A stretch of DNA of 64,000 nt from Mustelus asterias (taxonomy: Eukaryota): positions 558,001 to 622,000 of the forward strand of contig NW_027590190.1 in NCBI RefSeq assembly GCF_964213995.1, in the 5' to 3' direction. The notes under the pieces are model-generated. The model saw only the letters and a list, made by a program, of their open reading frames with translations, was not told the origin of the DNA and made no database searches. Positions 1-64,000 of this stretch are shown piece after piece (position 1 is the first letter of the stretch; every line of letters begins with the position of its first letter). The position numbers and the translations under genes are program-made.

Positions 1-334
1 GTGAGTTGCTGCAGTGCGTCTTGTATATAATACACACTACTGTCACTGCTTGTTAGTGATGGAGAGAGAGAATAGGGTGAATGAGGGGGCGGATAATCCT
101 GTGGGTGGCTTTGCCCTGGATTGTGTCAAATTTCTTGAGTTTTTACAGGTTTCCCTCATTGAGGAAAGAGGAAATTATTCAATTGCGACGAATTGCGAAA
201 GATTTAAATGTTTTTCCAACCCTTGGCCCGCGCTCCGTATTGTGCTCACTTGTCACTCCCACTTACTGTGTGAATGGGTGAGTATGTGTGGAGTGAGTGT
301 GTTTTCCAGACTGAATCAGCCAAATAGAAACTTA

Positions 335-1932
335 TACACATCACACACTCTCACACACATAAATACTCTCATATTCTCTCACACATGCACACACACACAC
401 ATACATACTCACACTTACTTTCTCTCTCATACGGTCTCTCTTACACACCCATACACATTCTCTCTCTCACGTTACTCATACACTCTCTCAATACAAATAC
501 ATACATCGTCTCGCTCTCTCCATCAATCTCTCACATCCCCATACACAAAAGCGCTCACATCCCCACACACACACCCATTCTCTCTTATACACAGACACAC
601 ACTCTCACATAAGCACAGTCTCACACTCTCGCGCACGCACTCTCACATGCACTCTCTCTCTTCCACTCTCTGTCACACACGCTCAAGCTGTCTCACATTT
701 CTTCACATGCTCTCTCACAATTCCTCTTGCACACGCATCTCTCGCTCTCACACACACACACGCACATATTTCTATTTTTCTTGCGCACACTATCTCACAC
801 CTCTACATTCTTGCTCTCACACACTGGCTCTCTCACAATCACTCTCTCACAAACATAGAACATGCACACACTCTAACACACACTCTTACACACAGACACA
901 GTCTCTCACATAAGCACAGTCTCGCGCACACATTCTCTCTCTCACACACACACATGCACTATCCCTCTCACATTCCCTCTTCCGTACACTCTCACTTCGT
1001 CTCACACATTCCCATGCTCTCTCTCACTCATACGGACACTTGCACACGTATTCTCTCACACAGGCACATATTTCTCTCTCTTTCACACGCTCAGTCCCTT
1101 ACACATTATCTCACACATGCACAACCTTGCTCTCAAACACTGTCTCTCACAAACACCCTCTCTTTCACACGCACACAATCTCTCACACAGTCTCTCCTTC
1201 TCTTACACACGAACACACATGTATATACAATGTATCTCTCTTTAAACACTCCACCTATCACAGACACATGTTCTCTCAACAGTCAATTCACTCACACACA
1301 CTCACGCATCCACTCTGTCTAAGTTTCACACTTTTTCTCGCTCACACACACTCTCCCCGCCCCTCCACACACACACACACACACACTCACACTCACACAC
1401 ACACACACACACACACTCACACTCACACACACACATACACTCAAACACCCCACATTGCTTCTATCTCCCACACACATTGCACATATCTTTCTCACTCACA
1501 CGCCATCCCATGCACACTTTCACACACTGATGAACATATTATTTTGCTTTCCAATAGGCACTCCCTCTCACACACACTGTCTTTCACATGAACACAACAC
1601 TCTCCCACACACATACCCTCCCTCTCAGGCACACACACTCTCTTTCACAGACATCGTGTATCTCAAATAGACACACTCCCTTTCACATCAACATACACAC
1701 AATCACACACAGAAGTACTCTTTCACACAGACTCCCCACACACACACTCTCCCCGCCCCTCCACACACATACATTTTCAAGAAGAGACACACTGTCACAC
1801 ACAAAGAATAATTCTTCAAACACACATTCTGTCTCACACACACACATTATCTCACACACCCTTTCTCTCACGCACTCTCCCCTCTTGCACGCACAGCCCA
1901 CTGTCTCACACACGTGCAAACGCATTCTATCA
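335..1932. repeat. Degenerate (CA)/(CT) low-complexity tract, G-depleted top strand
   Basis: Continuous CACA/CTCT motifs running into the N gap; the His/Thr/Ser-rich ORFs here are artefacts. Confidence 0.95.
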
Positions 1933-2126
1933 NNNNNNNNNNNNNNNNNNNNNNNNNNNNNNNNNNNNNNNNNNNNNNNNNNNNNNNNNNNNNNNNNNNN
2001 NNNNNNNNNNNNNNNNNNNNNNNNNNNNNNNNNNNNNNNNNNNNNNNNNNNNNNNNNNNNNNNNNNNNNNNNNNNNNNNNNNNNNNNNNNNNNNNNNNNN
2101 NNNNNNNNNNNNNNNNNNNNNNNNNN
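1933..2126. other. Assembly gap (194 N)
   Basis: Run of n. Confidence 1.
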
Positions 2127-2149
2127 TCAGAGTGTCTGTCCTTGACACC

Positions 2150-2470
2150 ATAGAGTACAATCATAGGATGCTACAGTGCAGAAGGAGGCCATTCAGCCCA
2201 TCGAGTCTGCACCAACAGCAATCCCACCAAAGCCCTATCCCCATAACCACATGTATTTACCCTAACTAGTCCCCCTGACACTAAGGGGCAATTTAGCACG
2301 GCCAATCCACCGAACCCGCACATCTTTGGACTGTGGGAGGAAACAGGAGCACCCTAAGGAAACCCAAACAGACACGGGGGGAACTTGCAAACTCCACACA
2401 GACAGTGACCCAAGTCGGGAATCCAACTCTAAGGCAGCAGCGCTAATAACTGTGCCACCGTGCCACCGCC
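2150..2470 (-). mobile_element. tRNA-derived V-SINE (HE1-like)
   Basis: Reverse complement gives head GGTGGCACAGTTATTAGCGCTGCTGCC, core GGGTCACTGTCTGTGTGGAGTTTGCA and CR1-type tail GATGGGCTGAATGGCCTCCTTCTGCACTGTAG. Confidence 0.85.
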
Positions 2471-3094
2471 ACCGCCCCCCCCCACCCCGATACCCCCCCC
2501 CCACCCCGATAGCCCCCCCCCCACCCCCACCCCCACCCCCACCCCGGTAGCATTTGAATGAGGGTGGGATCAAGGGGCCCGAGTAAAACTAGTCAATAAG
2601 AATCGGCGGGAAATTCTTCTCTGTTTGGAGTCATACTTAGCACAAAGCAACATGGTATTGGTGGTTGGAGGTCAAACATCTAAGTTCAGATTTCACTGCA
2701 GGATTTCGGCAGGGGAGTGTTCTGGGAGCAACAATCTTCTACTGCTTCAACAGTGACAATACCCTCCAACATGAGGTCAGAAGTTGGAATTTCCATGTGT
2801 TACACCGGACACAAACACCCAAAAAATAAGAAGGGAATTGGCTGAGACCAAGGCCGCCTGGCTCCCCAATACTGGTGTAAACTTGGTGTTTGATTCCTGT
2901 GCGACCCATCCTAGTTTTGCTGTCAGCTTCCCTACAGCTCCCTCAGCCTGACTATTTGTTCACTGGTACGTGTTTCTTGAAGAAAGACACCGACATGAAA
3001 GCAGCTGCCCGGTGATTTACACATCCCTGTTACAGAAAGCTGATCAATGTGGAGAATCAGGAAAAGATCGATGGAGAGGAAGAGGTGGAGGTGG

Positions 3095-4610
3095 CCCACT
3101 GACTCTCTCACCCTCAACCACATTTACTCACTCACCCTCAATGTTTCATCCGCACTCAAAGAACTTGACTCACTCACCCTCACTTATCCACCTTCCCTCG
3201 CTCACACACTCTCATTCATTCATCCCCACTCACAAATCCCAACTCACTCATCCCAACTCACTCATCCCAACTCACTCACCCTTGCTCACTCATCCACCCT
3301 CACACATTCAATTTCACGCACTCAATCTCATACACTCAACTTCACACACTCAATCTCACGCACTCAACCTCAGAAACTCATTGATCCTCATTCACCCTGA
3401 GTCACTCAACCTCACACCCTCACACCCTCACTCACTCAAAATCACTCACACAGATTCGCTCTCTCACTCTCACCCATCCTCACTCACTCACCCTCATTCA
3501 CTCACATTCACACCCTCATTCACTCACCAGCACTCACTCACTCACTCAGACTCACTCGCCCTCGCACACCCTCACTCACTCATCCTCATTCACTCACTGT
3601 CACTCAGTCACCCACACTCACACGCTATCACTCACTCAACCTCACTCACTAACCCTCAGTCACTCACTCAGAGCCTCAGTCACTCACCAACACTCATAGT
3701 CACCTTCGTTCACTCATCCCACTAACCCACTCTCACTCACCCAGTCTCACTCACTCAGCCCACTTACCCACTCTCACTTATCCAGTCTCACTCACTCTCA
3801 CTCACCCTCACTCACCGCACTTACCCACCTTCACTCATCCAGTCTCAATCACTCTCACTCACTCACCACACTTACCCTCCCTCACTCATCCAGTCTCAAT
3901 CTCTCTCACTCACCCTCACTCACTCACCGCACTTACCCTCCCTCACTCACCCAGACGCACCCCCACACACTCAAGCTCAATTACCCTCTCTCTCTCACGT
4001 ACGCCACCTGACCCATTCAAACTCACTGAGACTCACGCACCTACATTCACTCACACACCCTCACATATTCACCATCACTCACGTTCACCCACCCTAACTC
4101 ACAGATCCTCAATCACTCATCCTCAGTCAAACACCTTTACTCACTCACCTTCACTCATCCACCCATCCGCATTCATTCTCCCTCACACACTCTCACACAC
4201 CACCCTCAATAACACACCCTGACTCACTCACTCTCTCACCCTCACTTACTAAGTCACATTCACTCCTCACCCTCATTCACTCGCTCTCACTTACCCACCT
4301 TCACTAACCTTCACGCATCCTCACTCACTCACCCTCATTCATTCTCTCTTACCGACACTCACTCACCCACCTTCACTCACACATTCAGCCACCTTCACTC
4401 ACCCACCCTCTCTCACACACCCTCATTTACTCACGCTCTCTCACCCTCACCCACACTCACTCACTCACCCTCAATCACTCATCCTCACTGAAAGAACTTC
4501 ACTCACTCACCCTCACTTACCCACCTTCCGTCACTCACACACCATCACTCATCCACTCTCACTCCTTCAATCACTCACCCTCACGCACTCACATTCTCTC
4601 ACTCACACTC
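3095..4610. repeat. Degenerate (TCAC)n / CACCCTCACT low-complexity array
   Basis: About 1.5 kb of TCAC/CTCA motifs, almost no G on the top strand. Confidence 0.95.
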
Positions 4611-4749
4611 GCTAAACCTGTGTGTTGAGGTCTGCAACGAGAGAGAAGAAAGATCTCAAGCGGCAGTTTGGTGTTCAAATGTGGGAGCTGCCCTGCGAAT
4701 GTGGAGAGCTGGGGGGAATCCCTGGGGGCTCAGGGCCAAGGACAATGGC

Positions 4750-5295
4750 AAAGAGCCGGGGAGAACAGGAGGCGTGCTAAAGGGCAGAGAGCCGGGGGGG
4801 AAGGGCAGAGAGCCTGGGGAATGGGCCCACAGCCGGGCAACAAGGCTGAGAGCCGGGAAAGGGCAGAGAGTCAGGAGAAAGCGCAGAGAGCCAGAAGAAA
4901 GGGCAGAGAGCTAATAGAAAGGGCAGGGAGCCAGGGAAAGGGCAGAGAACCAGGAGAAAGGACAGAGAGACCAGGGAAAGAGGAGAGAGCCAGGATAAAG
5001 GGCATGGAGGCCGGGAAAAGGACAGAGAGCCGAGGAAAAGGACAAGAGAGCCCAGAGGAAAGGGCAGAGAGTCAAGGGGAAAGGCAGGGAGTCAGGGGGA
5101 AAGGGCAGAGAGCCAGAGGAAAGGGTAGGGAGCTGAGGGAAAGGGCAGGGAGCCGGGGGAGAGGGGACAGAGTTGGAGGGAAGTGTAGAGAGCCAGGTGG
5201 AAGTGCAGAGAGCCGGGTGAAAGGGGAAAAGAGCCAGAGGGAATAGCAGAGAGCCAGAGGAAAGCGCAGAGAGTCGGGGAAAATGGGCAGAGAGT
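4750..5295 (+). repeat. Purine/G-rich ~20-bp tandem repeat (AAAGGGCAGAGAGCCRGRGG-like), roughly 25 copies
   Basis: Repeated GGGCAGAGAGCC motif at ~20-nt spacing. Confidence 0.92.
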
Positions 5296-5619
5296 GGGTG
5301 ATCGACGGGCGGAGTGAGGATGTGCAAAATAGAGCGAGCACCACAACCAGATCATCTGCAATCTCAGTGAATAATGGAGGAGACTTCAGGGCCCGAATGG
5401 CCAACTCTTGCTATTAATGTCTGACCCTTCAATTAGTCAATGTTGCAATTATTTGAATTTGTAATCACATTGAGAGTTTCCTGGTCATTCAGTAAGTATT
5501 CATTCCGAAGGTAGTTTTGAAGCAAAGTCACTAATCTTCGTTTTGTGGAGTGAGGGGCAGTGAGTTGGAGAGAGGAAGGGGCATCAGTTAGTTTGAACAC
5601 AGGCAATAGCCAAAACTAC

Positions 5620-5742
5620 AATGTGGATATGCCGACGCTAGGTTGGGGTGGGCACAGTAAGGAGTCTCACAACACCAGGTTGAACTCCAACAGGCTTATT
5701 TGCAATCGTGAGCTTTTGGAGCTCTTTCATCAGGCGAGTGGC
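5620..5742 (-). mobile_element. Penelope-like pseudo-LTR fragment with degenerate hammerhead
   Basis: AGTCTCACAACACCAGGTTGAACTCCAACAGG is the reverse complement of the terminus shared with 12593, 15895, 32508, 42795 and 63030. Confidence 0.75.
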
Positions 5743-6273
5743 TGATATGAATGAAGAGACAACTTCTTCATCACAAAGTGCTGTTGTTTGAGAAATAGGT
5801 AGTGCCTGAAGTAATGGAGAAACTCTTTACACTTCTCTGTTAATCCAGTGAATGGTATGTCATTACGATGACATCAAAATGTTTTTTCTCTTTCCAATCT
5901 GATAGAGGTCGAGACAGTGATGTGAGTTTCTCCAAAGATGGCGATTCCCAAATGATAGGAGTAACAGAAGCTCAAAGGTGTATGTAGGTCTTAATCGGGA
6001 AATATTACCTTAAGTTCATAATTCTAGTCAAATTGTGACGTTCAAACATAGAAAACAGAAGCAAGAGGAGGCTCTTCGGCCCTTTGACCCTGCTCCACCA
6101 TTCACTTTGATTACGGCTCATCAATATCCTGAGCCCGCCTACTACCCATATCCACTGATCCCTTTAGCCCCAAGAGTTATACCTAATATAGAAACTTACT
6201 TGTATAAATATGTTTGATTAATTAATAAACGCAGGTAAGAGTCTAACTTGTTGAATCGACTATTCTTTCCCAG

Positions 6274-6573
6274 CGACACCGTCTCCGCCCACTCTCTACA
6301 GCCTCGTCTCTTCCTGTCAGCAACACAACTCCGCTGGCTCCATCACCTACGGCTGTTTGGCGATGGACTACTCTCCAGATGTCTCCAAACTGACCTGGAA
6401 GAAAAATGGGCAGCTGATCGCCACTGGATTTAAGACTTATCCATCAGTGAGAAACGCGAAGGGAACCTATACCCTGAGCAGCCAGTTAACCATCACCGAG
6501 TCAGAGGGAGAGTGCAGCAAAATCAAGTGTGAGGTTCGACACAGCAGCTCGGTCAAGAGCATTGGAATGCAAT
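6274..6573 (+). CDS. IGHM: Immunoglobulin mu heavy chain Cmu1 exon
   Basis: TTCTTTCCCAG acceptor; (A)[16 protein letters not shown]...[10 protein letters not shown]...WKKNG...[15 protein letters not shown]...KCEVRH; GTAAGT donor at 6574; 300 nt, phase 1-1; typical elasmobranch Cmu1. Confidence 0.96.
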
Positions 6574-6719
6574 GTAAGTGTTGTGGAACTTGGGCAAGAC
6601 AGGAACGCTCTGATTGAACTGTATAAGGCTTTAGTTATAACTGATCTGTAGCACTCTGAAAAATTGAATTATGCAAAATCCAGGTAAGTGCCTCCTGACT
6701 GAAAAGTTGCTCAGAACCA

Positions 6720-7430
6720 AAGAACAACAGAAATGTTACTGTGCAGCATGAGGCCATTTAGCCCATCATGTCTGTGCTGGCCAAAAGGGAGAACAAATAA
6801 ACGAGCCTGACAAAGTAAGCCTATTTTCCAGCCCTTGCTCCGTAGCATTGCAGCTTAAAGCACTTGAGATGCAGACCCAGATGCCTTTTAAATGACCTTG
6901 CTCCCTGGTAATTGAGCCCTCCACTTGGGGAATGAATTATTTTTGCCTACGTCCCTTATTTTTGTTGTGAACCACAATTATGTCACGCCTCAGCCTCCTC
7001 TTTTCCTAAAGAGAACAAACCCTCCCTATCCAATCTCGCCTCATGGCGGGAATTTTCAGTCCCTGGCAACATTCTTGTAAACCTCATCTCTCTCCAGAGT
7101 CATTACGTTATTCCTGCAACGTGGTGACCAGAACTGTACACGTGGCCTAACTAGCGTTTTATGCAGCTCCATCATTGTATCACTGTTTTTGCATTCAATA
7201 TCTCACATAATAGAGGAACTAATCCGATATGCTTTCTTGATCAACTTTTCCAGCTGCCCTACCATCTACAAGGACCTGTGGACGTGCTCTCTAAGGTCTT
7301 GCATTTCCTCAATCCCTCTTAACATTCCAGTTTATTGCCTTGCTTTGTTTTCCCTCCCCAAATGCATTGTGTGGCGCTTTTGACGGTTGAATTCCATTCG
7401 CCATTTCCCTGCCAATTCAACCAAACCATG
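6720..7430 (-). mobile_element. Old CR1 LINE 3' remnant
   Basis: GGTGACCAGAACTGTACA (antisense of the CVQFWSP motif) and AGGCCATTTAGCCCATC tail motif. Confidence 0.65.
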
Positions 7431-7534
7431 GATATGATTCTCAAATCGGCAGCTATGGTGCTCAAATAAAAGAACTAATTTTAATTGATGTCAATTGAAT
7501 CTTCAAGTAACGTCTGAACATTTGTTTGTTGAAG

Positions 7535-7846
7535 GCCCACGCATTCTCCCCCCAACCGTTATCCTCACCGTGAGTTCCAGTGAAGAAATCACCAGCAGAA
7601 AATTTGCAACCATCGTCTGTTCAATCATCGATTTCCAGCCAAAGTTAATGACGGTGAAGTGGCTGAAGAATGGACAACCCATGGATTCAGGAATTGTCAC
7701 CTCTCCCGCCTGTGAAGTGAACGGGAACTTCTCGGCCAGCAGTCGGCTGACAGTCTCCGCTCAGGAATGGTTCAGCAAAGTAGTCTATACCTGCCAGGTC
7801 ACTCATCAAGGATTCACCCAGAGTCAGAACATCAGCGGATCTCTGG
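7535..7846 (+). CDS. IGHM: Immunoglobulin mu heavy chain Cmu2 exon
   Basis: AG acceptor 7533-7534; (C)[35 protein letters not shown]...WLKNG...[14 protein letters not shown]; GTAAGA donor at 7847; 312 nt, phase 1-1. Confidence 0.95.
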
Positions 7847-8009
7847 GTAAGAGACTCAAACCGAGGATAAAATATACCATTCCGATGTTAATCGAAATTA
7901 GGGATCTATTAAAGTTAGTACAAAGATAGAACAACTTCTAATTTGCTGTCATGTGGTTTGCTGCATTAGGACAGTGCCCCATTCAGAATTTCATCACAAC
8001 AGCAATTTT

Positions 8010-8320
8010 TGTTATTCCTTCATGAGATGTGCATTTATTTCCCATCCCTGAGGGCACTTAAGTGTCAACCACATTGCTGTGGATCTGGAGTCACATGCAT
8101 GCCAGGCCAGATAAAGACAGCAGATTTACTTTTCTAAAGGGCATTCGTGAACCAGGTGGGTTTTTACAACAATGGCTTCATGATGATCATTTGACTTTTA
8201 ATTATAGATTTTTACTAAATTCAAATTTCACCACCTGCAGTGGTGAGATCCGAATCTGTGTCCCCAGAGTCGTGCCCTGGGTTACAAGACAATTGGCAAC
8301 ACCACCATGCCACTGTCTCC
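8010..8320 (-). mobile_element. Second tRNA-derived SINE family copy
   Basis: GTCAACCACATTGCTGTGGATCTGGAGTCA...GTGAACCAG...TTTCACCACCTGC shared with 21850-22115 and 35630-36015. Confidence 0.7.
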
Positions 8321-8766
8321 CCTTGAAATAGTGTTCCCTTCAATTTTGAAGTAACACAGTAAGCGAGGTGGTCTTGATGTCAGCTTTTTCCTGAGACAGC
8401 TGGTAAGATTTGGAGAGAGAGTCGGTGTCGGACTGTTTCACAGGTCACAGCATAGGGGTAAAATATTGGGAAGTGTATCCACCCTACTTATAAACTAACT
8501 GCCAGTACTTGGATCCTGAGTTCAGGAATGGTATATTTGTTGGGGAATACTGCAATGTTGATTCATGAGAATGAAACCGCTGCTAAAATACTTGAACAAA
8601 AAGAGAATAATTTCACAGAGCAGGCTGGTTTTCCATCCTCCATAGAGGTTGAAAGGTGATAGTTAGAGGTTGATATATCGAAGGCAACTTCGTCTCCTTC
8701 AGGCTGAAGACTGCTGTCCTGCTTCTGAAGAGGGAACTAGGGTTGATTTTCATTTTTCATTCACAG

Positions 8767-9075
8767 ATCCTCCCCAGTGCCCTGATACCACAGTGACGAT
8801 ACAGCCACCACCAATAGAACAGGTCTTACTGGAGGCGACCGTGACCTTAACCTGCATCATTTCTCATGCTCCTTATGGAGTCAATGTGTCCTGGATCCGA
8901 GACAGGAAGTATTTGAAATCAGAGATTGCCGAAAAGCCAGGAGCGAATCCTGACAGCGTGGTCAGCAACTTAAACATCTCGACACAAGCCTGGCTGAGTG
9001 CGGCTGTGTTTGACTGCGTGGTGAGCCATCAGGATCTGCCGACTCCTTTAAGAAAATCCATCCACAAGGAAACAG
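8767..9075 (+). CDS. IGHM: Immunoglobulin mu heavy chain Cmu3 exon
   Basis: TTTCACAG acceptor; (D)[29 protein letters not shown]...VSW...AWLS...[22 protein letters not shown]; GTGAG donor at 9076; 309 nt. Confidence 0.96.
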
Positions 9076-9576
9076 GTGAGCTGAGAAATTGAAGCAATAA
9101 ATGCGTCACTGTGTCTATTTCCAGTGTCAGTGTACTGGTCAATATTCAGTATTCAGTGCATTAATGGTGTCCCCTGAGTGGAAACTCCACTAACTAAAAA
9201 CTGGGGGTTGTAGATATTTTTACGGGGAAATTTGATGTGTTGATGAATGAAAAGTGAACTGAAGGCGATGTTATTGGGTTGAGATCGAATAACGAGGGAG
9301 GAGCCTGATGTGGAGCATAAAAACCAGAAAACCAAAAATAAAGCCGATCAGTTGGGCCGAATAGCCTGATTCTGTGCTGTAAAATTTCTGAAACTTCCCA
9401 GTCCAGCCCCCTGAGTTATTTGAGAAAATAATTGTGTTCACCTCTGCTCCAAACTGGAAGTCAAAAATGGAAACATTTAAAATCGAAATGAAGCACATTT
9501 TTCTTATATCTAGCCAGCAGTTTCATTGTCTCCAGAATTCTCCAGTTTATTGACATTTATTGTACATTTTCTGCAG

Positions 9577-9968
9577 ATCCAAATCCGCGGGAACCGTTCG
9601 TCTCTGTCCTCTTGCCCTCGGCAGAAGAAGTCTCCGCTCAGAGATTCGTCTCCCTCAGCTGCTTAGTGAGACGTTTCTCCCCTCGAGAGATCTTCGTCAA
9701 GTGGACCGTCAACGACAAGCCGGTGAATCCTGGGAACTATAAGAACACCGAGGTGGTCGCGGAGAGCGGGAATAGCTCCTTCTTCATGTACAGTCTGTTA
9801 TCCATTGCAGCAGAGGAATGGTCCAGCGGCGCTTCTTACTCCTGTGTGGTGGGACATGAAGCCATCCCCTTGAAGATCATCAACAGAACAGTTGACAAAT
9901 CCAGCGGTAAACCCAGTTTTGTGAACATTTCCCTTGCACTGATGGACACCGTTAATTCATGTCAATGA
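9577..9968 (+). CDS. IGHM: Cmu4 exon plus secretory tailpiece (internal donor after 9906 for the membrane form)
   Basis: TTTTCTGCAG acceptor; [26 protein letters not shown]...[19 protein letters not shown]...VDKSS; G|GTAAA internal donor; tailpiece [20 protein letters not shown] with NIS sequon and penultimate Cys. Confidence 0.97.
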
Positions 9969-9995
9969 GAATCACTCGGTTACATTAAAAACTTC

Positions 9996-10010
9996 AATAA
10001 AAAGAATAAA
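9996..10010 (+). terminator. Secretory-form poly(A) signals (two AATAAA)
   Basis: AATAAA at 9996 and 10005, ~30-40 nt after the secretory stop. Confidence 0.85.
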
Positions 10011-11592
10011 ATCTTTTTCCTCCAACGATAAATGAAATACCCAATTGCTTAATTGATTGGTTTTCAATTTTACTTCCACTATGTATCTTTGGTTTGAGTC
10101 AGGTATTTTCACGTCTCGGGCCCAAGCCTTGTTGAACCAGTGCACCCAGCTCAGATACACCCTGGGTTAGAGACAGAGTAGAGCACATTCATTACAGGAT
10201 TCTGCAAAATATCTTCACCGACTTTCCTCCCACTGAGGAGAAATCTGACAATTTCAACATTTCTGACAAACAAACACAATTTAGATCTCGGTGTTCCTGC
10301 TTCTCTCATTGTCCATGCCTTTACCATTGATGTCAGCTTTAAGCTGCTGCACCACACCCACTGAGAACTGAAGTGAGGGTCACACACAAACATGGAGCAA
10401 CAATCCCCCCCATCAGAGAGAGGGGAGAGTGAAATTGTGAACATACCGGATTCCTACTCACCCAACAAAGAGAGGGGAGGAGCAGCAGCTAACCCATGTA
10501 CCACCACTTCCTCAATGAAAAGAGGAGGAATGTCATTATTTAATCCACTCACCTCCACCTCGTCAGTGGTTAGAACCATCAGGCACATTGCTTCACCGGG
10601 TAGAGAGAGGGAAATTATGAGCTCACTCTCCTCCCTCTTCGCAAGTAACGTGTTTGGAAGGGACCAGCTCTCTACGAGAAGAACCCAGTTGCCAACAGTA
10701 CAAATTAGCTTCTGGCTTATTTGCTGCAGAGTTTGAAGTATCATTATCCTAATCAATGTGATGCATATATACTTATGCAACATAATTTTAAAATGTTTCT
10801 GCACTCTTGTTCCTGTTAATCATGTCCTGGCATTGATTTCCCATAATGCAAATTGAAACAAATGGTTGAATCCTCCCCGGTTTTTACTGTTCTGTCCCTG
10901 ATGTTTCTGAGATGCATCAATGAATGATTTCATTCGTTCTCCTGATATCTCCGTGCCACTCACATAAACTACATTCATACAGCAAAACATTGAAAATATG
11001 CTCCATTATTCGTATTGTTTGGATCATTTTCAGTTAATGATTGCGGTGAAACTTGGAGCAACAGCTAAAAAATACACACACTGACAATACTCCACAAAAC
11101 TGTCACAATTATAAATACACACACTCACACACATACACACACACACATCGACACAAATGCACAACTACACACACAAATACACATACTCACACATATGCAC
11201 ACAAATACAGAAAGACACATGTAAATATACACACACAACGCATGCATATACCCCCACACACATACATATACAGAAATAGGGACAGGCACATTCAAATACA
11301 GACACAGAAACACACAAGTACACAACAGATACACTTTCACACACCATAGGTACACTCAATACTTGCACAGACGAACACACATGCAGAGAAACAAGAATGC
11401 ACACACAAATGCACTCATGGGCAAAACATGCACAAACAAAAATACACACTTACACAAATACACCCACACAAAAATACACCCAGACACAAACACATCCGTA
11501 CACAAATATACATAGGGACACACCCATTCTCTCTCTCTCTTTCTCTCTCTCACACACACACACACACACGCACACACGCACACACACACACA

Positions 11593-12010
11593 CATAAGAA
11601 CATAAGAACATAAGAAATAGGAGCAGGAGTAGGCCATCTGGCCCTTCGAGCCTGCCCCGCCATTCAACAAGATCATGGCTGATCTGACGCGAATCAGTTC
11701 CACTTACCCGCCTGCTCCGCATATCCCCTAATTCCCTTATCGATCAGAAAACTATCTACCCGTGATTTAAGCATATTCAACGAGGAAGCCTCCACCACTT
11801 CAATGGGCAGAGAATTCCAGAGATTCACTACCCTCTGAGAGAAGAAGTTCCCCCTCAACTCTGTTCTGAACCGGCCCCCCCTTATTTTGAGGCTGTGCCC
11901 TCTAGTTCTGGTTTCCCTTCTAAGTGGAAAGAATCTCGCCACCTCTACCCTATCCAGCCCCTTCATTATCTTATATGTCTCTATAAGATCACCCCTCATC
12001 CTTCTAAACT
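11593..12010 (-). mobile_element. 5'-truncated CR1 LINE 3' end with 8-nt (TTCTTATG)n tail
   Basis: RRMRGDLIETYKIMKG...TRGHSLKI...FFSQRVVNLWNSLP; repeated CATAAGAA tail on the + strand. Confidence 0.92.
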
Positions 12011-12592
12011 CACATACGAACACATAGACACGCGCTCTTGTACAAACAGACACTAAAACAACAACATACACATACATAATCAAATATGTACAAACGCACA
12101 CATGTACACATGAAACACACAAGTACATACACATACACATACGTGAGTAGGTACAGACCCAAACACAAACACATACATGCATAGACACAATACAGACAGA
12201 TACACACGCATGCAGACCCACATAAATACACAAGCACATACTTAGACTCAAATAAATACATATATTAGCACACGTTCACGCTGATAGGAATATAGATATA
12301 AAGACACACAATGTTATACACATTCACACACATATATGGAAATACATATAAACAAATCACCAGACTGCATACAGAAGAACAGACAGCAAAACATTTACAC
12401 ACAAACATGTAGACGCAAACATTAACATGTTCATAGAACAGAACACCATAGCACACATTACTACACATCGATACACAAATATACATCAACGCACCGTTAT
12501 AAAGAATGTCAACACGTGTATACATACACTGACATGTTAACAGGCGTGCACACAGACACATGGAGAAACAGACGCACACAGAAAGGGAAACA

Positions 12593-12720
12593 GTAAGTAG
12601 TCACCTGATGATGGGGCAACGCTCCGAAAGCTCGTGCAACCAAATAAACCTGTTGGACTTTAACCTGGTGTTGTGAGACTACTTACTGTGCCGACCCCAG
12701 TCCAACGCCGGCAACTCCAC
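12593..12720 (+). mobile_element. Short Penelope-like insertion with target-site duplication
   Basis: Flanked by AGAAAGGGAAACA at 12580-12592 and 12721-12733; begins with a 10-nt inverted piece (GTAAGTAGTC vs internal GACTACTTAC). Confidence 0.85.
12602..12636 (+). ncRNA. Minimal (Penelope-type) hammerhead ribozyme motif
   Basis: CAC-CTGATGA-T-GGGGC-AAC-GCTCC-GAAA-GCTC-GTG: core boxes, stem II, palindromic AGCT stem III, short stem I. Confidence 0.75.
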
Positions 12721-13592
12721 AGAAAGGGAAACAAACATTACTAGAGTGACAGAAATTAACACAGAGCAATAGGCATAAACACATGTGCACGCATTAAGAA
12801 TGGCATTAATATATATTCATCGACTTCACATAATAATAGAGTCATATATACACAATGACAAAAGAATAAAATATGCGCACAGATGCAGACACACAACTAC
12901 ACAAATCAACAATCACAGGCAAATGAACGCGCACATTAACACTCATAATCACATATTAACTCAGAGCCAAAGATTAATGCAGAGCACGAGATGCTCATGC
13001 ACACGCACACAAATGCAAAATCTTCAATACAAACGGTAGGCAAATGATGAAAGTACAATTTAAACGTGACTTTTTAATGGAGATATCCACAGATTTATTA
13101 TCCCAATGTACAATGAACATATAAACACGCTGAGAAACTGAATTAAGCTCACGATCTACTAAATATTTCCACCATAAAGAAGCACAGATCGGAAATTACA
13201 TCCCAACTCTTAAACAACAACATTCACAGTTTACAGATCAGTAACCATCTGTGAAAACAATCATTGATCAGTGAACGTTCCTCGATATCAGTGATAATAC
13301 TCTTCAATAGGTGATAGTTCCGAATTGTCAAAAAATCAACTGATTTTCAAGAAAACATCTTCAGTGCTTTCTGACATGGACTGTCCAAGGAATGTCAATA
13401 AAGATCAGGTGTGAAAATAGTTACGGAGATCGGTTACTGAGTGCCCTGAGCTTAAGAGTAGGTATACATTGAAAATTAGGTTCAAGAATAAATGAACAGT
13501 TTAAAAAGGAGAACGGGGAAAAGAAAAATAACAATAAGATTACCTGGATAAACAAAGTAATCTAATTTCATATCCTGGTCTCCGTCCCCTAG

Positions 13593-13720
13593 ACTCCACC
13601 GACCGCATCTGGATTGAAGACAATGAGGATGATAACAGTAACATCTGGACAACGGCTTCCACATTCATTGTCCTGTTCTTCCTGAGCATTTTCTACAGCA
13701 CTGCGGTCACTCTGGTGAAG
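13593..13720 (+). CDS. IGHM: IgM transmembrane exon TM1
   Basis: CCCCTAG acceptor; (D)STDRIWIEDNEDDNSNIWTTASTFIVLFFLSIFYSTAVTLVK with CART motif; GTGAGA donor at 13721; phase 1-0; not shown in the ORF track. Confidence 0.96.
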
Positions 13721-13856
13721 GTGAGATGATTGAATGCACTCACATATCAAACTGACAGAATGGATTTGAAAAATCTCTCAATGTTCCATTAAAAACTCTA
13801 ACTTTAATATCCCGCATCATAAACAACTGCTTCATTATTGTATCTTTCTTTTACAG

Positions 13857-13865
13857 ATCAAGTGA
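13857..13865 (+). CDS. IGHM: IgM TM2 exon coding part (IK-stop)
   Basis: TTTCTTTTACAG|ATC AAG TGA; gives cytoplasmic tail KIK. Confidence 0.9.
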   Translation: MK

Positions 13866-14317
13866 TGGGTTGAATTTTGGAAGCTGCAGATTTCCCTCAG
13901 CTGATTATTATGATCTCCGTATGACAGAAATACAATATCTACTCTTGGTGACTCTATCAGTAAAATTCTCTCAGTTTATCATTTTGAATCTGTAACTGAG
14001 ACAATCATAGACGGTATTTCAGTTTTCAGAGTGAAAAGCACGAGGCATTTTTTGTTATAATGTAATTGTGGTTAACAGTTTCCCCATAGTTTAAATATCA
14101 TGTATAAATAAGAAACTTTTCTCATTCCTTATCCATATTTGTTAATTCCTCTTTCTATTAAGGTCCTGTTTTCTCTTTCTGGTGTATGTAACAGATGTAC
14201 AAATATTGACGGATTCCCTGTGCATGTGTTGTGTTCTCAATGTGAAGCTCGATCGTTAAATTCACTTTTCTAACTTTAAAAAATAATGTCGCTGTAAAAT
14301 ATTCTCTGAATTTTTAA

Positions 14318-14323
14318 AATAAA
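14318..14323 (+). terminator. Probable membrane-form poly(A) signal
   Basis: AATAAA at the end of an AT-rich stretch ~450 nt after the TM2 stop. Confidence 0.6.
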
Positions 14324-14490
14324 TATTGAATGAAAATTTAACCATCTCTGGCTTGGCTTAATTCCGTTTTCCAAAGCCCATCAACTCCGCCCCATATTCC
14401 ATATTATACGGTTTCCCCTCTTTCCCAGACATGTCTGTTCTCCCAGTCCTCTGCGGGATGTGTTTGAACTCAAGGCCGTTCAGTGAGAGT

Positions 14491-14511
14491 CACTGCGCCA
14501 CCCAGTGGCCA
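14491..14511 (-). promoter_or_regulatory. CTCF-like binding motif
   Basis: Reverse complement TGGCCACTGGGTGGCGCAGTG closely matches the CTCF core TGGCCACCAGGGGGCGC. Confidence 0.6.
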
Positions 14512-15347
14512 ATCCGTATAAAGACACCTTCATCTCTGCCTTTTTATGATAAAATCCAGAGACAGAGCGAGTGAAGAATGAGAAGAACCTCGGTGATTTC
14601 ACTCATAAACTGGTCTGTCACTGACCGAGTTTCAGGTAATTCTAAAAAGCAAAGGCTCTGTTTCATCAGAGGCCGATGCAGGACAGTGTGTGGCAGAAGA
14701 TAGTTTCCTTTACACTGCCCCTTAAAAAAACTATCAGTGTCGCTGCAGCGTGGGTCAACAGTGTGAATCTCTCTATATTTCGTCCGATGGAATACTTACA
14801 AGGCAGACATGCCACAAGCTAGATAGAGAACACATACAGAGCAGAGGTGCAAACCATGAGGTGAAACCAAGAGACTGAGGTGCATTTCACATAAGCACAT
14901 AATAGATTACAAATTTCCAAATTAAGGCGAGTGCTATGGGATAATTTGAGATGACCAATACTGTATTTAACTACAGACAATATAAAACTCACGTGGCAGA
15001 TATCTCTGTGTAAGGACGGAACATTTATTTAAAACAAAAACAGAACTATCAGCTGCTTGGAGATGACCAAAAGGGTTAAGTCGCTCTGGAACCGAGCGGC
15101 AGGATCTTTCCGATGCATCTAACGTGTACCATCAATAACAGATCAATTATAGATTTTCGTACCGATCGTTCCGACCTCATATTAGTTTCAGAATCAATTA
15201 CGTTCAGTAAACATACATCAATAATAATTCCTGACAAGTTGCTCAGCCAATCGCATTTGACAACATAGCATAATGATATCTCCTTCATCCATTTAAATCG
15301 GAGGCTGACTCATCTGGAATCAGTATCTGGGAGAATCAGGAAGGTGA

Positions 15348-15890
15348 GATAGAGTCATAGAGTCACAGAGGTATAAGCATGCAAACAGGCCCTTCGGCCC
15401 AACATGTCAATGCCGCCCTTTTTAACGACAAAGCTCGTCCTAATTGCCCGTGTTTGGCCCATTACCCTCGATAGCCATTTAACTCTCTATGCACTTTTGA
15501 AAAGACTGTCTGGCAGCTTGTTCCAGACACTCACCACCCTCTGTGTGAAAGAATTACCCCTCTGGACCCCTTTATATCTCTCCCCTCTCACCTTAATCTT
15601 ATGCCCTCTAGTTTCAGACTCCCCTACCTTTGGGAAAATATATTTACTATCTAGCTGATCTGTGCCCCTCATTATTTTATAGACCTCTGTAAGATCACCA
15701 CTCAGCCTCCTACGCTCCAGAAATAAAAAGCCCCAATCTATCCAACCACTCATTATAATTTAAACCATCAAGTCCTGGTAGCATCCGAGTAAATCTTTTC
15801 TGCACTCTTTCAAGATTAATAATACCCTTCCTATAATAGGGTGACCAGAACTGCACAAAGTATTCCAACTGTGGCCTTACCAATATTTTG
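15348..15890 (-). mobile_element. CR1 LINE 3' fragment
   Basis: LVRPQLEYFVQFWSPYYRK...LERVQKRFTRMLPG; ERRRLSGDL...TRGH...QRVVSVWNKLP; AGAGTCAT tail. Confidence 0.9.
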
Positions 15891-16212
15891 TATTGTCTCC
15901 AGACAGAACAACCTCTGTCTGGAGACAATACACATCTCTTTAACCTGTGTTTAATGCTCCCTCCATCCACATTGTCTGTACCTTTAAGACCTGGCTGGCT
16001 GTAGGGATTCGCATTCTAATCAGTATTCTGCAACTTGATTTTGTGTCTCTTTGCACTGTTTGAGAGCACATTTCCACTCCATCTGACGAAGGAGCAGCGC
16101 TCCGAAAGCTTATGGTATTTGCTACCAAACAAACCTGTTGGACTTTAACCTGGTGTTGTGAGACTTCTTACTGTGTTCACCCCAGTCCAACGCCGGCATC
16201 TCCACATCATGA
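15890..16212 (+). mobile_element. Penelope-like pseudo-LTR with short 5' inversion and hammerhead (16079-16115)
   Basis: TGTATTGTCTCCAGACAGA / TCTGTCTGGAGACAATACA inversion; CCAT-CTGACGA-A-GGAGC-AGC-GCTCC-GAAA-GCTT-ATGG. Confidence 0.85.
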
Positions 16213-16309
16213 CTTTATCTGCAACACAAACAAACTGTTTTACTCACAGATGTGGGACACAGGAAGAAGGTTCAGTCGGTGTGAAGCTCAACCTCCAATG
16301 TCACAAAGC

Positions 16310-16545
16310 CCACCCACTGATTGGCTGGAGTATAAGTGTCCTTCCGGTCTGTTTCTGAAGCCTCTGCACCCACTTCCCCGCCTCCCTGCAGCTCCAGCAT
16401 CCACATTGCGCATGGGCCAGTCCGAATCCGCAGAGCGCATGCTCCACTCGGAATCAGGTACTGCGCCTGCGCAAGCGGCTGCTGTTGTGACAATACGGCA
16501 CATTCTCTCTCGCTGCGAATGCTGGGTAAGAGCACCGCCATAGGA
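16310..16545 (+). promoter_or_regulatory. CpG-rich promoter-like module (CCAAT, GC-box, NRF1-like motifs, GTAAGA donor)
   Basis: GATTGG, CCCCGCC, TGCGCATG, TGCGCCTGCGCA, GAATGCTGG|GTAAGA; paralogous to 25530-25730. Confidence 0.55.
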
Positions 16546-16969
16546 AGGAAATAATTTCAACACAAAATTGTATTTTGTCATCCAATTACGGTCAGAACTA
16601 GAGGGTTAATATATAAAATTATTAAACCAATTGATACATCTCCCAATGTGCATGGTGGGATTGTTACTGGACGAGTATTCCAGAGACCCAGGGTCCTTTT
16701 AGAGTCTACCCCACTCTGTCGTAGGTTGCAACAAGATATAGTTGGGTTGGTCACATGGGCAGAACAGTGGTAGATTTCGAAATATTTCACCGTTCCTTCA
16801 CAGTCACTGGGTAAAAATCCTGGAATTCCCTCCCTAACCGCATTGTAGGTAAACCCACAGCACATATACTGCAGCGATTCAAGAAGGTAGCTCACCACCA
16901 CCTTCTCAAGGGCAATGAGGGATGGCCAGCGAGCAACACCCATGTCCCACAAATTAATAAAAAAATATG

Positions 16970-18455
16970 CTATTTAACCTTGATAAGTGTGAAGTGATGC
17001 ACTTTGGAAGAAGTAACAAGACAAAGAAATAATTAATGAATGGAAGGACACGAGGTAAAATCAGAGGAGCAGATGGATCTTGGGGTATTTATTCACTTAA
17101 GGTAGCAGAGCAGATGAATAGAATAAGAAGGCATATGAGACACTTGCTTTTATCAGTCGTGGCATACAGTATAAGAACAAAGAGATAATGTTGGAGCTGT
17201 ACAGAATGTTGGTTAGGCCACAGCTGGAGTACTGTGCGCAGTTCTGGTCACCTCACTATAGGAACAAAGAACAAAGAACAATACAGCACAGGAACAGGCC
17301 CTTCGGCCCTCCAAGCCCGCGCCGCTCCCCGGTCCAGGATTGAATCCTGAATCCAGGATCCCCGCCCAATTTTCCAGCCTATCTACATACCAATATCCTA
17401 TCCACCGAGCTGTCCCTCACAGATACGATGCTTTGTTCATTACAACCTATTAACTCACCCCCACCCCCCCATTCCAGACCATGTGATCTCCAGGGAGAGG
17501 CGAAAACCCAGAGTGAAAAACCCCAGGGCCAATATGGGGAAAAAAAAATCTGGGAAATTCCTCTCCGACCCCCTGAGGCGATCGAAACGAGTCCAGGAGA
17601 TCACAATGGCCCCGATCGGAAAATGCTTCCCAACCATAGTCATTTCCACTTCCACGAACACCATATGAATTCCCTGCCCCCGAGACAGGTTCCCAACTAT
17701 CCGCAGTCTCGCTCTGTACTGGCACCAGCAAGATGATCATAGAATGAAGCCTTGAAATGAGAAACAAGGAACAATTAGCCCGCGCCGCTCCCGGGTCCAA
17801 ACTAGACCACTCTTTTGTATCTCTCCATTCCCACTCCGTTCATATAGCTGCCTAGATAAGTCTTAAACGTTCCCAGTGTGTCCGCCTCCACCACCTTGCC
17901 CGGCAACACATTCCAGGCCCCCACGATCCTCTGTGTGAAATATGTCCTTCTGATATCTGTGTTAAACCTCCCCCCCACAGGATGTGATTGCACTGGAGGG
18001 GGTACAGAGGAGATTCACCAGGATGTTGCCTGGGATGGAACATTTGAGCTATAAGGAGACTGGATTGGTTTGGAGTGTTTAGAGCAGAGAAGGCTGAGGG
18101 GGACATGACTGTGGTGAATAAGATTATGAAGGATATGGACCGGGTGAGTAGAACCCTTGGTTGAGAGGTCAATCATGAGGGGATGTAGTTTTAGGGGGCC
18201 AGGCAAGAGATTCAGAGGAGAGTTGAGAAAAATCAGAGGGTGGTGGGAATCTGTAATAAACTGCCTGGGAAGGTAGTGGAGGCTGGAAACTTAACAACCT
18301 TTAAAAAGTATTTGGATGAGCACTTGAAATATTATAGCATTCAGATAAGGATATGGGACAAGTGCTGGAAAATGGGATTAGCATGGGGCTTAGTGGTAGC
18401 TATTGTTGGTGCAGACTCCATGGGTCGAAGGGTGTTTTCTGCACTGTATGACTAT
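16970..18455 (+). mobile_element. CR1 RT 3' fragment split by a younger antisense CR1 3' end (17262-17977)
   Basis: KCEVMHFG...LVRPQLEYCAQFWSPHYR resumes as DVIALEGVQRRFTRMLPG at 17980; insert carries a GAACAAA tail on the + strand. Confidence 0.85.
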
Positions 18456-20215
18456 GACTGTAACTCTCGCTCAGTCTCTTTCACTCGAACAGCCTCTGTC
18501 TGTGTCTCTATCTATTTCCCTCTTTTGGTCTTTGTTCTATTTGCTCACTGTCTTTGTGCAACTAAATTTCACTGGACTGATTCCTGAGATGAGGCGGTTG
18601 TCCTTGGAGGACATTCAGTGGGATGAGTCTGTCCTCTCTGAAATTCAGAATCATGAGAAGTGATAGAATTGAAAAGGGAGGGAAAAGGAAGGATCAGGAA
18701 AGCAGCAAACACTTGATGTTGTTCCAGGAAAAGTGGAGTCTGGTGGTGTGGATGTCAGGTTTTACACAGCACATGGTCAGCCTGTGGATTCACCCAGGAT
18801 GAAGAATCTCTGAATGATTCTACTCAAATCACCCGGAGAGGAACCTTTGAGACAAACCACCTAAGAAGGAGCAGCACATAAAGATATCCAAACACAGAGA
18901 TCCAAACACACTCTCTCTCCCTGTCTCTTACACAGATATGGGCAAACATAGACACACACCCACACCCAGACAGACATCTTCATTCATAGACACACACCCA
19001 CACAGATAATTCCAGCCCTATCACGTGGAGAATACAGCCCATTCTGACTAATACTGGAGATGAAATAACAGTGTCTTTACAAACCACAATGTTTGAGAAA
19101 TTCAAGTAACCATTACCCGTCAGGGACAGTGAGAGTTCTGATGACCCATTTCCACTCCTTTCTCTAAACTTGAGTCTATATTGAACAACATCTGGAACAG
19201 CAGCAATGACAAATCACGAACACTGAGCTGCCTGTTGTCAGCCTGGGTGAAGAGCCCTGCTGGGGGATAGTGTAAATTACAGAACAACATCCCTGGGGAA
19301 TCAGTGTCTCTTGGTTCTGGAATTACAGAAGATGCTAATTCCCCTCACATTGATGGTCCAGTTAATGAAGAGAATTCTAAGACAGGTTTCAAGCATAAAG
19401 AATATAATGTTGTTTCGACTCTGTCATCCTGGCCTCATTCATTACTGCTCCAATGTCCTGGGAAATGTGCTGCACCACCTGTTCAGATGCTTTCGCTGTG
19501 GGACTGAGTTCAGACAATCATCTCCTCTCACTGTAAACCACAGACACTGTTCATCTTTTTCAAAATGTGGATTCGAATCCGGGTCCCCAGAACATTAGCT
19601 GGGTTTCTGGATTAATAGTCTATCGATAATACCATTAGGCATCGCCTCCCCCAAATGTGTTCCCTTTAGAACAAAGAAGCTGAAATGGAGATTTCATGGA
19701 TCTGTTCAAGATGATCGGGGTGGGGACGGGTGGTTTGATAGAGCAGATCGGGAGAAACTGTTCCACTGATGCGGGTCAGTAACCAGAGGACTGGGATTGA
19801 AGATAATTAAAGAAAGACAGACTGGCATCAATATCGCACATTTCCCAACCAGCAGGAATCACAATGGGATCATTGTTATAATGAAGGCTGAATGGCCGAA
19901 TGCTGCTCCTACGGCTTATGGTCTATTCCTTAGTTCCCTCGAAACGGGGATAATCCCAGCCTCCCAAATGAAGATGCAGTCATTCAAAAATTAAAACAAA
20001 GTTGATTTTTTATTTTATTTTTAACCCAGAATACCAATATCTAAATCTGCACTGGATATTGTTAACATCAGACCCCAATAAATATAGTTCAGTTCTGGAT
20101 GTGATTAACAGCAAACTCCAATCTGGCTGGTGTGTCAGCACGTTGGATGACTGATTGAATCCTTTCCCACACTTGAAGCAGATGAATGGTTTCTCCCCAG
20201 TGTGAACTCGCTGGT

Positions 20216-21061
20216 TTACAGTGAGAGGAGATGATTGTCTGAACTCAGTCCCACAGTGAAAGCATCTGAACGGACTCGAGTGTGAACCCGTTGATGGGTC
20301 ATCAAGTTCCCAAAACTTTTAAAGCACTTTCCACAGTCTGGGCATTTAAAAGGTCTCTCGTCAGTGTGAATTCGTTGATGGCAGATCAGGTTAGAAGAGT
20401 TAGCGAATTCCTTCCCACATTTGGAGCAGGTGAACGGGTTATCCTCAGTGTGAATCCGCTGGTGTGTCAACAGTTCGGTTGATGTAATGAATGCCTTCTC
20501 ACACTCAGAGCAGGTGAATGGTCTCTCTCCAGAGTGAATTCGCTGGTGAATCAGAAGGTGAAACGACCGGCTGAATTTCTTCCCACACTCGGAGCAGGTG
20601 AATGGTCTCTCCCCAGTGTGAACTCGCTGGTGTGTCACCAGGTGGGTTGACTGAGTGAATCCCATTTTGCACTCGGAGCAGGTGAATGGTCTCTCTCCCG
20701 TATGAACTCGCTGGTGTGACACCAGGTGGGCTGACTGAGTGAATCCCACCTTGCACTCGGAGCAGGTGAATGGTCTCTCCCCAGTGTGAACTCGCTGGTG
20801 TCTCACCAGGTGGGACAACTGAGTGAATCCTTTCCCACACTCGGAGCAGGTGAACGGTCTCTCCCCAGTGTGACTCCGTCGATGAATTTCCAGCTCTGAT
20901 GGGGAACTGAATCCCTTGCCACAATACTCACATTTCCACAATTTCTCCCCACCGTGACTGCATTTATGTTTTGACAGGCCAGATAAACGGCTGAATCCTC
21001 GTCCACACACGGAACACGTGTACAGTTTCTCCCCACTGTGAGCGGTGCTTTTTCCTTCCAT
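20216..21061 (-). CDS. C2H2 zinc-finger protein ZNF-A (9 fingers; two more out-of-frame fingers downstream)
   Basis: Nine CxxC...HxxxH units with TGERP linkers; ATG at 21061; acceptor TTTCACAG near 21171; likely non-coding upstream exons at ~25090-25280. Confidence 0.88.
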
Positions 21062-21849
21062 GTTCAAAATCCAATGATACGCATATTACGATAAATTGGG
21101 CGACTCTGTCTGATCCTGATGTGATGTTTGGTTTCAGTTTTCTGACTGCAAATCCTCACCTTTGAATATGCTGTGAAATTGATTTAAAAAAGAAAAAAGA
21201 GAGTGAGAGAGAACCCACAAAAACACAAAGGCAGGTTGTGAAATTGAGCTGAATGAATCTGGTAATTTGTGGGGCCGGCACTGGGAAAAAGAGACCAAGA
21301 AAACTGATGGATTGTCATAAAAACCCAACTGGTTCACTAATGTCCTTCAGGGAAGGGAACCTTTGAGCCAGTCTGAACCGATACAAGACCAGAGCTTCAA
21401 TGTGAAGAGGCAGCGGATGGGCAGGATTAAGAGATGTGGGAGGAAAAGAGGTGAAGGAAAGGATACATCTACAGCCAGATAGAAACTCCCAAACCTTCAA
21501 CCTCCACCATTTAGAAAGACCAGGTTCACAGGTGAATGTGAACATCATCACCTCAAAGTCACACAGCATCGCGACTGGACTGAGATCCTGTCCTGGATTA
21601 GGAGAAGTTTCCTCCATTTACAGAGTGAGAAACATGAAACAATTGTCTTCAGTCCGTGCTACAAACTCCACCCCGTGGACACTGACACCATCCCACTCTG
21701 GTGCTGAAGCAGGCTGTTTACAACCAGGTTCAAATATTTATTTTCTAAATCTGACTTTGCAGGGTCGACAAGGCCGTTTCCCGTGCCAAGGCCTATGCCT
21801 GGTCTGCCCATTTCCATACCTTTTTAGTAACTTTGTACTAGTTGGGTAT

Positions 21850-22115
21850 AACTGAGAGGCTTGCTGTGCCATATCAGAGGGAATTAAGATTCAACCACAT
21901 TGCAGATCTGGAGATACATGTAGGCCGGACCAGGTGAAGATGGCAGATTTGTTTTTCCCTAAACAGCACTAGTGAACCCAATGGGCTTTTATGATAATCA
22001 ATAATGGTTTTTTTGCTCATCATTAGCCTTTCAAATTCAAACTTGTATTGAATGTAAATTCCACCACCTGCCGTGGCAGGATTTGAACCTCGGTTCCCAG
22101 AACATTACTCTGGGT
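21850..22115 (-). mobile_element. Second tRNA-derived SINE family copy
   Basis: Similar to 8010-8320 and 35630-36015. Confidence 0.65.
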
Positions 22116-22489
22116 CTCACCCCCCACCCCCGATGCCCTTCCAACCACACACCTGTTCCATCTCCAAGAATGGGTTTCCATCGGTGAGGGGGCTGGGACC
22201 TCACACTGCATACTTCTTTGAAAACATGTATTGATATCCTCATAGCTATTTCTAAAATTATTAAAATGGGAGAAATAGCTGAATCTGTGTGTGTTTCTGA
22301 CCCCTGAACAAATGGAGCAATCTGGGAGACACAAAGAAACTCACACCTCATTCTCCCAGAGCGACATTTTGATTCTGGATCATGTGAAACACAATTGTTC
22401 TCTGTGATCTCTGCACTGTAAATCTTTCCTTTCTCTGTCCATCTTCTATATATGAATGCATCCATCATTATGAAGTGCTTCGAAAGGTT

Positions 22490-24018
22490 AGTCATGGCAC
22501 AAATCAGTCCGGCCTCCCAGACTGCCTGGATCCACTACAGTTCACAACCGCCGCAACAGGTCCACAGCAGACACCATCTCCCTGGCCCTGCACTCAACCC
22601 GGGAACCGCCTGAATAACAAAGCACCTATTTCAGACTCCTATTTATTGACTACAGCTCAGCCTTCAACACCATTATTCCTACGAAACACATCCCCAAATT
22701 CCGTGGCCTGGCCTTAGCTCCTCTCTCTACGACTGGGTCCAAGACTTCCTAACACTCAGATCAGTAAGAATAGGCAACAACACCTCCTCCACGATCATCC
22801 TCAAAACCGGTACCCCACAAGGCTGTGTCCTCAACCCCCTACTATACTCCTTATACACCTATGACTGTGTGGCCAAATTCCCCCCCCAACTTGATTTTCA
22901 TGATTGCTGATGACACCACCGCAGTGGGTCATTTCTCAAACAGTGATGAGACAGAGAACAGGAATGAGATAGAGAATCTGGTGAACTGGTGCAGCAACAA
23001 TAATCTCTCCCTCAATGTCAACAAAATGAAGGAGATTGTCATCGACTTCAGGAAGCGTAGTGGGGAACATGCCCCTGTCTACATCAACAGGGATGAGGTA
23101 GAAATGGTCGAGAGCTTCGAGTTTCTCGGCGACCAGATACCAACAACCTGTCCTGGTCCCTCCATGCCAATGCTACAACTAAGAAAGCCCACCGATGTCT
23201 CTGCTTTCTCAGGAAGCTAAGGAAATTTGGCATGTCCGTTATGATTTTCACCAACTTTTATAGATACACCACAGAAAGCATTCTTTCTGGTTGTATCACA
23301 GCTTGGCGAGGCTCCTGCTCTATCCAAGAACGCAAGAAACTACAATGGGTCATAACCGAAGCCTCGTCCATCACGCAAACCAGCCTCCCAACCATTGACT
23401 CTGTCTACACTTACCGCGACCTCGGAAAAGCAGCCAGTATAATCAATGACCCCACACATCCCAGACATTCTCTCTTCCAACTTCTTCCGTCGGGAAAAAG
23501 ATACAAAAGTCTGAGGTCCCGTACCAATCGATTCAAGAACAGCTTCTTCCCTGCTGCCATCAAACTTTTGAATGGGCCTACTTTCATTAAGTTTATCTTT
23601 CTCTACACCCTAGCTCTGACTGTAACACAACATTCTGCACTCTCTCCTTTCTTCCTCTATCTATGGTATGCAAGAAACAATACTTTTCACTTCATACTAT
23701 TACATGGTGACACAGTGGTTAGCACTGCTGCCTCACAGCACTGGGGACCCAGATTCGATTCCCGGCTTGGCTCACTGTCTGTGTGGAGTTTGCATGTTCT
23801 CCCTGTGTCTGCGTGGGTTTCTTCCGGATGCTCTGGTTTCCTCCCACACTCCAAAGATGTGCAGGTGAGGTTAATTGGCCATGCTAAAATTCTCCCTCTG
23901 AACAGGTGCCAGAGCTTGGCGACGAGGGGATTTTCACAGCACCTTCATCGCAGTATGAATGTAAGTCTACTTGTGACTAATAAATAAACTTTGTGAGACA
24001 ATAATAAATCAAATCAAA
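22490..24018 (+). mobile_element. Degenerate Rex1/Babar-type LINE (RT plus C-terminal domain)
   Basis: [82 protein letters not shown]; AATAAATCAAATCAAA tail; frameshifted. Confidence 0.85.
23703..23990 (+). mobile_element. V-SINE (HE1-like) nested in the Rex1 3' UTR
   Basis: CAGTGGTTAGCACTGCTGCCTCACAG head and V-domain core. Confidence 0.85.
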
Positions 24019-24694
24019 TGGTGCAACATTGAGTTACCACATTTGGAGTGTCTGTGAGTAAACTAAAGTTAATTCTCACTTAGAGTCATAGAGGTTAACA
24101 GCATGGAAACAGGCCCTTCGGCCCAACTTGTCCATGCCACCCCTTTTTTAAAACCCCTAAGCTAGTCCCAATTGCCCGCATTTGGCCCATATCCCTCTAT
24201 AGCCATCTTACCCATTTCCTTCCCTAAAGGACATTAGTGAACATACATACGGATGTATGAATTACGAGCAGGAGTAAGCCTTGAAGTATTGGGTAGTATG
24301 CCACTGCTTATAAAGGAGGAATCAAATCAAAAACATCTTTCTGGTCACAGACAGATGTGAGATGAGAAATCAATGTGGAATAAGTTACCTTCCACCCCTC
24401 CTGTATATAACATATCCCACTAACATGGCTCACCCTGGCCCTGTCTTAGTATTGTTTCTGAAAATTTCATGCATTCCCTCCTGACTTGACCGGACAGCCT
24501 CATCTATTCATTACCAACATGAGTTTCGCTAAATCCCTGTCTCAGCTGATGTTTCGAGAACTTTCATTCATTCCTTTATTTTCTTTAGACTTGACTGTCA
24601 GCGTCCCTCATTTAACCCATGAAAAACTTTGGTGTATATAAACCCCTGTCCTCTGCATCAAGTCCCACACACCCATCACCATGTCCTCACCATG

Positions 24695-24945
24695 GGGCTG
24701 CAGTGGTTAGCACTGCTGCCTCACAGTGCCAGGGACCTGGGTTCAATTCATGGCTTGGGTGACTGTGTGTGTGGAGTCTGCACATTCTCCCCATGTCTGC
24801 ATGGGTTTCCTCCCACAGTCAGAAAGGCTTGCTGGTTAGGTGCATTGACCCGAACAAGTTCCGGAGTGTGACAACTAGGGGAATTTTACAGCAACTTGCA
24901 GTGTTAATGTAGGCTAAGCCTACTTGTGACAGTAATAAATAAACT
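24695..24945 (+). mobile_element. V-SINE (HE1-like)
   Basis: Same head and core as the 23703 copy, same CTACTTGTGAC..ATAAATAAAC tail. Confidence 0.8.
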
Positions 24946-25354
24946 TTAAAACACTGACCCACACAGGCTCCCGGTTAAACAACTCAATTTAAAACATTGC
25001 ATCTTTGTTTGCAAATCCTTCCATGACATTATTGTTCCGTATTTCCAGCCACACAGATGTTTGAATCTTTTTCTACAGACACACTTACAATCAGGTTCTG
25101 ATGAATGGAGTGACTCTGGCAGGTTTTGGTCTGATGTCTGGTTTGAGTTTCCCTTCAAATTTTGTCATCAAATTTCCTGTAAAAAATAGATCATCACTGT
25201 CAGTCAAGAATAGAAATTAAGCGAGAAACATTTCTCTTGGGTTGAGTTTTCTGTGTGTAAATCCTCCCCTTCTAACTCCCTGTAAAAGGAGTTTCCAAAG
25301 TCCATCCCTGTCAGTCCAGGAGAGAAATTCACAACATTCTCTCCTCCTGCTGGC

Positions 25355-25730
25355 AGGGAGCAGCGCGCATGCGCACTATTGCCCATCGCCCCGGGAAAGA
25401 TGGGCTCCGTCAACTCGGGGCCTCCAACTCGGCATCTGTGGTCGCGGCCCCGAATGGTAGGAACGCGGCACTGAGCAGTTATTATTCGGGTTCTCCTGTC
25501 TCCACTGGGTGCTTATGAAGCCTCTCCATCCACCCCGCCGCCTGCATTACCCTCCAGAATAAGCCGTTTCCCTGGTAACCCGGAGCCGATATAACCGCCC
25601 TCCTGCTACTGCGGGAGCAACATACATTGCGCATGCACTTTGGATCTACAGTACGCATGCGCAAAGTCTGTTGTAAGGATAGATCATATTCTGATTCACT
25701 GTGAATGCTGGGTAAGATAGCCACCATTGA
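25355..25730. promoter_or_regulatory. CpG-rich, probably bidirectional promoter upstream of ZNF-A
   Basis: GCGCATGCGCA and two further NRF1-like sites, X-box-like GTTTCCCTGGTAAC, GC-box, plus-strand GTAAGA donor. Confidence 0.6.
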
Positions 25731-25956
25731 AGTATGTTATTGCATTAAAAAAATTATGTTTTGTGATTCAATTACAACTGAAGCCAAAGCACCAAGGTAT
25801 AAAATGAAAATAACTAATACAGCAGCTAATGTCAACAGGCACCACAGTTCTGTCCTGAGTTTAATTAATAGCGGAACAAACGTCCACACCTGAAGATGAA
25901 CTCCTTGGAATGTCAGCTGGTGTAACGAACTGATTGATTTACCATCCACCCCCTCT

Positions 25957-25991
<35 letters not shown>

Positions 25992-26215
25992 CTTGACAAG
26001 AAGAATGAACTCATGGTTGATCAATTCCTTTGAACTTTTAAAGCTTGTATGTTAATAGGAGGGGAAACTGAATAAATCCATTTGCACACATAATGTACCT
26101 GAATGGTCTCTTTCTGGTGTGACTGTGCTGCTGTCAATAGGGTAACTGACCACTTACATTCCAGAACTGACATTCTGCTGGGTCAGCACTGCCCTGTTTC
26201 CAAGACCAACATTGA

Positions 26216-26505
26216 GGGGCGGCAGGGTGGCTAGCACTGCTGTCTCACAGCGCCAGGGACCCGGGTTCGATTCCCAGCTTGGGTCACGATCTGTGTGGAG
26301 TCTGTACATTCTCCCCGTATCTGCATGGGTTTCCTCCCACAATCCAAAGATGTGCGGGTTAGGTGGATTGGCTATGCTAAAAATTGCCAGGGGAACTAGC
26401 TAGGGTAAATGCATGGGGTTACGGGGATAGGGTCTGGGTGGGATTGTGGTCAGTGCAGACTCGATGGGCTGAATGGGCTTCTTCTGCTCTGTAGGGTTCT
26501 ATGAT
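26216..26505 (+). mobile_element. V-SINE (HE1-like), near full length
   Basis: A/B boxes GTGGCTAGCACTG / GGTTCGATTCC; tail GATGGGCTGAATGGGCTTCTTCTGCTCTGTAGGGTTCTATGA. Confidence 0.88.
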
Positions 26506-27729
26506 CCTTGAAATGCTATGAAATCAACTGCATAATTGAATAGTTTTTCTTCCAAAATTTTTGGGAGAAAATTCCCACCTGACTGTTCATGTTATTGGGT
26601 CAAGAAACTTGTTAATTTTAAAAATGTCCATGAATACTGCAGAGGCTTCTGCAACTCTTCCGATATTGTTTTTTGTTAACTCAGATTTTTCAAAAAGAGA
26701 ATTGAAAGGAGAAATATGCGTGTTTTTATGAAGGGGAACAATATTGGGACTAATTGCATAATTCTTTGAAAATAAGCTGGCATTGACATGATGTGTCTCC
26801 TCATGAGCTGTTATTTCACGATTGTTAGATCAATGTCTCTACAACATTCCAAAATATCCAGTCCGAATTCTATCTCCGCAAATCAAGGTCGTGAACTACA
26901 GCATGATTACACAGTTTGAAATACTCTGCAGTCCCTTTGAGATGCTGAGTACTCTAGCTGTGATCTAGTTAGTTTTTTTAATAGTTCCAGGATAACCGCT
27001 CTCTCACCTCCCATTGATTCAGCATAATGGAAGCTGGGAATTGAAACCTGTCAGCATTTGAAAGATATTCACAAATAGTTGGAGGATTTCTTACAGTTGG
27101 GATCTTTCTCTGTTCTGTCCACTCGAGGTGTTAGATAACAGACTTTCTCTTGTGAATATCCAGCTGGAGTATTGGGCCCTGATCTGTTTCCTTGTTCATC
27201 TTGTTGACTCTAAATATTGAATCTTGTGGTTTCAGACACCAGATAATCAAGCTCCCAACAATAGATTGTCTTTTACTGACTGTATTAACTACAGTGTATA
27301 GTTACCCCATTCAGAGAACAGGGAGAATGTTGGGGTAGACTCCTCCTGGTTCGAGTGTGTCGAAACTGTCAATGATTTTATTGTTTTCTGTGGATCCTCT
27401 ACTGACGGGGAGTCAGATGTGGGATCAACATGGATATCCGTAGAACTGGCAGTTTATGATGTTGTTTTATAGTGCTCGGGGCGCGGGCGGGGGGTGAACT
27501 CTGCAGCCAAACTACCTTTGGTCTTCCTCTGCTGCTGTTCCACCTCTGGTCTTGCTCTGCCACACTCCACTTCTGATCCTCCTCTGGACACCTCAGATGT
27601 TCAGAGTTTGGTGATGATGGTCCTTGAAACTGAACCAAATTTCAGTGCTGCCTCCACCTGTGCCGGTCGCCACAGTGTTTTCTCCAGAGAGGTGGTCCGC
27701 AGTGCAGAAGTTTGTAAGGATATATTTTG

Positions 27730-28440
27730 TGTGTCATTTGTACTGACCACTTTGATGTTGTTTGCCCTGAGACAGTCCCCCATCGGGAAACTTGAATACA
27801 TTGGACTTGGTCTCTTGAAATAAGTCATGAATATGGATTGTTAATAAACTCCTATCCTGCTTCTTGTGCTGTCCCCATAATAAGAGCCTGCCGACCTGAA
27901 AATGACACATCAATCCCTTCTCTTTGTCCTTTAACAACTCCTTTACCAATGCTAATATTTCACCCCCAATGACATGAGCCCTTATCCTGTGCAACAATCT
28001 TGTGTATGGCATCTTATGAAATGGCTTTTAGAAATTCAATCATACAACATTCCCTGGTTCCCCTTTATCTAACCTTTTAGTTACATCCTCAACAAATTCT
28101 ACTAGATTTGTCAAGTTCTTTCATAAACCAATGTTGACTTTGTCCAATCATGTTCTACTTTTCTAATTGCATTTTTACCACTTCCTTCATGATAGATGCC
28201 AATATTTTCCTGATGACTGATGTCAGGCTAAATAGCCTGTCATTCCCTGTTTCCTTTCTCCGGCTTTTCTTATTATTGGGATTACATTTTCCACTTTCCA
28301 ATCCATTGGTACCACTGCAGAATCTAGAGAATTTTGGAAAATCACTGGCAGTGCTTCGAGTATCAGTGCAGTCACCTCTTCCCAGATCCTGGAATGCAGA
28401 CCGTATGATCCAGGGGATTTGTCAGCTTTCTATCCCAGTA
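27730..28440 (-). mobile_element. Old CR1 RT fragment
   Basis: PYTRLLHRIRAHVIGGEIL; IHDL...SNVFKFPD resembles the YINDL/KFADD region. Confidence 0.65.
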
Positions 28441-28589
28441 ACAGGAGATGAATTAGTCTCCTCTCATCTTGGAGAAATCAAGGAGTTGGGATAAAATGAT
28501 GGAAACAAAAGTGATTCATTGGACACCAAACCCAATGTTCAGAAACTCAGAATTCAGTCAGATTGAACATAGTTCAGTCCTGGGTCTGA

Positions 28590-29462
28590 TTTTTAAAATT
28601 CATTCGTGGCACATGGACGTCGCTGGCTGGGCAGCATTTATTGCCCAATTCCTATTTGCCTTGAGAAGGTGGAGCTGCGCTGCCTTCTTGAATCACTGCA
28701 GTCCACATGCTATGGATTCATAGAATCATAGAATTCCTACAATACAGAAGGCGGCCATTCGGCCCATCGTGTCTGTTCCGACAGCAATCCCACCCAGGCC
28801 CTATTCCCATAACCCTGCTAATCCCCTTGACACTAAGGGGTAATTTAGCATAGCCAATCCACCTATTGTGGGTTGACCCACAATGCCGTTCGGGAGGGAA
28901 TTCCAGGGTTTTGACCCAGTGACTGCGAAGGAATGGCGATTATATTTCCAAGTCAGAATGGTGAGTGACTGGGAGGGGAACTTGCAGGTGGTGGTGTTCC
29001 CATGTATCTGCTGCCCTTGTCCTTCTAGATGGAAGTAGTCGTGGGTTTTGAAGGTGCTGTCGAAGGATCTTTGGTGAATTGCTGCAGTGCATCTTGTAGA
29101 TAGTAAACACTGCTGCTACTGAGCATCAGTGGTGGAGAGAGTGGATGTTGGTAGATGTGGTGCCAATCAAGCGGGCTGCTTTGTCCTGGATGGTGTTGAG
29201 CTTCTTGAGTGTTGTTGGAGCTGCACCCATCCAGGCAAGTGGGGAGTATTCCATCGCGCTCCTGACTTGTGCCTTGTAGATGGTGGACAGACTTTGGGGA
29301 GTCAGGAGGTGAGTTACTCGCTTCTGACCTGCTCTTGTAGTCATTGTGTTTATGTGGCGAGTTTCTGGTCAATGGTAACCCCAAGGATGTTGACAGTGAG
29401 GAAATCAGTGATGGTAACACCATTGAATGTCAAGGGCCGGTAGTTAGAGTGTCTCTTATTGG
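28590..29462 (-). mobile_element. CR1/L2-group LINE 3' end, with a V-SINE tail inserted at ~28718-28865
   Basis: LTPQSLSTIYKAQVRSAMEYSPLAWMGAAPTTLKKLNTIQDKAARLI (post-RT domain); 3' tail shared with the second SINE family. Confidence 0.8.
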
Positions 29463-29491
29463 TGACTAACAGCAGAATCCAACCCCTGTAG

Positions 29492-30250
29492 TCACTTGTG
29501 AATTTGCTGATGTCTCAGCAGGTGGGATGACTGAGTGAGTCCCTTCCCACACTCGGAGCAGGAGAACGGTCTCTCCCCAGTGTGAACCCGCTGGTGTCTC
29601 TGCAGGGTGGATGAACGACTAAATTTCTTCCCACACGTGGAGCAGCTGAACGGTCTCTCCCCAGTGTGAACCTGCTGGTGTGTCAGATGCTGGGATGACG
29701 TAGTGAATCCTTTCCCACACGTGGAACAGACAAATGGTTTCTCTCCACTGTGAACACGATTGTGTTCAGCAAGGTGGGATGAACAAGTGAATCCCTTCCC
29801 ACACTCAGAGCATGTGAATGGTCTCTCTCCTGGGTGCACACGGAGATGTTCAGTGAAGTTGGATGAACACCTGAATCTCTTCCCACATTCAGAACAGGTG
29901 AACGGTCTTTCCCCCGTGTGCACTCGGAGGTGTTTTGAATGTTGCGATGAAGACGCAAATCTCTTCCCACACATGGAGCAGATGAACGGTCTCTCTCCTG
30001 TGTGAAGTCCCTGATGTTGAATTAAACACCCAGAGCTCCTAAAGCTTTTCCCACAGTCAAAGCATTTGAAAGGTTTCTCCTCAGTGTGAATTCGTTGGTG
30101 TGACACAAGGCTGGATGGCTGAGTGAATCCCTTCCCACAGTTGGAGCAGATGAACGGCCTCTCCCCAGTGTGACTGCGTCGATGAGTTTCTAGGTGGGAT
30201 GGACAACTAAACCCCTTCCCACAGTCCCCACATTTCCACGGTTTCTCCAT
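29492..30250 (-). CDS. C2H2 zinc-finger protein ZNF-B (9 intact fingers)
   Basis: ACCATGG start, [14 protein letters not shown]..., nine tandem fingers with TGERP/TEEKP linkers ending HQQIHK*. Confidence 0.92.
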
Positions 30251-31914
30251 GGTGCCCTGGGGTTGGATGATCAGCTGAGGCCTCATCCACACACAGAACA
30301 CATGTATCGTTTCTCCTCGCTGTGAATGGTGTGATTTTTTTTCAGGCTGTGTAACTGGTTAAACTCTTTCCACAGTCAGTTCACTGGAACACTCTCACTC
30401 GGGTGTGTCTGTGTCGGTGCTTTTCCAGTCACACTGATGTTTGAAATCTTTTCCCACAGATAGAACAGAAAAACATTTCTCCATCCATATTCAAAGGCCG
30501 AAGATATTCAGGTCCTGATGAATCGAGTGACTCTGTCAGATCTCAATGTGATGTTTGGTTTGGATTTCCTGTCTGAAAATTCTCCAGTGTGAATGCCCTG
30601 TAAAAGGACATTACACAAATGATTCACTGTAAGTACAGGCATAAATCCAAAACTGACAACTCTAGTTTCTTTGGAATATTTTTTCCTCTCTTGTTCTCCA
30701 AGTTGCTGACACAACTCACAAAGTAAATCACATTCCACAAACTGTCCCTCCTCCCAATGTGATTCACTGGATTTCAGTGCAATCTCCATCATTTCCTTTC
30801 TCCTCCCAGTTTTCTCCTTTCCTTTATTCTGCCTGGGTTCAATTCTCCAGCTGCTGAGTGAAGAATGAGAATAAAATCAATGAGTGAATAATTATCTCTC
30901 CGATCACTGGGACCATGAAGTCCCACCCACTCTCTACTCCCACACCAAGAAAGTTGTGCATGCGCTCTGCCAGTCATCAAACTAGGATGGTAACTGTTAA
31001 CCTGGGCCTGTCCCCATAAAGCCCCAGCGCTGTAAACTCAGGAATTTGATATTCTTATTGCAAGTTCCATACATCACCTGTTTCTGAAGCTTCCCAGCCG
31101 ACCCACAGCTCCAATTCCTCCCCTGCACCAAAATCTCCTCCTACTATCTGAGCCACCTGTTCCTCCTCAGTCCACCTCCACCAACCTCACTGAGCGTGCT
31201 CAGAGCACAGTGCCATCCCAGTTTGGTGCACTAGGCTCCTGGAGTTATTGACGGTGGACCTTCAGCATGCCTTTTGTCTCATGTCTTTTTGAAATCCAAG
31301 TACACAACACCCACTGGTCGCCCTTCATCTACCCGATGAGTCACAGCCTCAAAAAACCCAAAGAACCTTATCAAGCACAATTTTTCTTTTGTAATACCAT
31401 GCTACTTGTTTGATCATACTCATATTTCCTAAGTGCATACGGAATTAAGTAAAAAAGTCTTACTACAATTTTACAGTGCAATGGTAAATCCTCACCTAGA
31501 GTAGTGTGTGCAATTTTGGTCTCCTTACCCAAGGAAGGCCATACCTCTTGTCCTAGCGGAAATCCATTTTGATATATACTTTTTCAAGCTCCTCCTTCCC
31601 TCCACTACCTCCCCGCCCAAGCACCAGTCTCTAACGTCTTCGCATGTTTTGCTTTGAGAGAACATTAACCTTTATTCGTTGATGAACACAGTCTGCAAAC
31701 TGACCTTTACGCCACTATTAAGACTGCCTTAGTCTTTAACACTACCATTAGCACTTCCGTTGTCTTGTGTCCATGACATATTTGTTAAATCTCTCCTGAT
31801 CTACTTTCACTGACCTTCTATTTTGCTCCACCCTCTCCAACAATATAACAGCCGTGACATTTCTACCTCTCTTCAGTCCTAAAATCCACTCATGATTCTC
31901 ACCTTCTACAGACA

Positions 31915-32364
31915 GGGTCACTGCGCATGCGCATTGCTGCCACCAAGATGGCGGCCGTGTCCCGGGTCTGTCATTAAAAAAAGTCGTAGCGTCTCTTACT
32001 GACAACGTAGAACTGATAGCTTCTTATTTGGATTGTGAATCCTCCAGAAGGTGTTTATGAAACTTCCCAGTCCACTCACCGGCTCTGTTCCTCTCCTGTC
32101 CGGAGCTCATGTCTCCTCACAAACACCACGACACCGCCTCCATTCCATTCGCCTACACAGCGTCCACTCCACGCCTGCGCAGCGGGCACCATCAGTCAGA
32201 CTACGACCCCGCCCCTCCTTCACTCCGATTGGTTGGAGGACCAGCCGCTCCCGCTCGGTCATCCAGCCCCGCCCACTCTCATTGTTCTGGAATCTCACTC
32301 TGCCGCTTCCGGCTTCAGCCCAGCAGCAACTTCAACCAAAGACCCAACTGGGAAAAGGTGAATA
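31915..32364 (+). promoter_or_regulatory. Promoter / first exon for ZNF-C, divergent from ZNF-B
   Basis: TGCGCATGCGCA (NRF1), CAAGATGGCGGC (YY1), CCCCGCCC x2, GATTGG, GCCGCTTCCGG (ETS), donor AAAG|GTGAAT at 32358. Confidence 0.65.
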
Positions 32365-32507
32365 TTTCCGCATGTTTAAAATCAGTAATGAAGTCATTAA
32401 ATAGAAATTGATAAAAGCAAAATACTGCGGATGCTGGAATCTGAAACAAAAACACAAAATGCTGAAAATCTCAGCAGGTCTGACAGTATCTGTGTAGAGT
32501 GGAAAGA

Positions 32508-33295
32508 CAGTAAGAAGTCTCACACCAGGTTAAAGTCCAACAGGTTTATTTGGCAGCAAAATCCACTAGCTTTCAGAGCGCTGCTCCTTCGTCAGGTAAG
32601 TGGGAGTTCTGTTCACAAACAGGGCATATAAAGACACAAACTCAATTTACAAAATAATGGTTGGAATGCGAATCTTTATAGGTAATCAAGTCTTCAAGGC
32701 CCAGGCAAGTCGTGGGGGTTACAGATAATGTGACAAGATCCCGATTGAGGCCGTCCTCATGTGTGCGGAACTTGGATATCAGTCTCTGTTCAGCACTGAT
32801 AGCCAAGTTCCGCACACATGAGGACGGCCTCAATCGGGATCTTGGGTTCATGTCACATTATCTCTAACCCCCACGACTTACCTGGGCTTGCAAAATCTCA
32901 CTAACTGTCCTGTCTGGAGATAATACACATCTCTTTAACCTGTGCTTAACGCTCTCTCCACTCTCATTGTCTGTACCTTTAAGACTTGATTAACTATAAA
33001 GATTCGCATTCCAACCATTATTTTGTAAATTGAGTTTGTGTCTTTATATGCCCTGTTTGTGAACAGAACTTCCACTTACCTGACGAAGGAGCAGCGCTCC
33101 GAAAGCCAGTGGATTTTGCTACCAAATAAACCTGTTGGACTTTAACCTGGTGTTGTGAGACTTCATAGAATCATAGAAACCCTACAGTGCAGAAGGAGGC
33201 CATTCGGCCCATCGAGTCTGCACCGACCACAATCCCACCCAGGCCCTACCCCTTTTTACTGTGTTTACCCCAGTCCAACGCCAGCATCTCCACAC
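32508..33295. mobile_element. Penelope-like insertion with inverted pseudo-LTR pair and two hammerheads (32564-32602 -, 33073-33111 +); SINE tail nested at 33165-33252
   Basis: KFRTHEDGLNRD GIY-YIG C-terminus on both strands; long near-perfect inverted arms. Confidence 0.9.
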
Positions 33296-33587
33296 CAGAG
33301 AGAAAAGAGCCAACGTTTTGAGTCCAGATGACCCTTCGTTAAATTGTTGTGAGCTGCATTATTTGTTAGAATGAGAGTGACGGAGTGGGATTGATCCACA
33401 GCCAGTGTCACCAGTTTGAGGACAGGAGGGGAGAGAATCTGGAGAGAAGAAAAGAATCAGGAGAAGACTAGAAACTCAATCTGGAGCAATGAGCAGAGAG
33501 CGAAAAGCGTGTGTGGGGCACAGAATTGTTAGCTCTGAATTTCTGTCCTGTACTTACACTGATAACTTCTGTAAACTCCTTTTGCAG

Positions 33588-34929
33588 GGAGTTCGAGGGA
33601 GAGAAGTTCCAGATGGGAAAGTCAGAACAAACATCATGTCAAAATCTGACAGTCACTTGATTCATCAGGACCTGAATATCATCGACTTCTGAATGTGGAA
33701 GGAGAAATGTTTGTTCTATCTGTGGGGAAAGATTTTAAACGTCAGTGTGACTGAAAAAGCACTGAGACACACACTCACCTGAGTGAGAGTGTTCCAGTGA
33801 ACTGACTGTGGAAAGAGCTTTAACCAGTTACACAGCCTGAAAAAACATCATACCATTCACAGTGCGGAGAAATGTACAGGTGTTCTGTGTGAGGCTCCAA
33901 CTGATCATCCAACCTGGAGAGACAAATTAATAATTGAATCACGGAGAAAGCGTGGACATATGGTGATTGTGGGATGGGATTAATTTTCCCTTTTAAACTG
34001 GGACATGATCAATGCAGTCACACTGGGGAGGGACCTTTCACCTTCTCCATGTGTGGAGATGGATTTACTCAGTTATCCAGTCTGTTGACACGCCAGCCAG
34101 TTCATACCCAGGAGAGGCCGTTCAGATGTTCCACATGTGGGAAGGACTCATATGACCTCCTGGCTCATGAGCAAGTTCACACTGAGGAGAGCGCATTCAC
34201 CAGGCCTGTGTGTGGCAACGGATTCACTCAGTCATGCCAGCTCACTGAACATCAACATGTACACAGTGATCAGAGACTTTTTAAATGTTCTGACTGCGAG
34301 AAGAGCTTGAAAAGCAAGAAGTATCTGCAAATACACCAGCGACTTCACACTGGGAAAGAGACTGTTCATCTGCTCTGAGTGTGGGAAGAGATTTGTTCAG
34401 TCATTTGACTTGCTAATGCACCAGTGACGTCACACTGGGGTGAGGCCATTCACTTGCTGTGTGTGTGAAAAGGGATTCACTCAACCCCACCAGCGAGTTC
34501 ACACTGAGGAGAGGCCATTTATTTGCTGTGTGTGTGGGAAGGGATTCACTCAGACATCCCACCTTGTGACACACCAGCAGGTTCACACTGGGAACAGACC
34601 ATTCATCTGCTCTGAGTGTGGGAAGGGATTCACTCAGTCATACCAGCTTCTGTTGCACCAGCGAGTTCACATTGGAGAGAGGCCATTCACCTGCTCCACG
34701 TGTGCTAATGAATTCATTCAGTCATCAGACAGTCTGGTGCACCAACAAGTTCATACTAAGGGGAGGCCATTCACCTGCTCCGTATGTGGGAAGGGATTCA
34801 CTCAGTCATCCCATCTGCTGAGGCACCAGTGAGTTCACACTGGGGAGAGGCCGTTCACCTGCTCAATGTGTGGGAAGGGATTCAATCAGTCATCACACCC
34901 TGTGACACACCAGCAAGTTCACAAATGAC
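33588..34929 (+). pseudogene. C2H2 zinc-finger pseudogene ZNF-C
   Basis: CTCCTTTTGCAG acceptor; finger array broken by frameshifts, deletions and stops (ORF pieces 33974-34378, 34440-34832). Confidence 0.85.
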
Positions 34930-35149
34930 TGCAAGAATTAGATTCTGCTTTTAATCATATTGAAGACTAAATGTGTGGGTTAATCTTGATGTGTGTAAGA
35001 AAGCCACTCTCTTCCATGGTTTAGAGCTCCTAGATATGGAACAGAAGCTCCTTTACAACTATGTTTAGAGTCAGGAAGATTGCTGGAAACATGATGTCAA
35101 ATCAGAGATTGGTGTAAAACTGGGATCTGTTCCTGACTGAAAGTAAAAT

Positions 35150-35265
35150 GGTAAGAAGTCTCACAACACCAGGTTAAAGACCAAATAAACCTGTTGGACT
35201 TTAACCTGGTGTTGTGAGACTTCTTACCATGTTCACCCCAGTCCAACGCCGGCATCTCCACATCA
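35150..35265 (+). mobile_element. Penelope-like terminal fragment with 5' inversion
   Basis: GGTAAGAAGTCTCACAACACCAGGTTAAAG followed by its reverse complement and the CCAACGCCGGCATCTCCACATCA end. Confidence 0.8.
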
Positions 35266-35629
35266 AAAGTAAAACGGCAGGTTTAACTTTACAGTCTGAA
35301 AATAGTGATAGAAACTGACTGTTGAAATCTGTCAACATTAGAAAACTATTTATAAATAATTTGAGGGTTCTTTACAGTTGGGATCTTTCTCTGTTCTGTC
35401 CACTCAGGGTATTAGATAACAGACTTTCTCCTTGAATATCCAGCTGGAGTATTTGGCCCTGATGTGTTTCTTTGTTCATCTTATTGACTCTAAATATTGA
35501 GCCTTGTGGTTTCAGACACCAGGTAATCAAATTCCCAACAACAGATTGTCTTTTATTGACTTTATTAACAGCACTGCAATAATACAGACAGAGTAATTCC
35601 TCACATGGTTCCAGTACTCAGTGAAGTAC

Positions 35630-36015
35630 TTTTTAAAAATTCATTCATGGGATGTGGATGTCATTGGCTTGGCCAGCATTTAGTACCCACCCTAATTACC
35701 CTTGACCTGAGCGGATTGCTAGGCCATTGCAGAGGGCATTTAAGAGTCAACCACGTTGCTGTGGATCTGGAGTCAAAGATGTGCCAGACCAGGTAAGGAC
35801 GGCAGATTTCCTTCCCTAAACACATTAGTGAACCAGATGGGTTTTTTTTACAACAATCGACAACAGTTTCCTGGTCATGAGACTTTTAACTCCAGATTTT
35901 TATTGAATTCAGATTTCACCACCTGCCGTGGTGGGATTCGAACCCTGGTCCCCAAAGTATTACCTGGGACTCTTGATTACTAGTCCAGCGACAATATCAC
36001 TCTGCCACTGCCTGC
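35630..36015 (-). mobile_element. Second tRNA-derived SINE family, near full length
   Basis: B-box GGTTCGAATCC on the - strand; tail ...CACATCCCATGAATGAATTTTT. Confidence 0.75.
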
Positions 36016-36644
36016 CTTTTATATGAAATTTATCTGCATCTCCGAGCCTGTAATGGTGTATTGGTCTGTAATTTTAACAATCTAATTCAATATTCCTTCT
36101 GTAATATCCTGTCTACCACTTTCCTGTTACCTGATGAATTTGTTAATTGTTATTATCACTGGATTGTCACAGTTTCCATGTGTTTAACATGATTAGTTAG
36201 TCTGTACCTGAATTTTATGATTTTTTAATGCAAGTTACACAGCAATTCAGCCTATTGGCTGTGAGCCTGTTCCTTGAATGAAATATCATTTGACTTAAAA
36301 TTTACCCAGTCTGGAGAACAGAGATAATACAGTGGATTCAGAACTCTCTCCTCCCCAGCTCTGATCGAACAAGCTGCAGTTACACTGGAGATATTTATGT
36401 TTAAATTGTTCACTACAGTTGTGATCTGACCCTGTTCAAACTGTAACCAGAATGATATCTGTGCATTGTTCTGAGTGTGAGCACAAGAACGTGTCACTGT
36501 CACAAACAGATACCATTTCCTTCATTCACACCTCCACACAAATACCAGCCCTTTACACACTCCTTTTCTACACAACCACAGCAACATGAGCAAGGATGTG
36601 AGGCTCATTACTATTCATCCACATTTCATAACAGCAAAGGCTCC

Positions 36645-38255
36645 ACAGTACAGGAGCACACTGACCGTATAAGAGCCTCATCAGCCTGCAGGCTCCTGTT
36701 AAATACAGAGCAGTACAGGAACACACTGACAGTGTAACACAGCCTCATAAGCCTGCAGGCTCCTGTTAAATACAGAGCAGTACAGGAACACACTGACAGT
36801 GTAACACAGCCTCATAAGCCTACAGGCTCCTGTTAAATACAGAGCAGTACAGCAGTACATCAGTGACAAAAACGGTTGATGAAGGAAGGGCCGTGGATGT
36901 TGTCTATATGGATTTCAGTAAGGCATTTGACAAAGTCCCACATGGCAGGTTGGTTAAGAAGGTTAAGGCTCATGGGATACAAGGAGAAGTGGCAAGATGG
37001 GTGGAGAACTGGCTTGGCCATAGGAGACAGAGGGTAGTGGTCGAAGGGTCTTTTTCCGGCTGGAGGTTTGTGACCAGTGGTGTTCCGCAGGGCTCTGTAC
37101 TGGGACCTCTGCTATTTGTGATATATATAAATGATTTGGAAGAAGGTGTAACTGGTGTAATCAGCAAGTTTGCGGATGACACGAAGATGACTGGAATTGC
37201 GGATAGCGAAGAGCATTGTCGGGCAATACAGCAGGATATAGATAGGCTGGAAAATTGGGCGGAGAGGTGGCAGATGGAGTTTAATCCGGATAAATGCGAA
37301 GTGATGCATTTTGGAAGAAATAATGTAGGGAGGAGTTATACAATAAATGGCAGAGTCATCAGGAGTATAGAAACACAGAGGGACCTAGGTGTGCAAGTCC
37401 ACAAATCCTTGAAGGTGGCAACACAGGTGGAGAAGGTGGTGAAGAAGGCATATGGTATGCTTGCCTTTATAGGATGGGGTATAGAGTATAAAAGCTGGAG
37501 TCTGATGATGCAGCTGTATAGAACGCTGGTTAGGCCACATTTGGAGTACTGCGTCCAGTTCTGGTCGCCGCACTACCAGAAGGACGTGGAGGCATTGGAG
37601 AGAGTGCAGAGAAAGTTTACCAGGATGTTGCCTGGTATGGAGGGTCTTAGCTATGAGGAGAGATTGGGTAGACTGGGGTTGTTCTCCTTGGAAAGACGGA
37701 GAATGAGGGGAGATCTAATAGAGGTATACAAGATTATGAAGGGTATAGATAGGGTGAACAGTGGGAAGCTTTTTCCCAGGTCGGAGGTGACGATCACGAG
37801 GGGTCATGGGCTCAAGGTGAGAGGGGCGAAGTATAACTCAGATATCAGAGGGACATTTTTTACACAGAGGGTGGTGGGGGCCTGGAATGCGCTGCCAAGT
37901 AGGGTGGTGGAGGCAAGCACGCTGACATCGTTTAAGACTTACCTGGATAGTCACATGAGCAGCCTGGGAATGGAGGGATACAAACGATTGGTCTAGTTGG
38001 ACCAAGGAGCGGCACAGGCTTGGAGGGCCGAAGGGCCTGTTTCCTGTGCTGAACTGTTCTTTGTTGTTCTAGCAGCACACTGACAGTGTAAGAGTCTCAT
38101 TAGTCTGCAGGCTACTGTTGAGTACAGAGCAGTACATCAGCACACTGACAGTTAACACTGTTTCAGAGGCCTGCAGGCTCTTGTTAAAAACAGAGAAGTG
38201 CAGGAACACACTGACAGTGTAACACAGTCTCATCAGCCTGCAGGTTCCTGTTAAA
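36645..38255. repeat. 67-bp minisatellite (36645-36860 and 38072-38255) split by a CR1 insertion
   Basis: Unit CTGACAGTGTAACACAGCCTCATAAGCCTGCAGGCTCCTGTTAAATACAGAGCAGTACAGGAACACA at 36726 and 36793; continues after the LINE. Confidence 0.88.
36863..38070 (+). mobile_element. Young 5'-truncated CR1 LINE (uninterrupted 377-aa RT C-terminal ORF)
   Basis: DFSKAFDKVPH, GVPQGSVLGPLLF, YINDL, KFADD, LEYCVQFWSP; 3' stem-loop and TTGTTCT tail. Confidence 0.96.
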
Positions 38256-38888
38256 TTTGCTGAGACGATTTCAATTTAAACCAGGTTTGCAGGCATCATG
38301 TTCCATTCACATGTCAAAGAAGAGAGAGATGTTTTGGGACAGGGGTGAAGTCCAAGCAGACTTGTTTTTGGCTTTTTTGATCACAGGACTGTGACCGATA
38401 ACTTCCCTGGATCCCAGCGCCAGGAAAGACACTCTGGAAAATATGGGAGCTGAGAATTGTCCATGAGAATAACCAAAGGCGTGAGAACTGAAATAATCTC
38501 GAGTTCGAAATGAGAAAATGAAGCTGGTAGCAGGACATCAAGTCTCCTCTTCCATTGGAGAAATATTAACACAGCACTGCGCATTTCCATAAAAACTGAC
38601 TTAGTGACATTTATCTAGAATATCAATAACTCCTAGAACAGGGTTGGAGTTTAACATGAGCAGAAACACACAATGGAAGTGATTGACAGAATCCCACCCT
38701 TGCACAGAAACTTACTGATGTCTCAATAGCTGTGGTGACTGAATAAGTCCCTTCCCACAGACAGAGCAGGTGAGCATCCACTCTTCAACACGAATGCATT
38801 GGTGTGTCTGCAACTCACTCTTCTCTCATTCGTAATGTTTAAAAAGAAATTTTTCAGTGTGAACATGTTGATGCAAACTGAGAGTGTC

Positions 38889-39359
38889 TCACCGAGTGAA
38901 TTCCTTCCCACACTTGGAGCAAGGGAACGGCCTCTCCCCAGTGTGAACTCGCTGATGCCTCAGCAGAGTGGATGACTGAATGAATCCTTTCCCACACACT
39001 GAGCAGGTGAACGGCCTTTTTCCTGTGTGAGTCTGCTGATGTCTCATCAGGGTGGCTGACTGAGTGAATCCCTTCCCACACACAGAGCAGATGAATGGCC
39101 TCTCTCCAGTGTGTGTGTGTTGGTGTTGTTTCAAGTGCTTTTTGCTCTTAAAGCTCTTCTCACAGTTGGAACATTTTAAATGTCTCTTATTGGAATGAGA
39201 GCGTTGGTGTGACTGCAGGTGTTGTGACTGAACAAAACCTTTTCCACACACACAGCAGATGAACGGTCTCTCTCCTGTGTGACTGCGACGATGAGTTTCG
39301 AGATGGGAAGGATAATTGAATCCCTTCCCACAGTCCTCACATTTCCAAGGTTTCTCCAT
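38889..39359 (-). CDS. C2H2 zinc-finger protein ZNF-D (5 intact fingers; 6th cut by TGA)
   Basis: [27 protein letters not shown]...; acceptor CTCCTTTTACAG near 39693; degenerate fingers continue to ~38715. Confidence 0.8.
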   Translation of the reverse strand: MEKPWKCEDCGKGFNYPSHLETHRRSHTGERPFICCVCGKGFVQSQHLQSHQRSHSNKRHLKCSNCEKSFKSKKHLKQHQHTHTGERPFICSVCGKGFTQSATLMRHQQTHTGKRPFTCSVCGKGFIQSSTLLRHQRVHTGERPFPCSKCGKEFTR

Positions 39360-39744
39360 AGTGCCAGTGTCCTTGTGTCTCTCCAGGTTGGATGATCAGT
39401 TGAAGTCTTGTCCACACACAGAACATATGTACAGTTTCTCCCAGCTGTGAATGGTGTGATGTTTTTTCAGGCTGTGTAACTGGTTTAAGCTTTTTCCACA
39501 GTCAGTTCACTGGAACACTCTCACTCGGGTGTGTGTGTGTCTCAGTGCTTTTCCAGTCACACTGATGTTTGAAATTTTCTCCTCCAGGCAGAACAGACAA
39601 ACATTTCTCCTTCCACATTCAAAGTCTCAGGATATTCAGGTCCTAATAAATCGATACTCAGTCTGATTTTTATGTGATGTTTCCTCACCTCACCTGTAAA
39701 AGGAGTTAACAAAAATCGTCACAGTCAATCGAGATAGAAATTCA

Positions 39745-39945
39745 GTCCAAAGATGTGCGGGTTAGGTTGATTGGCCATGCAAAAAAAAAAATTGCCCTTC
39801 GTGTCCTGAGATGTGTAGTTTAGAGGGATTAGTGGGTAAATATGTAGGGATTTGGGGGTAGGGCCTGGGTGGGATTGTGGTCGGTGCAGACTCAATGGGC
39901 CGAATGGCCTCTTTCTGTACTGTAGGGTTTCTATGATTTCTATGA
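39745..39945 (+). mobile_element. V-SINE 3' half
   Basis: CCAAAGATGTGCGGGTTAGG...TGTAGGGTTTCTATGATTTCTATGA. Confidence 0.8.
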
Positions 39946-40332
39946 AATTCTGAACAGACAATTCTAGTTTCTCTGGAACTTTTTTTCCTCTCTCATTCCC
40001 CCAAATCTGTAAATCCCCGTCCCACACATTCTCCCTCCTCCCTGGGCTGAAATCCAAACCATTTCTTTCCTCCACTCCCAGTTTTCTCCCTCCCTCTCCT
40101 CTGTCTGGGTTCAGTTCTCCAGCTCCTGTCTGCAGACTGACAATAAAACCAATGGGTCTTATTGGGGGTGTTGGGTCTCCAGCGGGTGTTTGTGAATCCT
40201 CCCCGCCCACCTCCCAGGGTTTCCTTCCTTCCCAGAGATCAGAGTCCTCATTGATTTGAGGCCAAAGTGTAACCTCTTATTTATTGTCCCCCTCCCCCAT
40301 CCTCTGGTGTGAACCATCCTCCAGTGGCTGAG

Positions 40333-40890
40333 CCAGGATGGGGCCGTTAACCTGGGCCTGTTCCCGGGAGGGAGGGAGGGAGAAGCCCCGCAGCTGCAAA
40401 CCAGGGAGCTGACAATGATTCTGAAGGGTTTGCGGATCCACAAAGTGTTTCCAAATCCTCCCAGCCACCGCCTAACGCTGACTCCGCTTCTCCGGGACAA
40501 ACAAGCGCCAAGGACAGCAATGACACTGCGCATGCTCCACATCACAATGCCCGGGGACTGATTGTCGGCAGCTCCGAACCAATGGGAAGAGGGGGCGGGG
40601 CTGGAGGACCGAGCGGGAGTGGCTGGTCCTCCAACCAATCGGAGTGAATGAGGGGCGGGGCTGGAGGACCAACGCTCAGATAAAACCTGGTGGGGGCGGA
40701 GTCAACATCGCAGCAGCGGAGCCGGCGGTTGGAGATTGGGGAGGATCCGCAAACCCTTCAGAATCATTGTCAGCTCCCTGGTTTGCAGCTGCGGGGCTTC
40801 TCCCTCCCTCCCGGGAACAGGCCCAGGTTAACGGCCCCATCCTGGTTTGGGAGCTGGAGCATGCGCAGTGCCTGCGGCAGGCGGTAAGGA
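40333..40890. promoter_or_regulatory. CpG-rich bidirectional promoter bracketed by ~105-bp inverted repeats
   Basis: Arms 40333-40439 and 40743-40845; spacer has CCAAT x2, GGGGCGG x3, TGCGCATG; GTAAGG donor at 40884. Confidence 0.7.
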
Positions 40891-40924
40891 GCTCGAGCGA
40901 GCGGGTTTTAAATGGAGATTTTTA

Positions 40925-41472
40925 TAGAGTCAGAGGTTTACAGCCTGGAAACAGGCCCTTCGGCCCAACTTGTTCATGCTGCACTTTTTAAAACCCCTAA
41001 GCTGATCCCAATTGCCCGCATTTGGCCCATATCCCTCTGTACCCATCTTACCCATGTAACTGTCTCAATGCTTTTTAAAAGATAAAATTGTACCCACCTC
41101 TACTACTGCCTCTGGCAGCTTGTTCCAGACACTCACCACCCTCTGTGTGAACAAACTGCCCCTCTGGACACTTTTGTTTCTCTCCCCTCTCACCTTAAAC
41201 CTATGCCCTCTAGTTTTAGACTCTCCTACCTTTGGGAAAATATATTGACTATCTCGCTGATCTGTGCCCCTCATTATTTTATAGACCTCTATAAGGTCAC
41301 CCCTCAGCCTCCTACGCTCCAGAAAAACAAGTCCCAGCCTCTCCTTATAACTCAAACCATCAAGTCCGGTAGCACCCCAGTCAATCTCTTCTGCACTCTC
41401 TCTAGTTTAATAATACCCTTTCTATAATAGGGTGACCAAAACTGCACACAGTATTCCAAGTGTGGCCTTATT
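40925..41472 (-). mobile_element. CR1 LINE 3' fragment
   Basis: RPHLEYCVQFWSPYYRK; ERRRLRGDLIEVYKIMRG...TRGHRFKV; same subfamily as the 15348 copy. Confidence 0.9.
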
Positions 41473-42199
41473 GTTCTGACTTTTCCAACAGGGCTATTGA
41501 ATTTATTGGATAGATCTTCCAGGCATACTGAGCTGAATGGTTTCCATCTGTGCTGTATCATTCTGTAAAACAATGAATATTCAGAATCAGGAAGGGACAG
41601 AACGAGAGGAATCAGTGACTGTGATTGAATCCAGCCAGAGTCAAGGGGAGAGAGAGGAGATAAAGTAAAAGTTTCTAAATCTCTGTAGTCCCACAGGAGA
41701 ATTTAACATAGCAGATCATCAATTTGCAATTTGTGTTTATTTTTTAAAATTAATTTATCTCAATAGCTAACAATGTTATTTTATATTCATTGAGGTTAAA
41801 ATAGTGCTGCAGAGAAGGAGGTGCTGGAAGTCTTAAAGTACATCAAGGTAGATAAATCCCCAGGACTTGATGGAGTGGGAGGCTCGGGAGAAAATTGCAG
41901 GTCCTCTGGTGCCAGCAGGTTAGGTTGGTGTGGAAGCACTGGTCAGTGCCTTGGGCTGTGGCTCAGAGAGAGCGGGGCCCCCTGCACTGAGATACCCTGC
42001 CCTGCACAGCCCTGGGGGAAATGTGTCAGTGCCTCCCAGATAAGGATCCGCTTCACCGCCTCCTGCCCACTTGGGCCTGGAGTTAGTGCTGCCTGTGGGG
42101 AGGCAGGTGCAGCTCAGTGCCCTGAGAGTGGGGGAGCTGGGGCCTGCCTTCCCGACCCTCCCCTCCCCTCCCTCTATCCAGCGCCTCCTTGTCATTCAC

Positions 42200-43985
42200 A
42201 CCAAGTCCTGGTAGCATCCTCGTAAAACTTCTCTGCACACTTTCTAGTTTAATATTATCCTTCCTATAATAGGGTGACCAGAACTGTACACAGTATTCCA
42301 AATGTGGTCTTACCAATGTCTTGTACAACTTCAACAAATTGTGCCAACTTCTGCATTCAATGTTCTGACCAATGAAACCAAGCATGCCAAATGCCTTCTT
42401 CACCACTCTGTCCATCTGTGACTCCACTTTCAAGGAGCTATGAACCTGTACCCCATGATCTTTGTTCTATAACTCTCCTGAACTGAGTAAGTCCTGCCCT
42501 GGTTCGATCTACCAAGATGCATCACCTCGCATTTATCCAAATTAAACTCCATCTGCCATTCGTCAGCCCACTGGTCCAATTGATCAAGATAACTCTTCAC
42601 TGTCCATTATGCCACTAATCTTAGTGTCATCTGCAAACTTACTAACCACGCTGCCCATATTCTCATCCAAATCATGAATATAAATGACAAATAACAGTGG
42701 ACCCAGCACTGATCCCTGAGGCACACCGCTGGTCACAGTCCTCCCGTTTGAAAAACAATTCACTACAACCCATCCTCTGGCTTCTGTCAAGAAGTCATGA
42801 TGTGGAGGTGCCGGCGTTGGACTGGGATGAACACAATAAGAAGTCTCACAACACCAGGTTAAAGTCCAACAGGTTTATTTGGTAGCAAATACCATAAGCT
42901 TTCGGAGCACTGCTCCATCTGACGAAGGAGCAGTGCTCCGAAAGCTTGTGGTATTGGCTACCAAATAAACCTGTTGGACTTTAACCTGGTGTTGTGAGAC
43001 TACTTATTCTGTCAAGAAGCCAATTTTGTATCCAATTAGACACCTCACCCTGGATCCCGTGAGATTTAACCTTGTGTAGCAACCTACCGTGTGGTACCTT
43101 GTCAAAGGCCTTGCTTAAAGTCTTTGTCGATAACATCAACTGCACTCCCCTCACCTACCTTCTTGGTTACCCCTTCAAAAAAACTCAGTCAAGTTTGTGA
43201 GACATGATTTTCCACTCAAAGCTATGCAGAACTGTCCCTAATCAGTCCTTGCGTCTCTAAATGCCTGTGGATCAAAATACCTTCCAACAATTTACCCACC
43301 ACAGATGTGAGGCTCACTGGCCTGTAGTTCCCAGGCTTTTCCCTGCAGCCCTTTTTAAACAAAGGCACAACATTTGCCACACTCCAATCTTCAGGCACCT
43401 CACCCGTGACTATCGATGATTCAAATATCTCAGCTCGGGGAACTGCAATTTCCTCCCTCGCCTCACACAATGTTCTGGGATACACTTCTTCAGGTCCTGG
43501 GGATTTATCCACCTTGATGCACTTTAAGACTTCGAGCACCTCCTTCTCTGTAATATGTACGCTCCTCAAGACATCACTATTTCCCCAAGTTCCATGCTTT
43601 TCTCAACAGTAAATACTGATGAGAAATATTCATTATAGGATCTCACCCATCTCTTGTGGATCCTCACATAGGTGACCTTGTTGATCCTTAAGAGGCCCTC
43701 CTCTCTCCCTTGTTACTCTTTTGCCCTTTATGTATTTGTAGAAGCTCTTTGGATTCTCCTTTGCCTTATCTGCCAAAACAATCTTCTGTCCCCTTTTTGC
43801 CCTCCTGATTTATCGCTTAACTCTACTCCTACATCCCCTATACGCCAAGGGATTCACTTGATCCCAGCTCCCTATGCATGTCATCTGCCTCTTTCTTCTT
43901 CTTGACCAGGGCCTCAATATCCCGAGTCATCCAGGGTTCCCGACTTCTGCCAGCCTTGCCCTTCACTCTAAGAGGAACGTGTTTA
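42200..43985 (-). mobile_element. Degenerate CR1 ORF2 fragment
   Basis: KSPGPEEVYPRTL, ANVVPLFKKG...PGNYRPVSLTSVVGKLLE, GVPQGSVLGPLLF, KFADD. Confidence 0.92.
42795..43006. mobile_element. Palindromic Penelope-like mini-insertion with hammerhead (42915-42951) and 13-bp TSD
   Basis: TTCTGTCAAGAAG at 42782-42794 and 43007-43019; inverted pLTR halves. Confidence 0.88.
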
Positions 43986-44377
43986 CAAAGACTGAGTGCG
44001 GATGCAGAGCCCGAAATAAAACTGGAAACATAAATGGAGTTGGTGGGTGGGTGGTGAGGCTTTATAAACACCCGATGTTGGCCTCAATTAGCAAAGCAAA
44101 TTCCTTGGGCCTTCCGGAGGCTTCAGGACCGAGTTAATATCCACCATCTTTATAGGGATCCACGTACTGCAAAGTGCCTGCGCATCTGCCATCTTTATTG
44201 AGGGTAATTTGGAACAACGCATGCACAGCCACCGTATTTCTTGGGGGTGAAACCAAATGAATAACCCACAGGGGACAAAAAAAATCAGATTGATTTCATA
44301 ACAAACTGTTGTTGAAAACCGGAATTTAGGGTTACAGCCAACAACAACTTCTATTGATAAAACACCATTAATATCAG

Positions 44378-44697
44378 GGTGGTTAACACTGCCTCTCAGC
44401 TCCAAGGACCCAGGTTCGATTCCAGCCTTGGGTCACTGTCTGGGTGGAGTTTGCACGTTATCCCTGTGATTGTGTGGGTTTCCTCTGGGTGCTCTGGTTT
44501 CCTCCCACTGTACAAAGATGTGACGCTCAGAGGGATTGGCCATGCTATATTGCCCCTCCGTGTACAAAGATGTACAGGTAAGGTGGATTAGTGGGGTAAA
44601 AACATGGGTTACAGGTATAGATCAGGGGTAAAATATTCAGAGTTGGTGCAGACTTGATGGGCCAAATGCTTTCCTTCTGCACTGTAGGAATTCTTTG
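44378..44697 (+). mobile_element. V-SINE (HE1-like)
   Basis: Head, core and tail motifs as in the other copies. Confidence 0.8.
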
Positions 44698-44889
44698 AGA
44701 AGTCATCCCTGTGCACTGAAGGTCTAGTCACTAATGGTGGAGTGATTAAAATAGGGAATGTGCAGGAAGCCAGAATTGGAGCAATGCTGGAGGTGATTCC
44801 AGAGATAGGGAAGAAAAGGCCTTGGAGTGATTTGGAAAAATTAGTTGTGAGGATGAATGAAAAATATGCAACATTTCATTTCGATCTCC

Positions 44890-45200
44890 TAGAATCCGAC
44901 AGTGCAGAAGGAGGCCATTCGGCCCATCGAGTCTGCACTGACCACAATCCCGTCCACGCCCTATCCCCATTAGCCAATGCATTTACCTGAGCTAGTCCCC
45001 CTGACACTAGGGGTAATTTGGCATAGCCAATTCACCTAACCTGCACCTGTTTGGACTGTGGGAGGAAACCAGAGCACTTGGTGAAAACCCATGCAGACAT
45101 GGGGAGAATGTGCAAACAGACTGTGACCCAAGCTGGGAATCAAACTTGGGTCCTTGGTGCTGTGAGGCAGCAGTGCTAACCACTGTGCCACCGTGCTGCC
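44890..45200 (-). mobile_element. V-SINE (HE1-like), convergent with the 44378 copy
   Basis: Reverse complement begins GGGCAGCACGGTGGCACAGTGGTTAGCACTGCTGCCTCACAGC. Confidence 0.85.
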
Positions 45201-45348
45201 CTCAACTCAGGGAGGAGGGAGAGTGTGTGGGACATAGATTTACTGTTTTGGGGAACAAGAACAGAAAAGTTGTTCCCTTTGAAATTAGACTTGTCTGATC
45301 AGAATTTCTATCCTGGACTGACAGTAGTTTTGTAAACTCCTTTTGCAG

Positions 45349-46156
<808 letters not shown>

Positions 46157-46924
46157 TGCAGGGAGTGGATTCTGCTGTAGCTGCTGCTGTTAATCACATC
46201 CAGGAGTGAGCCACATTCATTCTGACATTTGAGGTTTGTTTCTGCTGATAATAATCCCTGTAACTGGGCTGGAGTTTAATATTCTGGATCTAGAGCTGAT
46301 TGTGTTTTCAGGATTGCCATTTCCCTTTAAGAACTGCTGTCTGTGATCTTTCCCCATCAGTCAGGAACTCGCATCACTGCTTCTTTACAGTGCAGAAAGA
46401 AAATTCACCAGTTCCCTCATTTGCATCAAGCGGGTCAAAGATCCCTAAGATCTTAATGACTGCCCCCAATAAAGATGGCGATGTGTGGATGGGTGATCAC
46501 CATCTTTGTAAGGGGCAAATTGTCAGTGAATGGGAGGGGCTTGTTCCCCATTGTTCAGAATGGAGACAACTTGTCCATCAAACTGCATCAACACTCTGAG
46601 TCCCAATGTCTTATTGAGGCAGTGCGTTGCCACAGAAGGTTAGAACTAAAGAAAAAATCACAAGATCTTTTATTTATATTTTAAGGGCAAGAGGGTAATC
46701 GGGAAAAGAGTAGGTTGGTTAGGAACCAATTGCCCATTAGACAACTTTGGTGTGGAGCCGGAAGATGTATTTGAGGTACTAAATGAGTATTTTGCATCTG
46801 TGTTCACTGTGTGGAAGGACAATGTAGGTACAGAAAGCAGGGATGGGTGTGTGATAGAATTGAACAAATTGTCATTGGTGGTGTGGTAAATAGCGAGGAG
46901 GACAACCTCGGATTACATGGAACA

Positions 46925-47120
46925 CACAGAACATAGTACAGTACAGGCCCTTCGGCCCTTGATGTTGTGCTGAGCTTTGTCCAAAATCAAGCTATCCCAC
47001 TCTCTATCATCCTGGTGTGCTCCATGAGCCTATCCAATAACCGCTTAAATGTTCCTAAAGTGTCTGACTCCACTATCACAGCAGGTAGTCCATTCCACAC
47101 CCCAACCACTGAGTAAAGAA
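46925..47120 (-). mobile_element. CR1 3' terminal fragment
   Basis: VVGVWNGLPAVIVESDTLGTFKRLLD and AGGCCCTTCGGCCC tail motif. Confidence 0.75.
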
Positions 47121-47529
47121 TCAAACCCCTCCCCATTACCCACACATCAGTCAACCCACTTTCTCTCTCTTCTCCCCCCCCCGTACCCAGACTGATCGTC
47201 CTCCTCCTCCTCTTACCCCCCACCCCCCCCCCCCCAAACCAGAGAATGATCTGACCCTCTTCTCCTCCCGCCCCCCCCCCCCCCCCCCCACTGATCTGAG
47301 TCAGAGCCGTTGGAAACACTGAACGTGCCCTTCAGAAGCTGGAGAACCCGATTCAGACTTTTATTGAGCAGGTCCATTACGGTGCGGTTCCGGATTGGCA
47401 AACGCGGTGGTGAAGGGGGAAAGTTGGGCGGGCAGTTCATTCATTCAATTTAAATCGCCATTGCACCTGTTTTGGGCGCAAAGCGGATCACCGCCATTCC
47501 GGGTTTCGGTAAAGTGGCAATCTGCACAG

Positions 47530-48826
47530 ACGCAGGTGCAGATCGTACCCGAGGGAGAGGGCACTGAGGAGGGCTGGTGCCCCAGTCAGGAGGGAGGGAG
47601 TGCCGGTGTTGGGGGCAGCAGCAGTGGGGAGGGGGACTTTACTCTTCCAGCTCTCTTGGGCGCAAACTAAGTCCAGGGTGTCTTCCCCCCCCCCCCCCCC
47701 CCTCCCCCCCCCGGTGCAGTCTTCCCTCCCGTAGGTGGAAAAAAGTAAAGAAAGAGTGTGTCTCCGTGTCCTCTTTCCCTCTCTCCCTCCAGGGAGAGAG
47801 CACCCTCCAGCGGACCGCAGGCAGGCGATAGCTCACCTTCCTCCCCTTCCCTCCTCCCTTCTTCCTTGCAGGAAGCCAACAATTCTGCAGAAACAATAGA
47901 AAACGGGCGTCTCCAGCAAGCAAGCTCCAAGAAAGTGTGTTACTCACAGATGTTGCCCTCTTTTAAGGTCAAACCAAATAAACAAACTCAGGTTAAGTCA
48001 GGACAAAGTAAACGGGGCAGCTCCCCAAAAGGAGGGGGAACAGCCCGAACAGAAATCAAAGTACAAAGGAAACTTAAAGATCAATTTAAAATGTGATTAT
48101 TAGGGTCAATAATGCACCCCAACCTCTGCGGTGCTCAACGGGCGCGGAAAGTGTCAACCGCGCCCGTGGACACCGCATGCTCCCTCTCCAGGGACACCTG
48201 GCCGTGAACGTAGCTGCGGTAGAGGGACAGACAGTCAGGATGGACGGCCCCCTCGATCGCCCGCTGCCTGGACCGGTAAATGGTGTGTTTCGCCAGGCCC
48301 AGGAGCAGGTTCATGAGGAGGTCGCCATCCCGACCCTCTCCTCTCCGCACCGGGTGTCCGTAGATCAGGAGCGTGGGACTGAAGTGCAGACAAAACATCA
48401 ATAAAAGGTTCTTTAGGAAAACATAAAAGGAGTGCAGCCTAAGACACACAGCATAGACATGGTCCACGGACTCCACAAGGCCACAGAAAGGGCAGTCTTT
48501 GGAGCCCGTGAACCAGTGAATCCTACGGTTGTGCGGAACTGCTGCATGCATCACCCTCCACCCCAGGTCCCCGACGTAATTGGGGGAGATCTCTCCGTAG
48601 AGGGACCTCCACTGGGGACCTCCGCTGCCCATGGCAACAAGGCCCGCCAAGGTGTATCCGGGCGAGGGTGTGGTACTGGAAGGTGTGCAGCAGCAGCCCG
48701 CACAGGAAACGCCTCCGCGCGGTAGAAAAAGGCACGGAGGACATTTCCGCGAGGCGGCTCAGGCTGTGGGGCACCTCACCCAGGGAGGGGGGTTGAGGCT
48801 TTGGGCCAATGTGGAATTCCGTCTGA
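47530..48826 (-). mobile_element. Tx1-clade LINE: ORF2 3' end, 3' UTR and adjoining 5'-UTR-like sequence
   Basis: DLGWRVMHAAV...CPFCGLVESVDHVY..C (C-terminal CCHC), NLLLGLAK..IY..R; near-duplicate of 56650-58145. Confidence 0.85.
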
Positions 48827-51800
48827 ATGGCTATCTAGATAAGTCTTAAACGTTCCCAGTGTGTCCACCTCCACCACCTTGCCTGGCAGCGCATTCCAGG
48901 CCCCCACCACCCTCTGTGTAAAATATGTCCTTCTGATATCTGTGTTAAACCTCCTCCCCCCGCCCGCCCCCCCCCCCCCCCTTTCACCTTGAATCTATGA
49001 CCCCTCGGGGGAAAAAGTTTCCCACCGTTCACCCTATCTATGCCTTTTATACACCTCTATTAAGTCTCCCCACATCCTCCGTCTTTCCAGGGAGAACAAC
49101 CCCAGTTTATCCAATCTCTCCTCATAACTAAGCCGCTCCATACCAGGCAACATCCTGGTAAACCTCCTCTGGACTCTCTCCAAAGCCTCCACGTCCTTCT
49201 GGTAGTGTGGCGACCAGAACTGGACGCAGTATTCCAAATGCGGCCGAACCAATGTTCTATACATCTGCAACATCAGACCCCAACCTTTATACTCTATGCC
49301 CTGTCCTATAAAGGCAAGCATGCCGTATGCTGCCTTCACCACCTTCTCCACCTGTGACGTCACCTTCAAGGATCTGTGGCCTTGCACACCCAGGTCCCTC
49401 TGCGTATCTACACCCTTTATGGTTCTGCCATTTATCGTATAGCTCCTCCCTACATTATTTCTACCAAAATGCATCACTTCGCATTCATCAGGATTGAACT
49501 CCATCTGCCATTTCTTTGCCCAAATTTCCAGCCTATCTATATCCTTCTGTAGCCTCTGACAATGCTCCTCACTATCTGCAAGTCCTGCCAATTTTGTGTC
49601 GTCCGCAAACTTACTGATCACCCCAGTTACACCTTCTTCCAGATCGTTTATATAAATCACAAACAGCAGAGGTCCCAATACAGAGCCCTGCGGAACACCA
49701 CGAGTCACAGGCATCCAGCCGGAAAAAGACCCTTCCACTACCACCCTCTGTCTTCTGTGACCAAGCCAGTTCTCCATCCATCTAGCCACCTCCCCCTTTA
49801 TCCCATGAGATCCAATCTTTTTCACCAGCCTACCATGAGGGACTTTGTCAAACGCTTTACTGAAGTCCATATAGATGACATCCACGGCCCTTCCCCCGTC
49901 AACCATTCCAGTCACTTCTTCAACAACTTCCCCACCACGGATGTCAAGCTCACCGGCCTATAATTACCTGGGTTAAATAACGGGACCACATTAGCTATCC
50001 TCTGGGACCTCACCTGTGTCCAGTGACGAGACAAAGATTTGCGTCAGAGGCCCAGCGATTTCATCTCTCGTCTCCCTGAGCAGCCTTGGATAGATTCCAT
50101 CAGGCCCTGGGGATTTGTCAGTCTTTATATTCTCTAACAAACCTAACACTTCCTCCCTTGTAATGGAGATTTTCTCCAACGGTTCAACACTCCCCTCAGA
50201 CACTCCCAGTCAACACATCCCTCTCCTTTGTGAATACCGACGCAAAGTATTCATTTCGGATCTCCCCGACTTCTTTGGGCTCCAAGCATAATTCCCCACT
50301 TTTGTCCCTGAGAGGTCCAATTTTTTTTTCCCCTGACAACCCTTTTGTTCCTAACGTATGAATAAAATGCCTTGGGATTCTCCTTAATCCTGTCTGCCAA
50401 GGACATTTCGTGACCCCTTTTTGCCCTTCTAATTCCCCGTTTGAGTTCTTTCCTACTTTCTTTGTATTCCTCCAGAGCTCCCTCCGTTTTTAGCTGCCTG
50501 GACCTAACATACGCCTCTTTTCTTTTTGACCAGTCCCTCAATTTCCCTGGTTATCCACGGTTCTTGAATCCTATCCTTTTTTACGGGCACATGCCTGTCC
50601 TGTAGCCCTAACAACTGTTCCTTAAAAGACTCCCACATGCCAGATGTGGATTTACCCTCAAACAGCCTCTCCCAATCAAGAGCTGCCAATTTCTGCCTAA
50701 TCCCACTAAAGTTAGCCTTCCCCCAATCCAACACCTTACCCTTGGGACACCACTCATCCTTTTCCATCGCTATCCTAAAGCTAACAATTGTGGTCACTAT
50801 TTGTCACATGTTCCCCTACCGAAACTTTGAAGACCTGACCGGGCTCATTCCCCAGTACTAGGTCCAGTATAGCCCCCTCTCGAGTCGGGCTATCTACATA
50901 TTGTTCCAAAGAACTCTCCTGTACGCATTTTACAAATTCCTCCCCATTCAGAGTCCCTGCTCTCAGCGATTTCCAGTCTATACCAGGGAAATTGAAGTCT
51001 CCCACTACAACAACCCTATTTTTCCTGCACCTATCCAGTATCTCCTGACATATCCGTTCTTCCACTTCCCTTGGGCTGTTGGGGGGCCTGTAGTATACCC
51101 CCAACATAGTGACTGCACCCTTCCTGTTTCTAAGCTCCACCCAGAGTGACTTGTTACACAACCCCTCTGAATTGTCCTCCTTCTGCACTGCTGTAATATG
51201 CTCTCTAACTAATACTGCTACTCCCCCACCTCTTTTGGCCCCTCCTCTGTCTCACCTAAAACACTTGTACCCCGGAATGTTCAGCTGCCAGTCCTGTCCC
51301 TCTTTCAACCAAGTCTCTGTCACTGCAACCACATCCAAATTCCTTGTGAGCATTAAGGCCCTAAGTTTGTCTGTCTTACCTGCTACGCTCCTTGCATTGA
51401 AGTATAAGCACTCCAGACCTCCAGGCCCAGTGAGGTCATCCTCCCCCAGAGTGCACTTCTTCTTTGCCAGCCTTGTCCCAGCCCCAAGCTCGTCCCCAGC
51501 CTCGACACTTGTAGACCTAATATTTTGATCCCCACCCCCCTGCCATACTAGTTTAAACCCCCCCCCGAACTGCACTAGCAAAACTCCCAGCCAGGATATT
51601 CGTGCCCTTCCAACTTAGTTGTGACCCGTCCTCCTTGTACAGGTGCCATCCTCTCCTGAACTTCCCATTGATCTAGGAAAATGAAGCCCTCCCTCCTGGA
51701 CCAGTCCTTTAGCCAAGCATTCAATTGTACTGACTCCCTATTCTTAGCCTCACTGGCACGAGGCATTGGGAGCAGCCCAGAGATGGCCACCCTGGAGGCC

Positions 51801-52911
51801 CTACTTTTTAGTCTATTTCCCAACTCCCTGAATTGCTCTCGTAGGATCCCCCTGTGCTTCCTATCTACGTCATTTGCACCAGTGTGTACAATGACATCCG
51901 TTTCTTTATCTTCCGCTTTTTAAGATGCCTCCTATCCACTTGGAGACATCCATTACCCCAGCACCAGGTAGGCAGACTACCATCCTGGAGTCCCGTTTGC
52001 ACCCACAGAATTGCCTGTCCGTGCCTCTAACCGACGCATCCCCCACCACTATTTCTCTCCTAATCCCTCTCTTTCCTTTCTGGGCCACAGAGCCTGACTC
52101 TGTGCCAGTGACCTGGTCACTGTGGCTTACCCCTGGAGAGTCATCCTCCTCCACACTATCCAAAACAATATACTTGTTTTGGAGGGGGACAACCACGGGT
52201 GACCCCTCCACTAATTGCTCACTCCCCTCCCCTCTCACACCTGTCGCCGAGCCCTTCCTATTATGAGAGACAGCCACTGGAGTACTCTCTGGTACATTAC
52301 CCTTCTGACCTTTACTCCTCCTAACTGTGACCCACGTGTCTTCCTCCCGATGCCCCGGTGTAACTAGTTCCCTATAACTCGTGTCAATTATTCTCTCATT
52401 CTCCCTGACGAGGCCAAGGTCAGCAATCTGCAGCTCCAGTTCCGTGACACGGTCCCTCAGGAGCTGCAGTTCCACGCACCTGGCACAAATGTGGTCCTCC
52501 GGGAGGCTCGGTGTTTCCAGGAACTCCCACATCCCACAGCGGAAGCACAGAACTGGCCTATCATTCATAGTTACCCTTTTCCTATATATGTTTGGATAAA
52601 AATAACTTGCCCTGCCTCGCCCTTACCGCCTAAGCCCTCTGAGCCAAAGCCCTGCCAGCTCCCACTCTGCTTCACTTGCTCCACTGCCCGCTCGTAAGTG
52701 CTGCCTGTCTTTTAAAGCCAGCAACAAACCTCCCCAGGCCTACTTCCGGTTTTGAAAAAAAAACCCTCCGATTTTACGCACAAAATTAACTGAAAAAAAA
52801 AATAAATCTCCACTAAAAAACACTCTCGCTTACCCACAGCTCTCTCTGTGGAACAGTGAGGCTGAAACCTCCAAGGCAATCCCTTTTTAAAGCCAGCAAC
52901 AAACCTCCCCA
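48827..52911 (-). mobile_element. Near full-length CR1 LINE (ORF1 zinc finger / leucine zipper / SGNH esterase; ORF2 APE-RT), frameshifted, lacking terminal tail
   Basis: ORF1 CFRCGMW...HICARC..LRDRVTELE, IVVGDA..RG, CLPGA; ORF2 LYFNARS, VTETW, GVYYRPP, GDFN, LDLVL, SDHN, DFSKAFD, KFADD. Confidence 0.93.
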
Positions 52912-55100
52912 GACCGAGTAACCTGGGGTACATCCCATCCGGACCCGGCGACTTATCTATCTTGATGCCATTCAAAGATTCCAGCACAACCTCTTAAAGT
53001 CCACATACTCAATCTTTTCAGTCCACCACAAGCCCGCAGTACATCCACCCAGGTCCTTCTCCTCTGTGAAAACCGAGGCAAAATACTCATTGAGCACCTC
53101 TGCCATTTCTACTGGTTCCGTACAGATTTTCCCACCTTCACCTTTTATAGGCCCTATTCCGTCACGTCTCATCCTTTTACTCTTCACATATTTATAGAAC
53201 GCCTTAGGGTTCTCCTTAATCCTACCTGCCAGGGCCTTCTCGTGACCCCTTCTGGCTCTCCTAATTTCCTTCTTTAGTCCCTTCCTACAAGTCGTATACT
53301 CTTCTAAATCCCTATCTTCGCCAAGCTCTGAGTCTTTTGTACGCTTTCCTTTTCTTCTCGACTAGGTCCCGCACAGCTTTCGTGCACCACAGTTCCTTTA
53401 ACCGACCAACACCTCCCTGTCTGCTCGGAACGTTGTTCTGTCGAACTCTAGACAGACATTCCTTGAAAAACTGCCACCTCTCTTCAGTACATTTCCCTGA
53501 GAATACCTCCTTCCAATTTACTCCTCTAATTTGCTGTCTAATGTCTTCATATTTCCCCTTACTCCATATAAACACTTTCCTAGCTTGCCTGATCCTCTCT
53601 TTTTCCAATGCAAGCCTAAAGGAGATAGAGTTATGATCGCTATCCCCAAGATGCTCTCCCACTGAGATCTGACACCTGTCCAGGTTCATTGGTCAGTATC
53701 AGATCAAGTACAGCCTCTCCTCTTGTAGGCTTGTCCACATCCTGTGTCAGAAAACCCTCCTGAACACACCTAACGAACTCTTCCCCATCCAATCCCCTTA
53801 CCCTCGGGATATTCCAATCTATGTTTGGGAAATTAAAGTCTCCCATCACAACAGCTCTGCTATTACTGCATCTCTCCAGGATCTGTTTCCCTATCTGCTC
53901 CTCCACCTCCCTGTTACTATTGGGCGGCCTATAGAAAACTCCCAGCAAAGTGACCGGCCCCTTCGCACTCTGAACTTCCACCCACAGAGACTCGGTGGAC
54001 AATCCCTCCACAGCATACACCTTCTCTACAGCTGTGACACTATCCCTGATCAGCAGTGCCACTCCACCCCCTCTCTTGCCTCCCTCCCTGTCCTACCTGA
54101 AACATCTGAATCCCGGCACCTGGAGTATCCAGTCCTGTCCCTGAGACATCCAAGTCTCCGTAATGGCCACCACATCATACTTCCAGGCATCGATCCACGC
54201 TCTGAGCTCATCCCCTTTATTCACTATACTCCTGGCATTAAAGTAAACACATCTCAATCCTTTGGTCTGAGCTCTCCCCTTCTCTATCCCCCGTCCATCC
54301 TCCCTCTTGCACTGCCTATAACCCTTCTCTGTTTGCGAGCTAACTTCCTCACTCTGATCCCCTCCCCCCAACCTATCGAGTTTAAACTCTCCCCAGTAGC
54401 CTTAGCCAACCTTCCTGCCAGGATATTGGTCCCCCTGGGATTCAAGTGCCACCCGTTTTTTGTGTACAGGTCACACCTGCCCCTGAAGAGGTCCCAATGG
54501 TCCAGGAACCTGAATCCCTGCCCCCTGCACCAGTCCCTCAGCCACACATTCATCCTCCACCTCACTCCATTCCTGTCCTCGCCTTCCCATGGCACAGGCA
54601 GCAATCCTGAGATTGCTACCTTTGCTTTCCTCCTCCTCAGCTGTCTCCCTAATTCCCTATACTCTCTTTTCATGACCCCTTCCCCCTTCCTACCCACATC
54701 AGCGGTACCAATATGTACCGCTACCTCCGGCTCCTCTCCCTCCCCCCTCAGGATTTCTGGGACTTGCCCAGCGACATCCTGAATCCCAGCCCCAGGGAGG
54801 CAGACCACCATCCGAGACTCCCGCCTGCCTCCCCAAAATCGCCTGTCCGTCCCCCTGACTGCCGAGTCCCCGATTAATACTGCCTTCCCCTCTTTTCTTT
54901 AGCCCTCTGAGTTACAGGGCCGGACTCCACTCCGGAGGCCCGGCCAGTGCTGCTTCCCCCAGGTGGGCTGTCCCCCCCCAACAGTACTCAGGCAGGAGTA
55001 CTTGTTGTGTAGGGGCACATCCACCAGGGTGCTCTCAATCACCCGAGCTTCACCCTTCCTGGCTGTCACCCACTTGGCCTCCTCCCGTGGACCACCTGAT
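52912..55100 (-). mobile_element. Second CR1 subfamily fragment (ORF1 3' half plus APE domain)
   Basis: VVCLPGA...VHIGT (esterase), YFNARS, ITETW, FYRPP, GDFN, SDHN, ending at KSPGPDGMYPRLL. Confidence 0.9.
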
Positions 55101-58100
55101 GATAGGGACACGAACATTGGGGTGTCGCCCCAGTCCCCCGACATGCTAAAGAAGTCCAGGTTGTAATCGACCGGGTGGAACGGAGCCGCGGGGGCCCCGC
55201 TGCCACCCGGTCCCGGGGACTCCTCGACGGGGGACTGAGGCAGCACGCGTTTAGTTTTGTGCTGTGCCTTGCCCCCTTTTTTCTGGGGACAAGGCACAAA
55301 GACAGGTGGGGGCACGGCAGGAGATGACTCACAAGGGGGGAGGGGCACGCAGACCTCGAACACCGCGGTGCCCGAGGGGCCCTGTCTCTTTTTGTTAACC
55401 TGTCCTCGGGCAGGTGAGGCCCCTCGCCCTCCGCCCCTCTTCACCTTGCCGCACCCCCCCTGTCCCCCGTCATGTCCCCCCGAGGTGGCGGCGTCGCCAG
55501 TTTTGCCGGCTCGGGGTCGCCCACCCCCCCCATGCTCGTGCCCATGATCCCAGGCATCCGCGTCGCCGGACCCAGCACTAGGCCCCGGAGAGCCCACGGG
55601 CCCGGCAGATGGTGGTGGGGGGGAGGCGCAGGTGGAAACTGAGGTGGTCCCCGAGCTGGCTGCCGGGGTGGTTGGGGTGTCTTTCTTGGGGGCCGGGGTT
55701 CCGGTACCCCCCTTCTTTTTGATTATGCCCTTCTGGGCCTTTTGGCCACGCGGAGGCTCCGCTCTCCCCCCGCCGGCAGCTGAGGTGACAGCTGCTGCCG
55801 GCGTGGCCTCCCCTCGCGGGGGGGCAGATGGTACTCGTTTGGGGGGAGAGGGGGCTGCGGTGCCAGCTGCGGCTGCCTTGGGTTGGCGTTCGGCGGCCTT
55901 GGAGACGGGGCTGTTTTTCCTCACGTGCCCCGGCTCCTTACAGGCATGGCACCGCACACCGTCCGCGGACCAAAAGACCTGGTAAGTGGTCCCCTCGTGG
56001 GGGACATTGAACCCTCCCTCCAGTTCCTCCTCCCGGGCCAGGCGGACAAAAACCTGGCGCCGGAAGGAGTATATGTGGCGGAGGGAGGGGTCCCGAAGGC
56101 TGAGCGGGATCGGCTGCACCCCGGACCTGACCTCCCCCAGTAGATGGAGGTGGGGGAGGAGGAGCTCACTCGGTAGGAAGGGCGGGACGTTCGATATTAC
56201 AATCTTGTGGGCGGTGGCCTCCAAAGGGTCCACCGCCAGGAACGTCCCGCCCACCGTGAGCCCCTTCTCCAGGGCGAGGCGAACCGCCCGCTCGGCCTTC
56301 AGGAAAAATACGGCCTGGCCGTACATCTTTGAGGCCGCGACAATGGCTGAGGGGCCGACAACCCCAGCCATTGCCTTAACGCAGGCCTCGATAGACATGT
56401 CGGGGTGGGCGTAGCACTTCACCCCGAGCTGCCGCGTGATTAAAGAGAATGGCGGCAGGGGCTCTGGCAGCCGCCACGCCCACATAGGTGGGCCGAGAAG
56501 GCCCTGCCACCGGCGACGCTGGCGATGTTGCCATCCTTCCAAGGGAAGTGCTACGCCCACCCCGAGACTGCCCAGATGCACGGCAGGGTGTATGTGGGAT
56601 GGGGAAGATAAGGCAGGGTGGGGTAGGCGGGGAGGGGTGTAGGTGCTCTCTCCCCGGAGTGAGAGAGGGAGAGAGGAGGTTGGAGGAGCAGGAGGGAGAT
56701 GAGGCACAAGGCCGGTGCCCCAGTCAGGAGGGAAAAAGGGGAGGGGTGCCGGTCCTGGGGGCAGCAGCAGTGGGTGGGGGACTTCGGTCTTCTGGCCCTG
56801 TCGGGCGTACACTGTTCAAAAAGTCCACAGGGTCTTCACCCCCCCCCCCCCCCACTGCAGATGTTAAAGTCCGAGAATGCCTTCGCCCCCCCCCCCCCCC
56901 CCCTCCAGTCACTCCTTGTCCTCTCTTCCTCCCTCCCTCCGGGGAGAGTGCACCCTCCACAGGTCAGACGGCGGGTGGGCGGGCCAGACGGCAGACGGGC
57001 GGGCTGGCAGGCGGGCAAGCCAGGCAGGGCAGGCCGGGCGGGCAGGCAGGCAGGCGCTCACCTCCCTCCCCGCAGGGAACGAAAAACAAACAAACCAAAA
57101 CAACACAAAAACCGGGCGTCTCCGTGAGCAAAGACTGCAAAATAAAGTTACTCAAAAAGAAAAGAAAACAAACCCAAAGTTTCCGCCCGGTTCTGACCCG
57201 GGGCCTTCCGCTACACGGGCGAACGTGAATCCACTTTACTCCGGAAACAAAGTGTAGGTGTTGTCCTCTTTTTAGGTCAAACCAAACCAAGTAAACAAAC
57301 TCAGATTAAATCAGGACAAAGTAAAAGGGGCAGCTCCCAAAAAGGAGGGGGAACAGCCCGAACAGAAATCAAAGTACAAAGGAAACTTAAAAACATCAAA
57401 TTAAAATGTGATTATTAGGGTCAATAATGCACCCCAACCCCTGCGGTGCCCAGCGGGCGCGGAAAGCGTCAACCTCGCCCGTGGACACCGCATGCTCCCT
57501 CTTCAGGGACACCTGGCCGCGAACGTAGCCGCAGCAGAGGGGCAGACAGTCAGGATGGACGGCCCCCTCGATCGCCCGCAGCCTGGACCGGTAAATGGCG
57601 CGTTTCGCCAGGCCCAGGAGTAGGTTCACGAGGAGGTCGCCATCCCGACCCTCCCCTCTCCGCACTGGGTGTCGGTAGATCAGGAGCGTGGGACTGAAGT
57701 GCAGACAAAACATCAACAAAAGGTTCTTCAGGAAAACATAAAGGGAGTTGCAGCCTAAGACACTCAACATAGACATGGTCCACGGACTCCACAAGGCCAC
57801 AGAAAGGGCAGTCTTCGGAGCCCGTGAACCAGTGAATCCTACGGTTGTGCGGAACTGCTGCATGCATCACCCTCCACCCCAGGTCCCCGACGTAATTGGG
57901 GGAGATCCCTCCGTAGAGGGACCTCCAGTGGGGACCTCCGCCGCCCGGCGGCAACAAGGCCCGCCAAGGTGTATCCGGGCGACAGGCGAGGAGGCGGTAG
58001 TGGAAGGTGTGCAGCAGCAGCCCGCACAGGAAACGCCTCCGCGCGGTAGAAAAAGGCACGGAGGGCATTTCCGCGAGGCGGCTCAGGCTGTGGGGCACCT

Positions 58101-58850
58101 CACCCAGGGGGGGGCTGAGGCTTTGGGCCAATGTGGAATTCCGTCCGAACAGGGGAACGCTCGGGCGGGATCCCACCGCACGCCTGCGCCGTCTCCAGTT
58201 TGCGTGCAGTTTCGGGGCCGAGCACGACCATCCTATGGCTTTGGTCGCGCGCCGGACGGTCGTCCCCGCGCGCTCAGCCAGCACGCGGGGACTCATCCAG
58301 CCCGCTCCTCCGCCATCGAGCACGTCCCCGATTCTGGTCACCCTGGCGTCCACAGCCCTCCTCTCTGCCAGCCACCTGAAGTTATACGGCTGGAGGAGCG
58401 GATTCCTGAGCAGCGGCTCTCGCACGAGAGCCGCTACTCCTGACGGGGGAGAGCTGCGTCGCGAGGTGACCTTGTTCCAGACAGTGAGGAGGTCCTGGTA
58501 AAAGACGGGCAACTCCTGCAGGGTGGTCGAAGCACGCCCCAGTTCGATATGCAGGAGCTGCACGTCATAATTGAGGCCGTGCCACTGGCGGAAGAAATAC
58601 GTCGCCATGGCACACCACTGTGGAGGGGGCTCAACGTAAAGGTACCTCTGCAGGGCCTGGAGGCGGAAGGTCGCTATCTGAGTGCGGAGGCACACCAGAC
58701 CTTGTCCGCCCTCCTCAAGCGGGAGATACAGGACCGCAGCAGGGACCCAGTGCAGTCGATTGCCCCAGAAGAACCGCAGGAGGGTTCTCTGGATATCGGT
58801 GACAAAGCCAGGGGGAGGGGTCCGTCAATACAAATTGGCTTCAAAATATC
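55101..58850 (-). mobile_element. Tx1-clade LINE tail-to-head junction: ORF2 3' part (58850-57396), UTRs, then ORF1 (~56534-55101)
   Basis: ORF1 VGPSAIVAASKM..AVFFL, ISNVPPF, SFRRQVF, CHACKEPGH knuckle; ORF2 LQALQRYLY, LPVFYQDLL..W, EPLLRNP, CPFCG..ESVDH. Confidence 0.88.
57179..57248 (-). tRNA. tRNA-Val-derived pseudogene / tRNA-like structure (anticodon loop reads GTG)
   Basis: GTTTCCG-GAGTAAAGTGGATTCACG-TTCGC-CCGTGTA-GCGGA-AGGC-CCCGG-GTCAGAA-CCGGG-CGGAAAC aligns to vertebrate tRNA-Val; followed by T-runs. Confidence 0.75.
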
Positions 58851-60289
58851 ATGGTCATGTTCAACTGCAACAGTTTTCCAGCTGGGAATCCTAAGGAATC
58901 CTAAGGAAACCAGGTAAGCAGGAAAATCACAGCCTGGCTGGAGGGGCTGATTGAATAGGGAGGGAAGGGGGCAGGAATGAAGGGTTTGGAACGGACTGTC
59001 GAAGATCTTCACAATTCAGGATTTCACTGTAACCGGTGGAGCAGCAATGTTTATGAATTGAAATGTTCACACGAACACTGTCAGTCCCAGTCTGGATCCC
59101 TGCAGCGACTTCAGCTCTCTCCATTTGGACTGAACTGATTATTAAACAGCCTGAAACAGATTAAAGATGAAACAGGAAATAAACAAATTGAACAACAAAG
59201 TAACAGGAGACTGGAGTTAATAGGACAAATCTTTTGGTCGTTGGATCGCCAGAGACCAGACACACAACTGAAGATGAGCATCAGGAACCTCTGGCTGTCC
59301 TGATGCACTGATCCACATAGGAATCGACCCAGAGCTATTAACCTTTATTGGGGAATACCTCCAAAATGTAAAAGCTTATTGCTGTGTATGTAAATGTGCA
59401 ATGAAGATAAATGTACTGGCGAGAGAGATCTTCAAACTCTTCAATATTTGAAACTGTATGAACAAGGGATTGTATGGAATCAGGTAAAGGGATAGTCTGA
59501 AACAATCATGTTGTATTCCTGACTCAGATGAAGAGAAAAGGTGGTGTAAATATTGGGGATTCAATTGAATTAATCTCATCAAATTGACCAATTGGCATGT
59601 TAAACAGGCCCAACTCTGATGTAGGGGGATAAAAGTAGAGGTTCCAAAGGTCTTCCCTGCTGGCCAAATACTGAAGAGTCCCGAGGCTGAGTTTCAAGGA
59701 AATTCCTGTCAAAGAAGGAGCCAGACTCCCGAGGCTGAATTCCACAAAAAGTCCTGTCAAAGAAGGAGCCAGAGAGGGTTAACCTTCCAGACTGATCACC
59801 CACATCAAGTTATAAAAGCCAATGTCTTAAAGTGGTTCAGTGAACCTTTTTCATGAATAAACTTCTTTTTAAATTTACTATCCAGAGAATTCTGCCTTTG
59901 TCTTAATTGGTTAAAGTCTTGTTTGAACCAAAGTGAATTTAATAAATGACAAGATGGGGGTGGCTGAAATCAATTCAGTTCCAGATAACAAGATCAGAGA
60001 ACAGAAATCTTCAATTTATAAACTTACATTTCTACAGAGCCTTTCACAACCACAGGGCATCCCAACATAGCATTGTGTTTAATTCTATCCTGATTGTTAT
60101 AAAGTTAGTTTCTCTGTGCGGTCTGTTTAATTTATTGTCACATGTATTAGTATACAGCGAAAAATATTGTTTCTTGTGCGCTATACAGACAAAGCATACT
60201 GTACATTGGAAAGGAGAGAGTGCAGAATGTCATGATACAGTCATAGCTAGGGTGTAGAGAAAGGTCAACTGAGGTAGGTCTGCAACCAA

Positions 60290-60720
60290 TAGCCTTTTCC
60301 AGCTCAAGTGACAATTTCAGGGGAGCAACTTTGATGATGGGAAGGCCAACTACTCTCCTGATCCCATCATACACCGCACAGAGATTTCTGTTGCCACAGA
60401 CAATTTGTATTTCTTGAAATAGGCTGATCAAATGATTACTTGCACAATCGCTCCCTGTTTTTTACATATTTGTCCTGGCTACATTCAAGTGACACAGTGT
60501 TCCAGCTTTTCGGTTGATGTTGTACTTCAGGTAGACTTTGCTTTTCGCTTCAATGACAGATGTCATCTCTGCTGAGTGGGTCTCAAACCATCTTTGCAAC
60601 TTTTACCAAATGTTGCCACTGCTGTGTCAGAAATGAGAGAACTCAGCGACTTCCAAGTTTCATCAGTATCAGTGTTGATTGATGAAGATTTTACTGATGT
60701 GACTGTGAAATATTTTTCTG
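60290..60720 (-). mobile_element. Degenerate RTE-like LINE ORF2 fragment
   Basis: WKSLSSLISDTAVATFGK...; EIQIVCGNRNLCAVYDGIRRVVG resemble the APE-RT linker. Confidence 0.5.
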
Positions 60721-61124
60721 TTTTGTTCAATGTACCTTGATAATGTAATAGAGTTCCCATTGTAAAGAATATTTAAGTCAGTGAGAATCGTCAGCAAAGA
60801 TTAATCAGCATTTAATAATTGGAGATGGAACATTTCAACACTGAGTTGTAGATTTTGCATCAACGATCAACATGGAATTCAAGTGGAGGTTGATCATTTT
60901 ATTGCAAACTCATACCTGTTGAGAGTTCTTGAGTTAGAGAGAAAGATCACAGATGGTGCTTTTAAATAGGGACTCAGCAGCCCCAAAAATCAAGCTCTTT
61001 CCACAATATTACAGTTCTGTCTGCGATAGGGCTGTTAACACCAGCAGAAACAAACCAAATAAAAAATAGACTAACAATCCTAGGTGTGCTTAACAGCAAA
61101 TAACAATATAATCCAACTCCTGCA

Positions 61125-63545
61125 GTCACTTGTGAACGCTCTGGTGTGTCTGCAGATTGGCTGACCGAGTGAAACCCTTTCCACACACACAGCAGGTAAA
61201 CGACCTCTCCCCAGTGTGAACTCGCTTTGTACATTCAGATCAGATGAAGATCTGGAACTCTTTTCACAATGAGTTCAGCCGAATGGCTTCTCCCCAGTGC
61301 GAACTCGCTGGTGTGACCAAAGCCCAGATGACCGAGTGAAGCCCTTCCCACACAGGGAGCAGTTGAATGATGTTTTTCCTGGTGTGAATTCACTGGTGTG
61401 CAGTGAGGTCGGAAGACTGCCTGAATTTATTTCCACAGTGAGTGCAGTTGAACAGCCTCCCCTCAGTGTGAACTTACTGGTGTAACATGAGGCTGGCTGA
61501 CTGAGTGAATCCCTTCCCCCACACAGTGCAGGTGAATGGCCTCTCCCCAGTGTGAGTGCGTTGCTGTGCAGTGAGTGTGGATAACTGCCCAAAGCTCTTT
61601 CCACAGGAGGTGCAGCTAAATGGTTTCTCCTCAGTGTGAATTCTCTTATGTACCACCAGTTTGGCTGACTGAGTGAATTCCATCCCACACTCCGAGCAGG
61701 TGAATGATTTCTCCCCAGCGAGAACAGGCTTCTGTGCACTGAGGTTGGATGAAGACCTGAAGCTCTTCCCACAAGAAGTGCAGCTGTATGGCTTCTTCCC
61801 AGTGTGATTTCTCTGGTGTGTTAGCAGGGTGAGATAACTGAGTAAATTCCTTCCCACAGACTGAGCAGGGGTATGGCCTCTCCTCAGTGTGAACTCTGTG
61901 GTGTGACCAAAGGCCAGATGACTGAGTAAATCCTTTCTCACATATGGAGCAGATGAATTGCTTCTCCCCAGTGCGAGTGTGTTGGTATATTAACAGGATG
62001 GAGGACTGGGTGAATCTCTTTCCACGGAGAAGCTGAATGGTCTCATCCCAGTGTGAATTTGCTGATGTGCAGTGAGGGTAGATGACTGTTTAAACCTCCT
62101 TTCACAGTATGTGCAGCCATACGGTCTTTCCTCAGTGTGAATTCGCAGGTGTGACACGAGGCTCGCTGCCTTAATAAATCCTTTTCCACACACAAGAGGT
62201 GAATAGCTTCTCCCCAGCATGACTGCGTCAATGGACTCCTCCGGAGCCTTCAACATGTCATTGATGAAGACGAACATCTCGCCAAGGCCATCCCCACACC
62301 CCCACTTCTTGCCTTCAAACAACCGCACAACCTCAAACAGACCATTGTCCGCAGCAAACTACCCAGCCTTCAGGAGAACAGTGACCAAGACACCACACAA
62401 CCCTGCCACAGCAACCTCTGCAAGACGTGCCGGATCATCGACACAGATGCCATCGTCTCACGTGAGAACACCATCCACCAGGTACACGGTACATACTCTT
62501 GCAACTCGGCCAACGTTGTCCACCTGATACGCTGCAAGAAAGGATGTCCCGAGGCATGGTACATTGGGGAAACTATGCAGACGCTGCGACAACGGATGAA
62601 TGAACACCGCTCGACAATCACCAGGCAAGACTGTTCTCTTCCTGTTGGGGAGCACTTCAGCGGTCACGGGCATTCGGCCTCTGATATTCGGGTAAGCGTT
62701 CTCCAAGGCGGCCTTCGCGACACACGACAGCGCAGAGTCGCTGAGCAGAAACTGATAGCCAAGTTCCGCACACACAAGGACGGCCTCAACCGGGATATTG
62801 GGTTTATGTCACACTATTTGTAACTCCCACAGTTGCGTGGACCTGCAGAGTTTCACTGGCTGTCTTGTCTGGAGACAATACACATCTTTTTAGCCTGTCT
62901 TGATGCTCTCTCCACTCCCATTGTTTTGTTTCTTAAAGACTGGATTAGTTGTAAGTATTCGCATTCCAACCATTATTCATGTAAATTGAGTCTGTGTCTT
63001 TATAAGTTCTGTTTGTGAACAGAATTCCCACTCACCTGAAGAAGGGGCTCAGAGCCTCGAAAGCTTGTGTGGCTTTTGCTACCAAATAAACCTGTTGGAC
63101 TTTAACCTGGTGTTGTTAAACTTCTTACAATGGACTTCCAGCAGACATGGATAATAGAATCCTTCACCACAATCCTCACATTTCCGCGGTCTCTCTGTGA
63201 TGCTGTTCCCAGTGTGACTGTGTTGATGGATTTCCAGCCGGGATGGATAATTGAATCCCTTCTCACAGTCCCCACATTTCCACAGTTTCTTCATGGTGCC
63301 GGTGCCCTTGTGTCTCTCCAGGTTGGACGACCAGTTGAAGCCTCGTTCACACACACAACACATGTACAGTTTCTCCTCGCTGTGAATGGTGTGATGTTTT
63401 TCAGGCTGTGTAACTGGTTGAAGCTCTTTCCATAGTTAGCTCACTCGAACACTCTCACTCATGTGTGTGTCTCGGTGCTTTTCCAGTCACACTGATGTTT
63501 GAAATCTTTTCCCACAGACAGAACAGACAAACATTTCTCGTTCCT
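61125..63545 (-). pseudogene. C2H2 zinc-finger pseudogene ZNF-F, interrupted by a Penelope-like element
   Basis: MKKLWKCGDCEKGFNYPSRLEIHQHSH at ~63296; more than 10 further fingers in several frames in 61125-62230. Confidence 0.85.
62238..63127 (+). mobile_element. 5'-truncated Penelope-like element (Cys-rich linker, GIY-YIG endonuclease, pLTR with hammerhead at 63033-63069)
   Basis: PCHSNLCKTC...SCNSANVVHLIRC...YIGETMQTLRQRMNEHR...VGEHF...GLNRD; TSD CAATGGACT at 62229-62237 and 63128-63136. Confidence 0.92.
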
Positions 63546-63744
63546 CATGCAGAGGTCGATGATATTCAGCTCCTAATGAATCTCTGTCAGATTTTGATGT
63601 TTATTTTAATTTGTGTAAATCCTCCCCTGGAAAATGGTTTGAAAAGAGTGTTCACAATGAGTACAGGATAGAAATTCAGAGCAGACAATTCTCGTTTCTC
63701 TGGAATATTCTCTCCCCCAATTTGTCAATCCCAGTCTCTGTCCC

Positions 63745-63990
63745 GCTCCAAGATGGCTACAGCCAGTTGCCTGGGTAACCCGCACCTTGCAACGGGGAGA
63801 AGCTCCGCCTACTCACTGTACCTTCACCAAGATGGCCACCCTGACAGGACATCTGAACCGGACCCACTTCGTCTCCCATGATGGTTGCCTAGGTAACCCA
63901 GGCCCATTACCGAGGAGGAAGCTCCGCCTCTCTGATTCACAATCGTAAGAAGGCAGCGAGCGAGCCCGCCCCCCTTGGTCCTGTCCCCGC
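63745..63990. promoter_or_regulatory. Promoter-like region upstream of ZNF-F with duplicated YY1 + RFX X-box module
   Basis: CAAGATGGC x2, GTTGCCTGGGTAAC (63766) and GTTGCCTAGGTAAC (63884), GAAGCTCCGCCT x2. Confidence 0.6.
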
Positions 63991-64000
63991 GGGAAAGGCG

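Follow-up and report, generated by a model that had tools for sequence, protein, structure and literature searches.

A host tRNA-Val sequence in the 5' UTR of one Mustelus asterias family of Tx1 retrotransposons and its possible use as an RNase P signal

Results

The window, the whole stretch of DNA that was analysed, comprises 64,000 nt of the Mustelus asterias genome (NW_027590190.1:558001-622000); the genome-wide pattern searches covered 3.68 Gb. All the Tx1 features of the window described here are on the minus strand. A 5'-truncated Tx1 copy at 57265..58822 carries the end of ORF2 (zf-RVT, weak match) and a 3' UTR ending in ...AAAAAGAGG. This upstream unit ends at 57265 and is followed by a 16-nt leader (57249..57264), which consists of a copy of the insertion target, the end of a zinc-finger exon 1, and a U-run. 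Next is a tRNA-Val-derived cloverleaf (57179..57248), which is part of the 5' UTR of the downstream unit. The remainder of that 5' UTR (56535..57178) contains a T-rich trailer, GCCT repeats and two splice donors, a degenerate one at ~57153 and GGGAG/GTGAGC at ~57061. ORF1 (55010..56534, lower end approximate) has a weak Pfam match to a zinc knuckle and a frameshift soon after its ATG. In place of most of ORF2 there is LINE sequence with Pfam matches to a GDSL esterase and RT (48828..55009, boundaries approximate), which we take to be of the CR1 type, and the end of ORF2 and the 3' UTR of the same unit lie at 47957..48827. Since ORF1 is frameshifted and most of ORF2 has been replaced, this copy is dead. 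A tRNA-less Tx1 head remnant (CAACATCT/GTGAGT) with no ORF1 behind it occupies 47572..47956.

The sequence-only reading had noted that the junction at 47940-47960 lacks the tRNA. This was correct, and the tRNA-less head is common to 22 paralogous loci (L281-L302). The repeated segment, 47572-48827 in the window, includes the CR1-interrupted 3' part as well as the head remnant, and several of the 22 loci lie, by coordinates, 9-18 kb behind heads of different subfamilies. The recurrence suggests segmental duplication with head replacement. At 54284-56815, Tx1 ORF1 continues in frame into the CR1-type GDSL esterase, and just one stop separates the two; the same junction is found at L034-L036 and L038. 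The donors after the tRNA (57060 in the window, and in homologous heads) might allow a host exon 1 to be joined to zinc-finger exon 2 by splicing across the 7-kb insert. Elsewhere in the window, long inverted repeats of short interspersed sequence at 35148-35231 and 42831-43012 had miRNA-family scores below threshold.

Read from 57248 to 57179, the 70-mer has an acceptor stem GTTTCCG/CGGAAAC, an anticodon stem TTCGC/GCGGA with one G.U pair and the loop CCGTGTA, and a T stem CCCGG/CCGGG with the loop GTCAGAA; T-runs come next. A host tRNA-Val (L137) compared with the window by BLAST gave 77.8% identity across 72 nt (E=9e-10), and the runner-up match had E=1.6. The changes include T54G, G57A, A58G, T13A and A42G, a replaced anticodon loop, a discriminator T at 57178 and a private G12A, by which one D-stem pair is broken. 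The B-box consensus includes T54 and A58. ARAGORN and Rfam made no tRNA call on the 70-mer, which has neither a tRNA model match nor, by base counts, an intact B box, and its fold energy was not better than that of shuffles (z=-0.9; second fold, z=-1.35). The sequence-only reading had described a tRNA-Val derivative at the Tx1 tail-to-head junction with perfect acceptor and T stems, a paired anticodon stem, altered loops, T-runs and a broken B box. All of this was borne out, with 78% identity to host tRNA-Val. Judged by sequence comparison, the 70-mer is host tRNA-Val sequence within the 5' UTR of a Tx1 family. It is fixed there, rather than being a one-off pseudogene in neutral decay with no tRNA association in other copies.

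The assignment to Tx1, made by similarity ranking rather than from an RT tree, holds. An intact relative (L219) has an ORF2 of 1304 aa with an APE endonuclease and RT, 49% identical over 99% of its length to the Xenopus laevis Tx1 ORF2 (YTX2_XENLA); ray and horn-shark homologues were also found. The ORF1 zinc knuckle scored E=0.005-0.14 against zf-CCHC, short of the curated cut-off. Exact Tx1 3' ends numbered 1,443 genome-wide (control pattern, 3), and 7-kb head-to-tail arrays were present at four loci examined. The T-arm motif, with up to one mismatch, had 112 genome matches (control, 0). In 59 of its 62 distinct contexts the Tx1 5' UTR or ORF1 comes next; the 3' UTR of another copy precedes 25 of the 62, and nearly all the others stand behind a CCAAT-box promoter and an exon-1-like leader.

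Long read-through ends run into CAACATCT/GTGAGT, a splice donor. Host-type sequence was found at 22 of the 35 inspected, and zinc-finger coding sequence lay downstream on the same strand in seven of these 22, within the flank examined, and on the opposite strand in none. The family inserts in multicopy C2H2 zinc-finger genes, ~10 nt ahead of the splice donor of exon 1. Its other sites are (TC)n near a zinc-finger gene start, where a younger, TC-type lineage inserts ~50 nt upstream of the exon-1 site, and its own heads, which yields the 7-kb tandem arrays. Exon-1 motif read-through was seen at 97 ends against 1,443 ends in total, counted with slightly different patterns and with TC-site ends outside the count; a published criterion for target preference is more than 20% of flanks in one class (PMC4494074, in part). 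Nearly all dispersed 3' ends start NCA(A), and target duplications of 13-15 bp were found in 4 of 27 scored copies. At L306, L310 and L357, the CAACATC target is adjoined by a different sequence end (...AAACAAAAAGAAAC), which may belong to a second retroelement family that uses this site.

One option put forward from the sequence was a family that inserts at tRNA-Val genes and took its target with it. Dewa-like Tx1 elements target tRNA genes. In some tandem units (L305, L358) a near-intact tRNA-Val follows a Tx1 3' end, and elements and host tRNA-Val genes share contigs, as this option would have it. However, none of 90 dispersed 3' ends (90 of 100 listed, taken in list order from contigs C1-C3) adjoined a tRNA or had an A tail. 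The 69 near-intact tRNA-Val contexts comprised two Tx1 heads and 67 host genes, and no Tx1 3' end lay upstream of any of the 67. The Dewa-like feature, 3' ends adjoining host tRNA genes or spacers, was thus absent from the sampled ends and the host tRNA-Val contexts, and the tRNA-Val copies of L305 and L358 themselves lead into a Tx1 5' UTR and ORF1. The tRNA therefore belongs to the head and not to the target. The targeting option is refuted in this genome's sample, and we give it almost no credence as a general account. Host tRNA-Val paralogues (80 pattern matches) are found on contigs with zinc-finger clusters and Tx1 heads (C16, C71, C87-C124 and similar), and contig C16 also has tandem tRNA-Lys/Thr arrays.

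The heads form a graded series from near-intact tRNA-Val to the mimic, with 69 down to 49 of 73 bases identical and Rfam bit scores of 60.6, 51.2, 47.4 and 41.6, then no match. At the near-intact end, the tRNA-Val of L201 has 69 of 73 bases as in the host gene, is flanked by two ~26-nt copies of the target sequence, and has the 5' UTR and ORF1 behind it; loss of T54 is one of its only four changes. The 3-nt leader of near-intact heads resembles that of the commonest host genes (CAGTT in 34 of 69), and a host-like trailer is present in one of these heads. Because these persist, a pre-tRNA was probably captured. In an ORF1 tree (67 rows, midpoint root), six of seven near-intact heads and three of four tRNA-less heads fell in one long-tipped clade, and all the mimics formed a ladder ending in near-identical TC-type copies; tRNA-less heads with ORF1 are mostly among the older copies. 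At L307 (G000:C613:~189.5 kb), the same zinc-finger exon-1 target holds a tRNA-Arg(ACG) that has a leader and a trailer and precedes a short Tx1 3' tip. On its sequence, this is a second, independent tRNA capture.

Constraint on stems and loops was examined in 81 head contexts, which were gathered by similarity to the mimic and share history via segmental duplication. Alleles were counted as shared when found in three or more contexts. Among shared alleles, 14 were in stems (11 keep pairing, 3 break it) and 39 in loops, while private alleles included 20 in stems (4 keep pairing, 16 break it) and 11 in loops. Both contrasts between shared and private gave Fisher p=0.001, or 0.002 without CpG transitions, with the non-CpG alleles counted by hand. 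Divergence was 6-13% in stems, 30-39% in loops and 21-32% in the flanking UTR, which is of low complexity, so that alignment may inflate its value. Stem divergence was not below that of ORF fourfold sites (1-17%). The covariation test proposed for the mimic was run, and the signal across heads was not above shuffles (51/500); the single double change in stems was CpG-type and is found in host genes too. Pairing in the 7-bp acceptor and 5-bp T stem held in 97.4% of 588 cells.

T54 was missing in 79 of 79 heads and kept in 64 of 67 host genes; this was counted in a separate, unfiltered 79-head set, as the 81-context set had been filtered on T54. Among the 81, G54 was present in 73 and G58 in 76, so the U54-A58 T-loop pair is gone. 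U55-C56 was kept in all 81 and the D-loop GG in 64, and the 13-22 mismatch was closed in 74. The elbow bases (G18/G19, U55, C56) are recognised by RNase P and RNase Z (PMC4810234, in part).

RNA ends recorded in DNA were sought with a pattern of an A8 tail after 8-24 nt of read-through, which gave 10 matches representing five distinct events (control, 1). All five poly(A)-tailed ends stop at 15-16 nt, after the U-run and within ~1 nt of tRNA +1, the RNase P site, with offsets of +1, -1 (or -2), 0, 0 with the last base different, and -1. This clustering has a probability of 2e-4 under a uniform null. Each of the five ends matches a different head leader, 15-18 nt long (L361 was paired with L158 by eye). 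None of the five carried host exon-1 read-through, though 22 of the 35 inspected long read-through ends are of the host type, and no AATAAA was found in the sequence before the tail sites. No target duplication was found around the five tailed copies. For L362, six of six uninterrupted homologous sites have one base at the position of its A11; the tail is not target-derived, because these empty sites have no A tract. L361 had one distant homologue with 4 A against 9, and no homologous empty sites were found for the other three copies. The tailed RNAs were judged not to be Pol III products, since copies of 446-635 nt span internal T-runs. A hammerhead-like reading of the leader was dropped by eye, as it had no stem III.

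At the other side of the tRNA, position 73/74, the RNase Z site, is where one full-length 7.3-kb copy begins; it lies in a satellite and is present at two duplicate loci that count as one event. The 5' end of L377 is ambiguous (position 74 or 82) and was left out of the count. Among other truncated heads, two start ~50 and 75 nt after the tRNA and one inside it.

Several heads (L313-L315, L333, L336-L338, L351, L352 and the L180 type) are exact GT-AG spliced products. The RNA is therefore likely to be made by Pol II, probably from a zinc-finger promoter. One splice donor arose within the D loop of the mimic, and when it is used most of the cloverleaf is lost. For the TC-type lineage, which is the youngest, 37 of 109 leaders were inspected; no copy was tailed at +1, the mimic was spliced out in 9 of 37 heads, and 4 of 37 are partial. 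The one tailed TC-type copy, the dispersed L171 (G000:C3:156.44 Mb), has a target duplication and an A30 tail that starts exactly at a 5' splice site, past an uncut mimic. The contigs of three presumed-RNA runs did not cover the 70-mer; those of one other run did, with two variants known from genome subfamilies. These contigs were given no weight because contigs cannot show RNA ends.

Discussion

The second option raised by the sequence-only reading, that a captured tRNA mimic is used to cut RNA from tandem arrays, gained indirect genomic support from poly(A)-tailed copies that end at tRNA +1 and from the conserved stems. A possible course of events can be proposed. A pre-tRNA-Val with a 3-nt leader and a short trailer would have been retro-inserted once at the target, leaving a target duplication. 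The Pol III promoter would then have been silenced by the loss of T54 and A58, with the stems and elbow bases (G18/G19, U55, C56) retained; that a tRNA can lose the one activity and keep the other has precedent, as promoter and processing functions are separable (PMC6445147, in part). Pol II-made read-through RNA of an array would be cut by RNase P at +1 of the next head, and RNase Z may sometimes trim the other side of the mimic. The cut would leave a unit RNA with a 15-17-nt target-matching tail, sometimes adenylated; in the window, the leader at 57249..57264 would be the tail left on the RNA of the upstream unit. We lean, by a small measure, towards the mimic being an RNase P site at which the RNA of the upstream unit ends, 15-17 nt into target-matching sequence, and which is helpful rather than essential. 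The fuller proposal has an autonomous vertebrate LINE domesticating a host tRNA gene into a promoter-dead cleavage signal, with host RNase P punctuating tandem-array transcripts to give target-matching tails and the intermediates surviving in one genome. This we hold tentatively, somewhat below an even chance.

Several findings count against punctuation. Tailed ends make up ~5 of 1,443 (~0.3%), and some heads have ORF1 but no tRNA. There is no visible need for a precise 3' end, because the read-through match is just 1-7 nt long at 89 of 90 sampled ends. Full-length copies on target retain the leader that precedes the tRNA, and therefore many template RNAs were uncut at the 5' head. Also unfavourable are the TC-type lineage, in which +1 tails were not seen, the tailed copy is uncut and some heads lost the mimic by splicing, the covariation no higher than in shuffles and the stems no less diverged than fourfold sites. 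Because the leaders are so alike (15-18 nt), an end set by the tRNA boundary and one set by a constant distance to the 3' UTR are not directly separated. In human cells, most T-loop mutations impair 3' processing (PMC6445147, in part). The U-A T-loop pair that is lost in the Tx1 mimic is kept by mascRNA (PMC11693755, in part).

The rarity of tailed ends would also fit a cloverleaf kept for some other benefit at the RNA level, such as 5' end protection, cap-independent translation or splice control, with RNase P/Z cutting an occasional by-product. Splice donors inside and beside the mimic are used, intronic tRNA-like sequences are reported to affect splicing (PMC7722341, in part), and the L1Tc 5' UTR has an RNase P-sensitive tRNA-like fold proposed to be an IRES (PMC3383444, in part). 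We nevertheless consider such a role unlikely: the mimic is 640 nt ahead of ORF1, copies with the mimic spliced out still inserted, and neither the U-rich leader end nor the +1 tails in five head types would be predicted. Less likely still is a neutral passenger, a tRNA retrocopy that hitch-hiked in a master element, with the tails arising from ordinary cleavage and polyadenylation at a fixed distance from a weak 3' UTR signal. It would account for the near-constant 15-16 nt of the tails, the tRNA-less lineages, stems about as diverged as fourfold sites, covariation that is not significant and the fold z of -0.9. It is at odds with the contrast between shared and private alleles (p=0.001), a flanking UTR 3-4 times more diverged than the stems, the lack of host exon-1 read-through on any tailed end and tail sites that no AATAAA precedes.

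A role at the DNA level was also weighed, with an A-box-like motif and the stems acting as a promoter or chromatin element for the retrotransposon, related to Pol III or TFIIIC. The element is located in bidirectional promoters and the D-arm motif of the TGGTGAAGTGG type is kept in most heads, as such a role would require. However, no head retains T54 and 76 of 81 have lost A58, T-runs follow the 70-mer immediately, pair-preserving change points to RNA structure and the spliced heads point to Pol II, and we regard this role as very improbable.

Little is known about how promoter-borrowing, self-targeting LINEs obtain RNA of unit length with a usable 3' end; the ribozymes of R2 and L1Tc solve the 5' end only. 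Punctuation by a tRNA, if true, would make retrotransposons dependent on the host in a new way. The graded series is a natural experiment in how mascRNA-like mimics arise and in which tRNA bases serve promoter and which processing. Should cutting prove incidental, the RNA ends recorded by the retrocopies are still open to direct testing. No report of such an arrangement was found in the open-access literature searched, and the accessible part of PMC13343379 makes no mention of Tx1 or tRNA.

Like Tx1L of Xenopus laevis (YTX2_XENLA), the family has two ORFs with an APE endonuclease and RT, and like many Tx1 families it may have a target preference (PMC4494074, in part). Unlike Tx1L and its relatives, it targets zinc-finger exon 1 or its own head, and not Tx1D, U2 or plain microsatellites. 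Its tRNA-derived 5' UTR also sets it apart, as none is described for Tx1 in the accessible part of PMC4494074. In tRNA-headed SINEs and small-RNA/LINE chimeras (SINE2, SINEU; PMC4494074, in part), too, the machinery of a retroelement placed a tRNA copy at the element's 5' end. SINE heads supply Pol III promoters, whereas the Tx1 heads all lack T54 and their RNA is spliced. In engineered promoter-dead tRNA spacers (Knapp et al. 2019, PMC6445147, in part), promoter activity fell with changes at T54 and A58 in a deleted scaffold and could be uncoupled from processing. Those spacers, unlike the Tx1 mimic, are artificial, tRNA-Pro based and bear other substitutions, and most T-loop changes in that work harmed 3' processing.

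Closest in form are mascRNA and menRNA of MALAT1 and NEAT1, tRNA mimics that RNase P and RNase Z cut through the TSL+GG elbow (PMC11693755, in part). As there, a tRNA-like fold lies in a transcript, here a probable Pol II product, and its 5' edge would be the 3' end of the upstream RNA; the TSL+GG elbow is kept, and the Tx1 mimic has the 7-bp acceptor, 5-bp T stem, 7-nt T loop and C56. It differs in deriving from a real tRNA-Val with all four arms, in lying in a mobile element and in having G54/G58 in place of the U-A T-loop pair of mascRNA. The HDV-like ribozymes of R2 and L1Tc are likewise structured RNAs at the 5' end that would free the element from a host co-transcript (PMC12203849, PMC3383444, both in part). 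They self-cleave, whereas the Tx1 mimic would recruit a host enzyme, and the strongest evidence for it bears on the upstream unit, at its 3' end. The RNase P-sensitive fold of L1Tc is a proposed IRES and is not described as tRNA-derived in the accessible part of PMC3383444. Most likely, the Tx1 mimic would work like mascRNA punctuation and parallel the 5' ribozymes of R2 and L1Tc, as a member of neither group.
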